A stretch of 64,000 bases of DNA from Prorocentrum cordatum (Eukaryota): the NCBI GenBank assembly GCA_963575745.1, contig CAUYUJ010000070.1, positions 124,001 through 188,000 of the forward strand, written 5' to 3'. The position numbers and the translations under genes are program-made. Below, one piece after another: positions 1-64,000 of this stretch (position 1 is the first letter of the stretch; each line of letters starts with the position of its first letter). A model generated the notes under the pieces. The model saw nothing but the letters and a program-made list of their open reading frames with translations. It did not search any database and was not told the DNA's origin.

Positions 1-454
1 CCCCCCCCCCCCCCCCACCCCCCCTTCCCCGGCAGAGCCACCCCGGCGACCCCCCCAGAGGCTGAAGCTCAGCCTCGAGGCTGTAGCTGAGACTCCTTGA
101 AACTCACACGCCGGATCGGCGGATATATCCGTAAGGGCTTCGCCCCCTGCCGCCGGCCCCCTCTCTATCAGAATGGGATACATCAGAGCTATATTGGGAT
201 GTTCGGGCGCCGTCTTGATGACATTCGGGAACGTCATGCTAGGGCGGCTGGCGATGAGCAAAACAGATTGAGATGTTGAAGTTGGTGTTGAACGCTTTGT
301 TGCCTTCTTGGCATTTTTCCCCAGCTGTTCACTGGAAGCGCTCTGGGAACGGCTGGGGATTGCTTCAGGCAATCTCTGGGAAGGTTATTTTTTCTGCTCT
401 GGAGAAGTAGTGGCGCCTTTGGGCAGCTTCCGCGAGGTGGATTCGTAGCGTGGA

Positions 455-1030
455 GGGTGCGCGCGAATGGGGTGTAATTTGCGGGGGATCGTGGCCTCGG
501 GGACGCGAATGTGGCGTAATTTACGAGGGATCGTGGCCTGGGGGGGTGAATGTGGAACCCACCGCCGAATTTTCCAGAAACGGGGGATCACATATCCGAA
601 TACAGAAAATTGCCGTTTTTCTGCTTTGGAGAGGGGGAGCGCCTTTTCGGCAGCCTCCGCAAGGCGAATTCGTGGCCTCGGGGGCGCGCCCGCTGCGTAA
701 TTTACGAAGGGTCGTGGCGTCAGGGGCGCGAACTTGTCTTAATTTACAAAGGATCGTGGCCTCGGGGGCGCGAACATTATATGAATTACATGGGATCGTG
801 GCTTCGGGGGCGCGAATTTGGTGTAAATTACAAGGGATTGTGGCCTCGAGGGCGCGAATGTGGAGCAATTTGCAAGGGATCGTGGCCTCGGAGACGCAAG
901 TGTGGTGTAAATTACGAGGGATCGTGGCCTCGGAGACGCGAACGCGGTGTACTTTACGAGGGATCGTGGCCTCGGGGGCGCGAACACAACAGCGTAATTT
1001 TCGAGGGACTCTGGCTTCGGGGGTACGAAA
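455..1030. repeat. 42-bp tandem repeat (GGGATCGTGGCCTCGGGGGCGCGAA...TAATTTAC)
   Basis: 42-bp period across about 750-965. Confidence 0.9.
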
Positions 1031-1339
1031 CTTTTGTATTTTTACGTGTCCCACGCCCCCCCAGAAATTCAGAAAACTCTCCCGGGGGGCGCTAACCAGG
1101 GCCCTTTTCGGCTCCCCCCCCTCGCGCGGACAGTAACAATTTTCAGTAGGAAGCAGAAAGCAGTACTGTAACAATGGAAACTGGAAACTGGAACTGGCGC
1201 AGGGAGCAGCAACCTCAATCCTCGCAGCCGGATGGCCCCGCAAGGGGGGCGTCGCCCGCGGGTCGGCGTCGACGCCGTCGTCCGCGGCGTCCGCGTCGGC
1301 ATCGTCCACAGTCCCTTGGTCGTCCGCTGGCGTGCGTCG

Positions 1340-1620
1340 GCCTCGTGTGCGTCGTCGTCGGCGTCGTCGTCGTCGGCGTTGGCGTCGGCGTTGGCGTCGG
1401 CGTCGGCGTCGGTCTCGGCGTCTGCGTCGGCGTCGGCGTCGGTCTCGGCGTCGGCGTCGGCGTCGGCGTCTGCGTCGGCGTCGGCGTCGGTCTCGGCGTC
1501 GGCGTCGGCGTCGTTGTCGGCGTCGCCGTCGTCTTCGTCGTCGGCGTCGGCGTCGGTGTTGGCGTCGGCGTTTGCGTCTGCGTCGTCGTCGTCGTCCGTC
1601 GGTCTCGGTGTCGTCGTCTG
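1340..1620. repeat. (GGCGTC)n / (GTC)n microsatellite
   Basis: Direct reading. Confidence 0.9.
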
Positions 1621-1668
1621 TCGGTCGCGTCGTCCGTCCCAGTTGCTGGTTGCCTCCCTCGCGGGCAG

Positions 1669-1729
1669 GATCGACGTGCTGCCCGCGGTGGTCATCGGCG
1701 AGCGCCCGATCCAGCTCGTCCGCATCGCG
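1669..1729 (+). CDS. Type-1 rhodopsin exon a (B-C loop and start of helix C): xIDVLPAVVIGERPIQLVRIA
   Basis: CAG|G acceptor at 1666-68; every codon ends in G/C; GA donor at 1730. With the next exon it reads GERPIQLVRIA+EW, aligning to bacteriorhodopsin (BR) GEQNPIYWARYADW. Confidence 0.75.
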
Positions 1730-2419
1730 GAGCGGGGGCCCAGGGCACTGGGTCCGAGTGGGCTCAGGGGGCGGCACCCGTCTCCTCTCAACGACGGCAG
1801 CGTAAGCTTTCGCCCTCGGTGCGATCGAAGCGGGTACGGAAAGATTGGGGTTGCGAGGGCGTGCTTTCTCCTTCCTCCCCAGCGACATGAGCGCACACTG
1901 TTCGAGGTCTGCGCGGATCCCTGGGGCCTGCGCTGGGCCGACCCGGCGGCGCCTCCGGCGCCGCCCCTGGCGCGCTCCTCGCGCCACGGAGGGGGGCCAG
2001 CGCAGATCATCCAGAAATTCGCGCGGGGCTTCTCTCGCTCGGCGCGATCGGTGTTTGTTTTGTGTGTGTGTGTGTGTGTGTGTGAGAGAAGTCCTCTCGT
2101 ATCACCATTCTATCCATATCTACTGCCGACGTCCTGGCTCGGGCACTGGCATCAGGCACAGCGCCGCCTTGTCCGCGGCGCATGGAAGACAGGGCTCGCG
2201 ACCCTCTCCCGAACCTTCTTCTGCCTACGGGACATCTAGTAGGCTCGACTCTTCGGTCGTCAACCTGCTTACACAGTCGGAGTTGGAGGCAGGAGCGGGG
2301 ACGAAGGTCGACATCAGTTCCTGTTCACTCTGGTTTGTCTCATGGCCTTTCCCCTCCGCTTTCCTCGTCGTCCTCCTCCAGAGAGGCGCTGAACCGAAAA
2401 GGTCCTGTCCACACTGGAC

Positions 2420-4823
2420 TTAAGTCGGCCTGTCCCTGTACAGGAGGAGTGTTCAAAAATAATCAAAATTAGCCTGACGAAAGACCCAACCATGGGAGGA
2501 GAAGGAAGCGAGGAGGGAAAGGAGGAGGAGGAGGGGGAGGGGACCCTCTCTCCCGTTCGCCTGCGGGGCCGCGAGCATGACGCCGACGGCGGCGCCGACG
2601 GCGGCGACGGCGGCATCGGCGGCGGCGACAGCGGCCAGGGCGGTCCTTCTTCCTCCTCCTCCTGCTCCTCCTCCTCCTCCTCCTCTTCCTCCTCCTCGTC
2701 CTCCTCCTCGCCCTCCTCCTCATCCTCCTCCTCCTCTTCCTCCTCCTCCTCCTCCTCCTCCTCCTCCTCCTCCTCCTCCTCCTCCTCCTCCTACCTCCTC
2801 CCCCTCCCTAATGCGACACGAAACGTGTGAGGGGTGGTGCCAAAATGGGGCGGCGGCGCCATTTGCGGTTGCGCACTTGGACCTGAGATGGAGCTCCCTG
2901 TGGGGCCACGGAACGTGTGAGGGGTGTGCCAAAATGGGGCGGCGGCGCCATGCGAACTGCGCCACGGGGACCTTAGGTGAGCTCCCTATGGGGCCCACGA
3001 AACGTGTGAGGGTGTGCCGAAAAGGGGCGGCGCCTGCCATGGCCACAGCGAGTGAGCGGGGGTGCCCCGAAATTGGGTGGAACCGCATCGAGCGCAGCCA
3101 CTGGGGCGGTTCGGTGGGTTCCTATGGGGCCACGAAACTGTGAGGGGTTTGCGTGTGCCAGAATGAGGGGTGGAACCGCGTGCGAGCGCAGCCACTGGGG
3201 CCTTCGGTGGAGCTCCCTATGGGGCCACGAAGCGTGTGAGGGGTGTGCCAGAATTGGGGGTGGAACCGCATGCGAGCGCAGCCACTGGGGCCTTCGGTGG
3301 AGCTCCCTATGGAGCCACGAAGCGTGTGAGGGGTGTGCCGAAATTGGGGGTGGAACCGCATGCGAGCGCTGCCACTGGGGCGTTCGGTGGAGCTCCCTGT
3401 GGGGCCACGAAACGTGTGAGGGGTGTGCCGAAAAGAGGGGTGGAACCGCATGCGAGCGCAGACGCTGGGGCCTTCGGTGGAGCTCTCTATGGGGCCACGA
3501 AACGAATGAGGTGTCTGCCGAAATGGGGGGGTGGAACCGCATGCGAGCGCAGCCACTGGGGCGTTCGGTGGAGCTCCCTATGGGGCCACGAAGCGTGTGA
3601 GGGGTGTGCCAGAATGGGGGGTGGAACCGCATGCGGGCGCAGCCACTGGGGCCTTCGGTGGAGCTCCCTATGGGGCCACGAAACGTGTGAGGGGGGTGCC
3701 AGAATTGGGGGTGGAACCGCATGCGAGCGCAGCCACTGGGGCCTTCGGTGGGGCTCCCTATGGAGCCACGAAACGTGCGAGGGGTGTGCCGAAAAGAGGT
3801 GTGGAACCGCATGCGAGCGCAGACGCTGGGGCCTTCGGTGGAGCTCTCTATGGGGCCACGAAACGAGTGAGGGGTGTGCCGAAATGGGGGGGTGGAACCG
3901 CATGCGAGCGCAGCCACTGGGGCGTTCGGTGGAGCTCCCTGTGGGGCCACGAAACGTGTGAGGGGTGTGGCAGAATGGGGGGTGGAACCGCATGCGAGCG
4001 CAGTCACTGGGGCGCTCGGTGGAGCTCCCTATGGAGCCACGAAACGTGTGAGGGGTGTGCCAGAATGGGGGGTGGAACCGCATGCGGGCGCAGCCACTGG
4101 GGCCTTCGGTGGAGCTCCCGATGGGGCCACGAAACGTGTGAGGGGTTGTGCGAGAATGGGGGGGTGGAAACCCGAATGCGAGCGCGCCACTGGGCCTTCG
4201 TGCGCTCCCTAAGGAGCCACGAAGCGTGTAGGGTTGTGCCAAGTGCCGAAAAATGGGGGGTGGAAACCGCACGCGAGCGCAGCCATTGGGCGTTTCGGTG
4301 GAGCTCCCCTGTGGGGCACGAAAAACGTGTGAGGGTTGGCCGGAAAGGGGGGGGGAACCGCATGCTAGCGCAGCCACTGGGGCTTCGGTGGAGCTCTCTA
4401 TGGGGGCACGTAAACGTGTGAGGGGTGGTGCCGAAATGGGGGGGGGGGGGGGGAAAAGCCCCACATGCGAGCAGCAGCCACTGGGGCGTTCAGTGGAGCT
4501 CCCTATGGGCCACGAAACGAATGAGGGTATGCGAGAATCGTGGGGGAACCGCCTGCGAGCCAGCACTCCCGCGCCTTCGGTGGAGCTCCCTATGGGGCCA
4601 CGAAACGTATGAGGGGTGTGCCGAATTGGGGTGGGCCGCATGCGAGCGGCGGCCACTGGGGCCTCGGTGGAGCTCCCTATGGGGCCACGAAACGTGTGAG
4701 GGGTGTGCCGAAAAGGGGGGTGGAACCGCATGCGAGCGCAGCCACTGGGGCCTTCGGTGGAGCTCCCTTTGGGGCCACGAAACGTGTGAGGGGTGTGCCG
4801 AAATGGGTGCAGGGGACGCATGC

Positions 4824-4871
<48 letters not shown>

Positions 4872-5133
4872 CGATGGTAATGGTGATGGTGATGATGCGG
4901 AGGATGATGATGATGATTATGATGATGATGATTATGATGATGATGCTGATGATGATGATGAGGAGGAGGATGACGATGATGATGATGGTGGCGATAACGG
5001 CGATGATGATCGCGATGATGGTGATGATGGCGATGATGACGATGATGACGACGACGATAATGACGATGACGATGACGACGATGCTGGTGATGCCGTCGTC
5101 GTTGATGATGTTGCTGCTGCTGCTGGTGATGAC

Positions 5134-5219
<86 letters not shown>

Positions 5220-5423
5220 CGGGAGGAGGGAGGAGGGGGGAGGAGGAGGAGAGGAGAGGAGAGGAGGACGCGGGGCACCGTCTCTTCAAAACGAGGACCC
5301 AACACCACAGGATGGTTGGGAAATAATTATTGGGACGATTTTTAAAGTATGTTTTGACAATTTTGGGGCATGCTTGGGATTTGTCGTCGAGAATCCCCCT
5401 GTAGGGGGACACGCCCGACATAA
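2420..5423. mobile_element. hAT-like MITE (family A) inflated by a nested satellite block
   Basis: Ends TTAAGTCGG..TACAGG and CCTGTAG..CCCGACATAA; perfect 8-bp TSD CACTGGAC (2412-19, 5424-31). Confidence 0.85.
2810..4810. repeat. Satellite with a unit of about 90 bp, about 22 copies
   Basis: GG(G/A)GCCACGA recurs at 3221, 3311, 3401, 3491. Confidence 0.95.
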
Positions 5424-7263
5424 CACTGGACAGGGCTCGCTGTCGGCGGCGTGCTCGGCGTTGGCAGGCTTTTCGCTGCTCTCGGAGTACTGGGGCCCCT
5501 GCCGGGCCCCAGGACCGTCAAGAAGCGACGTCGGCTGGAAAGCCAGTTCCCGGGATGGGGTCCAGCCTTTGGGGGCCTCTTCCAGGAGGCTTATCCATCC
5601 TGCGCTTTCTTCTTCTTCTTGCACTTTTGCGGGAAGCTCTTCGCCTTCGTTCTTTCCCTCCTCCGCCCTCCTCCCCGAGCAGGGAGGAGGTGTGTGGAGA
5701 CCGGGAGGAGGGGAAGGTGGAGTAGAGGAGGGAGGGAAGATGAGGGAGTGGGAGGAGGAGGAAAGCAAGGGAAGGTGGGGTAGAGAAAGGAGGGAAGAGG
5801 AGGGAATAGGAGGAGGAGGGGGAGGAAAGGAAGGACTGGGCAGGAGAGGGAAGGCTGTGGAGGAGGCGACATGGGCAGAAGAGATGAAGCAAGTGGGCTC
5901 GGGGGGTGCTCTTTCTATCCCCCCCCTCTTTCCCCTTGTCTTCCTGTACCCCTTCCTTCTCCCGGGCTTTTCCACTTCCTCCTCCTTTTCGCACTTTCCG
6001 CCATCATTGTCATCATTCTCCCTCGTCCTCTCATCCTGCGTATCACATTCGTCTTCTTCTTTTACATGTGCGCAATGCGCACGCGTTTGCCTTCCTTAAA
6101 CCTCATACCCGCAGCCCCTTCTGCACAAGCGAGTTGGCAAATGTCTCCATCCCACACTCAAGTGCAAGTGCCTTAGCAATTCCCATGTTCTGTTCGCAAG
6201 CGTGTTCGCGCCGTCGGCGTGGTTGGCCAGAGTCGACACGCCAGCTGCTGACGCACCAGTTCCGCGTCGTGCACCATCCACGCATGCCCGGACGTGCGCT
6301 TTCTCGGCCCTGACCCGCTGGAGTTCTGTAGCAGCCGTAGAGTGCACCAAGATTCTGGTCCTCCAACGCGGCATCGACGTCGTGGTCGGCAGTCTTGTTA
6401 AGCTCGCGAGAGTCTCAAGTAACCCCCCTTAACTCTCTGAGTAGTTATTATCCCCGCGTCAATCGGATTTGATCGTGGAGAGGGGCGGCGAGGCCGAACT
6501 GAGAATCTCCGAGGGAAGTTGCCAATGGACGTTGTTATTACCTTATGTCGACTAGCAGCATCATCATCTTATCGCCATGGGCAGGGGCTGAGGCCGGATT
6601 TTGTGTTCGGACGGGGCGACGCAGGTTGAGTGCGGACGTCGCGGGCGCGGGCGTGCAAAACGAGGTCTTTCCATTCGGGAAGCGACTCGCCTTCCCGAAT
6701 CATGCGCGTTAGACGCCGCAGCGTCCGCGCTGCAAGGGTCGCTCCCGCCGCAGACTGCGCGAGCTAGGCACGGCGTGCGCCTTTAGCGCGGTCTGCGGCC
6801 GATGGTCAAAGTCCTCTGGGCGATCTCGCGTCGCCTCCTTGGCGCATTCGGCCATGTCGAACGCGAAACCGTGCGATATGTTTTGTTCAATTGGCTTTGG
6901 CAGTTGAGGCTTTCGTTTGCGCGTCGCGTGTGTGCCCAAGCCAGGGGGCACCGATGGCCATCGCTGTCTGCTCACTGCAGGGTCCGAGCTTTCGGGGCGC
7001 CATTTGTTTTAGGCGCTATTTTTCGACGGCCACGTTTATGTGTCCGTCGCACGTGCCGCCTCTTCCTGCGCTACTGTTTTATGAGTGGCGCGGCGTGCCC
7101 CGGGGACAACGCAGCGCGTTTCGGCGAGCATTCGGCTTGCGATTTCTAGCGCGCTTTGTTGCGGGATGCCAGCGTGCGCAAGCGTGCCGCCCACTCTTAG
7201 CTTGTGGCCGGCAACGGCGTCGCATTCGCGTGCGTTCCCGCGCCCGATTTATAGTTTTTTGTT

Positions 7264-7279
7264 TATATATATGTATATA

Positions 7280-7319
<40 letters not shown>

Positions 7320-7338
7320 GTTTTAAAATGTTGTTTTG

Positions 7339-7404
<66 letters not shown>
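7264..7404. repeat. (TA)n and (GTT)n microsatellites
   Basis: Direct reading. Confidence 0.95.
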
Positions 7405-8469
7405 GTACTATCGTCTCTTGGCCGATGTGCCATATAGATAAAATAATATCAAAAAGCACGATCGTCATCATCGTAGTCTTCGGAGTGATCGAGATCACGG
7501 TCATCATCGGGCCCCTCCCAGCGCCGAGGGTCGGCAGCGTGTGGGGACGGTGGGGCGTGTTCCACGGCGGCCTGGCTTCGCGAAGGTCCGCTTGGGCGGG
7601 TGTGCCGGGCGAGCCAGGCTCACCCGTGTTCCGCGTGGAGCTGGGCCGCCTTGGAAGACGCCCCTCTGTTCCCACACGCTGCCGCTGCCAGGGGTCAGGA
7701 TGACGCGAGTTCACAAGACAACCGCAAATGCGTCTTCCTACTGGGTCTGGGGACACGGCCTAGGAGATATGAGGTCTCGCCGGGATGTGGGACTTGTTCC
7801 ATGTCCACGATTTAAGAGCTTTCCGAGGGAGGCGCTGCCGGAATAGCGACGGCGACGGCGACGGAATAGCTTCAACACCCCGTCCCCTCAGTTGCGGAAA
7901 ATGATGAGGGGGCGCCCGACCACGCACCCAGGGACTCTGGAAGACTGCTCGGCCCCGTCACTTCTGGTTCTGGCCTGTGGCTGAGCAGTGCAAGAGTACA
8001 GACGGACAGGGGGCAGCCGTCCGCAGCCTACACCCCCACTTCCAATTCTTCCGTTTCCTCCTCCACCTCCCCTCCCTCCCTTTCTCCTCCACTTCCTCCC
8101 TTTCCCCTTCCATTTCCAGTGCCTCCCCCGTCCTCCTCAACCTCCACTTCCTCCCCTTCTTCTTTCTCGATCGATGCTTTCAGGGGTTTCTCGGGGACCC
8201 TCGTGGCCTTCTCTTGCGACGTGGCCCAACTGAGGGGTATAAAAACTCGTCGGAAAACATCAGTCGGTTTTTTGATGTAATTTGACAGGTATGCGTGGCC
8301 CCAGGGAAAGACAAACCAGGTTTTTATACCAGGTGCGTGTTCCACCCGCCCAAAGTTTTTCGACGGTGTCCCGAAAAAAGGCCGCAAAGTTTTTCGACGG
8401 GGCCGAAAAAAAAGGCCGCCAAGTTTTTCGACGGGCCCGGGCGGTTTTTCGACGGATTTTTTGCCCGAT

Positions 8470-8700
8470 GACCCCCAAGAGGAGGCCCCAAGAGGCCCCA
8501 AGAGGCCCCAGGAGGTTCCAGGACCCAGGAGGCCCGACGAGGCCCCAGGAGGCCCCAGAAAGTTCCAGGAGACCCCACGAAGCTCCACGACGCCCCAGGG
8601 GGCCCCCCGAGGCCCCAGGATGCACCAGGAGGCCCTAGGATGCGCCCGGAGGCCCAAAGAGGCCCAAGGAGGCCCCAGGAGGGTCCCGGAGGCCCCACTG
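8470..8700. repeat. GGCCCCA(A/G)GA-type minisatellite of about 10 bp; reverse-complement array at 11660-12200
   Basis: GGCCCCAAGA versus TCTTGGGGCC. Confidence 0.8.
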
Positions 8701-10697
8701 GGGCTTCTTTCGGGTGGAAGGGCGCCGGCCATCCGCAGTGGGAGGGGAAGGGGAGGAGGAGGAGGAGGAGGAGGACGACGACGCAACGAGGATGACGGCG
8801 AGGATTTGTGGTTGGACTTTGACTCAGCATTGGGTCGATGCTGACCGCGCTTGAAAGCAGCAGCAGGGCATCCTAGTGTTATTGCCTCGCCTCTGGCGGT
8901 GGCGGGCTCGGTCAGCTGTGTCCCGACGTATGGTTCGGAGTTTACAAAAAACCTGCGCGCCGAAGGTGCCGTTGATCATTTTAGAGCCGTCATCGGCGGG
9001 CAGCACATGCCCCGAATAGTTTAAGGCTGTTCGAGTTGAAATTCTGACAGCTGGCACTCAAGTGCGCATCGAATACGTATAAAGAGCGCCGGCGCGCGGG
9101 AAACGCTTCGATCATACGTCAAATCAATGCGTGGAACATTTTTGCAAACGCTACCGCAACATAAATGCGCGGGCATGCAAGCAGAACGAACTGCATGTAT
9201 GTTGTGCTTCATCTAGCACCATGGCGTCGTGTCTGGCGGGCCAGGGAACGCTCTCCGCAATTCGTTGTCCGCCAGCGCTGTTTGCTCGGAGGTAGCGTGC
9301 AGTTGTTGGCTCTTGCATCGCGCGTGCCGCGAACTGCGCGCCCGCAAACTTAACGACGCGTTGCTGTCATAAATGGTGGCGTCGGGGCCCTCGCGCAGCC
9401 GTCGGCTTTGTTGCAGCCCTGAGAGCTTTTGTAAGCCCCCGAACGACCGCATTTTGTTGTTCCCGTGCATGGTACTTCTCCTAAGCGCGTCGGTGGTCGC
9501 ATGGGCGTTTGCCATTCCTGCGGGGTTGCTCTTTCGCGACTCGGCCCCGCTGACCCGTTCAGCTTATGATGCGTCGGCGAATGACGTCGAAGCTTTGGCT
9601 GGACAGCGCCGTTGCCGTCGCGGTGCAACAGACCCCAGCAGCCCCGCCGTTCGAACTCGACGAGGGCCGAGCGGCGGGTGAATTCAGGAAATCTGAAAAG
9701 CGAGCTCAGCTCCGAGATCAGGCGCCCAGGTGCGGGCATTTGCCGCTTCCAGGCCGTCGGCACTTTGAGATTGCATTGGCTAGGTCGACACTCCAGCTTG
9801 TCGGGTCGCGCAATCAGGCACTGAGATTGCATCGAGATATGTTCAGAGGAAACAGACAATCTTCAAACCAAATCCACCGCTTCCCCCTCGAGGGGGTGCC
9901 GATGGTGAATCTTATGGTGACTGGCAACATCACCTTATGTTGACTAGCTACAAGGTCGGTGTACACGAGCGCCCAGACCTTCAGATCTGTCGAGACAGTA
10001 TTGTGCCAATATTTACAAGGTCAGTGTACACGAGCGCCCAGACTCGAGTTCTGTCGAGTCACTCTTGTGCCAAGATTTACAAAGTCAGTCCACGCGATCG
10101 CCCAGGATCATCATCATCATCATCATCGTCATCATTATCATCATCATCATCATCAGCCGGGAACGTCGTTGATTATGCTCGCCAGACCCCGAGCTTCATT
10201 ATCCACCTGGGATTATTACCGGGGGAACAGGGTTCTCAACGTCACATATGGACCGGGGGATGCAACGCCGATGGACATGTTCGGTCTGGCGCCCCTGCCC
10301 CTGCAATGTTCACGGCGACGCCCAACTCGAGCGAAAATTGGTCGCCAAAGTGACCCCGTCAACTGCGGCCTGCCCCCGAGCAGCTCCGCCAGCTGTTGGC
10401 TGTCAGTCTGCACTCGCACTGGGCCGCGCGTCCGTTCCCAGGCGCAGTACCTTGAAGTCGGGCATGTCCCTCTACGCGAGGAATATTCGAAAATTGTCGA
10501 CACATAGTTTGGGGGCTATGTTACATTGTTTTGATTTTGTTTTAATTCTTTAATTCCCTACCTGGGCTCTGCCCAGGAGGATTCTTGCCCTCTGTCTTAA
10601 AAGGGGCGCGCAATGGGCCCCACCCCGGGCGGTTCCCCCAGGATCCGCCCCGCGGTTCTTCCAGTTGCGTCCCCTGGGTTCACCCAGCTCAGCCGAA

Positions 10698-11230
10698 CTT
10701 AGCTTAGCTTCGCTTAGCTTATCTCATATTAGTTTAGCTTAGCTTAGCTTATCTTAGCTTGGCTTATCTCATCTTAGCTGAATTTAGCTTAGCATAGCTT
10801 AGCTTAGCTTAGCTTAGCTTAGCTTAGCTTAGTCTAGCCCAGCTGAACTTAGCTTAGCTTTGATTAACACATATTACCTTAGCTTAGCTTAGCGCAGCCC
10901 AGCATAGTGCATCGCAGCACTAGCACAGCATAGCATAGCGTAGCCAAGCATCGCATATCATAGCATCGCTCAGGTCAGTTCAGCACGTCATATCATATCA
11001 TAGTAGGTCATACCATATCATGTCATAGAGCAACAAAACATATCATATCATACCATTGCTTATCATAACGCAGCGCAGCATAGCCTATCATGTCATACCA
11101 TAGCATCGCATATCATATCATAGCATAGCATCGCATATCATACCCTAACCTAGCCTAGCCTAGTTTGGCCCAGCATAGCATTGCGCAGCATATCATAGCA
11201 TAGCACAGCATAGCATAGCAGAGCGCAGCG
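10698..11230. repeat. Pentamer arrays (CTTAG)n then (CATAG/CATAT)n
   Basis: Direct reading. Confidence 0.95.
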
Positions 11231-12519
11231 CAACATCCACTATTGTTGCTGCTAGTGTTGCTTTCCTAGAGGTTCCAACTCCTAGGTAGGGCCGCGCTGG
11301 CATAATGTGTTGTGAATATTTGTCGTTCAATCGCTTCGCTCACTCCGCCGGCCCATGCTGCATGATCGCTACTGCTTCGCCGTGGGCCTGGGGCCATTGT
11401 GGCGCCGCCGAGGAGGAGGAAGATGAGGATGGGGAAGGGGAGGGGAGGAGGAGGAGGAGAGGATGAGAAGGAGAGGGGGGGGATGAAGGTAACTAGGAGG
11501 AGGAGGAGGAGGAGGAGGAGGAGGAGGAGGAGGAGGAGGAGGAGGAGGAGGAGGAGGAGGAGGAGGAGGAGGAGGAAAAACAGGAAGAGAAAGGGGCGGA
11601 GGAGGAACCCCTCGTTGGCATCTTGTGTTACTCTTGGGGCCAAATAGGGTCGTCGTCAAGATGCTTCTTTGGGAGGCCTCTTGGGTTCTTTTGATAAAGC
11701 CGTTCGGGGGCGCCTGGGAGGCATTTTTGAAGCCTTGTGGGGCCTCTGGGGGCCTCTTTTGGGCCTCCTGGGGGCCTCCTAGGGTTTTTTGGGGGCCTCT
11801 TGGTGGCATCTTGGGGTCTCTTGGGGCGGAAGGCTAGAGTTTGCGGTTCGTGGTCCCCGGGGCCATCTTGGGCCGTTTTGGGCGCCTCTTTGGCCGTCTC
11901 GGGGCCCTCTTGGGCCCTCTTGGGGCCCTCTTGGAAGCCCCTTGGCCCGTCTTGGGGCGCTCTTGGGGGCCTCTTGGGCCGTCTTGGAGCATCGGATGGC
12001 CGAAAAGGCGACAAGGCGAAAATCCTTCCCAAACCATCGTAAAATCTATGATTTTGGCCTCTCGGGGCCCTCTTATGAGGCCTCTTGGAGGCCACTTGGA
12101 GGCCTCTTGGGCCGTCTTGGGGTCATCATCGGCGTCTTGGAGCGCTCGGGGGCCTCTTGGGCAGTCTTGGGGGCCTCTTGGGGCACTCTTGGCGCGCTCT
12201 GGGGGGCCTGAGAAGCCACACCCAGGAGGAAAACCATCTCTGAGTAGCAGTTGCCGGGCTGCGGTCGGGCGGCGGTCGGGGTACTTTTCGCCGGGGGACC
12301 CCCAGGGGCCGCCCCGCGCGCGCGAAGTAGAGATATTGCTAGCCAGTTGCCGGAGATCTTAGCATGCCTCTGGCCCGTTGGGCCGGTGACTTTTCCGTCC
12401 AGAATCCGCCTGTAGTGGTGCATGCCCAACCTAACATGAGTGGGCACATCGGCATCGACTCGCAGCTTAAGCAGACCCGTGGAACGTTAGGCACTGGGCC
12501 CCCAGGAGCCTGCATAGCA

Positions 12520-12694
12520 TTACGTCGGGCCTGTCCGTCTACAGGAGGAATATTCGGAAATAGTCAGAAAACAGGACTGGGTCGATGTCTTCGACTATGT
12601 TTGGACTAGTTTGAGTTTTTTTTTTTTTTTTTTTTTTTTCTCTTTCTGGTTCTTTCTTCCAAAATCCGCCTTCAGGGGGACATGCCCGACCTAA
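12520..12694. mobile_element. hAT-like MITE family A
   Basis: Same terminal inverted repeats (TIRs); 8-bp TSD GCATAGCA on both sides. Confidence 0.9.
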
Positions 12695-12702
12695 GCATAG
12701 CA

Positions 12703-13431
12703 GCGGGACGCGGTGTGCGCCATTTGCCGCAAAACACGCTGCAGAAATCGCTGCATAGGCCCATCTGCTGTGGCAGTGTCTGACAAGGAGCCCGCTTGTC
12801 CCGCCATCTCGCCCGCTGGTGTCCCCTGTTGGCTTCGTACATGACCTTCTTTTCGACGTGTTCGCTCTGTGGAGGTGGCGCGGGCCCCTTCCCACCACTC
12901 CGGAGAACGGAGATAATGGAAACTTTGGAGCGGCAGCGTCCTGTGGTCCCAAACAGACTGTGCCCATCCAGGCGTAGACTTCTTGCATCAGCGAAATCAA
13001 TTGAATCTGCGCCCATCCAGCCTATAACTTTGACTGCGGTCGTCGTCGGGACGCCGTTGGAGATGCAACATCTTCCGCAATGCTCTCAGCTCCCGAGATT
13101 GGATGTGCCGTAATCTGCCCGCTGTCTGCCGCCACACGGAGCAATTGTAGGTTGCAACCGAGATATTGTTCGTGCGCCAAGAGCGAGGTCTTGTGCAATT
13201 CAAGGGGTAGTGCTCTGTTTCGGAATGCTGGCTGATCCGTGGGATGATGTCCCTCCGTCCTGGGGAAGTTGGAATCGATGCTTGCGTGTGTCGAGCCGAA
13301 TTCGTCCAGAAAATCACCCAGAAGATAACGATGCTGCTTCGGTTTGCCCTCTGACTTTGAAGCTTCTATCCCCCGCGCTCAAACGGCCCTCTCCGTCGAC
13401 GGCCGTCGCAGAAGACACCGTGTGCTCTAAT
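12703..13431 (-). mobile_element. Degraded LINE 3' fragment (RT end and thumb, RTE-like)
   Basis: Across frames: HRYLLGDFLDEFGSTHASID, AFRNRALPLEL, SVATYNCSVW, ELRALRKML, YAWMGTV, GHQRARW. Order matches YLG..G..EI / YGCETW / RCLRRIL / WxGHV / GRPxxRW. Confidence 0.55.
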
Positions 13432-14275
13432 GGATATGGTTAAGTCGGGCATGTTCCTCTACAGGAGGAATGTTCAACAATAGTCAACAAATAGTGTGGG
13501 GACGATTTGTTGGACCATTCCGAATCCGTTCCCCGAACGAAGAAGGGTGCTCTCTCTCTTTCTCTCTCGCTCTCTCTCCACCGACGATAGAGGAGGATGG
13601 GAAGGAGGGGACGAAATAATGCTCACCGTCGACGGGGTCGGACAGACACCCCGCACACGCCGACAGGGTCTGCGGATCTGCCCTTTCCTACTCCTTCTCC
13701 TTCTCCTTCTTCTTCTTCTCCTTCTCAATCTCCTCCCTCCCTTCTCCTCTCCTCCTCCCCTCCTCCCTCCTCCTCCTCCTCCTCCTCCTCCCTCTTCCTC
13801 CCTCCTCCTCCCCCTCCTCCCTCGCCCCTCCTCCTCCTCCTCCTCCTCCTCCTCCTCCTCCCCTTCCTCCTCCTCCTCCTCCTCCTCCTCCTCCTCCTCC
13901 CTCGCCGAGGGGAGGGAGCGGAACGTGGGGGACATGTATCTCGGATCCCCACTGCCCAATTCGGTCCCCTGGCCGCGGGAGTGCACAGGGGCCCGCTGGG
14001 TCTCTTCTCTGCACGCCGAGGGCTCACCGAGGGAGGGCAATTCTCGTATGCGCACGGGGGCGGAATGCTTCTTAGCTTACGCATGTGCATATCGCACAGG
14101 GTTCAAAATCCAAGGGGGGGGGTGGGCGAGGAGGAGGAGGAGGTGGAGGAGCAGGAGAAGGAGGACAATAACGATAATCAGGAAGGGGAGGAGGGGGGGC
14201 TAACGCAAAAAAGGAGGACGAGGAGGAGGGCGACGAGGAGGAGGAGGAGGAGGAGAAACGGCACCAGCTGTGCAG

Positions 14276-14356
14276 GAGTGGGTCTACACCGTGCCCCTCG
14301 TGTGGTACGTTTTCGCGCGCGTTTACACGGCCGCCGACGACCGCCAACTTCACAAG
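14276..14356 (+). CDS. Type-1 rhodopsin exon b (helix C): EWVYTVPLVWYVFARVYTAADDRQLHK
   Basis: CAG|G acceptor, AAG|GT donor, 81 nt, phase 0-0. Completes the RxxEWxxTxP helix-C signature with exon a. Confidence 0.8.
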
Positions 14357-14705
14357 GTCCCCGCCCCCCGTGGGGGCGTCGGGCATGCCCGAGTGGCGCC
14401 CAAGTTGTGGCTACGCGTTGCGCGCCCGCCGCGCGTTCGGATCCAGTAGCAGCAGGGTGAGCGGGAGGAGGTGGAGGTGGAGGAGGAGGAGGAGGAGGAG
14501 GAAGAGGAGGAGGAGGAGGAGGAGGGGGAGGGGGAGGAGGAGGGGAGGAGGGGGGTGGAGGAGGAGGAGGAGGAGGAGGGAGGAGGAGGAGGAGGAGGAG
14601 GAAGAGGAGGAGGAGGAGGAGGAGGAGGAGGAGGAGGAGGAGGAGGAGGTGGAGGAGGAGAGGAGGGAGGGAGGAGGAGGAGGGGGGAAAAGGAGGAGGA
14701 GGAGG

Positions 14706-17229
14706 ATTTGTTTTGACATCCACGGCCAAGGGACCCGTCAGATCCGGCACAAAACACCAGGGACAGTAAAGAGCCCCGATGCCGTCCAGATCAACTGTGA
14801 CCACTTTCCTCTTCGGGTGGAGTCCTTTGCTGAGTCTGGACCATAGTTCTCTTCTGTGAGCGTTGTGGGAGGACCAGCTCTTGTCGGCAGGGCCTCCAGC
14901 AGCCTGAGAAAGGGCGGAGGGTCGCGCCTGACGAGGGTCGCCCAATCCTCGCAGCTGGCCACCAGAAGTGTAAACGAAACACAGCTGCAGAAAGCAATAC
15001 AACTGCCGTCACTGCAATCAGCAACGATGCACCAATGGCCTAAGTCTCTGAGGGACTGAGGCGAAACCTTCAACTTGAGAGTGTACCTCCCTGATGGAGG
15101 CTTTGAAACAGAACGAGAGCTCTTGAGGCACTCGCTGTATTGCCAAAATTTGCCGACCCAGCTCCAGGAGTGCCCAGGACCCATGTCCCTTGGAGGTCCC
15201 AATGGAGACGGACGCTCCCAAGACACACCATCCAGGTTGGTCTTGGGCCAGAAGTCCAGGAGGTGGGCGGCTAGCTTGGCGACAGCCTGGGAGACAGACA
15301 CCAGAAAAGACAGATTGGGCTCGAGATCTTCTTCTAGAGGCGCGTGAAGGCGAGCTCCAGCCTTCGCCGCCTCATCTACGAAATTGTTGCCACGAATTTT
15401 GACCCGCTCGTCCCAGTTCATGCTGGGATCTTCTTCGCGGTGAGCCTTCACTTTGGAAATACCCTCGAGCCGACCATTAGCATTCGCACGGCACTGCAAC
15501 ACCAGACCACCATAGGGTCTGTTATGGGAAAGCTTCTGAGCGAATGGCAGGGCGAACTGGTCGACTACGACGTTGCAGTCAGAAACAACTTCAGCCATAT
15601 GTCTTCAAGGATTCACGAGGTGACAGCTGGAGCGACAAGTTCAGCGGCCACGCTCGTCTGAGGGTAAACGTTCCAAGCCGTGTCATAGATGCGTCCGAGG
15701 ATCTGCCCACGCTCGCCAAGCCAGACAGCTCCCCATCCAGAGCGAGACAGTTCACGGACAGGGTGCCTGAACCGAGAGCCATCCAGAAAAGGTTTTCCCC
15801 CGAATCTCCTTTCGCCCCTCGGCAGCTTCCCAAAAGGCATTGCATGCCTCGCTGCGCAGCGGCGCGCGCAGCTCCCCAAAGCGCCGGACTGATCGGCGCC
15901 TTCCCGGGCGCCTGCGGATGCGCGGGGCGCCTGCTGTCCGCTCGTCAAAAGAAGCGCTCCTCGGAAGGAAGCGGGAGGCCCGCGGCCTCGAAAATTTCAG
16001 GAGACAGCTCAACCACAGCCGGATCTTGCGACTCCTGGGCAGAGTAAGGGGGGGGGGGCCTCGGAGGACGGGTGAGGGAACAAGCCCGTCTCGAGGAGAA
16101 CCTTAACCCCAGTGTTGACACCAGCCTCCTTCTCACGGCGGGCGCGGCTCAGCAACTCAGGCTTGATGTGTTCAGAACGTTCAACTTCCCAAGATGGACA
16201 ATACCACAGACGATGAATGATGGTATCGCCTTCGGCCCCACACAGGGAACAACGGTCTTCGACTTTGTAACCAAGAGCTACGGCTCGGCTCAACGGCTCG
16301 GCTCAAAAGCCAAAGTCCCTGGCATGTGATCGTCCTAATGACACATTTCTGCTTACGCCAGAAACGCTTCGAATGCAGAGCCGAACAGAGAGCATCGGAA
16401 CACAACCTGGACCGTTGGCCGTACTTATCGCCAGCCTCGCACTCACGAGCTCTGGAACTCGCAGATCTTCAAAGTCGTTTCAGGAGGGCAGGAGCGACGA
16501 GGAGGAGAGGGATGCCGATTCCACAGTCGTCAGTCAGGGCGCGCGGGCCTCCCATGGGCCATCCCAGCCTGGCCACCGAGAGGTACATGACCCCAAGTGG
16601 CTCTTTGACAGATCTCCGGGTCCGCGGAGGTTTCTTCCAGACGAGCTCCCAGCTTTCTCGAAGTTGGGCCCAGGTCATAGCGTGCTCCGTCAAACGGGTG
16701 CGCAGGAGCCACAGCTCATTCTGGTAGCGAAGAAGAGGAGCGACAGACCCATACCATGCTGGATCCCCTACAACACGCGAGAGGATGCTCACAGAGCTGC
16801 CGCCACACGACGGCTTCATGGTGGATGCCGCGAGGCGCCAAACCTGCAGCAGCTCGCCGTCAGACATGCCATGCACGTCCGCGCCAGAGTGCAGATCTGG
16901 AAGAGCTCCAGCACAAAAAAACCTGAGTGGCACGCCTACCGATGGTGCCTCGCTGTCGCGCGACTCCTCGCGCGGCGCGTGGCGGACAGCAAGCGAGCCT
17001 TAGTCTTGGTGCTGCGTCCTTGGACGCGGCGGAATGTACCAGCAGTGTGGTCGTGACCGAGATTCACCGCCGTCTCGAGGTGAGGGCCCACGAGATCTCC
17101 AGAGGCCTCGAGGAGCCTGCTCGAAAGGACCTTACTGATGGTAACCATGCCCACCTTCTCAAGGGCAATGTGTGCCTTCATCGTGCAAGAAATGGCCTGT
17201 TCGAGCTGGCTGGCAGCGCTGATTACGTC
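14706..17229 (-). mobile_element. 5'-truncated, frameshifted LINE of the same architecture (post-RT region, CCHC, RNase H) inside (GGA)n
   Basis: Collinear with ORF2 at 41290: NLGHDH; PLGVMYLSVARLGW vs PVGAVFLSLLRVGW; CSLC..HRLWYC; LDGS..SGWGAV; QTSVAAE; VSDC; KVKAH; GNNFVDEAAK. Split over several frames. Confidence 0.9.
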
Positions 17230-18574
17230 GGAGGAGGAGGAGGAGGAGGAGCAAGAGGAAGAGGAGGAGGAGGAGGAGGAGGAGGAGGAGGAGGAGGTGG
17301 TGGAGAGAAGGGAGGAGGAGGAGGAGGAGGAGGAGGAGGAGGAGGAGGAGAGGAGGAGAGGGAGGAGGAGAGGAGGAGGAGGAGGAGGAGGAGAGGAGGA
17401 GGAGGAGGAGGAGGAGGAGGAGGAACAGGAGGCGAGGACGAGGGACGAGGAGGAGGAGGAGGGAGGAGGAGGACGGAACGAGGAGGAGGAAATGGGGGGG
17501 GGGAAGGAGGAGGAGGAGGAGGAGGGAGGAGGAGGAGGAGGAGGAGGGAGAGAGGAGGAGGAGGAGGAGGAGGAGGAGAGAGGAGGAGAGAGGAGAGGAG
17601 GAGGAGGAGGAGGAGGAGGTAGGAGGGCAGGAGGAGGAGGAGGAGGAGAGGAGGAGGAAGGAGGAGGAGGGGAGGAGGAGGAGGGAGGGGTGAGGGTGGG
17701 GAGGGGGGAAGAGAGTACACCCCCCGCCCATTGTCGACCATGCGTCTATGCGCACACCGCCCGCATCCCTTCCTTGGCCGCCCCCTCCCTCTTCCGCTCC
17801 TCTCGCTCTCCTCTCTCTCCTCCTCCTCCTCCTCCTCCTCCTCCTCCCCCTCCTCTCGTCCCCTTCCGTCCTCCTCATCCTCCTCCCCCTCCTCCTCCTC
17901 AGCTCCTCCTCCTCCTCCTCCTCGCCTCCTCCTCCCTCCTCCTCCTCCTGCTCCTCCTCCTCCTCCTCCTCCTCCTCCTCCTCCTCCTCCTCCTCCTCCT
18001 CCTCCTCCTCCTCCCCCTCATCATTCTCCTCCTCTTCTCCCTCCTCGTCCTCGTCCTCCTTCCTCCTCTCTCTCCTCTTCTCCGCCTCCTCCGTTCCCCC
18101 CCCCCCCCCCTGGTGGTGACGTTGTTGATGTTGACCTGGATGTTCATGAGGAGCTCCGCGTCCTAGCTGGCTGACCCATTCGCGCTGTGTTGTCGTGCGT
18201 CTCGCCCCCGTCTCGTTTTTTCTCTTACCTGCCTCTCCTGGGAGACGGGCCGATCCAGTTTCCAGCGTCCTTCTCGTTCCCCCCCCTCCCCCCGATTTCT
18301 CCACCTCCCGCTCCGCCCAAAGATGCGTCCCTCAGGGTACACGGGAGGGCCAGGCGAGGACGGAGCAGAGGCAACGCCACAGGCACGATTGATTGTTGGT
18401 GGGGAGGAGAGAGGACAACCTCTCTTTTCACTGGCTGGACCCCTTTTCACTGGCTGGACCCCTTCCTCTGCGCGGCTCAAAGATGGCGCCCTGAGGAGTG
18501 GGGCCCCAAGGACGCGCGGCCTCAAGCCGTGAAAGTTCAGCCTGAGATCCTTTTCTCGGCGGTGCGCCCGGGGG

Positions 18575-18700
18575 GGACGTGAGAAGGGGTGGGCCTTCTC
18601 GGAAGGCTCGGAAGTCCCCCGGCCTTCGGAGAAGTTTTGTCTAAGCCTTCCCCGCAGACACAGACAGACTTCTTAGGAGGCGCGAGGGCATCGGAGCGGT
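18575..18700. repeat. Dispersed repeat of about 130 bp (direct copy at 59275-59420, inverted copy at 23620-23750)
   Basis: GTGAGAAGGG..GGCCTTCTC..GAGAAGTTTT..AGCCTTCCCCG..ACTTCT..GGCGCGAGGGC. Confidence 0.8.
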
Positions 18701-18764
18701 CCATCCGCCCTCTCAGGAGGCGCGAGGGCATCAGAGCAGTCCCGCCGCCTTCTGCCTGCACGAA

Positions 18765-18957
18765 CGAAATGGGCACGGAAAGAATGGGTACATTGCTCAA
18801 CAGCAGTTCCTGCTCACTTTGAACAGGACTCGCTGTCCGCGCCGCCGCGGCCTGTGTCCTTTCGAGACAGAAGGCCGCCTGCCCAATAGCGGCCGCTGTT
18901 GGTTCGGGACAACATTTGTTGTTGGGCATTGTACCCATTCTTTCCGTACTTATTTCG
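18765..18957. mobile_element. MITE family D (related ends near 1830, 55390 and 55555-55585)
   Basis: CGAAATGGGCACGGAAAGAATGGGTACA / TGTACCCATTCTTTCCGTACTTATTTCG. Confidence 0.75.
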
Positions 18958-19047
18958 GGCGTCCAAATGAGAAGGCCTTTTCCTTCTCGCTTCCCCCCTG
19001 GGCGCGCCGCCGACTTTGGCGTTGGGGTCACAACTCGGGTCTCCAGC

Positions 19048-19400
19048 GGCCATTCGGGACGATCCGGGCACCCCCGAATCGCCCTCGGTGACGCGCAGCT
19101 GCTGGCAAGCATCCCGAGGCCAGAATACCGCCGAGAACCGACGGAAGCGCCCGAAAACCTCGAACTTCAGACCCGACCTCGCTCGCCACCGAATTGTTGC
19201 CTTGCTGGCTGGGCCGTGGCCCGAGGGCTTCGAAGACTCCCCGCCGGCGCCATTCGGGACGACCCGGGCACCCCCAGAATGCCCTCGGCGAGGCGCAGCT
19301 GCTGGCCAAGCATCCCGAGGCCAGGAACACCGTCCAGGACTGCCGAGAGCGTCCGAACACCCTGCAGCTCGGACCTCTGGCCCGACCTGGCTCGCCCCCG
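19048..19400. repeat. Tandem duplication with a period of about 200 bp
   Basis: CCATTCGGGACGA..GGGCACCCCC..GCAGCTGCTGGC..AGCATCCCGAGGCCAG at about 19050 and 19250. Confidence 0.85.
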
Positions 19401-20844
19401 CATCGGGGCCCTTCTCTTTGAGCCGCCGATCCTCGTCTCCGCCTCCACCGCCGCCGCCCCCTCTCGCATGTGCCCCCCCCTCCTCCGCTCGTCGCCCTCG
19501 CCGTCCCCCGTCCATTTCCCGTCCCCGTCCGCCTCGTTCTCGTCCTCCTGCGTCTCTTCCTCTTCCTTCTCCTCGCCGTTACCGTCATCCTCCTCCCCCC
19601 ATCGCCCACCCCTTCTGATGTTCCTTTCTCCTTCCTTCTTGCTCCCTCCTCTCTGTTTCACTCTCTCCTCGCTCCTCGCAGCCCACCCCACACGCTCTCT
19701 CCACCCCCTCTCCTTGCAATTCACTCCTCCCTGTTGTAACCTCTGATGTGTCGGTAAGGCAGGCTCGGCGTTTCGCCTGAGATTTCTGCTCCGCTCATGA
19801 TCATGAAGCTTTGGCTTTGCAACAGCTTCACGGATTGAGCGCCGGCCGTTTTCAGATCTAGTTCTCGCCTTAGTTGTGAGCGCATTCGGTCTACGTAATT
19901 ATTGACAACAGCTTCAAGGGTGAAGGGTGGTATTATGGTTTTCAACATGTGGCTCTCGTTTCAGCACAGCGCATATTCGTCCTAGACGTTTGCAACAGTC
20001 GCAAGGGTGAAGGGCGGCTCCTTTTCAGAATGTTGCTCTCGCCTTAGCGCCGCGCACGTTCGTTTGGACAGTTTGTAACAGTGTAATGTTGCGCTGTGCA
20101 CGTTCGTTCGAGAAGTTTGCAACAGTTTCATGTAATCACATGGTCGAAGTCCCAGGACTGGCGTTCTGGCAAGAATTGGGATGGTCAGGACGCAACAGTC
20201 GCACGTTGACTCGTGGTGTTAAAGTCCCAGGAATGGTGTCCTGGCGCGCTTCAGGATTGTCAGCACGTAACCTTCACGCTGATTCACGACTCTCAGACAG
20301 TTGTTTTTCAATGGCGCATTCCCCGCGATGCAAGTCTGTTCTTGCAGGGCCCAATGAAGAGGGAACTTGTAAGGAGGGTTCATTGCAACATCATTGATGC
20401 GTCTTGGGTTTACGCTGGTCCATCCTCCCTCCTCCCCGTCCCCCTTACACACTCTCTGCCCCCTCTCCTTCTGCGTTCTCCTTCAAACTCCCTCGTCCCC
20501 GCCAAACCGTTCCCTTTTCTTCTTCCACTGCTCCTCCGCACTCTTCCCCCCGCCCCGCCCCCCCTGGGGGAAGGAACGTGAGGGGCGGAATGGTGAGGAG
20601 GACGGTACTTCTTGGCATGTGGAGCTAGTGTGTGTGTGTGTGTGTGTGTGTGGATGTGTGTGTGTGTGCGCGCGCGCGCGTGTGAATGTGTGTGAATGTG
20701 TGTGTGTGTGTGTGTGTGTGTGTGTTCGAGGCGGCGGAGGCCCGACGGGCCTGGCCGAGCGAGCTCGTGGAGGCCGAAGGGCCGCTTCCGGGGCCAAGGT
20801 CAGCCCGGGGGGCAGCGCGGCCGTGCCGTGAGTGGCGTACCCAC

Positions 20845-21018
20845 TCGGGCGACGAAATCTAGCCATATCCACTGCTCCCTGGCCAGGCCCACTCTGAACC
20901 CAGGAGCTGTGTATACGCCCTCCTGGCCCAGCCAGGAGGGTGTGGCGTATACACTGCTGCTGGGTTCACGGTGTGCCTGGCCAGGGAGCAGTGGATATGG
21001 ATAGATTCGGTCGCCCTA
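20845..21018. mobile_element. 174-bp palindromic MITE family B, 5-bp TSD CCCAC
   Basis: Fold-back CCATATCCACTGCTCCCTGGCCAGGC / GCCTGGCCAGGGAGCAGTGGATATGG; termini TCGGG...CCCTA. Confidence 0.9.
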
Positions 21019-24000
21019 CCCACTGAGTCACATATGCAGGGCTGAGCGGCACGCGAGGGTGTCGCATTGGCCCTTCCGTTCCAGTCTCTGATCGTGTGCA
21101 TTCTCGTTCCTGCCTCGGCTTGCGAGTCGCTGTGCAGTTATTCTCTCTTTGTTATCCCGCATCTTCTCCGTTTTTTCATGGTTGCGGTTCAGTTCTTGAG
21201 CATCCGCGTATCCGTGATCGTTTCCGTTGCTTCGTTGGCTCCTCAGCAGCACCAGGTGGTCGCAGTGAACACGATGATGCTCACTACAGGTTACTCTGGG
21301 ATATTCTGCCTTAGGCTGTTCCGCTGGGGGGAGTAGTCTGTGATTCCTGCAGGAGGAGACGCAGGAGGAAAAGGAGGAAACGCAAGAAGAGAGGGTGAGA
21401 AAGGCGAATGCGTGGGACAACCGGGGAAGAGGAGGTGCGGAGGATGAGAGGGATGGGAAGTGACAGCTCCGGACGAAAGTGAGGACGAGAAGTCGGCTAC
21501 GGCCAGCTTCACACCAACATCGCTCATGGCCACGCCCACCCCTGGGCCCAGGATCTGGTGAACGCCGCCCTGGCCATGCCAGGAGGCCTGGGGCCTGGCC
21601 TGGTGAACGCCGCCCTGGCCATGCCAGGAGGCCTGGGGCCTGGCCTGAGGGCAGCAGGAGGAGGAGGAGGAGGAGGAGGAGGAGGAGGAGGAGGAGGGGA
21701 GGAGGAGGGAGGATGGAGGAGGAGGAGGAGGCGTGAGGACAACGAGCAGGAGGGACGATGAGGGGTAGGAGGAGGAGGGGAGGAGGCGGAGGAGGAGGAG
21801 GAGGAGGAGCAGGAGGAAGAGGAGGAGGAGGAGGAGGAGGGAGGAGGAGGAGGATGGGATGAGGCTGAGGAAGGAGAGAGGAGGAGGAGGAGGAGGAGGA
21901 AGTGAGGAGGAGGAGGGAGGAGGAGGGAGGAGGGGTGGGGGGAGGGGAAGGGGGAGGGTCGGAGGGGGAAGGGGGAGGGGGAGAGGGGGTGGAGGAGGTG
22001 GAGAGGAGGAGAAGAGGTGGAGGAGGAGGAGGAGGAGGAGGAGGAGGAGGAGGAGGAGGAGGGAGGCGAGGGGGGACGACAACCGTGGAGGAGGAGGAGC
22101 AGGAGGAGGAGTGGAGGAGGAGAAGGAGGAGGGCACGGAGGCGGAGGAAGAGGAGGAGGAGGAGGAGAAGGAGGAGGAGCGAGGAGGTGGTTGAGGAGGA
22201 GGCGCGTAGGAGAAGCGAGGAGGAGGAGGAGGAGAGGAGGAGGAGGAGGAGGAGGATGGAGGCCCAGGAGGAGGTGGACGTGAGGAGGCGCAGAGGAGAG
22301 GGCGAGACTTGAGAAGGAGGGAGGAGGAGGAGGAGGGGAGAAGGAGGGGGAGGTAAAGAGGAGAGGAGGAGGAGGAGGAGGAGGAGGAGGAGGAGGAGGA
22401 GGAGAGGCGAGGGGGCGTCCGCGGTTTTGCCGGCCGCAGCCGGTCCGTGCGGCTCCGTCGGCTTCCGCGCCCCTGCTAGTCGGCTGCCGCGGTCCTGCCA
22501 GTCGGTCCGTGCGCCCCTCGGTCCGTCGGCTTCGGGCCAGTCGCGGGTGAACCATCGGTTCGGTTGGTTTTCGGGTTTGGTGCCGCCGCGGACGCCTGCC
22601 ACATCGAGGAGGATCCTCCTCCTCCTCCTCCTCCTCCTCCTCCTCATCCTCCTCATCTCCTCCCTCCTCCCTTCCGCCTCCTCGCTCCTCCTCCTTCATC
22701 CTCCTCCTCCTCCTTCTCCTCCTCTTCTCGCATTCTCATCCGCGGCTCTCCTCAACTCCTCATCCTTCTCCTCGCCTCCTCCTCCTCCTCCTCGCCTCTC
22801 CTCCGCGCCGGGTCCTGTCAACCTCCTCCTCCTCCTTCTCCTCGGCCTCACGCCTTCTCCTCCTCCCTCCTCTCCTCCTTCCTCCTTTCGTTGTCGCCCC
22901 CCTTCGCCTCCTCCTCCTCCTCCTTTCCTTCCTTCTCCCCCTGCCCGCCTCCCCCTCCTCCTCCTTCTTCCTCCCCCTCCTCCTCATCCTCCTCCTCCTC
23001 CTCCTTCTCCTCGTCCTTCTCCTCTTGTTCCTGCTCCTGCTCCTGCTCTTGCTGCTCTTGCTGCTCGGAGCAGGAGGAGGTCCCAGGCCAGCGTGGGCTG
23101 TCATGGCTCACCCATAGACGTGCTACACTCTCCAGCGTTGAGCTGGGGCTCTCAGTTTTACACCCGCCGACGACGCGAACGTCGCCATGTGGTACAGCAC
23201 GAGCATGGCCACAACAACGAGGAGCATTAGTACGAGGCTCTTCGCCATTCGTCGAAGGCATCGGGCGCCCTCGGAGGTACCCCAAGCAAGCAATCGTCCG
23301 CGCGGATGTCTTAGATCGGCGCTGGACCCCCTGGCGGCAAGCGCGTTCACCGCAGCTCCAAGAAATCCGCCCAGATCGTTTTTCTCAAGGCAAGCACAAA
23401 CAACAAGAGACTTTTATCCAAAGCCAGGCCTGTGCTGTGCTTCTCCCTCGTGCCAGCCGTATCCCACAGCTGGCAAACGGCGCGACCCGTCAAGGCGTGG
23501 TGCGATGCATCATTGCAGGCGATGTTGATCGGTGAAGCCGCTGTCGCTATCTCAGAAGGAATCTCTCTCGGCGGCGAGCGAGGGTGGGAAAGTGAGAAGG
23601 AGAAAGAGCCTGCTTATGAGGCGGCGGGACTTCTCGGAAACACCTCGCGCCTCCTGAGAGTTTTTTCTGTGTTCGGGGAAGGCTTAGAACACTTCTCAGA
23701 AGGCTGGGGGACCTCCGAGGCTTCTGAGAAGGCCCGCCCTATCTCACTTTTGCCCCCCTCGCTCGCCGGCGACTCTCCTCCTCCGCCTCCTTCTCCTCCT
23801 CCGCCTCCTCCTCCGCCTCCTCCTCCTCCTCCGCCTCCTCCTCCTCCTCCGCCTCCTCCGCCTCCTCCGCCTCCTCCTCCTCCTCCGCCTCCTCCGCCTC
23901 CTCCTCCTCCTCCTCCTATCGCCCATTCTTCGCCGATCGCGGCTTGGGTGCTCCTCCCCGCCTGGGAGCATGCGTGTCCGCTGCCGGGTGCTCTTCGCCG

Positions 24001-24160
24001 AGCTATCGGTGACGCGTCGTCGATCCCAGGTCTAGGCTTCCCTCCCTGGGCCAGTGCCTTCGTATCGTTCCCCCCCCCGTGTTTTCCTGTCTGCACTGGC
24101 CAACCCACCGCTCACCTCTCGCAGGCCGTTCCCCACCCGGCAGGTCGGGGAGTGCTATAG

Positions 24161-24324
24161 TTAAGTCGGGCCTGTCCCTCTACAGGGGAATATTCAAAAT
24201 AGATGAAAAATAGTCTGGGGACTATGTCTTGATTATTTTGGACCATTTGGAAGTATTTTTGGAGTTTTTTTAATGATTTTCTGTTCATCGAAAATCCCCC
24301 TGTAGGGGGACCCGCCCGACTTAA
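24161..24324. mobile_element. hAT-like MITE family A
   Basis: TTAAGTCGGGC...GCCCGACTTAA; TSD TGCTATAG/TGCTAGAG. Confidence 0.9.
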
Positions 24325-25292
24325 TGCTAGAGCTGGGGCCCGACCCGCCGTCGTGCACCCTGCGCTCTGCGGCCGCCAGGCCCGTAGGATCCAGCTGCTC
24401 CTTGTGCATCCCGCCCATGGTGGGCCATGTTTTCCACCACCACCACCGCCAAAGTTGGAGGGGGCGGGTCCTCCTCCCCCTCCTCCTCCTCGTCCTCCTC
24501 CTCCTCCTCCTCCTCGTCCCCCTCCTCCTCCTCGTCGTCGTCGTCCTCCTCCTCCTCCTCCTCCTTGTAACCCTCCTCCTCCTTCTCCTCCTCCTCCTCC
24601 TCCTCCTCCTCCTCCTCCTCCCCATCCTCCTTCTCCTCAACCTTCCCCCCCTTCCTCCTCCCCCGTCTCCTCCTCCCCTTCCTCCTCCTCCTCCTCCTCC
24701 TCCTCCTCCTCCTCCTCCTCCTCCTCCTCCTCCTCCTCCTTTGCGCGCCCCCGATTCTAGGGCGGGGATCACTCGAAGCCAAGTAATTGGACGCTCTTGC
24801 CGCCTTTGGGGCTCAGAGGGTTGCCTCTGGAGACCCCTCCGTCTGCCTTGGGGATCTCGACCTCTTCCGGGGGACTGGTATTTTCATACAGCGAACCCTG
24901 CCGTCTCATTCTCCCGCACGTCGTCTTATGCAGCCCAAAGCAGCACGAGCCGCAAGCCGAGCAAGCGCAGCCGGCACAGCCTGGCTCAAAAAGCAGGGCC
25001 ACGCTGGAGGGTCAGAGCCGAACCGAGCGGTCTGCATGCAGAGCCCTCCCTGCTTCTGCTCCTCGCCCTTGCCTCAGCGCCGTCTGGTGGAGGAGGAGGA
25101 GGAGGATGAGGAGGAGGAGGAGGAGGAGGGGGAGGAGGAGGAGGAGGAGTATTAGGAGGAGGAGCACTCCACGACCTATCGCGGCGAGGGGCTCTCGCCA
25201 ACTCTTCTCCTCCTCCGCAATCTCGCCCTTTGCCCCGCCTCGGTGCATCAGCGCTGCGTCCGTCCCATGGACCGTGGCTTGCTGGTGCGCAG

Positions 25293-25340
25293 GTGGCAAC
25301 CCCACCCACACATGATGGTGTCGTTCGCCACTGCGGGCAG
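25293..25340 (+). CDS. Type-1 rhodopsin exon c (helix D): VAT..(indel)..HMMVSFATAG(S)
   Basis: CAG|G acceptor and AG|GC donor. The phase-2 end matches the phase-2 start of exon d (AG+C = Ser). The exon is out of frame within the C-runs at 25299-25311 (error or lesion). Confidence 0.5.
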
Positions 25341-26368
25341 GCTGGCTTGGCGATCGACGGTCGTCACGATCGCCGCCTGTCGTACCTTCACGGCGCAGTG
25401 CGTAGCCTTGCAACAAATTATCGGCGTCCCTCTACGGTTCCTTTTGATACGATCGATCCGCTTCAATGTCGATCCTGGCCGGCCCACTCTCATTCGATTC
25501 CGATGTTCCGACGATCCGATGCGGCCCGATGCTTGCGTGGCGTTGTTGTGCATCCAGGCGTGGCCGTTCCGAGTAATCTACGGCCCCGTGCCAGTGCGGA
25601 TCGGTCCGACGCACGTTCCGATTCGACCCGATTTTCTGATTCGACGGTAACCGATCTTTATGAGGAAACATCCTGGAGGCCTCGCGCTGCGCGCAATAGT
25701 TGTATTAGCCAGTCCACACGTCAGCTCCGTAAGCTATGTGTCGACGCTGGCGCGGCGATCCCCTGGCGTCAGTCCGACGCCAATCCAACATAGTGTCGAC
25801 GTAACCCGGCTTGAACCCGACGTGAATCTGACGTGCAGCCGACGTCATACTTGGGCCTCGTTTTGCCGCACGAGGCCTCCAGGATTTTTTCATAAGATCC
25901 TGCCCCCGCTGGGGTGGCCGAGTCTCTTTTGAACGGTCCGGCGTCTGAGAGGCAGCCTCTGGAGTCGGGTACGGCCAGCTTCACACTGGCACCGCTCACG
26001 GCCACGCCCACCCCCGGGCCCAGGATCTGGTGGACGCCGCCCTGGCCATGCCAGGAGGCCTGGGGCCCGGCCTGAGGACAGGAGGAGGAGGAGACCAGGC
26101 GAGGGGGGGCGAGGAGGAGGAGGAGGAGGAGGAGGAGGAGGAGGAGGAGGAGGAGGAGGAGGAGGAGGAGGCGGAGGAGGAGGCGGAGGAGGAGTTAGGA
26201 GGAGGAGGAGGAGGAGGAGGCGGAGGAGGAGGAAAGGAGGGGAGGAGGAGGAGGAGGAGGAGGAGGGTTAGGAGGAGGAGGAGGAGGAGAGGAGGAGGAA
26301 AAGGAGGAGGAGGAGGAGGAGGAGACCGCTCCTGCCCTCTCTGGGTTGGCCTCGCTCGGCTCCGCCAG

Positions 26369-26426
26369 CTGTACCCGCCTGTACGTGCCCGTGTTCACGG
26401 TCGCCCTGCTGCTGTTCTGCTACCAG
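26369..26426 (+). CDS. Type-1 rhodopsin exon d (helix E): CTRLYVPVFTVALLLFCYQ
   Basis: CAG acceptor, CAG|GC donor, 18 of 19 codons end in G/C, hydrophobic helix with an FxxxxxxFxY pattern. Confidence 0.75.
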
Positions 26427-26499
26427 GCCCCCTCGCGGGTGCTCTGGCGGGGCGCCGGCCAGAGAGGGCCCTCCTCGCCGGCCCTTTGGTCGGACCCAG

Positions 26500-26572
<73 letters not shown>

Positions 26573-26673
26573 CCATCACCATCACCATCACCATCACCAT
26601 CACCATCACCATCACCATCACCATCATCATCATCATCATCATCACAATCACCACCACCACCATCATCATCATA

Positions 26674-26704
<31 letters not shown>

Positions 26705-26794
26705 CCATCATCATCACCATCATTACCACCACCACCACCACCATCATCATCATAATCATCATCATCATCATCATCGTCATCGTCATCGTCAACG

Positions 26795-26825
<31 letters not shown>

Positions 26826-26826
26826 T

Positions 26827-26860
<34 letters not shown>

Positions 26861-27392
26861 TCATCACCATCACCATCACCATCACCATCATCATCCTCGT
26901 CGTCGTCATCGTCATCATCATCGTCATCGTTATTGTCAGGGTCATCATCGGCATCGGCATCGACATCGGCATCGGCATCGGCATCGCCGCCAGCATCATC
27001 ATAATCATTACTATCATATCATCATCGCCAGCATCATCATCAGCTTCATGAGCATGATCAAGTTCATTACCATCATCATCAGTATCATCATCGTCATCAT
27101 CGTCATCATCATCATCATACTAATCACCATCATCGTCATCGTCAGCATCATCATCACCATCATCATCATACTCAGCATCATCATCACCACCATCAGTACC
27201 AGTATCGTCATCAACGTCAGACTCAGTATAACCAGCGCAGTCATCGTCATCGTCAGCGTCATCATCATCATCAGCATCACCACCACCATCATCATCATCA
27301 TCGTCATCATCGTCATCATCGTCATCGTCATCATCATCGTCATCATCATCGGCATCATTATCTTCATCGTCGTTGTCATCATAACGATCATC
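26500..27392. repeat. (CAT)n tract, resuming at about 29555
   Basis: Direct reading. Confidence 0.95.
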
Positions 27393-27566
27393 ATTTGCTC
27401 AAGCTGCTGCTGGGTCTTGGCCTCCTGGTGCTGTTGCACCCTGCTGCTCCCGCTCGCCAGTTGCCGCCCCGATGGTCTTGGCCGCGAGGCTGGACCGGCT
27501 GCGCAGGCGCATCTCGGAAGGCGTGCCTGACCGAATGCACATCGGCGCGGCGCTGGATTCCCAGAC

Positions 27567-27718
27567 TAGGGGGCCACATGCGAACCCTACCCCAACCGCC
27601 ACGATTTCTGAGGGGAGTGTGGGGTTCTCTTCGCTTGGGAGCTCCCGAACGAAGTCAACCCCACCCTCCCCCTCAGAAGTCGTGGGGGGTAGGGGTAGGG
27701 TTCGCTTGCGGCCCCCTG
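27567..27718. mobile_element. MITE family C, second copy
   Basis: Collinear with the 36643 copy; TSD not seen. Confidence 0.85.
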
Positions 27719-30499
27719 AAGAAATGCAAGGTGAAAGTGTTTCTGGACTCCAGCGATGTGGCCATGTGTCCGGTTGCTCAGGCGCTCCTGCTCGGCAGAT
27801 TGACTGCGATGGGGGCCTTGCTAATGGACCGTGTTGTCGTGGGTCCTGGGCATAAGTAGTCGAGTGGTGCGGTTGAGGCGTCCTTTTGGATTTCGGACGC
27901 ACCCCCCGTTTTTGGTGATCGTGGTGGTTGGGATGGATCACCTGATCGTGGAGGCGGTGACCGTCGCTCTCGTTCTGGCGATCGTCCCGACCCGTGGCAT
28001 AGCCCTGGTGGGAATGAATTCCGTGTTGCTGCTGCTGGCCTGCGGGAGCGCAGAAAAAAGCCACGCCAGAAGGCCTCTGCTGCGGGTGTATCGTTGCGCG
28101 GGCCTCCTCCTGTTGTTCCTCGTCGGCCTGGTCGTAAGGACTTCATTGCCGCTGCCATCCAGGACATGTTAGACAGCCATTTCAATAACATGGCGGAGTC
28201 ACTTGGGGTGTATTGTCCTGCTACGCTTGTGCTAGACCCTCCTGATAAAGGTGCACATCGTGAGCAACCTTCTGACGGTGGTGAGCGACGTGGGCTGGTG
28301 ATTTCTTGTTTCGTATCCTGGCGCTTGTTTGCACAAGCCGCCTGGTCGTGAGAACCCTCCTGACGATTGTGAGCCTCATGAGGTCGCCCCGTCCCTTCGC
28401 GAACACCCTCCTGATGGCCCCCGTGGGCGTCTCCATGAGGACTCCATTGACAATTTCATCCGGCACTTGTTCAGCAAGCACTTGCTTATCATTGCGGGCT
28501 TTCTTGGAGTGTGCAGGGTTGCTGCTCATGTTCAGGTTCCTCCTGACAGCGGTGCGCATCGACATCAGCTTCCTCGTGATGTTCAGCATTGTTCGTGCTT
28601 GTTCTCATGATGCTGATGTGCGCTTTCGGCCTGGTCGTGAGCGTTCCCCTGCTGACGATGATCGTGCACCTGCTCCCGATGAGTCTCATGGTGTTGCGGT
28701 TCATGAGCCTCGTGATGTTGCGGTCTCGGAGCAGGCCCGCTGTCGGCGGCTGCTGCGCAGGATCGGGGTGACAGATGCGATTTTTTGTTCCGTGCCCGTG
28801 CCGCTCTCCCTGGGGTGCCTCATCTTCGGACTCTCCCTGACGTTGGCCTGATCTTCGACTGATCCGGCGTCCTGGGTATCGTGACGTGTTTTGTCGGCGT
28901 TTGCAGTTGGCGGTTTCTGCCAATCACTGGTCGCTCTTGAATGCAGCTGGCACCAGGAGCCACACTGGTTTTCGCGTCTTGACAAGCGGGCCTTTTTCGA
29001 GGGAGTGGTTTCGGTGGTCTTCCCGCGTCTGCAGGAGGTACGGCCTGGCTGATAGTGCGGCCTGCGCTGGCACAGGTGACGCCGTACACCTCTTCTCAAT
29101 AGTTGTTGCTCGATTTTCTTTCCATCGGAGTGGCCCTGGCGGCCTACCTGTGTTTTGCGGGTGGCACGGCCTGTCTGACAGCGCGTAGTGTGCTGTCACG
29201 GGTGACGCTGCACTTGCTTCGTCGGCGGCGAGGCAGACAGACTGCACCAGCGGAAGAGCCCAAAACGGGAGCACCGAGGAGCGAATGGCCCAGCGTGCAG
29301 GAGGGGATGGGTGGCGCTGGACGCTTCGGCTCCCCGGGAGCGGCTTCGGTGGGCTACCGTCGGTTTGAGGGTGGCGCGGCCTGGAGGGTGGCGCTAGCTG
29401 TGCTGCGACGCTGCATACCTGTGGCTGGAGCCGTCTCGGGGCTCCCGCGGCTCTCCTGACCCAATCCAAAACAGAGGGTCTCGTGGGTTGCCATTCAAGC
29501 CGATCTTATGGACGAGCTGTCGTCGACTGCCATTGTCCCCAGCATCGGGCCCATGATAATCACCATCATCATCACCATCGCAATCACCATGACCACCACA
29601 CCACCGTCATCATCATCCTCATCATAAGCAGCATCAGCATCATCAGCATCATCATAATCATCACCATAATTCGACGTTCGTCATCAATCATTATTCATTT
29701 AGCTGCTTCATCATCACCACCATAAGCATCATCGTCATCGCGTTTCTGTTTGTCTTCGACCTCAACATCGTATTCTCATTCCCGTCACTATCAACACCAG
29801 TGTTCTCATCAGCATCGTCGTCAACATACTCCCACCCCATAGCCCTTCTCGTTTCCCCCTCAATCCCCTTTTGCCTTCCCATCGACGCATTTGAGGTGAA
29901 CACGGACAGACGGAGGACGAATCTCGGCATCGGTTGTGACGCCACGGGCGTTGTCCACATGAGACGAAACGTCGCCTTCACAGCACTGGCCGTTGTCGGT
30001 TTTGGACAACATAACCAGGGTGTTGGTCAGTGTTCCGATGTTTTCCCGTTCTCATTTCGCGCGTGCCAGTCACTCCTCTTCCCTCCTTCCCCCCCCCTGC
30101 GCCCTCATTACTCTCTCCCTTCCCTGTACCTCTCGCGCGCCCGCACCACTCCCGCTCCCTCCTTTCCTCATCCTCCCCCCCTCCTGCTCATTTCACTGCT
30201 CATCCCTCATTTCCTTGTATACGACAGCATATGCACTGTTTGCGCGTTTCTCAACTTCCGCGTGTCTTTTCTTGAATCCCAGAGAGAATACAAGTGTCGC
30301 GTTGGATGCCCCCTAGTTTCACGAGGATTCTTCCCAAGCGGAGTCTGAGTAACTGGGGTCGGAAGATCGCGCCGCATCGCCGATGCATCGGCTATGTATC
30401 GTCGGCGTCGGCGATGAACCAGCGACGTCCGCGTGGAGACGATCGGGACCCACATCGCGCAGCATCGCGGATGCATTGTTGATGCGGCGCTAGCGAGGA

Positions 30500-30893
30500 G
30501 CAGTGAGGAGGAGTGAGGGGGAGTGAGGATAAGTGGGGAGGAGTGAGGAGGAGGGAGGAGGAGGGGGGATGGGGAGGAGAGAGGAGGAGGAGGAGGAGGA
30601 GGAGGAGAATGAGGAGATGGACGAGAAGGAGGAGGAGGAGGGAGAGAAGGAGGAGGAGAAGGAGGAGGAGTGAGGAGGAGTGAGGAGGAGTGAGGAGGAG
30701 TGAGGAGGAATGAGGAGGAGTGAGGAGGAGAGAGGAGGAGTGCGGACGATTGAGGAAGAGGAGGAGGAGGAGGAAAAGGAAGACAAGGAGGAGGGGGAGG
30801 AGGAGGAGGAGGAGGGAGAGGAGGAGGAGGAGGAGAAGGAGGAGGAGCAGGAGTGATGATGATGATGATGCTGATGATGACGATGATGATGAA

Positions 30894-30948
<55 letters not shown>

Positions 30949-30955
30949 CTGATGC

Positions 30956-31000
<45 letters not shown>

Positions 31001-31302
31001 GATGATGATGATGATGATGATGATGATGCTGCTGGATGATGTGATGATGATGATGATGATGATGATGCTGCTGATGTGATGATGTTGAGATGATGATGAG
31101 GCTGATTGATGATGATGATGATGATGCTGATGATGAGATGATTATGATGATGATGGGATGATGATGATGATGATGATGATGTGATGCTGCTGCTGCTGAT
31201 GATGATGCGATGCTGATGATGATGAGGATGAGTGATGATGATGATGCTGATGATGATGATGCTGATGATGATGATGATGATGATGATGATGCTGATGTGA
31301 TG

Positions 31303-31335
<33 letters not shown>

Positions 31336-32500
31336 TGATGATTGATGATGATGATGATGATGATGATGATGCGATGATGATGATGATGATGAGATGCTGA
31401 TGATGGATGATGATGATGAGGAGGAGGAGGAGGAGGAGGAGGAGGAGGGGGGAGGAGGAGGAGGAGGTAGGAGGAGGAGGAGAGAGGAGGAGGAGGAGGA
31501 GGAGGAGGAGGAGGAAGGGAGGAGGAGGAGGAGCAGATGAGAAATGGGGGAGGAGGGGGGAGGGAGGATGAGGAGGATGAGGAGCAGGAGTTGCAGGAGG
31601 AGCAGGAAGGAGCCAGGAGGAAGAGCACGAGGAAGAGCAGGTATGAGGAAAAGGAGGAGGAGGAGGACTAGGAGCATGCGAGAGGAGGAATGGAGGAGGA
31701 GGAGGATCCGGAGGAGGAGGAGGAGGAGGAGGAGGCGAAGAGGAGGAGAGGAGGAGGAGAGGGCGGGGGTGGGAGGGGGAGGAGGAGAAGGATGATGATG
31801 AGGAGGAGGAGGAAGATGAAGAGGAGGAGGAGAAGGAGGAGGAGGATGGGGAGGATGATGATGATGTTGAGAAGGAGGAGGAGGAGGACTCGGTCTAATA
31901 GTAATACGAAACATAGTAATACTAATAGAACAATCTATGACTACGAAGAACTAGGGAGGAGTGCGGCGGAGGATAAGGTGGACGATGATGACGATGAGGA
32001 GGAGGAGAAGGAGGGAGAGGAGGAGGAGGAGGAGGAGAGCAGGAGGAGGAGGAGGAGGAGGAGGAGGAGGAGGAGGAGGAGGAGGGGAGCAGGAAACCCC
32101 GCGGAGGGGAGGATCAGGCGGGAGGAGGAGGAGGAGGAGGAGGAGAGGAGTGAGGAGGAGGAGGAGGAGGAGGAGGAGGAGGAGGAGGAGGAGGAGGAGG
32201 GAGGAGGAGGAGGAGGAGGAGGAGGAGGAGGAGGAGGAGGAGGAGGAGGAGGAGGAGGAGGAGGAGGAGGAGGAGGACGAGAGGACAACGCATATTTATC
32301 TCACTACTGCGCAGAAGCAACCGACGACTCCATTGATGCAGAAGACGAGGGGGAGGAGGATGAGGAGGAGGAGGAGGAGGAGGAGGAGAAGGGATGATGA
32401 TGAGGAGGAGAACGAAGGAGGGAGGAGGAGGGAGGAGGGGGAGGAGGGGGAGGAGGAGGGGGAGCAGGAGGAGGAGGAGGTGGAGGAGGAGGAGGAGGAG
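30500..32500. repeat. Composite (GGA)n-(GAT)n-(GGA)n tract; similar at 34751-36270 and 60100-62050
   Basis: Direct reading. Confidence 0.95.
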
Positions 32501-34750
32501 GGTCCTGAGGGTCCTGATGATGCGGGTTGGTCTTCACCCCCTGGCGCGCTGGCCGCGCCGCCCTGCCTATGCCGAGCAGCGGATGCTGGACCCGATGGCC
32601 CAGCAAAACAATCAGCAGGCTGCCCGCTACGACACCTGCCGCCAGGCAGGAGCAATGGCAGGTAGCCCGAGCCGCCGCACGAGCCACGGCTCGGCGGAAG
32701 AACCAGTTTTTCGAGCGGCGCCCAGCGGCGACAAGCCGCCCCGAGCGGAAACAGCCCAACGGCAAAAAAACGAGGCGAATCCAGCGAAGGCGACAAGACG
32801 CCCACCGGAAGGACCCGCCACCGAGGGCCTCACAACACGCCGAAGGTGGACACGACCTGGCCGAAGGCCTCGCGCAACTTGGCGGCAGTGGGGGCCCCGA
32901 ACCTCACCTCCGCGAGCTGCAGGAGAGCCTCGGTGGGAATGTCATCCTCCGACTGGTAGAGCCTGCCTAGCACCTTGAAGCCCTTAGCGCCGGTGCCGCC
33001 CGTGCCCTTGGACTTGCCAGCCGAGAGCGAAGATGCACTCCTCTAGGATGAGCTGGGTCGCGACGCGGACGAACGCCTCCGCCCAGCCCTGCACGACACA
33101 CCCCCAATGAGCCTAGACCACGGGCCCCCTCATGGTCATCGTCGGCGCCACGCTCGTCGGACGCCACCGCGGAGAGGCTTGCGATGCTCGCCGCCGCCTC
33201 CGACATCTCAATGATCTTCTTGCTGTTGCACTCCTCGATGTCGCAGCCCTGGCTTCTCTTCAAGACATCGCCGTCGCACAGCTCCCCGAAACTGCTGCTG
33301 ACCTCCACCGCGTACGTGACCTCGAACCCCTCCTTGGTGGGCTTCTCCTTGAAGCTCAGGTCGGGGAAGGGCGGTACGTCGGGCAGCTTCAAGTCTGCCA
33401 TCTTCTGTTTGTCATCATCCTGTAAGCCTCCACCCTTCTGCAAGGTGTCGAGACCCCAGAACTCACTCTCAAAAATCGCCAAACCGTCGCAACGCTTTGC
33501 GCCGTGGTACTTGTCATAGAAGTCGCTCCGAATGCTGGGCGCGTCGGCCTCGTCGCCAGCGTCCTCGACCTCCTCATCGGTGATGTCGCCTAAGCCCATG
33601 GCAACACGCCTCCAGCCAGCGAACGCCTTGTCCATTCCAATGAGGCAGTGCTGGGTGACTTCAGCAGCCGTCAGCGCGCAACTGTCCTGACCCATGGCCT
33701 CCTCTTTGGCATCGCCACGGGCTCCATCACCTCCTGCACCGAGACCACCTGGAGGTCCGCGGCGCGCTGGTCCTGGAGCCTCTTGACCTCGGGTGGAGGA
33801 GGGGAGCTGCACTCCCAGCACATCGCCCTGAACCCGAAATTCACAAATGTGCACATCTCGCACCTCCACTTCGAGACTCGGGCAATGGGCACGCCTCTCT
33901 TGGCCGCCTGGGAACGGTCCACCAGCGACGTCGACGGCGACCTGCGAGTGTGCTTGCCATTGCCCTCGTTCTTGGACTTCTTGTCCTTCTTGGATGTCTG
34001 TTCCTTCTTCTTGGCGCGGGAGCGCGAGCTCGCTCTTGAACTCGAAGACTCCCGAGCCCTTTTGCGTCTGTGCTTCTCCCGCTTCTTGTCCTTGTTCTTG
34101 TCCTTCTTCGCTGCGATGGCCTCCACCGCCTCCTCGAAGCCGAACGGGTCCTTCTCCTTCGTCGGCGCCTGCGCGTGCCCCAGGGAGAGGATCTCCGCGT
34201 TGAGTTCCGCCTCCTGCTGGCTGCGCATCTGCAACTCCGCGGTCGGCGGCGAGGCAGGCGGCCTCGCCCCCCGCCAGTCCGCTGGCGGCAGCGCCGTGCC
34301 CCACCAGCCCGGCGGAGCCTCCTCGATCACCTGCGTGAGCCCGTAATGGAAGATCTTGCTCTTCTCCTTCTCCTTCGGGGGCCTCGTCGCAGAAGCTCCA
34401 GCCGTCGTCCACGATCCTCCTGGAGACCGATACCTTCTGGGAGGCGTGGATGGCGCCACTGCGCCCTGTGCCGCAGCCCTTGCCGCCATGAACCTTAACG
34501 TCCAAGACAATCGCGTCGATGGCGAAGCCGAGGCCCTCGACGAAGCCCTTGGTGCGCTGCCCGAGCTCCACGCCGATGGTCTTCTGCGTCGCACGGACCT
34601 CGAGCTTCATGCTGAGGCCTCCATGGCGGCTCGGGCCCGCTGCCCCCCGTTTCCAGATGCGCGGGCCCACCCCCCCTGGCCCCAGAGGGGGAAAGGGGCT
34701 TGAGCCAACATGGCTTGAGCCAAAATGGCTTGAGCCAAAATGGCTACGGA
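32500..34750 (-). mobile_element. SL-headed retroposed element or processed retrogene (about 2.25 kb) in a (GGA)n tract
   Basis: Full SL at 34750-34729 plus two 15-nt relics (34728-34714, 34713-34699); intronless coding region; 3' tail (TCAGGACCC)2; GGA tracts on both sides. Confidence 0.85.
32830..34610 (-). pseudogene. Frameshifted ORF (about 590 aa) with a K/R/S-rich tract and RanBP2-type zinc finger WRCEMCTFVNFGFRAMCWEC
   Basis: ATG at 34610; coding-like sequence switches frame several times (first near 34375 and 33680) and ends at TGA 32830. Exact W-x-C-x2-C-x3-N-x6-C-x2-C motif. Confidence 0.7.
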
Positions 34751-35180
34751 GGGGAGGAGGAGGAGGATAGGAAGAGGAGGAGGAGGAGGAGGAGGGGGAT
34801 GCTGATGAGGAGGAGGAGGGGGAGGGGGAGGGGGAGGAGGAGTGAGAGCAGGGGAGGAGGAGGAGGAGGAGGAGGAGGAGGAGGAGAAGGAGGAGGAGGC
34901 AGATGAGGAGGATGAGGAGGAGGATGGAGTAGGAGCAGGACGAGAAGGAGGAGGCGGAGGAGGAGGAGGCGGAGGGAGGAGGAAGGAGGGAGGAGTAGGG
35001 AGGAGCAGAGATGAGGGAGGAGGAGGATGAGGAGGAGGAGGAGGAGGAGGAGGGGCAGGAGGAGGAGGGGCAGGAGGAGGAGGAGGAGGAGGGATGCTGA
35101 TGATGCTGATGATGATGCAGATGCAGATGCAGATGCAGATGCAGATGCAGATGCTGATGAGGATGAGGATGAGGATGAGG

Positions 35181-35231
<51 letters not shown>

Positions 35232-35340
35232 CTGATGCTGATGCTGATGATGATGATGATGATGATGATGATGGCGATGTGATGATGATGCTGATGATGC
35301 TGATTATGATGATGATGATGCTGATGATGATGATGATGAC

Positions 35341-35422
<82 letters not shown>

Positions 35423-35661
35423 ATGCTGATGGTGATGGTGATGGTGATGGTGGTGGTGATGGTGACGATGTTGATGATGGCGCTGATGCTGATGCTGGTG
35501 CTGCTGCTGATGATGATTGTGGTGGTGTTGATGTTGATGCTGATGCTGCTGATGATGCTGAGGATGATGATGCTGATGACGACGATGACGACGACACTGA
35601 TGCTGCTGATGATGATGCTGATGATGATGCTGCTGCTGATGATGACGATGCTGATGATGAT

Positions 35662-35736
<75 letters not shown>

Positions 35737-36567
35737 CGATGATGCTGATGCTGATGCTGTTGCTGCTGATGATGATGCTGATGATGATGATGCTGATGAT
35801 GATCATGATGATCATGCTGATCATGATCATGATCATGAGGAGGAGGAGGAGGAGAACGAGGAGTAGGATGAGATGGAGGAGGAGGAGGAGGAGGAGGAGG
35901 AGGAGGAGGAGGAGGGAACACGAGGGAGGAGAAGGATGAGGAGGAGGAGGAGGAGCAGGCGGAGGAGGAGAAGAGGAGGAGGAGGAGGTAGGAGAGGAGG
36001 AGGAGGAGGAGGAGGAGAAGGAGAAGGAGGAGGAGCAGGAGCAGGAGCAGGAGGAGGAAGAGGAGGAGGAGGAGGAGGAAGAGGAGGAGGAGGCAGAGAA
36101 AGAAACAGGAGGAGGAGGAGGCGGAGGGCAGGGAGGATCAGGGAGGAACAGGGAGGAGCAGGAGGAGCAGGGAGGAGGGAGGAGCACGAAGGAGGGGGGA
36201 GGAGGAGGAGGAGGAGGGGAGGAGGAGGAGGAGGAGGAGGAGGAGGAGGAGGAAGAGGAGGAGGAGGAGGTGTCCACCGAAGGCGTGGCCCCCCCCGGCG
36301 CTGTGCCGCGCGCGGGGGGGGGGCGCCCCGCTCATCGGGCGCCCCCGCCCCGCCCCCCGCCGCCCTCACCACCCACCAAACCACCCCAACCTGACCAGTG
36401 TGTGGGGGGGGGGGGTCGGGGAGCTTTTTGAGTAAACACATATGAAGTCCGTACTCCCCCAACCCGGGATTCGGGCGGAATTCGGGGCTTCGAGTTGGTT
36501 GGGGTGGCTTGGTAGGTAGTCAGCCCCTCTGCCCCGCGGGGTGCCGGCTCGCGCCGGCCGCACGGAG

Positions 36568-36609
36568 GCGCACTTCCTCTGGGCGCTGCCCTCGAACGGG
36601 TCGGAGGAG
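36568..36609 (+). CDS. Type-1 rhodopsin exon e (end of helix E, E-F loop): AHFLWALPSNGSEE
   Basis: GAG|G acceptor, GAG|GC donor, 42 nt, phase 0-0, all codons end in G/C. Confidence 0.7.
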
Positions 36610-36642
36610 GCTGGCCTCCCCGCCGCTGCGCGGGGCAGTGTC

Positions 36643-36798
36643 TAGGGGGCCACATGCGAACCCTACCCCTAACCCCCCACGATTTCTGAGGGGAAGGGTG
36701 GGGTTTACTTCGCTCGGGAGCTCCCGAGCGAAGTGAACCCCACCCTCCCCCTCAGAAATCGTATGGGGGTAGGGGTAGGGATCGCATGTGGCCCCCTA
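36643..36798. mobile_element. Near-perfect palindromic MITE family C, 11-13-bp TSD
   Basis: TAGGGGGCCACATGCGA...TCGCATGTGGCCCCCTA centred on GGGAGCTCCC; GCGGGGCAGTGTC at 36630-42 and 36799-811. Confidence 0.9.
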
Positions 36799-37669
36799 GC
36801 GGGGCAGTGTCGGCTGCATGCAGGAGCGTCAGAGGTCAAGCAGCGGCGAAGCGTCCCAGATCGCCTATAGGCCCGCCGAAGAGTGTTCTTGGAACTCTTT
36901 GTCGGGGAAGCGTAAGACTCGAGTAAGCCGGAACTCGGGTTTGCCGACGTTTGTTGACGAGAGTGTCTTGGATTTGACGGTCCGATTGTCGGGGGATGTT
37001 TGCAGCGGGAGTTCGCGTCAAATTTCAGATGGGGCCTCGTCATTTTCATGATGGCCCCGTCGGGCCAACCCGAGGCCCCCGTACACGAGTCTGACGTCTC
37101 CCCCATTCTGTGGTGTGCACGAGCTGTTCTTAGAACACTTCTGGCTGAGACTGTCGTGCTATAGCGCATCGGGTCTGTGTTCAAAGAGCATTGCTTCTGT
37201 TCGTAGAACATGTTTGGGTTCTAGGAACATTTCCCGGTACACGCCAGTCGCTGAAAGTAGGTATTCTTGGATGCCCAGATCCCAATCTACTTCAAGCGCC
37301 TTCCTACTTCAAGAATCGGCACGCTTTTGCTGTGTTTTGTTATTATCCTGGGGGGGCCTGGATCCAATCCACTTAATCCGCCATCCTACTTCATGTTTCT
37401 ACCTACTTCTTCCGACGCCCGGCGTGTACGCCTATTAGGACTGCCAGCACGGCTGGTCCCTGCTCAAAGAGGAGGAGACAGGTACCCAGACCGCCACCCT
37501 TCCCTCGCTTTCGCCTTCTCGGGGGATCTGGGAGGCCCCCGTCGCCACCCCCGAGAGCGGAGGACCTTGCCGTCCCATGATGACAGGAGGCGGGGAATGA
37601 GTTGGTCGGAGGATGGCCAGTCCCAGAGATCCAACGCATTGAAAAAATCAAGACGGAGGTTTTTCTGAG

Positions 37670-37800
37670 TTTTTGGTCTCTGGGGGCCCTCGCTGGGCCC
37701 CGGGGCCGTCATCAAACGACTCGGGACGAAAAACCGGTCCTGGGGAATGGGTCGAGATTTCTGGGGACCCCGTATTGAAAAAAAACACGGCGTCGGATCT
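37670..37800. repeat. Dispersed repeat with an inverted copy at about 56490-56605
   Basis: ACGACTCGGGACGAAAAAC versus GTTTTTCGTCCCGAGTCGT. Confidence 0.7.
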
Positions 37801-38769
37801 CTGGGGTTGAGACAGCGGTGACTCTCCCGCCCAGCCCCGATCCGCTCGAAGTCGGTCCCCAGAACCCTTCCCCGGGGTCCATCCCGACCCGCTTTTCGAG
37901 GCGGGTCCAGCGTGTCGACGAGAAGCCTCCAGGAGACCCCGAAAGGACGACGTCACTGGGGAGAGCTGCCGTTGTCTCGACCGTGGCCCTTCCTCTGGCG
38001 CCCGTTTTTTTTTTTTTGCTCCGTCGTCGGCCTTGTTGAGGCTTCCGAGGTCTCGACGTCTGGACCCTCCCTGGGAATCGCCCTCTCGTGCCCGTTCGTT
38101 TTTTTCAGTGCCCCCGGGCCAGAAGGCACCCCCCCTCTGAGGCCGAAAGCTGCCAGGAGCCCCGCGGCGCGAGGGGGCCGCGGGAAGGCGCGGGGGCGGG
38201 CCCGCCTTCCGCGGGGTGGCCGGCAGGGGTCCTGGCCCGGGGCGCCACGCCGGAGCTCGTGGGGGCCTCCTGGGCCTCGTGAGGGCGCCCGGGTGCCCGC
38301 CCGGGGAGGGGCGGCGGCAGCGCTAGAGCGCGACGTGTCACTCGCGCTCTCGCGCAGCGCGCAGCGCGGAGCGCGAGCTCGGGGGCCCCCGCTGGCGCGG
38401 TGCCCGCGAGGTCAGCTCCACGCATGGCCTTGCCCGAAGAGGGGCACAACAGGGTCACGGAGGGTGCCCGCCTCTTCGCCCCCCCCTCCCTCTTCCCCCG
38501 CTTCCTCGGCCCCCCCCGTTGGCCAAGGCGTTGGGTCGAGATCACAACCAGTAGGGTAGGGTAAGACCACAACCAGACGGGTGAGATCCCAACCGTCCAA
38601 AGCCCAAGGCACGGTCAGATCCCAACCGAGGAGGAAACTGAGAGAGAAAAAACATCAAAAACACGATCATGGCTGTTCATTACAATCTGAAACCTTGCTG
38701 GAAACCATAGAGGAGCAAATTCACGCGTGAGCTTTGGCGGTTGGGACCTCGCCCGTCTTTTATACTAGC

Positions 38770-39878
<1,109 letters not shown>

Positions 39879-39900
39879 TCCGTAGCCATTTTGGCTCAAG
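39879..39900 (+). other. DinoSL spliced-leader sequence, 22/22 match, followed by a degenerate second copy (TCCGTAGCGTTTCGCTCAGG, 39901-39920)
   Basis: TCCGTAGCCATTTTGGCTCAAG read directly. Confidence 0.97.
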
Positions 39901-40059
39901 TCCGTAGCGTTTCGCTCAGGACAGAGTCTCTTGGCGTGGGGGAGCGACGGCCCCCGACAGCTCAGGTCGCCCCCCGCGGCGGCACATTTCCCTTCACTGT
40001 ACTGCGGTATCAGCCCGCACTGCTTTGCGTACCTACACCACGGCGGGCACGCCCCGCGG

Positions 40060-41243
40060 ATGTCTCCCGATGGTGCACGAGGGCCTTTGGTCTCGAATCG
40101 CGGTCAGCAGCGGCGAGCCTGGGCCCAGCCGTGGAACTGCAAGTCGTGCTGGAACAATCAGGGAGAGAGCTGGTGGAACCGAGCCGATCGACTTCATTGC
40201 AGCAAGTGCAACCTGCATAAGTCAGTCTGCTACGGTGGCCCTCGTACCTTGCCCACAGTCCCTGCAGTGCACGCGCAGCAGCGTGCAGCTTCGGGCAGCA
40301 GCGGCAAGGTCGAGCAGCAGCTCAAGCAATGCCAGGCAGAGTTGGAGAAACTTCGTGCGCAGCTCGCTCGAGGGCCCCCGCCATCACCTCCAGACCCACG
40401 GGATGCAATGGAGGTGGACGAGGGGGGGGCCGACGGCGATCTCAAGCAGCAGCTGGCGGAGCTCAACTCGCAGATCGACGCTATCAAGGACGTTCAATGT
40501 AAGGAGGTGCAGCAGGCTTGCCAGCAGATGCGCGAGCGTCAGGCGCGCTTGCGGCAGCGTGTCTCTGCGGCCAAGCCTCTGGACACACGCCTCAAAGAGC
40601 TCTCTTTCACGCATCAGCGGCTTTGTAAGAAAGCAGCGAAGCAGGAAGAGAACATTCGAGAGTTGGAGGAAAGGTCAGGCTCGCCCAGGAAGCGGTGGAG
40701 CGGGCCAACAAGGAGCTCAGCGCCACCAAGAGTGAGATGGTCGAGATCGAGCAGCAGAGGCGCGAGCTGGTCGTTGCCTGCCCTCAGCCACCGCAGCCTG
40801 AGCGAGGGCAGGCGCAGTCGCTGCAGCAGGTCATCGGCGGGCTCCACGACGTCTCCGTGGACCAGCTGGGTGAGATGCTGCAGGGGTTCGGAGGGTCCGC
40901 GCAGTCGGCGCAGAAGCTGTACGACGCGGTCCAGGAGGTGCGGGAGGCGGAGCGCGTGTACCGCGAGAAGAGGGAGCAGGAGGCCGCAGCTGCGCGAGCA
41001 GCGGCCGAGGAGGCTGAGGCGGAGCGCCCTTCGCCTGCGGCAGCGAGCGCGCCTGCGCCCGCAGCCAGCCCAGCCGCCAGCTGGATCCCAGACCCCTCGG
41101 CGGCCGATGCTGACACGCTGCGTGAGTTCCTGGGGACCTGCAATGTTCAAGTACCCGAGGACGAAGATGATCTTCGGGAAGCGGCCAAGCGGGCAGGAGA
41201 GCAGATTGACAGCTTTGCCAAGAAAGCCAGAACGAGGACGTAG
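40060..41243 (+). CDS. LINE ORF1 (about 394 aa): RanBP2-like zinc finger plus coiled coil; 1-nt frameshift at the A-run 40670-72
   Basis: ATG at 40060; WNCKSC...WWN...HCSKC; E/Q/K/R-rich heptads continue seamlessly (ELEE-KVRLAQEAVERANKEL) into the 40695-41243 frame if one A is added. Confidence 0.8.
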
Positions 41244-41289
41244 GCTTGTCATTCCCTCGGTGCTCAGGCTGTTTCTCTTTCTTTGTGCG

Positions 41290-44200
41290 ATGGTTAGAGT
41301 GGTTACCGCTAACACGACGAGCCACGGGCCAATGGTCCGCATGCTGGAGTCCGACATCACGTCGCTGGCATTTGACAAGGAGTTGACGGTGTTCTGTATT
41401 CAGGAGCACCATCTCAGTGACAAGCTGGCCGACCACCAATCGAGGTTGGGGGCAGCAGGGTACCACGGGGTCTGGGCCAAGGCGTTGGACACAGACAACG
41501 GTGGTACGACAGGTGGGGTGGCGGTGCTTTGTCCTAAGCGAGTTCAGATCACGGCGCCGCCACGGTGTGACGACGGGCTGCTGGTCCCAGGTAGAGCAGT
41601 GGCAGGCCATGTTCACAGTGCCGTCCGAGGCGGCTTTGTTGTGGTGTCCGTCTATTTGCACGTTGAAGACCAGATGGGGGAGAAGAATGTCGCGATCCTG
41701 GTGGATGTGGCAGCCTATCTTTTCCGTCTCAACGAGATGGGGATCGAGTGGGTTGTTGGGGGTGACTTTCAGATGGAGCCTGACAAGTTGATGTCGTGGG
41801 CCGCCGCATTCGGGGGCGTGGTGTCCGCGACAGCGGATCCAACTTGTGTGCAGGCAGTGCCAGGCTCCACGATTGATTTCTTCGTGATAAGTGCGAACTT
41901 AGCGATCAGAACCACCCCAGCCGTTGTGCTTGAGGATGTGTGTCTCGCTCCCCACAAACCGGTTTCGGTCGGCATTCGAGGGGCTGATGTCAAGCTGTGG
42001 TGCAGAGTCGCGCGCCAGCCCAAGAGGATGCCAGTGGTTGCCAAGACAGGATGCGCGCGGTTCCCCAGGAGATGGGCGCGTTTTCGACAGCAGGTAGCCC
42101 AAGCCCGAGATGAAGAGGACCTCAGTGTCAGATGGGATGAGTTTCTTACGAAAGTTGAGCGTGAGCTGCTGGACCGACATGATATTGTAGGGCCACAACG
42201 CTCTTTCTACGAGGGTTACGCTGGCAAGCACGAGGTGATCTGGAAGGAGCTCAGTTTCGTGCCGAAGAAGCGTGCGGTCCAGCTGCAGCCTGTGCAGGCT
42301 GCGTGGGCCACGGCGGCCAGGTGGGCCCGCCACCTGCGATCGGTCAGCCAGGCCCTGCACACGTTCGCGCCGAGGCTAGAGGTGGATGACGGCGACCAGG
42401 CAAGGCGTTTCCGACGTATAGCCAAGGTGCTGGTGGATGCCGACAGGTTCTGCGACCGTATCGCCAAGGTGGAGTGGGTGCACAAGGAGCTGGACCACCA
42501 CAGTAGTGCCCTTTTTAAGGCTGGGCTGTCGGCCCTAGCCGACCCTTTCTTTCAGGATTTATGTGACCGCATCCTGGAGCGAGCGTCGCTCCAGGAGTCG
42601 GCCCACCTCGCCAGCAAGTCAGAGGACTGGCAACGATGGGTGCGAGAAAGTTTCTCAGGAGGAGCCCGCCAGGCCCACAGGTACGCTAGAGCTCGTGCTG
42701 TCCAGGAGGTCATTGGAGCCACCCAGAGAGCCCAGCCCTTTGAGCTTTCGGATGAGGTGGTTTCGGACTGGGGGCTTATTTGGGCCACTCACGGGTGCAC
42801 CAGACCTGAGATCCCTGGGGACGCCGAGTCTTGGGAAGAGCTCCCTGAACTTTCGGTGGCTGACTTGAGAGCTGTCATTTTGAAGTTCCCTGTGACCACG
42901 GCCGTGGGGTGTTGTAAAATACATCCTCGCTCGCTTCAGTACCTTTCAGACCAGGCCCTTGAGGCCTTTGCATCTCTGCTGCATCAATGCGAGCGTCGTC
43001 TCTGCTGGCCAAAAGACAGAATTGTGAGCAGGCTCTTCCGGCTTGCCAAGCCAGACGGGGGGCATCGTTTAATTGCGCTCCTAGACTCTTTCATCAGAGT
43101 GTGGGCGCGAGCCCGCAGGCCTATCAGCGAGGCCTGGGAGCGTGCCAATAGGACGGAGGAGTTTTGGGGTAGCGGGAAGGGGAGGAGTGCGAGCGATTCT
43201 GCCTTCGATTTGAACCTTTCCGCCGAAGTTGCCAAAGCAAAGGGCCTGCACTGGATCAGCGTGCTCCTAGACATGGCCAAGTGCTATGAAATGATCAAGC
43301 TTTCGGCTCTCTTTGACGTGTATCGGAGGGTGGGATTCCCCCTTCGATTAGGTTGGATGCTGATTCAAAGCTATGTGGCACCCCGTAGGATTGACGCATA
43401 CGGGAGTTTGAGCGAGAGTTACGTTTCTTTTCAAGGCATTTTGGCAGGCTGTGCGCACGCCTGTGCCAACATGCTTGCAGTGCTGCTGGACCCTGTCAAA
43501 AAGATTGTCGCTAGGTATCCGTCTATTAAGCCGAGGGCCCTCATGGATGATATATCCCTTCAATGGTGTGGTGAGACCGCCAAAGGAGGAGAGTTAGTCT
43601 TTGCTGCTACGCGGGAGCTGTGCCACCTCCTAGCCCCGATTGGTCTCCTTCTTCAGCCAAACAAGTCTGGGTTCCTCGCGAGCACGACAGCGGCAGAAAA
43701 AGAGGTTCGTTTGTCGGCTCGCATGATAGGGTTTCACAGCAAGGCGCATCTTCGCAACTTGGGCCATGATTTGTACGGTAGGCGTGTAATTCGCAAAGTG
43801 GAAAAAGCCAGAGTCGCCAAGCTCCAGGGGCGTAGGGCCAAACTTCGGGTCCTGAAAAAAGCCGCGGGGCCTAAGGTGGCCATGCTCTGGCGGACTGGGC
43901 TCATGCCCTGTGGGGCCCACGGTGCGGCGGTCTCTGGGGTCTCGGATCAGGTTCTCAGAAGCCTGCGTGCAGTGGCGGCCGAGCTTGCAGGAGCTAGAGG
44001 CCGCATGCACGTCACGGCGTTTCTCAGTACGCACCGTGACGAGAACTATGACCCACTAGTCGATGCCACTGTGCCTCTTGTTTTTCGTTACTGCTGTTGG
44101 GTCTGGGACCGTCGTGCTAGTGATGTAGATCTTTGGCATGCGTGGAATGCGGCGGCCTCACGGCTAGCCAACAGACCGCTCTGGAGGGACGTTCGAGGGC

Positions 44201-45912
44201 CCGTGGGAGCCGTCTTTTTGAGCCTTTTGCGTGTGGGATGGGCCCTAGTGGGACCGACCCATATTCGGACCGACCAGGGAGATGTTTTGTCGCTTTGCCA
44301 CGTTTCGCCTTGGGATTTAAAACGCCAGCTCATTGAGGGTATCAATAGGGCACAGATGATTCAGCTGGTGTCGGCCATCCCCGAAGCTTCTGGCGAGGAG
44401 ATTGTTTGGGGTCGTGCGCTGCGGGTCGCGGTCAACTCCGTGAGGGAACCTAAGAGGCGCGCGACCTTGAAGGCCTTGCTAGCAGGGGGGCTCTGGCCGC
44501 CAGCTCGGAAGTTTAGTCATGGTCTAGCTGATTCGAACCTCTGTCAGTTTTGCAAGCAGCAGATAGGCACGTTCGGCCATCACTGGTATGAATGTGAAGA
44601 GCTCTGGCGCCAGGGTGACGCCCCAGAGGCAGGGCCCGCATTGCCAGAGGAAAGTTTCAAGCGACGGCAGCTGCTCAAGGACTCGGCGCGAGGAATCCCC
44701 CCCGACTTTGATTCGGTTGAGTTGGTTTACGGTTTGCCGTTTCAGCCTGTGTTTTTGGAGCCGGTCCCGAGCGTGCTGCCTGTTTTTTCCTGGGGGGCCA
44801 CCCACCTTCCTTGGGGAAAACGTGTTTACACCGACGGCTCGGGCCACGCCAACGGAGTCCCCGAGATGGCCCGCTGCGGCTGGGCCGTGGTCGAGATGTC
44901 GGCCCGAGGTTGGCCGATCAGGGCCCTGTATGGAGGCCTCGCGGGACGGTGCCAGACGGTGCCACGAGCCGAACGGCAAGCCCTCTTGGAAGCTTTGAAG
45001 GTGGTCCCCCCTGGAGCTGAGCTGGTCTCGGACCACCGCTCGGCAGTGATCGAGGGCAACAGCTGGGATCCAGCCCTGGCGACGGGAGCGTTCAAGCACG
45101 CGTCAATCTGGAGGAAAATTTTTAAAATCGTAGGATCGAAGGAACGACCTTCCTTCCGTTGGACCCCCGCCCATGGAGATCTGGACGAGATTTTGGAGGG
45201 CGAGTGGTCGTTTGCTGAGGCTGGTGTTTCGCGTGAGTCCGATCTCCTTGGGAACGGGTGGGCAGACTTTTTCGCGAAGATGGGTGCGGCTCAGATCCGA
45301 GCGGCCGAGAGTGCAGTCGAAGCAGTCAGAGTCGGCCTCAGCGAGGCCAAGCTGAATCTTGATTTTATTTCGCGGGCGGCCCAATTCGTGGCCGCGTCTT
45401 CGGTCCCCGAACCGAGGCCGCCTGCCAGGCCGAGAAACTCCACGGCCCCTCCTTTGGCCCTGATGGCCCACGACCTCGAAACGATTCCGTCGGGAGGTGT
45501 GCGGTGCACATGGTGCCACAGTATCGCGAAGTCGGCAGGAGGCCGAGCCAGGCTTGAGCAGCCTAGCGCGGTCTGCAGGCCGACTGACCTGCACTTGTTT
45601 TTAGCTGCTGTCCGTCACCACCGCCTCGGGGGCGTCCTCCCTAGGGCGCGAGGCGAGGCGGTGCGTCGAGCGTGGCAGGCCCTCGGCTTCGAGGGAGAGC
45701 AGGGTGAAGCTGTCGCCCCGCCGTCGGTCTTCCACTTCTTGCAGCACCAGGTTGCGGCTGTTGGCCGCTACCTGATCTGTCAACGTTGTGGGGCCCACGC
45801 GCTGATTGAGGCGCCGAGCTGGCGCGCCCTGCTCAAGACCTGTGCGGGACGCATGTCCAAGGACCAGCGGTGGTTCCTGGACCGTGTCTGTGCTGGGCGC
45901 GAGCCCCGATAG
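41290..45912 (+). CDS. LINE ORF2 (1540 aa): APE endonuclease, reverse transcriptase, CCHC knuckle, RNase H, C-terminal Cys motifs
   Basis: Endonuclease: VVTAN, CIQEH, GGVAVL, SVY, GGDFQ, TIDF, PHKPV. RT: GHRLIAL, LDMAKCYE, QGILAG, LMDD, NLG. Knuckle: CQFC..GHHWYEC. RNase H: YTDGS, RAE, VSD, WTPAH, GNGWAD. No internal stops. Confidence 0.95.
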   Translation: MVRVVTANTTSHGPMVRMLESDITSLAFDKELTVFCIQEHHLSDKLADHQSRLGAAGYHGVWAKALDTDNGGTTGGVAVLCPKRVQITAPPRCDDGLLVPGRAVAGHVHSAVRGGFVVVSVYLHVEDQMGEKNVAILVDVAAYLFRLNEMGIEWVVGGDFQMEPDKLMSWAAAFGGVVSATADPTCVQAVPGSTIDFFVISANLAIRTTPAVVLEDVCLAPHKPVSVGIRGADVKLWCRVARQPKRMPVVAKTGCARFPRRWARFRQQVAQARDEEDLSVRWDEFLTKVERELLDRHDIVGPQRSFYEGYAGKHEVIWKELSFVPKKRAVQLQPVQAAWATAARWARHLRSVSQALHTFAPRLEVDDGDQARRFRRIAKVLVDADRFCDRIAKVEWVHKELDHHSSALFKAGLSALADPFFQDLCDRILERASLQESAHLASKSEDWQRWVRESFSGGARQAHRYARARAVQEVIGATQRAQPFELSDEVVSDWGLIWATHGCTRPEIPGDAESWEELPELSVADLRAVILKFPVTTAVGCCKIHPRSLQYLSDQALEAFASLLHQCERRLCWPKDRIVSRLFRLAKPDGGHRLIALLDSFIRVWARARRPISEAWERANRTEEFWGSGKGRSASDSAFDLNLSAEVAKAKGLHWISVLLDMAKCYEMIKLSALFDVYRRVGFPLRLGWMLIQSYVAPRRIDAYGSLSESYVSFQGILAGCAHACANMLAVLLDPVKKIVARYPSIKPRALMDDISLQWCGETAKGGELVFAATRELCHLLAPIGLLLQPNKSGFLASTTAAEKEVRLSARMIGFHSKAHLRNLGHDLYGRRVIRKVEKARVAKLQGRRAKLRVLKKAAGPKVAMLWRTGLMPCGAHGAAVSGVSDQVLRSLRAVAAELAGARGRMHVTAFLSTHRDENYDPLVDATVPLVFRYCCWVWDRRASDVDLWHAWNAAASRLANRPLWRDVRGPVGAVFLSLLRVGWALVGPTHIRTDQGDVLSLCHVSPWDLKRQLIEGINRAQMIQLVSAIPEASGEEIVWGRALRVAVNSVREPKRRATLKALLAGGLWPPARKFSHGLADSNLCQFCKQQIGTFGHHWYECEELWRQGDAPEAGPALPEESFKRRQLLKDSARGIPPDFDSVELVYGLPFQPVFLEPVPSVLPVFSWGATHLPWGKRVYTDGSGHANGVPEMARCGWAVVEMSARGWPIRALYGGLAGRCQTVPRAERQALLEALKVVPPGAELVSDHRSAVIEGNSWDPALATGAFKHASIWRKIFKIVGSKERPSFRWTPAHGDLDEILEGEWSFAEAGVSRESDLLGNGWADFFAKMGAAQIRAAESAVEAVRVGLSEAKLNLDFISRAAQFVAASSVPEPRPPARPRNSTAPPLALMAHDLETIPSGGVRCTWCHSIAKSAGGRARLEQPSAVCRPTDLHLFLAAVRHHRLGGVLPRARGEAVRRAWQALGFEGEQGEAVAPPSVFHFLQHQVAAVGRYLICQRCGAHALIEAPSWRALLKTCAGRMSKDQRWFLDRVCAGREPR

Positions 45913-46474
45913 GGGCGAGCAAGGGTGGGCTGACCCTGGTGGTTAGCCCACCGCTTGCTTGCCCCTATCTGGGGCTCGTGGGTTTGTCTACCCAGCGGGG
46001 GGCGCGGTGCGAGTGGGGACTGCCCGGCGGTGCGCCGTTAGTGACCCTCGCACAGTTGCTCCCCGGCCCCGCGCACGGCGCGGAGGGTTCTACTCTGCCT
46101 CTGGCTGGATGGTACAAAGAGCCCCTATCTGGGGCTCGTTTCTTCCTTGCGGGCGGTGCTGCACTGAGCACCCGCCTTTTCCTTTCTGTTGAGAGGCTTG
46201 CCTCTCGGTGCTCGCGGCCAGCGCCCGAACGGACGAGCGCTCGCATCGGCGTGGAACGTGGAAGTATCAGTAGTAGTTGTAGTCGTAGTAGTCGTAGTAC
46301 TCGTACTAATAGTGACGCAGCAGTAGTAGTAGTGGTCGTAGTAGTTGTAGACGTAGCAATTCTTAGTCGTCGTAGCAGTCGTAGCAGTAGTAGTAGTAGT
46401 AGTAGTAGTGGTCTTCGTCGTCGCCGTCGTAGTAGTAATAGTAGTAGTAGTAGGCGTAGTAGTAGTAGTAGTAC

Positions 46475-46512
<38 letters not shown>

Positions 46513-46591
46513 ATAGCAGTCGTAGTCGTAGGCGTAGGCGTAGTAGTAGTAGTAGTAGTAGTCGTCGTCGTCGTAGTCGTAGTAATAGTCA

Positions 46592-46635
<44 letters not shown>

Positions 46636-46653
46636 GTAGTAGTAGTAGTAGTC

Positions 46654-46690
<37 letters not shown>

Positions 46691-46749
46691 GAGTAGGAGT
46701 AGGAGTAGGAATAGGAGTAGTAGTAGTAGTAGTAGTTGTTGTAGTAGTC

Positions 46750-46799
<50 letters not shown>

Positions 46800-46809
46800 T
46801 GTTGTAGTT

Positions 46810-46943
<134 letters not shown>

Positions 46944-46994
46944 CAAAAACAGTCGTGGCAGTAGTAGTAGTGATAGTAGTAGTAGTAGTAGTAC

Positions 46995-47038
<44 letters not shown>

Positions 47039-47154
47039 CTAATAGTATACGTAGTAGTAGTAGTTTTTAGTAGAGTAGAGTAGTAGTAGCAGTCGTATTA
47101 GTTCGTAGTAGCCATGTAGTCGTAGTAGTTAGTAGTAGTCGTAGTAGCAGTAGT

Positions 47155-47245
<91 letters not shown>

Positions 47246-47340
47246 ATAGTGATAGTAGTGATAGCAGTAGTAGCAGTAGCAGTAGTAGCCGTAGTAGTAG
47301 TAGTGGTCGTGATGGCCGTAGGTTTAGCAGTCGTCGCAGC

Positions 47341-47384
<44 letters not shown>

Positions 47385-47407
47385 TAGTAATAGTAGTAGT
47401 AGTAGTT

Positions 47408-47473
<66 letters not shown>

Positions 47474-47643
47474 ATCGTAATAATAGTAGTAGTAGTAGTC
47501 GTAGATAGTAGTAGTAGTAGTAGGAGTAGTCGTAGTAGTAGTTGAGTAGTAGTAGTATGATTAGTAGTAGTAGTAGTAGTAGTAGTTAAGCTCCTCAGGA
47601 GTAGTAAGTAGTAGTAGAAGTAGTAGTAGTAGTAGTAGTAGCC

Positions 47644-47699
<56 letters not shown>

Positions 47700-48259
47700 T
47701 AGTAGTAGTAGTAGTAGTCGTAGTAGTAGTAGTAGTAGTAGTGGTAGTAGTAGTAGTAGTAGTCGTAGTCGTAGTAGTAGTAGTAGTAGTAGCAGTAGTA
47801 GTAGTAGTAGTAGTAAGTAGTAGCAGTAGTAGTAGTAGTAGTAGTGGTGGCGGTCGCTGTGATAAGGTTTTCGACGGATTCCTCAGGGGCCTCTAAGGAT
47901 ACCAGGAGCACGGCAGAACACAGGAGCAAGGGAAGCACGGCAAACCACGGCAGAATACACAGGAGCACTGCAGAACACACAGGAGCACGGACGTACACAT
48001 AAGAGCACGGCAGCACACATAGGTGCATTGTTGAAAGGTTGGTAAACAATACCTTGGCGACGTACCCAACCCCTGCGCAAACGCGGGGCGCAAATACCAT
48101 AGGACACTTTACAAAAGGGGGCGGTGCCGGAACGAGGGTTACGTATGTCTACAGACGGAATTCGGGACACTCGCAGGAAACTGGCTACAGGACAAGGACT
48201 AGATACAGCTGATTAGTTACAATCCCTGAGCAACCCTAGACACTTCGAAGGCGGGGATC

Positions 48260-50745
48260 TCAGATCGCAGCCCCCCAGGGATGGCGAGGTCTAATTTGGG
48301 TCCGCGCGTGGCGACACTGCGCTGGGCCCCCCAGCAGGCCTCGAAAGTTGCTACAGTTTCACAAATCGCAGCCCCCCAGGGATGGCGAGGTTCAATTTGA
48401 ATCTGCGTGTGGCGTCACTGTGCTGGGCCCCCCAGCAGGCCCCGAACATGGCGACAGTTTCACAGATCGCAGCCCCCCCAGGGATGGCGAGATCTAACTT
48501 GAATCTGCGTGTGGCGTCACTGCGCTGGGCCCGCCAGCAGGCCTCGAAAGTGGAGACAGGCAGTTTCACAGATCGCAGCCCCCCAGGGATGGCGATGTCT
48601 ATTTTGAATCTGCGGTGAGTGCCCACTGTGCTGGGCCCCCCAGCAGGCCTCGAAAGTGGCGACATTTTTACAGATCGCAGCCCCCCAGGGATGGCGAGGT
48701 CTAATTTGAATCTGCGGTGGGTACCCACTGTGCTGTGCCCCTCAGCAGCCCTCGAAAGTGGCGACTGTTTCACAGATCGCAGCCCCCCAGGGCTAGCAAG
48801 GTCTAATTTGGGTCTGCGGTGGGTACCCACTGTGCTGGGCCCCTCGGCAGCCCTCGAACGTGGCGACAGTTTCCCAGATCGCAGCCCCCCCTGGGATGGC
48901 GAGGTCTAATTTGAGCCCGCGGTGGGTACCCACTGTGCTGTGCCCCTCAGCAGCCCTCGAAAGTGGCGACATTTTCACAGATCTCAGCCCCCCAGGGATG
49001 GCGAGGTGTCATTTGAGTCCGAGGTGAGTAACCACTGTGCTGGCCCCCCCAGCAGGCCTCGGAAGTGGCGACAGTTTCACCGATCGCACCCCTCCAGGGA
49101 TGGCGAGGTCTAATTTGAGTCCGCGGTGGGTACCCACTGTGCTGGGCCCCCCAGCAGGCTTCGAAAATGGCGGCAGTTTCACAGACCGCAGCCCCCCAGG
49201 GATGGCGAGGTAGAGTGTGAGTCCGCGGTGGGTACCCACTTTGCTGGCCCCCCCCCCAGCAGGCTTCGAAAATGGCGACAGTTTCACCGATCGCAGCCCC
49301 CCAGGGATGGCGAGGTGCAATTTGAGTCCGCGGTGAGTACCCATTGTGCTGGGCCCCCCAGCAGGCCTCGACAGTGGCGACATTTTCACAGATCTCAGCC
49401 CCCCAGGGATGGCGAGGTGTCATTTGAGTCCGAGGTGAGTAACCACTGTGCTGGGCCCCCCAGCAGGCCTCGAAAATGGCGACAGTTTCACAGATCGCAG
49501 CCGCCCCCAGGGATGGCGAGGTCTAATTTGAGTCCGCGGTGCGTGCCCACTGTGCTGGCCCCCCCCAGCAGGTTTGGAAAGTGGCGACCGTTTCGCAGAT
49601 CGCAGCCCCCCAGGGATGGCGAGGTTTAATTTGGGCCCGCCCGTCGCCTTCACTGTGCTGGCCCCCCCAGCAGGCTTCGAAAGTGGCGACAGTTTCGTAG
49701 ATCGCAGCCCCCCAGGGATGGCGAGGTTTAGTGTGGGTCCGCCCGTCGCCCTCACTGTGCAGGCCGCCCCAGCAGGCTTTGAAAGTGGCGACAGTTTCAC
49801 AGATCGCAGCCCCCCCAGAGATGGCGAGGTCTAATTTGAATCCGCGCGTGGCCCTCGCTGTGCTGGGCCCCCCAGCAGGCCTCGAACATGGCGGCAGTTT
49901 CACAGGTCGCAGCCCCCCGAGGACGGCGAGGTTTAATTTGAATTTGCGCGTCGCCCTCATTGTGCTGGCCCCCCCAGCAGGCCTCGAACGTGGCGGCAGT
50001 TTCACAGGTCGCAGCCCCCCTGGGATGGCGAGGTTTAATTTGAATTTTCGCGTCGCCCTCGCTGTGCTGGGCCCCCCAGCAGGCCTCGAAACTGGCGACA
50101 TTTTCAAAGATCGCAGCCCCCCCAGGGATGGCGATGTCTAATTTGAATCTGCGCATCGCACTCACTGTGCTGGGCCCCCCAGCAGGCCTCGAAAATGGCG
50201 GCAGTTTCACAGATCGCAACACCCCCAGGGATGGCGAGGTTTAATTTGAATTTTCGCGTCGCCCTCACTGTGCTGGGCCCTCCCAGCAGGCTTCGAAAAT
50301 GGCGACAGTTCCACAGATCGCAGCCCCCCCCAGGGATGGCGAGGTCTAGTTTGAATCTGCGCGGGGCCCTCGCTGTGCCGGGCCCCCCAGCAGGCCTCGA
50401 AAGCGGCGACAGTTTCACAGATCGCAGCCGCCCGCAGGGATGGCGTGGTCTAATTTGAACTTGCGCGTCGCCCTCACTGTGCTGAGCCCCCCAGCAGGCC
50501 TCGAAAGTGGCGACAGTTTCACAGATCGCAGCCCCCCCAGGGATGGCGAGGTTTAATTTGAATCTGCGCGGGGCCCTCACTTCGTTGGGCCCCCCAGCAG
50601 GCCTCGAAAGCGGCGACAGTTTCACAGATCGCAGCCGCCCCCAGGGATGGCGAGGTCTAATTTGAATCTGCGCGGGGCCCTCACTTTGCTGGGCACCCCA
50701 GCAGGCTTCGAAAATGGCGGCAGTTTCACAGATCGCAGCCCCCCG
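48260..50745. repeat. Satellite with a unit of about 102 bp, about 24 copies
   Basis: GATCGCAGCCCCCCAGGGATGGCGAGG recurs every 101-106 bp or so. Confidence 0.95.
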
Positions 50746-51159
50746 CAGGCAAGACAGGAAGAGGCAGGGAGGGGGGGGGGGGAAGGAGGGAGTGGAGACC
50801 ACTCTGCTCTATTCAAAACGAATGCCCAACCAGGGGGGGTTGGGGAAAAACACCATGCGTGATAAACATGAGCTTTCCGTTCGAAGCATCTTCAGACAAT
50901 GGGCGGGACCACGGCAGCCCAACACGCAGAAACACGGCAGGACGCGCGAGTGCTCGGCAGAACACAGGAGCACGGCATAACCAAAATAACGCACGGGAGC
51001 ACGGCAGAACAAACCGGAACACAGCAGATCTCACTGGAGCAGGGCAGAACACACAGGAGCACGAGGAGCACGGCAAAACACACATGATACATAGGACCAC
51101 GGCAGCAAACACAGGAGTACGGTAGAACGCGCAGGAGCACGGCAGAACACGCATAACAT

Positions 51160-52791
51160 TCCGTAGCCATTTTGGTTCAAGCCATGCTCGGGCGCGCGCC
51201 GCGTCGGGCGCTTGGGCAGAATGGTGCGGGAGGTGCTCGCCGGTGTCGCGGCGGCCCGCTGGGCGGCGGACAACCTGGCGAGACGGCTTGACGGGGAGCT
51301 GCGGGAGGCGAAGGAAGTCATCGCCAGCCTCCAGGCGCAGCTGGAGCGCGGTTCGCGCGGCGACGCCGCGGAGGCGGAGGCCCGCCGCCGCGATGCCATC
51401 GCGCGGCCCGCCTTGGGAGCGCGCGTCCGCGTACGCCGCGAAACCAGGGCGCAGCGGCAGCGGCGAAACGTCGCGCGGCATGCCGAGCGCTGCCCGTCGG
51501 CAGACGCCCCGCCGCAGGCATGGCGCAGGGCTCAACGCGGGCCGCGCCTCCCAGGAGGGCCCCTTCCTGGTGATGGGCGCGGCGGTGCGGCGCAGAGTGC
51601 CATCGTGTGTGAGGTAGAGACCTGCGTCTGCGAAGTGCAGCCGCCGATTGAGTGCGCATTGGATGCTTGCGTGGCCGAGGCGCCAGCGCAGCTGCCCAGC
51701 GCCCGAGTGGCGGCCGCGAGGGCCCCGCTGCGGTCTAGCGCCCAGCCGTGCCTCCCCGAGTGGGCGCGCTGGGCCGCGCTGCTGGAGGAGCTCGGCGTGG
51801 CGCAGCTTGCCGAGCAGGGCTGCGGCGAGGGCGGTGCCGAGAGCACCGAGGCGGAGGAGATCATCGCGGAGTTCGGCTGCGATGCCGAGGACGATCGCGC
51901 TGCCGCGGCGCGTTGCTCGGCGTGGCGGCCGCGGCGGAACGGGGGCAGCCTAGCGGGGGGCTCGGAGTTCGAGGGGGGCTCTGAGTTCGAGGATCTCGGG
52001 TCCGAGCACGGGCAGTTCCTGCGCGGCGGGTTCTCGGGCGGCAGCGAGCTGGCCGCGGAGTGCGAGCTGGCGCGCGCTGCCTGGCTGGAACGCTCGGGCC
52101 CCAGGCGCGGTGGTGACGGAGGCTCGAAGCACCGCGCGAAGGAGACGCCGCGGCCGCCGTCCGTGGCCGTCGTGGAGGCGCCCGTGGGAGGCGCGGCCAT
52201 CGAGCGCGCCGTCGGCGTGGAGCCGCCCCTGGTCGCGGACAGCGTCGACTGCGCCGCGGGCGATGGCCGCTCGAGCTCGGAGGGCCTGTTCGTTTCGTTC
52301 CTGGGCGGCTTCTCGGTGGCGGCGGTGGCGCGTGCGGCCAAGGGGCCGAAGTCGGGAGTCGGGTCACTCCTGGACTTAGCTGAGGCCCGCGCCCTCGGCA
52401 CCCGCCTCGGAAGTGCAGGTTGCCCAGATGCCGAGGATCACGAGGACGGCTTCGCGGGGGACTCGGAGTTCGAGGATCTCGGGTCTGAGAGCGGGCAGTT
52501 CCTGCGCGACGAGTTCTCGGACGGCAGCGAGCAGGCCGCGGAGCACGAGCTTGCGCGCGCTGCCTGGCTGGAGCGCACGGGCTCCAGGCGCGAGGGCGCT
52601 GAAAGCAGCCTCGAGGCCGACGCCCCTGGCGCGCGTGCGCAGGAGCGGCTGGCTGCGGCCGAGGCGGCCCAGGCGGCAATCCTGAGCGGCGATCTGGCCG
52701 AGGGGCTGCGGTTGCTCGAGGCGGCTCAGGTCTTCGGCCAGGCTGAGTGAGGCGTGCAGTTGCATTCTGCATGTAGATATGGTCTCGCCTC

Positions 52792-52825
<34 letters not shown>

Positions 52826-52958
52826 GGGGGGGGGGCTGGGCGTCTGAGGGGGTTTGGCCCTTCCGCCTGCCCAGGCCCGCAGGGGCCGCCCCGTTTCGGT
52901 GTCGAAGGGGTGTCCCTTTCCCTTTGCCTTGAAGGCCCCGCCTTTAACTTTAACTTTA
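51160..52958 (+). mobile_element. SL-headed retroposed element or retrogene inserted in the AGCACGGCAGAACAC minisatellite
   Basis: TCCGTAGCCATTTTGGTTCAAG (21/22) at 51160-81; intronless ORF; 3' tail of CTTTAA repeats; same minisatellite on both flanks. Confidence 0.8.
51221..52750 (+). CDS. Hypothetical 509-aa Ala/Gly/Glu-rich protein with an N-terminal coiled coil and an internal duplication of about 47 aa
   Basis: ATG 40 nt after the SL, open frame, high G/C at third codon positions. SEFEDLGSExGQFLRxxFSxGSExAAExELARAAWLER occurs twice. Confidence 0.65.
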   Translation: MVREVLAGVAAARWAADNLARRLDGELREAKEVIASLQAQLERGSRGDAAEAEARRRDAIARPALGARVRVRRETRAQRQRRNVARHAERCPSADAPPQAWRRAQRGPRLPGGPLPGDGRGGAAQSAIVCEVETCVCEVQPPIECALDACVAEAPAQLPSARVAAARAPLRSSAQPCLPEWARWAALLEELGVAQLAEQGCGEGGAESTEAEEIIAEFGCDAEDDRAAAARCSAWRPRRNGGSLAGGSEFEGGSEFEDLGSEHGQFLRGGFSGGSELAAECELARAAWLERSGPRRGGDGGSKHRAKETPRPPSVAVVEAPVGGAAIERAVGVEPPLVADSVDCAAGDGRSSSEGLFVSFLGGFSVAAVARAAKGPKSGVGSLLDLAEARALGTRLGSAGCPDAEDHEDGFAGDSEFEDLGSESGQFLRDEFSDGSEQAAEHELARAAWLERTGSRREGAESSLEADAPGARAQERLAAAEAAQAAILSGDLAEGLRLLEAAQVFGQAE

Positions 52959-53460
52959 GCACGCAGACCACAGAGCAGACAGGGACATGGTATAACACAC
53001 AGGGGCACGGCATAACACCAGAACACACAGCAGCACGGCAGAACACAGGAGCAGGGGGAGCACGGCAGAGCACGACAGAGCACGCAGGAGCACGGCAGAA
53101 CATACAAAACACATAGGAGCACGGCAGAACAAGCAGGAGCGCGGCAGAACACACAGGAGCAAGGCAAAGCACATTGGAACGCGGCAGAACACATGGAGCA
53201 CGGCCGAACACACAGAGTACATAGGAGCACGGCAGAACACACAGTAGCACAGCAAGACACACATGAGCGTGGCATATCACACAAAACACATAAGAGCACA
53301 GCAGAACAACCAGCAACACGGCAGAACACACAGGAGCACGGCAGACCACATAAGAGCACGGCAGAGCAGGACCATGGCCCATGGCAGAATACACAGGAGC
53401 ACGGCAGAACACACGGGAGCATGGCAGAAGACGCAGGAGCACGGCAGAGTACAGAGAAAA
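52958..53460. repeat. AGGAGCACGGCAGAACACAC minisatellite (also 47900-48020 and 50905-51159)
   Basis: Direct reading. Confidence 0.9.
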
Positions 53461-54166
53461 TCTAGTCGCACAGCCGCACCCACAGGCTCACGCACATAGG
53501 CACACGCACACAGGCACACGCACACGCACACGCACAGACAGACAGACAGACACACACACACAGACACACACACACACGCACACACACGCACACACACACA
53601 GTGGCAGCACGGCAGGGCAGCCCAGCATGGCAGGGCAGCACGTTCACGCAGACCGCGGGAGCACGGCAGGGCAGCACGGCATAACACAGCAGTGCCGCAG
53701 ACCACCACGCACGGACACATACGCACATTTGCTACGCACGCGCGCGCACGCGCACACGCACGCCCGCCACGACACACTTGCGCAGCGCACGCTAAGAGCG
53801 TAGGGCTCCCAGAAGCCCAGAACACAAAAAGACGCTTCCCGTTCTTGTCTGGTCAGGTCTCTCAGAATCTTTCAGAATCCTTCAGAAGCTCTCAGATGCC
53901 CGAAGGATTCCCCTGGAGTGGTTGGGATCTCACCCGTCCCAGCTATGCTTGGCGGTTGTGATCTGACCCGTCCCGTTGGGATCCATCTCGCCCGACCGGT
54001 TGTGATCTGACCTTTCCTCGCTGGCCGAGGCCCCCCCCCGTTCCCTCGCCCCCCCCCCTCCCGTTCCTCGGCCCCTCCCCCCCGCTTCCTCGCTTCTTTC
54101 GCCCCCCCCCCACCTGTTCCGTCGCCCCCCCCTCCCCCAGTTTCATCGCCCCCCGCCCCCCCATTT

Positions 54167-54340
54167 TCGGGGGACGAAATCTATACATATCCACTGCTCC
54201 CTGGCCAGGCCCATCCTGAACCAAGGAGCTGTGTATACGCCCTCCTGGCCAAACCAGGAGGGCGTGGCGTATACACAGCTGCTGTGTTCAGGATGGGACT
54301 GGCCAGGGAGCAGTGGATATGTATAGATTGCGTCGCCCTA
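54167..54340. mobile_element. 174-bp palindromic MITE family B, 5-bp TSD CATTT
   Basis: Same length and termini as the 20845 copy, with a different TSD. Confidence 0.9.
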
Positions 54341-54362
54341 CATTTGGCGCCGGGCCATCGAG

Positions 54363-54413
54363 GTCAGCTCCATGGCCCGGAGGATCTACCTCATCGGCCA
54401 GTCGCTGATGGCG
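54363..54413 (+). CDS. Type-1 rhodopsin exon f (start of helix F): VSSMARRIYLIGQSLMA
   Basis: GAG|G acceptor, G|GT donor, 51 nt, phase 0-0, all codons end in G/C. Confidence 0.7.
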
Positions 54414-54977
54414 GTGCGGCCCCCGCCCGTCCGCGCGCCGCCCCCCCCCCCGCCGCCCGCGGGGGGCACCTGCCGCCGTCGCTGCTCGGGGGGGCAGCGT
54501 TGGGGGGGGATCGTTTTGATGGGGGGCCGCCAGCTCGGTTCTCCTCCCCTTCTCTTTTTTCCACCCCCCCTCCTCCCTCTCGTGTTCATCCCTCCCTTGT
54601 CTCCCTCCCCACCACCATCCCTCGCCTCTTCCCCCCCCCCCTCCTTCCCCCTCCCTTCCCCCTCCTCGTCTCCCCCTCCCTCCCTTCCCTCCCTTTACCT
54701 CCCTCCTTCCTCCCTCCCTTCCCTCCCTCCCTTCCCTCCCCTCCTTCCTTACCCCCCTCCCCCCCCCTGTCTTCCTTCCTCTCTCCCCCCCTAGTTTTCC
54801 TCCTCCCCCCTTCCCTCCCTCCCTTCCCTTCACTCCTCCCCACCCTCGTCATCCTCCCCCCCTCGCCGCCTCCCCGCTCCTGCCACCGCTCCGGCCCACT
54901 GCCCGGCTCCTGCTCCTCCCCGCCTTGCTTGTGCTGTTTTCTGTGTCTTGTTCTGGGCGCCTCCGGCCGCGTCTGCC

Positions 54978-55111
54978 TTACGTCGGGCGTGTCATAATAT
55001 AACAATTGGTCAGGCGACGGTGTTTCGATTCTGTTTGACTTGTGTGAATACTCTTTGAATATTTTTACGTTTCCTCGAAGATCCGCCTGTAGGAGGACAT
55101 GCCCGACCTAA
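54978..55111. mobile_element. Family A MITE, degenerate (further ends at about 10453, 12400-12434 and 13440)
   Basis: TTACGTCGGGC...CATGCCCGACCTAA; TSD not recoverable. Confidence 0.7.
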
Positions 55112-56738
55112 GCCTTGACGGCGGAGAAGCGGTTGCTCTTCCCTCCGATTCGCTTCGAGTTCGATGGCCTCCGACGCCGATTCGATTGGGCTTCGGATTC
55201 CGATCCTGGCTCCGATTTCTCGGTGGAGGCCCACTGGCCTTCCGATGTTCGCCAATTCGCCTCCTCCCGACTCGGCTGCCGACTTCCGCCGATCCGACTC
55301 ACTGATGACAGCGTTAGAGTGGGATCGTTCGGTAGCAGCCAGCAAGATGAAATGGAAGGCTCCCGTGATCTACTTGGACGATCGTGATGAGTACGGAAAG
55401 AATGTGCGCTCAGAAGCCGACAGTTTTCCTTGTTCATTTTGATCACGACTTGCCGTCGGCGTCCATGCGGACGTTGCCCATTTGAGGCGGAAGGCTTCCT
55501 GTCCAACAGCGGCCGCTGCCGATCTTGATCATTTGTTTTTGGCCATCGTACCTCGTACCCATTTCTTTCGTACCCGTTTCGGGCCCCCCAGATGGGGTCC
55601 GAGTAGATTAGGTTGAGGGATCGCTCCGCGGCGACGATGCATCGACGATGTGGCTCGATGTAAAACCAGTTGCTTCTCCACGCCGATGGCGCCGATGCAT
55701 CGCTGACGTTGCCGATACAGCTACTCGGACCTCATCTGGGAGGCTCCCATGAGTTGCCGCAGGGGGGTCGGCCCGGGGGGGGCTTCGCGACGCCGAATTG
55801 CCCATTGATCGCCTATAGGGGCCTCATAGCCTTCCCGCCGTTTTGGGGGGGAAAGTTCGGTGGCAGCTCACGGGAGACTTGATTGTCCTCGACATTCCGC
55901 TTTTAGTGTGGATAAGCGTGCGTTAGCGTCTCGTAATCGATGAGAAAGCGCCGGTCTAGCATCGATTTAGCGTCGATGTTGCGTCCAGAGCGTCGATTCG
56001 CATCGGTCCGCGCCAGATAGCGTTGGCTCGCAACAGCCAGCAAGATGACATGGGAGACTCCCTCGAGTTGCCGTTGAAGTCTTGTGATGTTCCAACCCAA
56101 TTTAGCCTTGATCACCAGACAGAAATTCGAGCACCCAAAAAAAGTACCGAAACTCAAAGGTTTTCACGTGTCGGGCCTTGGGAGACATTCGTTCGACACT
56201 GTTTCGACACTCGACACTTTTCCGGGTGCTCGAAAACATATGTCTGGGATGTGGTCCTTAAGTATGATGGGGAGAACGTAGCAGTAGGCGAGGGTGTCAC
56301 GCCGCGCCTCCCAATCGCCCCTTGATCGCCGACAGGCGGCCTGATAGCCCCCCACGCCCAGGAGAACTCGCGGATTGGCTATCGGGGGCCTCTCGCCGGT
56401 CTATCGGCGGTGGATCGCCGATTTCGGATCGATGGTTCCCCACACCCCCCCCCCCCCCCCCCCCCCCCCCCCCAGACATCCGGCTGCTCCAGTTTTTTCG
56501 ATGCGTGGGCCCCGGAGTTCCGGACCACTTCTCCGGGGCCAGTTTTTCGTCCCGAGTCGTCTTTGGACGCTCCCGAGGCCCGGCGAGGATCCCCAGAGGC
56601 CAAAGTCAGCCCAAATCCGCCCGTTTCCATTTTTTGGAGCGTCGGATCTCTGGGCCTCAGCCAGTCCCCCCCGCGAACGTTCCCCCGCAGACGTCGCGGG
56701 CCGTCGTCGTCCCAGATCTCCGACGCATTGGACTCAGA

Positions 56739-56873
56739 GGCGACGATAAGGGCGAATAGCCCAGGGGAGAGCAATACATGTATCCAGGGGCGCCGATGAT
56801 CTAGGTCTTCGACAGGGCTCCCGGGCGAATACGTGTAATGCCCGCCCATGGGCTATTCGCCCTTATCGTCGCC
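56739..56873. mobile_element. MITE-like element with a perfect 25-bp TIR
   Basis: GGCGACGATAAGGGCGAATAGCCCA / TGGGCTATTCGCCCTTATCGTCGCC. Confidence 0.75.
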
Positions 56874-57324
56874 GCCGATCCCCCCCGAACGTTCCCCCGC
56901 GGACGCCGCCGACGTCATCGTCCCAGATGCCGACGCACTGGACGGCGGCTTCTTCCAAGGGCGCCCTCGAGGGCGCGAAGTTATTCGCGCTTCGTGCTTC
57001 GCGGCTCGGCTCCGATCCCTCCTCATCCTCCTCTTCTCCCCCTGGGAGGCGGCGCGAGAGCGCGAAGTGCTTCGCACTTCGCGCTTCGCGAAGCGCGAAG
57101 CGCGAAGTGGGGAGCCCTTGCCTCTTCTCGGGCCTCGGCCCGCGAGAGGGCGGCCCTCGGGCTCTATGGGGCCGCCATGGGCAGGACCGGCCTCGGGGCT
57201 CGGAGAGCTGGCCGGCCCCCGGGGGGACGGGGAGGCTTGCCAGGGACTCCGCACTGAAGAAGGTATTCGGGCGGGGCTGGGATCAGGGGCAGCGATAGGG
57301 GGCGGGGAGGGAAGAGGCATAGGG

Positions 57325-57377
57325 TTAAGTCGGGCCTGTCCCTCTACACCCCCTGTAGGGGGACACGCCCGACTTAA
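57325..57377. mobile_element. Minimal 53-bp family A MITE (TIRs only)
   Basis: TSD GCATAGGG at 57317-24 and 57378-85. Confidence 0.9.
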
Positions 57378-58851
57378 GCATAGGGCATAGGGGGGGATGC
57401 ATCGGCCCCCAGTCGCCCATTGATCGCCGATGGGGGCCCGATGACCCCAACCTGCCCAGAACCGTGCGGATTCACCATCCGAGGCCTATCGTCGATGTAT
57501 CGGCGATTCCAGGTCGATGTGTCTCCCCCTATGCCAGTCCCCCCTCTATCGTTGCCCCTCATGGGACAAGGACGAATCCGTTCCAGAGCGTCCCGGAAAG
57601 CTCTCAGAGCGTTCTGGAACGCTCTGAGAAGGCCGTGGCGCCCGAGACATCTTCTAGAGCCGCCGAGATCTCAGAGGTTCTCGATTTGTCCTCACCCGAA
57701 TTCTCCTCGTCCTGGTTCCGTCTTCAGTACCTCATTCGATTTGTCTCATTCGAGTTACCCAGTCCTGGCATGCTCTCCCTCATTTCGGCTTGTCTGGGGG
57801 CTGATTTCGGCCTTGGGAGGTCAGACGCATGGATCCGAGGCGGAGCAACTGCCCCCCAGAGAGGGGTGCCGGAGCTCTGTAGTCTTGGTCCTGGAGTCAT
57901 GCTGGCAGTGTTGGTCGTCGTCATCGCCGTCGCCGTCGGAGGAGGAGGAGGCGAGGGTAGACGAGGAGGAGAAGGAGGAAGAGCATGAGCAGGAGCAGGA
58001 GGAGGAGGAGGAGAAGGAGCAGGAGCAGGAGGAGGTGGATGAGGAGCAGGAGCAGGAGCAGGCGCAGGAGCAGGAGGAGGATGAGGAGGAGGACGATGAG
58101 GAGGAGGAGGAGGAGGAGGAGGAGGAGGGGGAGGAGGAGGAGGGGAGGAGGCGGAGGAGGAGGAGGAGAAGCAGGGAGGAGGAGGAGGAGCAGGAGCAGG
58201 AGCAGGAGGAGGTGGATGACAGGAGCAGCAGGAGCAGGAGCAAGGAGTGGAGGAGGAGGAGGAGGAGGAGAGGAGGAGGAGGAGGAGGAGGAGGAGGAGG
58301 AGGAGGAGGGAGGAGGAGGAGGAGGAGCAGGAGGAACGGGCAGGAGGAGGAGGAGCAAGATGAAGGCGGAGAGGATGGAGGACTTATGCATTTTTTGAAG
58401 GAAAATGGGGAGGGTGGGAGGCAGGGAAGGAGAAAGGGAGGGAGGGAGGGAGGGAGGGAGGGAGGAGGAAGAGGATGAGGAGGAGGAGGGGGGGTACGGA
58501 GGGGGTGGATGAGCAGCCTCAGGGCGAACACGAGGAAAGGCAAGAAGACGCGATGCCGGAGGATGGAGAAGAGGGAGGAGGGAGAAAGAAGCGCAGGAGG
58601 GTCACCCTCGCTTCCCGTCGCTCACCTCCGTGTCCTTCCCTCACCTCGCCCAGAGCCAATCCTGACCCGATCGATCCGACTCCCAGTCCACTTCGATTCC
58701 GACGTTCCGACGAGCCGACGAGGCACGATGCTCGCATGGCGCCTTCTGTAGATCCTGGCGCGGCCGACTCGATCCGATCCCGGCTCCGCGCGGCCGCTGC
58801 GGTCCGATCCTGGCACGCAGTCCGATTCGCATGACTTGCCGATTCGGTATT

Positions 58852-59019
58852 TGATGGGCCTGTTTTCCACCACCACCACCACCACCATAAGTTGGAGGAG
58901 GAGGAGGGAGTCCTCCTGACCCTCCTCTTCGTCCTCCTCCTCCTCCTCGTCCTCCTCCTCCTCCTCCTTCCCCCTCCAACTTATGGTGATGGTGGTGGTG
59001 GTGGAAAACAGGCCCATCA
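58852..59019. mobile_element. MITE with TIRs of about 45 bp containing (CAC)n; another left end at about 24417
   Basis: GATGGGCCTGTTTTCCACCACC..ATAAGTTGGAGG and its reverse complement. Confidence 0.8.
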
Positions 59020-59487
59020 GTATAGATCTTACCCCAGTCCCCAGCCCTCCCTCCACGGCCCTCCCCACGCTTCGCTCCCAGCCCATCGCTCCCCCGCTCG
59101 TTGCTCTCGCGCCCTTCCCTCCTTCCTTTCGCTGCTGCTGCTCCTTCCACTGCTCCTCTGCCCCCCTTTCCTGCTGCACCTGGTCCTCGTTCTCTTGATA
59201 CTTATCCTCCTCTTCCGTGGTCTCCCCCTTCCCCTCCTCTTTCCCAGCGGCGAGCCGGGGGGGGGGGGATGGGGGAACGTGAGAAGGGACAGGCCTTCTC
59301 AGAGGCTCAGAAGGGGCAGGCATTCTCAGAGGGGCAGGCCTTTTGAGAAGTTTTCGGAGCCTTCCCCGAAGACAAAGAAGACTTCTCAGAAGGCGCGAGG
59401 GCTTCTGAGAGGCCCCGCCGCCACTCGAATGGCCGCGAGGATTTCTCTGATCGGCGCTGGGGCCCCCTGGCGCGCTCCGCGCGCCAG

Positions 59488-59893
59488 CGAGGGGGAATCC
59501 AGTGCGGATCCAAGAAATCCGCGCGGACTTCCGAGTTTCTATGTTTGTGCCATTTGTCGCTCCCCTATATTCGCCCTCTTCTTCATCCTCCTCCGATTCT
59601 CGCCGACCCCAGCGCGGATCCGAGAAATCCGCGCGGACTTCCAAGTTTTTATGTTGCTGCCCTTCCTCGCTCCCCTATATTCGCCCTCTTCTTCATCCTC
59701 CTCCGATGCTCGCGCGGACTTCGAGTCTTATGCTTATGCCATGTCTCGTTCCCCTGTATTCGCCCTCTTCTTCATCCTCCTCCGATGCTCGCGCGGACTT
59801 CGAGTCTTATGCTTATGCCATGTCTCGCTCCCCTACGCTCGCCCTCTTCGTCATCCTCCTCCGATGCTCGCCGATCCCGCCCTTCCACCTTCG
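59488..59893. mobile_element. 406-bp insert with imperfect TIRs and internal tandem repeats of about 75-110 bp
   Basis: Ends CGAGGGGGAA / TTCCACCTTCG; the unit CCCCTATATTCGCCCTCTTCTTCATCCTCCTCCGAT occurs four times. Confidence 0.6.
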
Positions 59894-59953
59894 GTGTACC
59901 CCGCCGTGTGGATCTGCGGCGACCTGCGCCTCCTCCCGCCGCACGTCGAGCAG
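59894..59953 (+). CDS. Type-1 rhodopsin exon g (helix F, F-G loop): VYPAVWICGDLRLLPPHVEQ
   Basis: YPxxWxxG..L.P...E aligns to BR Y185-P186-W189...E204; all codons end in G/C; CAG|GC donor. No AG lies directly upstream; the likely acceptor CAG at 59485-87 is separated by a 406-bp insert. Confidence 0.75.
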
Positions 59954-60994
59954 GCGCCTCTGGCCTCCGGCGGGCCCGCGCCTTCGGCGCGTTCGAGGGC
60001 AGGGGAGGGAGGACGAGGAGGGGTTCCTCCTCCTCCTCCTCCTCCTCCTGAGGGATGGGGGAGGATTGAGCATCGAGGGAGATCGAGCATCTAGGGTGGA
60101 GGAGGATCCAGCGTCGAGGAGGAGGAGGAGGAGGAGGAGGATCGAGCCTCGCGGAGGTCGAGGAGGAGCGCGAGGAGGGGGGTGAGAAGAGAGGGCGGAG
60201 GAGGAGGAGGGTGAAGAAGGAGGAAGAGCATGCGGGCGAGGAGCCAGCAGGTAACTGATTATGCGAGCAGGGAGGAGGGAGGAGGAACAAGCTTCGAGGA
60301 GAACGAGGAGGTGGTGGAGGAGGAGGAGGAGGAGGAGGGAGGAGGAGGAGGTTGAGGGAGGCAATGGGAGGAGGGGGGAGCAAGCGAAGAGGGACGAGCA
60401 TCGAACCGAATGAGGAGGATCGATCACCATCGTTGATGATGAGGATGATGATCATTACCATCATCACGACTTTCACCATGGTCATGATGATCATGATGGT
60501 GATAATGTTGATGATATTGCAGATTACGATTGTGGTGATGATGGTGATGCTGATGATACTGATGCTCATGCTAATGGTGATGATCATGACGAAGCTGGTG
60601 TTTATGATGATGATGCTGATGGTGCTGACCATGTATACGATAAGGATGATGGTGGTGGTGGCGATGCTGACGACGACAATGATGATGCTGATGATGAGGT
60701 TGCTGATAATGATGATGCTGATGCTGATGACATGATGGTGATGCTGATGACGACGATGCAGATAATGATGATGCTGATGCTGCTGTTTGTGCTGATGATA
60801 ATGATCATGCTTGTGCTGATGACAATGATGTCGATGTCAATGATGATGACGATGTTGATGATGCAGATGATGGGGAGGATGCATACATTTGTTCGGATGA
60901 GAAGGGTGATGATGATGCTGACGATACTGATGATGATGATGATGACGATGATGCTGGTGATGATGATGATGGTGATGGTGATGGTGATGGTGAT

Positions 60995-61025
<31 letters not shown>

Positions 61026-62768
61026 AGGTTGTTCCTGATGATGGTGGTGGTGGTGATCATGCTGATGACGGTGATGAGGATGTTAACGAGACTGACTATG
61101 TTGATGTTGTTGATGCTGATGCTGATGCTACTGATGCTGACGACCGTGATGATGATGCTGAATGTGTTGATGCTGATGATGCTGATGATTCTGCTGATGA
61201 TGATGAATACGGTGATGAAGATGCTGACTATGATGATGATGCTGATGATGATGATGCTGGTGATGATGATGATGATGATGACGATGCTTATCATGATGTT
61301 GATGCTGATGATGATGAACATGATGATGGTGCTGCTGATGATGATGATGATGAGCTTTAGTATGATGATGATGATTGTGATGCTGATTATGCTGATGATG
61401 CTGATGCTGATGATGATGCTGACACTGAGGATGCTGATGATGATGATGATGACGGTGAGGAGGAGGATAAGGAGGAGGAGGAGGAGGAGGAGGAGGAGAG
61501 GAGGATGAGGCGGAGGAAAGGATGAGGAGGATGATGAGGACGAGGAGGGAGAAGAGGTGGAGGAGGAGGGTGAAGAGGAGTAGGAGGAGGAGCGAGGAGG
61601 GATGCTGGTGCTGATGATTATGAAGAAGAATAATATGATGATGCTGCTGCTGATGATGATGAGGATGTGGATGAGGACGAGGATGACGATGAGATGAGGA
61701 GGAGGAGGAGGAGGAGGAGGAGGAGGAGGAGGAGGGGGAGAAGGAGGAGGAGGAAGCGGAGAATGAGGAGGAACGAGAAGGAGGAGGAGGAGGAGGAGGT
61801 TGAGGAGGAGGAGAAAGAGGAAGAATCATCGGATCGAGTATCGAGGTGGAAGAGGACGAGGAGGGATGAGGGCAGTGGATGAGGAGGAGGAGGAACACCT
61901 TTCATTGAGGAGGAGGAGGACGACGACGAGGATCGAGCACCGACGCGGAAGAGGCTGGGAGGGCGGCGGGCGGAAGAGGACGAGGATGAGGAGAGGAGGA
62001 GGCGGAGGAGGAGGAGGAGGACGAGGAGGAGGACAAGGACGAGGGGGGGACAAGGAGGAGAAGGACATGGCGCCAGTTAAACAGTGTTTTGGCAATTTCG
62101 TTGACCATGTTTGTCTGATTTCGTTCTGCAGCAAGGTTGGGAACGGGCCAGAACGAGGGACATCGAAAAGAAAACGGCAGCGGAAAGCACTTTTGAGTTC
62201 GAGCCCGGGAGGAGGAGGAGGAGGAGGAGGAGGATCGAGCATTTGTGCCTCTCTTCTTGTCCTCCTTGGTTGCGCAGGTCTCCTGTGGAGCCCCCTCAGC
62301 CTCCCCGGCTGGGGCCTCCCCATCTGGGAGTCGTGACTGGGGGGGGTTCTCCTCCACCTTCCTCCAAGGTGTGAGCGGGCCCGCGCGGTGGCGGCCCGCG
62401 GTGTTGTGTGGGGCGCTTCAGGCACTAACTGGCGTTCCCACGGAGCGAAGCGAAGCGAAGTGATGGGGGCCGGAGGAAGGAGCTCTTGCCTTGCCTGCTG
62501 GAGGCCGGCATGCCTGGCCGCGCCGCCTCCGGGACTTCGCCCTGGCCGCTCTTGCGCCTCCAGCCGCGGATGGATGGGGGGGTCCCTCTCTTTTTGTTTC
62601 CCCTCTGTCTCTCTCTCACTCTCCACCTTGTTCTTCTCAAAGGGGAGGAGGGGGAGGAGGAGGAGGCGGAGGAGGAGGAGGATTTCGATTGCAATGAAGA
62701 GGAGGATGAGCAGGAGCAGCTTGCTCGCACACGACCACCTCGTTCATCACCCTCACCATCACTATATG

Positions 62769-64000
62769 GTAGCCATTTTGGCTCGCGCCATATTGGCGCT
62801 TGAGACCTGGGGGCAGCTGCCCTTGCGTTTCTTTGCTCTGCTTGCTCCACCCTTTTTCCGACCTGCTCGGGTTCCGATTAGCTCGGGGGCGCGATGGTTC
62901 GCAAAGGCATGGATGCGTTGACATCCGAGCTGGCGGCTCAGGTGGCCAAGGTGACGACTCCTTCTCTTCGGTGCTGGCTCAGGTCTCTGCGTTGTCTCTC
63001 GCGCCAAGGCTTTCCAAATTGGGTTGGGCGAGCAAAATGCGATCATTGCTAAGACTGGGAAATCGCTGGCCTCCTTCCGATCGCATTCGAACAGCAAGGG
63101 CGCGATCGCAGCGAAGCCGGCCGCGGCAAGTCTGCGAAGAACGCCCCTGCCGTTATTCGTTCTCGTCTCAGTTCTCCCGACTTGTTGTCGAAAACCGTTT
63201 TTGTCGATTTGGAATGCGAAGTGCAACCGTAATGTTTTGTTCGAAGTGTGCGTTGCAGCGTTCTCCTCGCGCGTCACTGGGCAAGTGAAGTCGGCGATGG
63301 AGGCCCCCCCCAGGGACTTCTCGACCTCCAGAAGCAGCTTCCGACGCGATACGTTGCCGTCGCGTCTTCGAGCACGCCGCCCCCGAGGGCCCTCGCGCGT
63401 TGCGTTTCAAGCCCTTCACAAGGGTGGGGCGAACAACCACGCGGCCATGATGGGTAGGATCCGCAGCGAACTCGACGCGACAGTCAAGGCTGACCCGTCC
63501 CATTCGGAGCGGTGCATCGATCCGTCAGTCGGCGGCGGCTCCAGCTTCGCATCTTCCACGTTGCTAGGCCTAGCTCGGTTTGGGAAGCGCCTCGCGTTTT
63601 CCCGTTCCCTTTCCACGCGTTGGATGTCTGGCTGGAGGCGAGCGGCAGGGAGTTGCGGGCTAGGTCATGGGCCTGTTGAGTCTCTGACGGCCAGGCGAAT
63701 TCGCAGTTTGCTAACGCAGGGGATAGGTGGCTCACGCAGGAAACTGTCTCTCTTCGGCGCCCAGGCCGATTGCGAGAGGCACAACTTAGTCTAAGGGGGC
63801 GCGGATTACCGCTCCCCCCGCGTAGTCCCGAAGAAACAGCTATCTGTCGTAACTTGGAACGCTCTAGGCTTTAGGCCTCTCTACGAGTGATCGTGTTGGA
63901 ATTGTACGAAACCGCGAACATGCGCGTTGAAGCTGCACGGTGCTATTTTCAGGCGCAGCTGTGTGGTCAGCGTCCAAGAGTCGCATTGGCGTCCTGGGGC
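62769..64000 (+). mobile_element. Degenerate SL-headed LINE 5' end; APE endonuclease begins at about 63837 and runs off the window
   Basis: GTAGCCATTTTGGCTCgcG plus relic CCATATTGGC at 62769-62804. LSVVTWNA and VVSVQESHW lie in one frame with a TGA between them. Confidence 0.65.

What the first reader, a model, noticed from the sequence alone, without database searches (positions are those of the whole stretch)
39863..46278. Complete LINE whose first nucleotide is the spliced leader: a trans-spliced, possibly promoter-less retrotransposon
Seen: the 16-bp TSD (AGTATCAGTAGTAGTT, with a diagnostic ATC break in the TAG repeat) abuts base 1 of a perfect DinoSL, and ORF2 is intact. The copied RNA was therefore a mature SL-trans-spliced message, reverse-transcribed to its very 5' end. 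Established: SL relics mark dinoflagellate retrogenes, and CRE/SLACS and NeSL elements insert into SL RNA genes, which is a different arrangement. Inference: this autonomous LINE may regenerate its 5' end by trans-splicing out of read-through host RNA (it lies sense within the rhodopsin intron) and could be the enzyme source for cDNA recycling.
Basis: partly seen in the sequence, partly recalled or inferred. Interest (0 to 1): 0.85.

Follow-up and report, generated by a model that had tools for sequence, protein, structure and literature searches.

The report
Dinoflagellate LINE starting with spliced leader
A young jumping gene (LINE) in a dinoflagellate genome begins exactly with the host's 22-base spliced leader, so it was copied from a trans-spliced messenger RNA, which suggests how such elements keep their front end and points to a candidate enzyme for this group's habit of recycling mRNAs into genes.

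Summary
Observation confirmed. A 6,384-bp insertion (39879-46262) sits between two copies of a 16-mer found nowhere else in the window. Its first 22 bases are a perfect DinoSL. It encodes an APE-RT-Zn-RNase H ORF2 of a large dinoflagellate LINE family.

Corrections:
- The single 1,950-aa ORF comes from one missing base in an A-run. Short-read contigs and an independent protein record show a separate 394-aa ORF1.
- No rhodopsin domain was found in any of 408 ORFs scanned, so the "rhodopsin intron" is unsupported.

New here: a degenerate but full-length second leader (SL', 39901-39920) follows the perfect leader directly. Ordinary relics in this window lack their first 7 bases. The lineage therefore took up a leader at least twice, the later time exactly at the older leader's 5' edge. 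That fits the terminal AG of a DNA-encoded leader acting as trans-splice acceptor, which would renew the 5' end each cycle.

Not shown: a promoter-less life cycle, generality across copies, and a role as the enzyme for retrogene formation. Only this one full copy was accessible. Contig fragments hint at other leader-led copies. Four literature searches found no paper describing a LINE that starts with DinoSL. Trypanosome LINEs do the opposite: their transcripts are unspliced.

The parts
38770..39862 (.). Upstream part of the (GTA)n/(GTC)n microsatellite block, with a short inverted (CTA)n stretch at about 39510-39750, into which the element inserted
   Evidence: Read directly. Rfam gives only sub-threshold miRNA-like hits on the palindromic repeat.
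39863..39878 (+). 5' copy of the 16-bp target-site duplication AGTATCAGTAGTAGTT
   Evidence: 2 matches in the window at up to 1 mismatch, 0.00 expected.
39879..39900 (+). Perfect 22-nt dinoflagellate spliced leader (DinoSL), the first bases of the inserted unit
39901..39920 (+). SL': a degenerate but full-length second leader (TCCGTAGCGTTTCGCTCAGG) that keeps the 5' TCCGTAG which ordinary relics lack
   Evidence: The 8-mer TCCGTAGC occurs 4 times in the window on both strands: three true leaders and this site. Local alignment to the leader gives 16 identities over 18 aligned bases plus one 2-nt gap. Only leader sites reach this score among 127,950 windows.
39921..40059 (+). Remainder of the 5' UTR
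   Evidence: No ATG lies in the ORF1 frame before 40060.
40060..41243 (+). ORF1, canonical length 394 aa: a C-x2-C...C-x2-C zinc-finger-like motif, a coiled coil and an acidic tail. It is frame-broken in the window by one missing base at 40669-40672; stop TAG at 41241-41243.
   Evidence: table 4 shows the extra base in all contig depth at that place. P0162 matches frame 0 at 46 of 47 residues and then the second frame at 90 of 95. P0161 is an ORF1 homologue at 39% identity. No Pfam family passes threshold.
41290..45912 (+). ORF2, 1,540 aa from the first ATG after the ORF1 stop; in-frame ATGs also lie at 41107, 41143 and 41167. Domain order: APE endonuclease, reverse transcriptase, Cys/His knuckle, RNase H, Cys-rich C-terminus.
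   Evidence: A family profile hits LINE-1 ORF2p at 3.5e-12, exonuclease III at 1.3e-9, R2 at 2.6e-8 and RNase H at 9e-4.
41386..41928 (+). APE-type (Exo_endo_phos) endonuclease domain
   Evidence: The window's own hit is below threshold (E 0.0024, 18.1 bits against a cut-off of 24.5). 10 of 20 aligned family members hit PF03372. The motifs QEHH and GGDFQ are present.
43045..43680 (+). Reverse transcriptase domain, with the active-site stretch LMDDIS
   Evidence: RVT_1 at 28.7 to 29.4 bits against a cut-off of 29.6. 11 of 20 family members hit PF00078.
44542..44595 (+). C-x2-C...H-x4-C zinc knuckle after the RT
   Evidence: Nearly invariant C1069, C1072, H1081 and C1086 in alignment A1. zf-RVT hits in 2 of 20 members.
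44824..45174 (+). RNase H domain
   Evidence: The window's own hit is below threshold (E 0.0032, 18.1 bits against 25.8). 5 of 20 members hit PF00075.
45913..46262 (+). Structured 3' UTR without poly(A). A long hairpin starts at 45900. The module 45977-46085 is present at much higher depth than the body.
   Evidence: Fold -196.6 kcal/mol against a shuffle mean of -167.1, z = -5.07. Depth 1243 against 30-60 in X1, with loose ends at 45977 and 46085.
46263..46278 (+). 3' copy of the 16-bp target-site duplication

Best explanation
This is a recently inserted, essentially intact APE-type LINE. It has ORF1 plus an ORF2 with APE endonuclease, RT, zinc knuckle and RNase H, and a structured 3' UTR without poly(A). 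It entered a (GTA)n microsatellite by target-primed reverse transcription and made a 16-bp duplication. Its template was a LINE mRNA that already carried the host's trans-spliced leader, and the RT copied that RNA to its first base, so the DNA copy begins with the leader (shown by the anatomy). The lineage has done this more than once. Behind the perfect leader lies an older, decayed leader that is still full length, which means the later trans-splicing took place exactly at the older leader's 5' edge. My proposed mechanism is inferred, not shown. The AG that ends a DNA-encoded leader serves as the trans-splice acceptor when the copy is transcribed, most simply by read-through from neighbouring transcription. 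Each cycle then swaps the encoded leader for a fresh capped one and restores the same 5' end without a promoter inside the element.
For: The duplication encloses leader plus element. LINE identity: the closest relative, P0002, is 40% identical and carries RVT_1 plus Exo_endo_phos. An exhaustive search found 5,012 relatives at E<=1e-3 and 380 at E<=1e-30. The family profile hits LINE-1 ORF2p, exonuclease III, R2 and RNase H. Pfam hits in 20 members: RVT_1 11, Exo_endo_phos 10, RNase_H 5. The window's ORF2 segment keeps the consensus residue in 92 of 109 columns that are at least 80% conserved, and 12 of the 17 misses lie beyond the segment aligned. Youth: perfect duplication and leader, and an open ORF2. 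SL' is a real leader derivative and is full length. The ordinary relics in the same window are 5'-truncated: two at 34690-34734 on the minus strand and one at about 62786. Hints of other leader-led copies come from contigs. All-depth in X1 falls from 451 at 39918 to 82 at 39925-39928, 42 at 39970 and 26 at 40018, and the body stays at about 30. Contigs in X2, X3 and X6 match through the leader and part or all of SL' and then diverge. One X3 contig starts to match at base 39879 behind a different (GGA)n flank. One X1 contig joins the leader to position 40105. Replacement at the terminal AG would leave no trace in ordinary retrogenes, so existing relic data do not argue against it (inference).
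Against: Only one full copy could be examined. No second full-length copy, no RNA evidence and no pre-mRNA evidence were obtained. The contig hints are short, come partly from metagenomes, and could include unrelated leader-bearing sequences. A perfect leader fits a single recent capture as well as renewal in every cycle. The immediate 5' flank ends in GTT, not AG, and the choice of acceptor cannot be predicted. Orientation relative to host genes is unknown, and the nearest leader-tagged retrocopy upstream (34750) is on the opposite strand. ORF1 is frame-broken in the window sequence.
Confidence: 0.65

Rival explanations
1. One-off capture. The LINE normally makes its RNA from its own internal promoter, with a 5' end at or near SL'. 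This copy came from a rare read-through transcript that happened to be trans-spliced just upstream, so the leader is not a property of the family.
For: Only one copy lies in the window, and no further full copy was found in the collections. A perfect leader is expected after any single recent capture.
Against: SL' is itself a former leader, so capture happened at least twice, and the second time exactly at the older leader's edge. Depth over SL' is about 15 times that of the body, and several contigs share leader plus SL' before diverging.
Confidence: 0.2
2. The DNA-encoded leader acts as a core promoter through its TTTT/TTTG motif, as proposed for retrogenes. The element would then be transcribed from its own 5' end rather than rescued by trans-splicing from read-through RNA.
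For: The proposal is made for DinoSL-led retrogenes in PMC5585692 and repeated in PMC9651163 (passages read). It would explain expression wherever the copy lands.
Against: There is no experimental support in the passages read. Transcripts that started inside the leader would lose its first bases in the next copy unless they were trans-spliced again. The perfect first base and the full-length SL' fit splicing better.
Confidence: 0.12
3. Template switching. The RT reached the 5' end of an uncapped LINE RNA and jumped onto a leader RNA or free leader exon, making a chimeric copy like the U6/L1 chimeras (that analogy is recalled, not taken from a call).
For: LINE RTs are known to switch templates (recalled). 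The junction is precise.
Against: A jump lands on the 3' end of the second RNA, so a leader-RNA template would bring its intron part between the leader and the LINE. The leader gene sequence quoted in PMC12584245 continues with GTACACATTGGG after the splice site, and here the leader is followed by SL'. The event would have to happen twice at the same place.
Confidence: 0.04
4. The element inserted beside a pre-existing leader sequence, by site-specific targeting like CRE/SLACS/NeSL, or the junction is an assembly chimera.
For: Leader-gene-targeting LINEs exist (PMC4640811, passages read). No contig bridging flank, leader and body was listed.
Against: The 16-bp duplication encloses the leader, and both flanks are one microsatellite, not a leader gene array. 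The enzyme is an APE type, not the restriction-like endonuclease of CRE/NeSL. A chimera would not create a matching duplication with a diagnostic ATC break.
Confidence: 0.03

Closest known systems
DinoSL-tagged retrogenes ('mRNA recycling' in dinoflagellates; Slamovits and Keeling 2008 as cited in PMC6050394 and PMC7245778)
   Same: A DNA copy of a trans-spliced RNA that begins with the leader. Older leaders are kept behind newer ones as a record of repeated cycles.
   Different: Here the copied RNA encodes the endonuclease and RT itself. The older leader is full length, not 5'-truncated. A clean 16-bp duplication abuts base 1 of the leader.
Dinoflagellate LINEs: SymbioLINE elements (PMC5890265) and LINE remnants in Suessiales (PMC8045281)
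   Same: ORF1 plus an ORF2 with Exo_endo_phos and RVT_1, found in dinoflagellate genomes. Some subfamilies are reported as active.
   Different: ORF1 here has no DNMT. The passages read mention no leader at the 5' end. PMC8045281 describes LINEs of Symbiodiniaceae and Polarella as old and diverged, whereas this copy looks young. The closest protein found is only about 40% identical.
L1Tc / ingi / RIME of trypanosomatids (PMC1874656, PMC8190864)
   Same: LINEs in a host with polycistronic transcription and leader trans-splicing of mRNAs. They face the same problem of keeping a full-length 5' end.
   Different: Those elements carry an internal promoter (Pr77), and their transcripts lack the leader. 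The authors argue that staying unspliced preserves full length. This element shows the opposite: the leader is part of the copied RNA.
CRE / SLACS / CZAR and NeSL-1 (PMC4640811)
   Same: Non-LTR elements physically linked to spliced-leader sequence.
   Different: Those insert into leader genes with a restriction-like endonuclease. This element has an APE endonuclease, lies in a microsatellite, and carries the leader inside its duplication.
Human LINE-1 (best solved relative: ORF2p, entry 8uw3)
   Same: APE plus RT in ORF2, a coiled-coil ORF1, target-primed insertion with a duplication of 10 to 20 bp. It is the enzyme source for processed pseudogenes.
   Different: L1 has an internal 5' UTR promoter and a poly(A) tail (recalled). 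This element has RNase H, a structured 3' UTR, no poly(A) and a leader at its 5' end.
Dinoflagellate +ssRNA virus with a 5' DinoSL (Levin et al. 2017 as cited in PMC10235124 and PMC9651163)
   Same: A selfish genetic element whose RNA carries the host leader at its 5' end.
   Different: That is an RNA virus, interpreted as mimicry or erroneous splicing. This is a genomic retrotransposon with a DNA record of the leader.

Membership tests
APE-type non-LTR retrotransposon (LINE) | Reverse transcriptase domain of the non-LTR type | tested here: met
   RVT_1 at 28.7-29.4 bits, just under the 29.6 cut-off. The family profile hits LINE-1 ORF2p at 3.5e-12 and R2 at 2.6e-8. 11 of 20 aligned members hit PF00078.
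APE-type non-LTR retrotransposon (LINE) | N-terminal apurinic/apyrimidinic-like endonuclease | tested here: met
   The window's own Pfam hit is below threshold (E 0.0024). The family profile hits exonuclease III at 1.3e-9 and the L1 endonuclease. 10 of 20 members hit PF03372.
APE-type non-LTR retrotransposon (LINE) | Target-site duplication and no terminal repeats | tested here: met
   A 16-bp duplication. Self-comparison finds no internal or terminal repeat of the element.
APE-type non-LTR retrotransposon (LINE) | Assignment to a named clade (L1, I, Tad, CR1 and others) by RT phylogeny | not tested
   No clade reference sequences were available. L1 ORF2p is the best solved match, and zf-RVT is seen in 2 of 20 members. 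These are leads only.
DinoSL-tagged retrocopy | DNA-encoded DinoSL at the 5' end of the copied unit | tested here: met
   22 of 22 bases, directly after the duplication.
DinoSL-tagged retrocopy | Older relic leaders truncated at the internal AG (starting CCATTTTGG...) | tested here: not met
   SL' keeps TCCGTAGC. The truncated form is seen at the other sites of the window.
Leader-gene-targeting elements (CRE/SLACS/NeSL) | Insertion inside a leader RNA gene or array | tested here: not met
   Both flanks are (GTA)n microsatellite, and the leader lies inside the duplication.
Leader-gene-targeting elements (CRE/SLACS/NeSL) | Restriction-like endonuclease C-terminal to the RT | tested here: not met
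   The domains found are APE at the N-terminus and RNase H after the RT. No restriction-like endonuclease was hit.
Trypanosomatid-style LINE with internal promoter (L1Tc/ingi) | Transcripts start at base 1 of the element and lack the leader | tested here: not met
   The DNA copy begins with the leader, so the template RNA carried it. Transcripts themselves were not seen.

The most novel reading that the evidence does not exclude
A family of autonomous LINEs has no promoter of its own. Each copy is transcribed as part of host read-through RNA. The host trans-splicing machinery uses the AG that ends the copy's DNA-encoded leader, cuts the element out at exactly its first own base, and gives it a fresh capped leader. 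The 5' end is thus rebuilt perfectly in every generation. The same enzyme, which demonstrably copies leader-capped RNA to its first base, would be the long-sought reverse transcriptase behind dinoflagellate mRNA recycling.
Probability: 0.3. Interest if true: 0.85.

Novelty: new variant of a known kind. Interest (0 to 1): 0.62.

Why it matters
LINEs everywhere must solve the problem that a copy made from RNA loses any upstream promoter. The known answers are internal promoters (L1, L1Tc Pr77) or insertion into transcribed multicopy genes (R2, SLACS). A LINE whose RNA is defined by trans-splicing, with a leader that brings the cap and can be replaced at its own terminal AG, would be a third answer. 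It would suit a host where nearly all mRNAs are trans-spliced.

It also bears on a question open since the discovery of relic leaders: which enzyme makes the very numerous dinoflagellate retrogenes. The reviews read here say this is unknown and lean towards LTR elements (PMC6050394, PMC5585692). This element shows one young APE-type LINE that copies a leader-capped RNA to its first base and integrates it with a clean duplication. That makes the question directly testable by comparing duplication lengths, target sites and 3' ends of young retrogenes with those of this LINE.

It also qualifies the view that LINEs in this group are only ancient remnants (PMC8045281).

Tried and rejected
- **Whole genome:** not held, so the planned census of copies could not be made.
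- **RNA evidence:** no RNA holder was listed among the sequencing runs. All four runs laid were contigs.
- **Empty-site alleles:** many joints across 39867-39878 to 46263-46282 (tables 5 and 5c) lie in the microsatellite. I could not tell them from paralogous repeats, so I did not use them.
- **Relatives with DNA:**
  - JGI metagenomes: 179 pattern matches and 1 relative, L001 (2,061 nt), without a 5' end.
  - IMG/VR: 17 pattern matches, 0 relatives.
  - GTDB genomes: 88 pattern matches, 0 relatives. The leader-SL' junction 22-mer gave 0 matches there.
  - The record behind L001 is not held.
- **IMG/VR leader sites:** loci holding a DNA-encoded DinoSL number 119. None of them has a LINE of this family within 8 kb. 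Of 136 distinct leader sites, 0 are followed by TCCGTAG. These are mostly AT-rich giant-virus bins, so they do not test the idea.
- **Leader-derived peptides:** 0 of 160 proteins fetched by then contain one. A search with the frame that reads through the leader scored 48 candidates and found none.
- **Cluster names:** The taxon range therefore rests on two Prorocentrum cordatum names.
- **Earlier notes of this scan:** nothing.
- **Duplications around the two other leader-led retrocopies:** none of 10 bp or more for the 51160 copy; ambiguous in (CCT)n for the 34750 copy. No link between retrogenes and this LINE could be drawn.
- **The 51221-52747 ORF:** unrelated to the LINE protein.
- **Rfam on 39700-46400:** only sub-threshold miRNA-like hits on the palindromic repeat.
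- **Translating long stretches for Pfam:** I scanned ORF pieces instead.
- **Literature:** searches, plus passages in 15 papers, gave no statement that a LINE begins with DinoSL. Supplements were not opened. The retrogene tables of PMC5585692, where RT genes with an upstream leader may be listed, could bear on priority.
Full report
**What is there**

The window is dinoflagellate DNA of 59.5% G+C. It holds several DNA-encoded spliced leaders.

At 39863-39878 and 46263-46278 lies the same 16-mer, AGTATCAGTAGTAGTT. Even with one mismatch allowed it occurs only these 2 times in 64 kb, against 0.00 expected. Both flanks belong to one long (GTA)n/(GTC)n microsatellite block running from about 38770 to about 47900. 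The ATC break is what makes the repeat informative.

Directly after the left copy comes a perfect 22-nt DinoSL (39879-39900). The right copy is preceded by ...CGTGGAACGTGGA, with no poly(A). The 6,384 bp in between occur once in the window.

**The element**

The long frame gives RVT_1 just under Pfam's cut-off (28.7 bits against 29.6).

Relatives are many but distant.
- The word-indexed search scored 8,000 candidates and found 8 proteins. The best, P0002, is 40% identical over 99% of the query and carries RVT_1 and Exo_endo_phos. Two hits are named Prorocentrum cordatum.
- The exhaustive search found 5,012 proteins at E<=1e-3, 1,837 at E<=1e-10 and 380 at E<=1e-30. None of the long hits exceeds 41% identity; only short fragments of 167-244 aa reach 47-63%.

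A profile of 20 members hits the following solved proteins:

| Solved protein | E-value |
|---|---|
| Human LINE-1 ORF2p | 3.5e-12 |
| Exonuclease III | 1.3e-9 |
| R2 | 2.6e-8 |
| RNase H | about 1e-3 |

Of the 20 members, 11 hit RVT_1, 10 hit Exo_endo_phos, 5 hit RNase_H and 2 hit zf-RVT. The window's own APE and RNase H hits are below threshold (E 0.0024 and 0.0032).

The aligned ORF2 segment keeps the consensus residue in 92 of 109 columns that are at least 80% conserved. Twelve of the 17 misses lie beyond the segment I aligned.

The 3' UTR is strongly structured: -196.6 kcal/mol, z = -5.07, and 0 of 100 shuffles fold as well.

This is an APE-type LINE with RNase H and a structured tail without poly(A). 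I could not assign it to a named clade.

**A correction to "one intact ORF"**

Between about 40670 and 41240 the long frame reads as Arg/Ser-rich filler. Another frame reads as a plausible coiled-coil and acidic protein that ends at a TAG at 41241-41243.

At the A-run 40670-40672, every contig depth in X1 carries one extra base (26.6 + 8.5 of 35.1). So does the depth in X2 (2.4 of 2.4) (table 4).

An independent protein record, P0162, matches the first frame at 46 of 47 residues. It then continues in the second frame at 90 of 95 residues. P0162 is labelled Pyramimonas sp. by EukProt.

The canonical element therefore has a 394-aa ORF1 (40060-41243) and a separate ORF2. The first ATG after the ORF1 stop is at 41290. 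The window is one base short there. A homopolymer error in the assembly is the simplest reading, but a real frameshift in this copy is not excluded.

ORF1 has a Cys4 zinc-finger-like motif and a coiled coil. It has a 39%-identical homologue, P0161, and no Pfam family.

**How the leader got there**

The duplication encloses leader plus element, so the leader was part of the inserted cDNA. The template was a trans-spliced LINE mRNA copied to its first base.
- Insertion next to a pre-existing leader, in the CRE/SLACS/NeSL manner, is excluded by the duplication, the microsatellite flanks and the APE-type enzyme.
- Template switching onto a leader RNA would bring intron sequence. The leader gene quoted in PMC12584245 continues GTACACATTGGG, and here the leader is followed by something else.

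**The new observation**

What follows the leader is TCCGTAGCGTTTCGCTCAGG (39901-39920), a decayed leader that is still full length.
- The 8-mer TCCGTAGC occurs only 4 times on both strands of the window: three true leaders and this site.
- The alignment to the leader gives 16 identities over 18 aligned bases plus one 2-nt gap.
- Among 127,950 windows, only leader sites score as high.

Ordinary relic leaders in the same window are truncated in the usual way and start at CCAT... There are two behind the leader at 34750 on the minus strand and one at about 62786. That is the expected result of splicing at the leader's internal AG.

A full-length relic means that the later trans-splicing took place exactly at the older leader's first base. 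Once a copy has the arrangement leader-SL', the AG that ends the DNA-encoded leader sits exactly there. If it serves as acceptor, every cycle replaces the encoded leader by a fresh one and restores the same 5' end. This would explain why the first leader is perfect while SL' has 6 differences.

Replacement at the terminal AG leaves no trace in ordinary retrogenes, so published relic counts do not speak against it (inference). This step is proposed, not shown.

**Is it more than one copy?**

I could not make the census, because no genome is held. The collections gave only one short relative without a 5' end.

Contigs of four runs give hints.
- The body is covered at word depth of about 30-60 in X1, mostly by contigs with 0-6 differences. 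A few contigs differ by 8-10%, and several sites split about half and half. There are thus at least two close variants and some diverged ones.
- All-depth in X1 is 451 at 39918, 82 at 39925-39928, 42 at 39970 and 26 at 40018.
- Contigs in X2 (2), X3 (1) and X6 (3) match through the leader and part or all of SL' and then diverge.
- One X3 contig begins to match at 39879 behind a (GGA)n flank.
- One X1 contig joins the leader to 40105.

These results fit several diverged elements that share a leader-SL' front end. They are short, partly from metagenomes, and may include unrelated leader-bearing sequences. I give them little weight.

**What is not supported**

No rhodopsin family was hit by any of three sets of ORFs outside the element that passed a low-complexity filter:
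- 145 ORFs of 100 aa or more over the whole window;
- 128 ORFs of 40-99 aa between 24 and 62 kb;
- 135 ORFs of 40-99 aa elsewhere.

Host gene orientation around the element is therefore unknown. Of the three other leader-led retrocopies, two lie downstream on the same strand (51160 and about 62769) and one upstream on the opposite strand (34750).

The role as enzyme for mRNA recycling is open.
- For it: the element copies capped RNA to the end and makes a clean duplication. The retrocopy at 34750 also sits in a microsatellite and shows no poly(A).
- Against it: a structured 3' UTR without poly(A) is typical of LINEs that recognise their own tail (recalled). No duplication could be defined for the neighbouring retrocopies.

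**Comparison with what is known**

- The reviews read say the enzyme behind dinoflagellate retroposition is unknown and lean towards Ty1/copia (PMC6050394; PMC5585692).
- PMC5585692 reports that the GO term "RNA-dependent DNA replication" is enriched among DinoSL-tagged retrogenes. RT genes with an upstream leader were therefore seen in bulk, but were read as activated host functions.
- PMC5890265 describes SymbioLINE elements without mentioning a leader.
- PMC8045281 calls LINEs of Symbiodiniaceae and Polarella old remnants.
- In trypanosomatids, the other large group with leader trans-splicing, L1Tc, ingi and RIME transcripts lack the leader. The authors argue that this preserves full length (PMC1874656).

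I read passages of these papers, not whole texts, and opened no supplements. Searches found no statement that a LINE begins with DinoSL.

**Verdict**

The core reading is well supported: a trans-spliced LINE mRNA was copied to its first base. It is strengthened by the full-length older leader. The promoter-less, self-renewing cycle is a coherent and testable proposal that rests on one copy plus weak contig hints. The rhodopsin context is not supported.

I rate it a new variant of known kinds (LINE and leader-tagged retrocopy), with interest 0.62.

Noticed in passing
IMG/VR loci L002-L120: 136 distinct DNA-encoded full DinoSL sites lie in 119 loci. Of the 80 loci that one search lists by name, 67 are giant-virus MAG bins. 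Median locus G+C is 0.20. At 129 of 136 sites the leader core is preceded by A. The 29 bases upstream are 90% A+T at the median, with recurring motifs. An ATG follows within 100 nt at 123 of 136 sites. This looks like giant viruses of dinoflagellates that encode the host leader at the start of many genes. The listing of one search shows no title on this.
   Followed up: partly
L068 (5,319 nt, IMG/VR): The contig begins with the DinoSL core and is GC-richer than the giant-virus loci. It resembles the leader-led +ssRNA dinoflagellate virus discussed in PMC10235124. Seen only in the script output.
   Followed up: no
window 32495-34750, minus strand: A retrocopy with a full leader plus two truncated relics (34690-34750) and a 547-aa ORF (32967-34610) without a Pfam family. 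It is embedded in a (CCT)n microsatellite with no visible poly(A).
   Followed up: partly
window 51160-52750, plus strand: A leader with one mismatch, followed by a 509-aa ORF with no Pfam family and no likeness to the LINE protein. No duplication of 10 bp or more was found.
   Followed up: partly
window 62766-62800, plus strand: A fourth, degenerate leader plus a truncated relic, missed by the 3-mismatch search and found by alignment score.
   Followed up: no
window 45977-46085 (inside the LINE 3' UTR): A module of about 110 nt is present at about 20-40 times the depth of the LINE body in X1, X2 and X3, and at high depth in X6. Shared loose ends lie at 45977 in all four runs and at 46085 in X1 and X2. 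It is part of another abundant repeat, or of a non-autonomous partner. It occurs once in the window.
   Followed up: partly
P0162 (EukProt label Pyramimonas sp.): A 143-aa record labelled as a green alga is 95-98% identical to this dinoflagellate LINE's ORF1. The label may reflect cross-contamination. If that data set is a transcriptome (recalled, not checked), it hints that ORF1 is expressed.
   Followed up: partly
window 16520-16909, minus strand: A weak tblastn match (28% over 136 aa, E 1.5e-4) to the region after the RT of the LINE protein. It may be an old LINE fragment.
   Followed up: no
window 39510-39860: The microsatellite switches from (CTA)n to (TAG)n and forms a long palindrome. 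This draws sub-threshold miRNA-like Rfam hits, 56 bits against a gathering score of 110 at best.
   Followed up: no
window 40350: All contigs in all four runs read G where the window has A (table 3). Together with the missing base at 40669-40672, this suggests small errors in the assembly or a strain difference.
   Followed up: no
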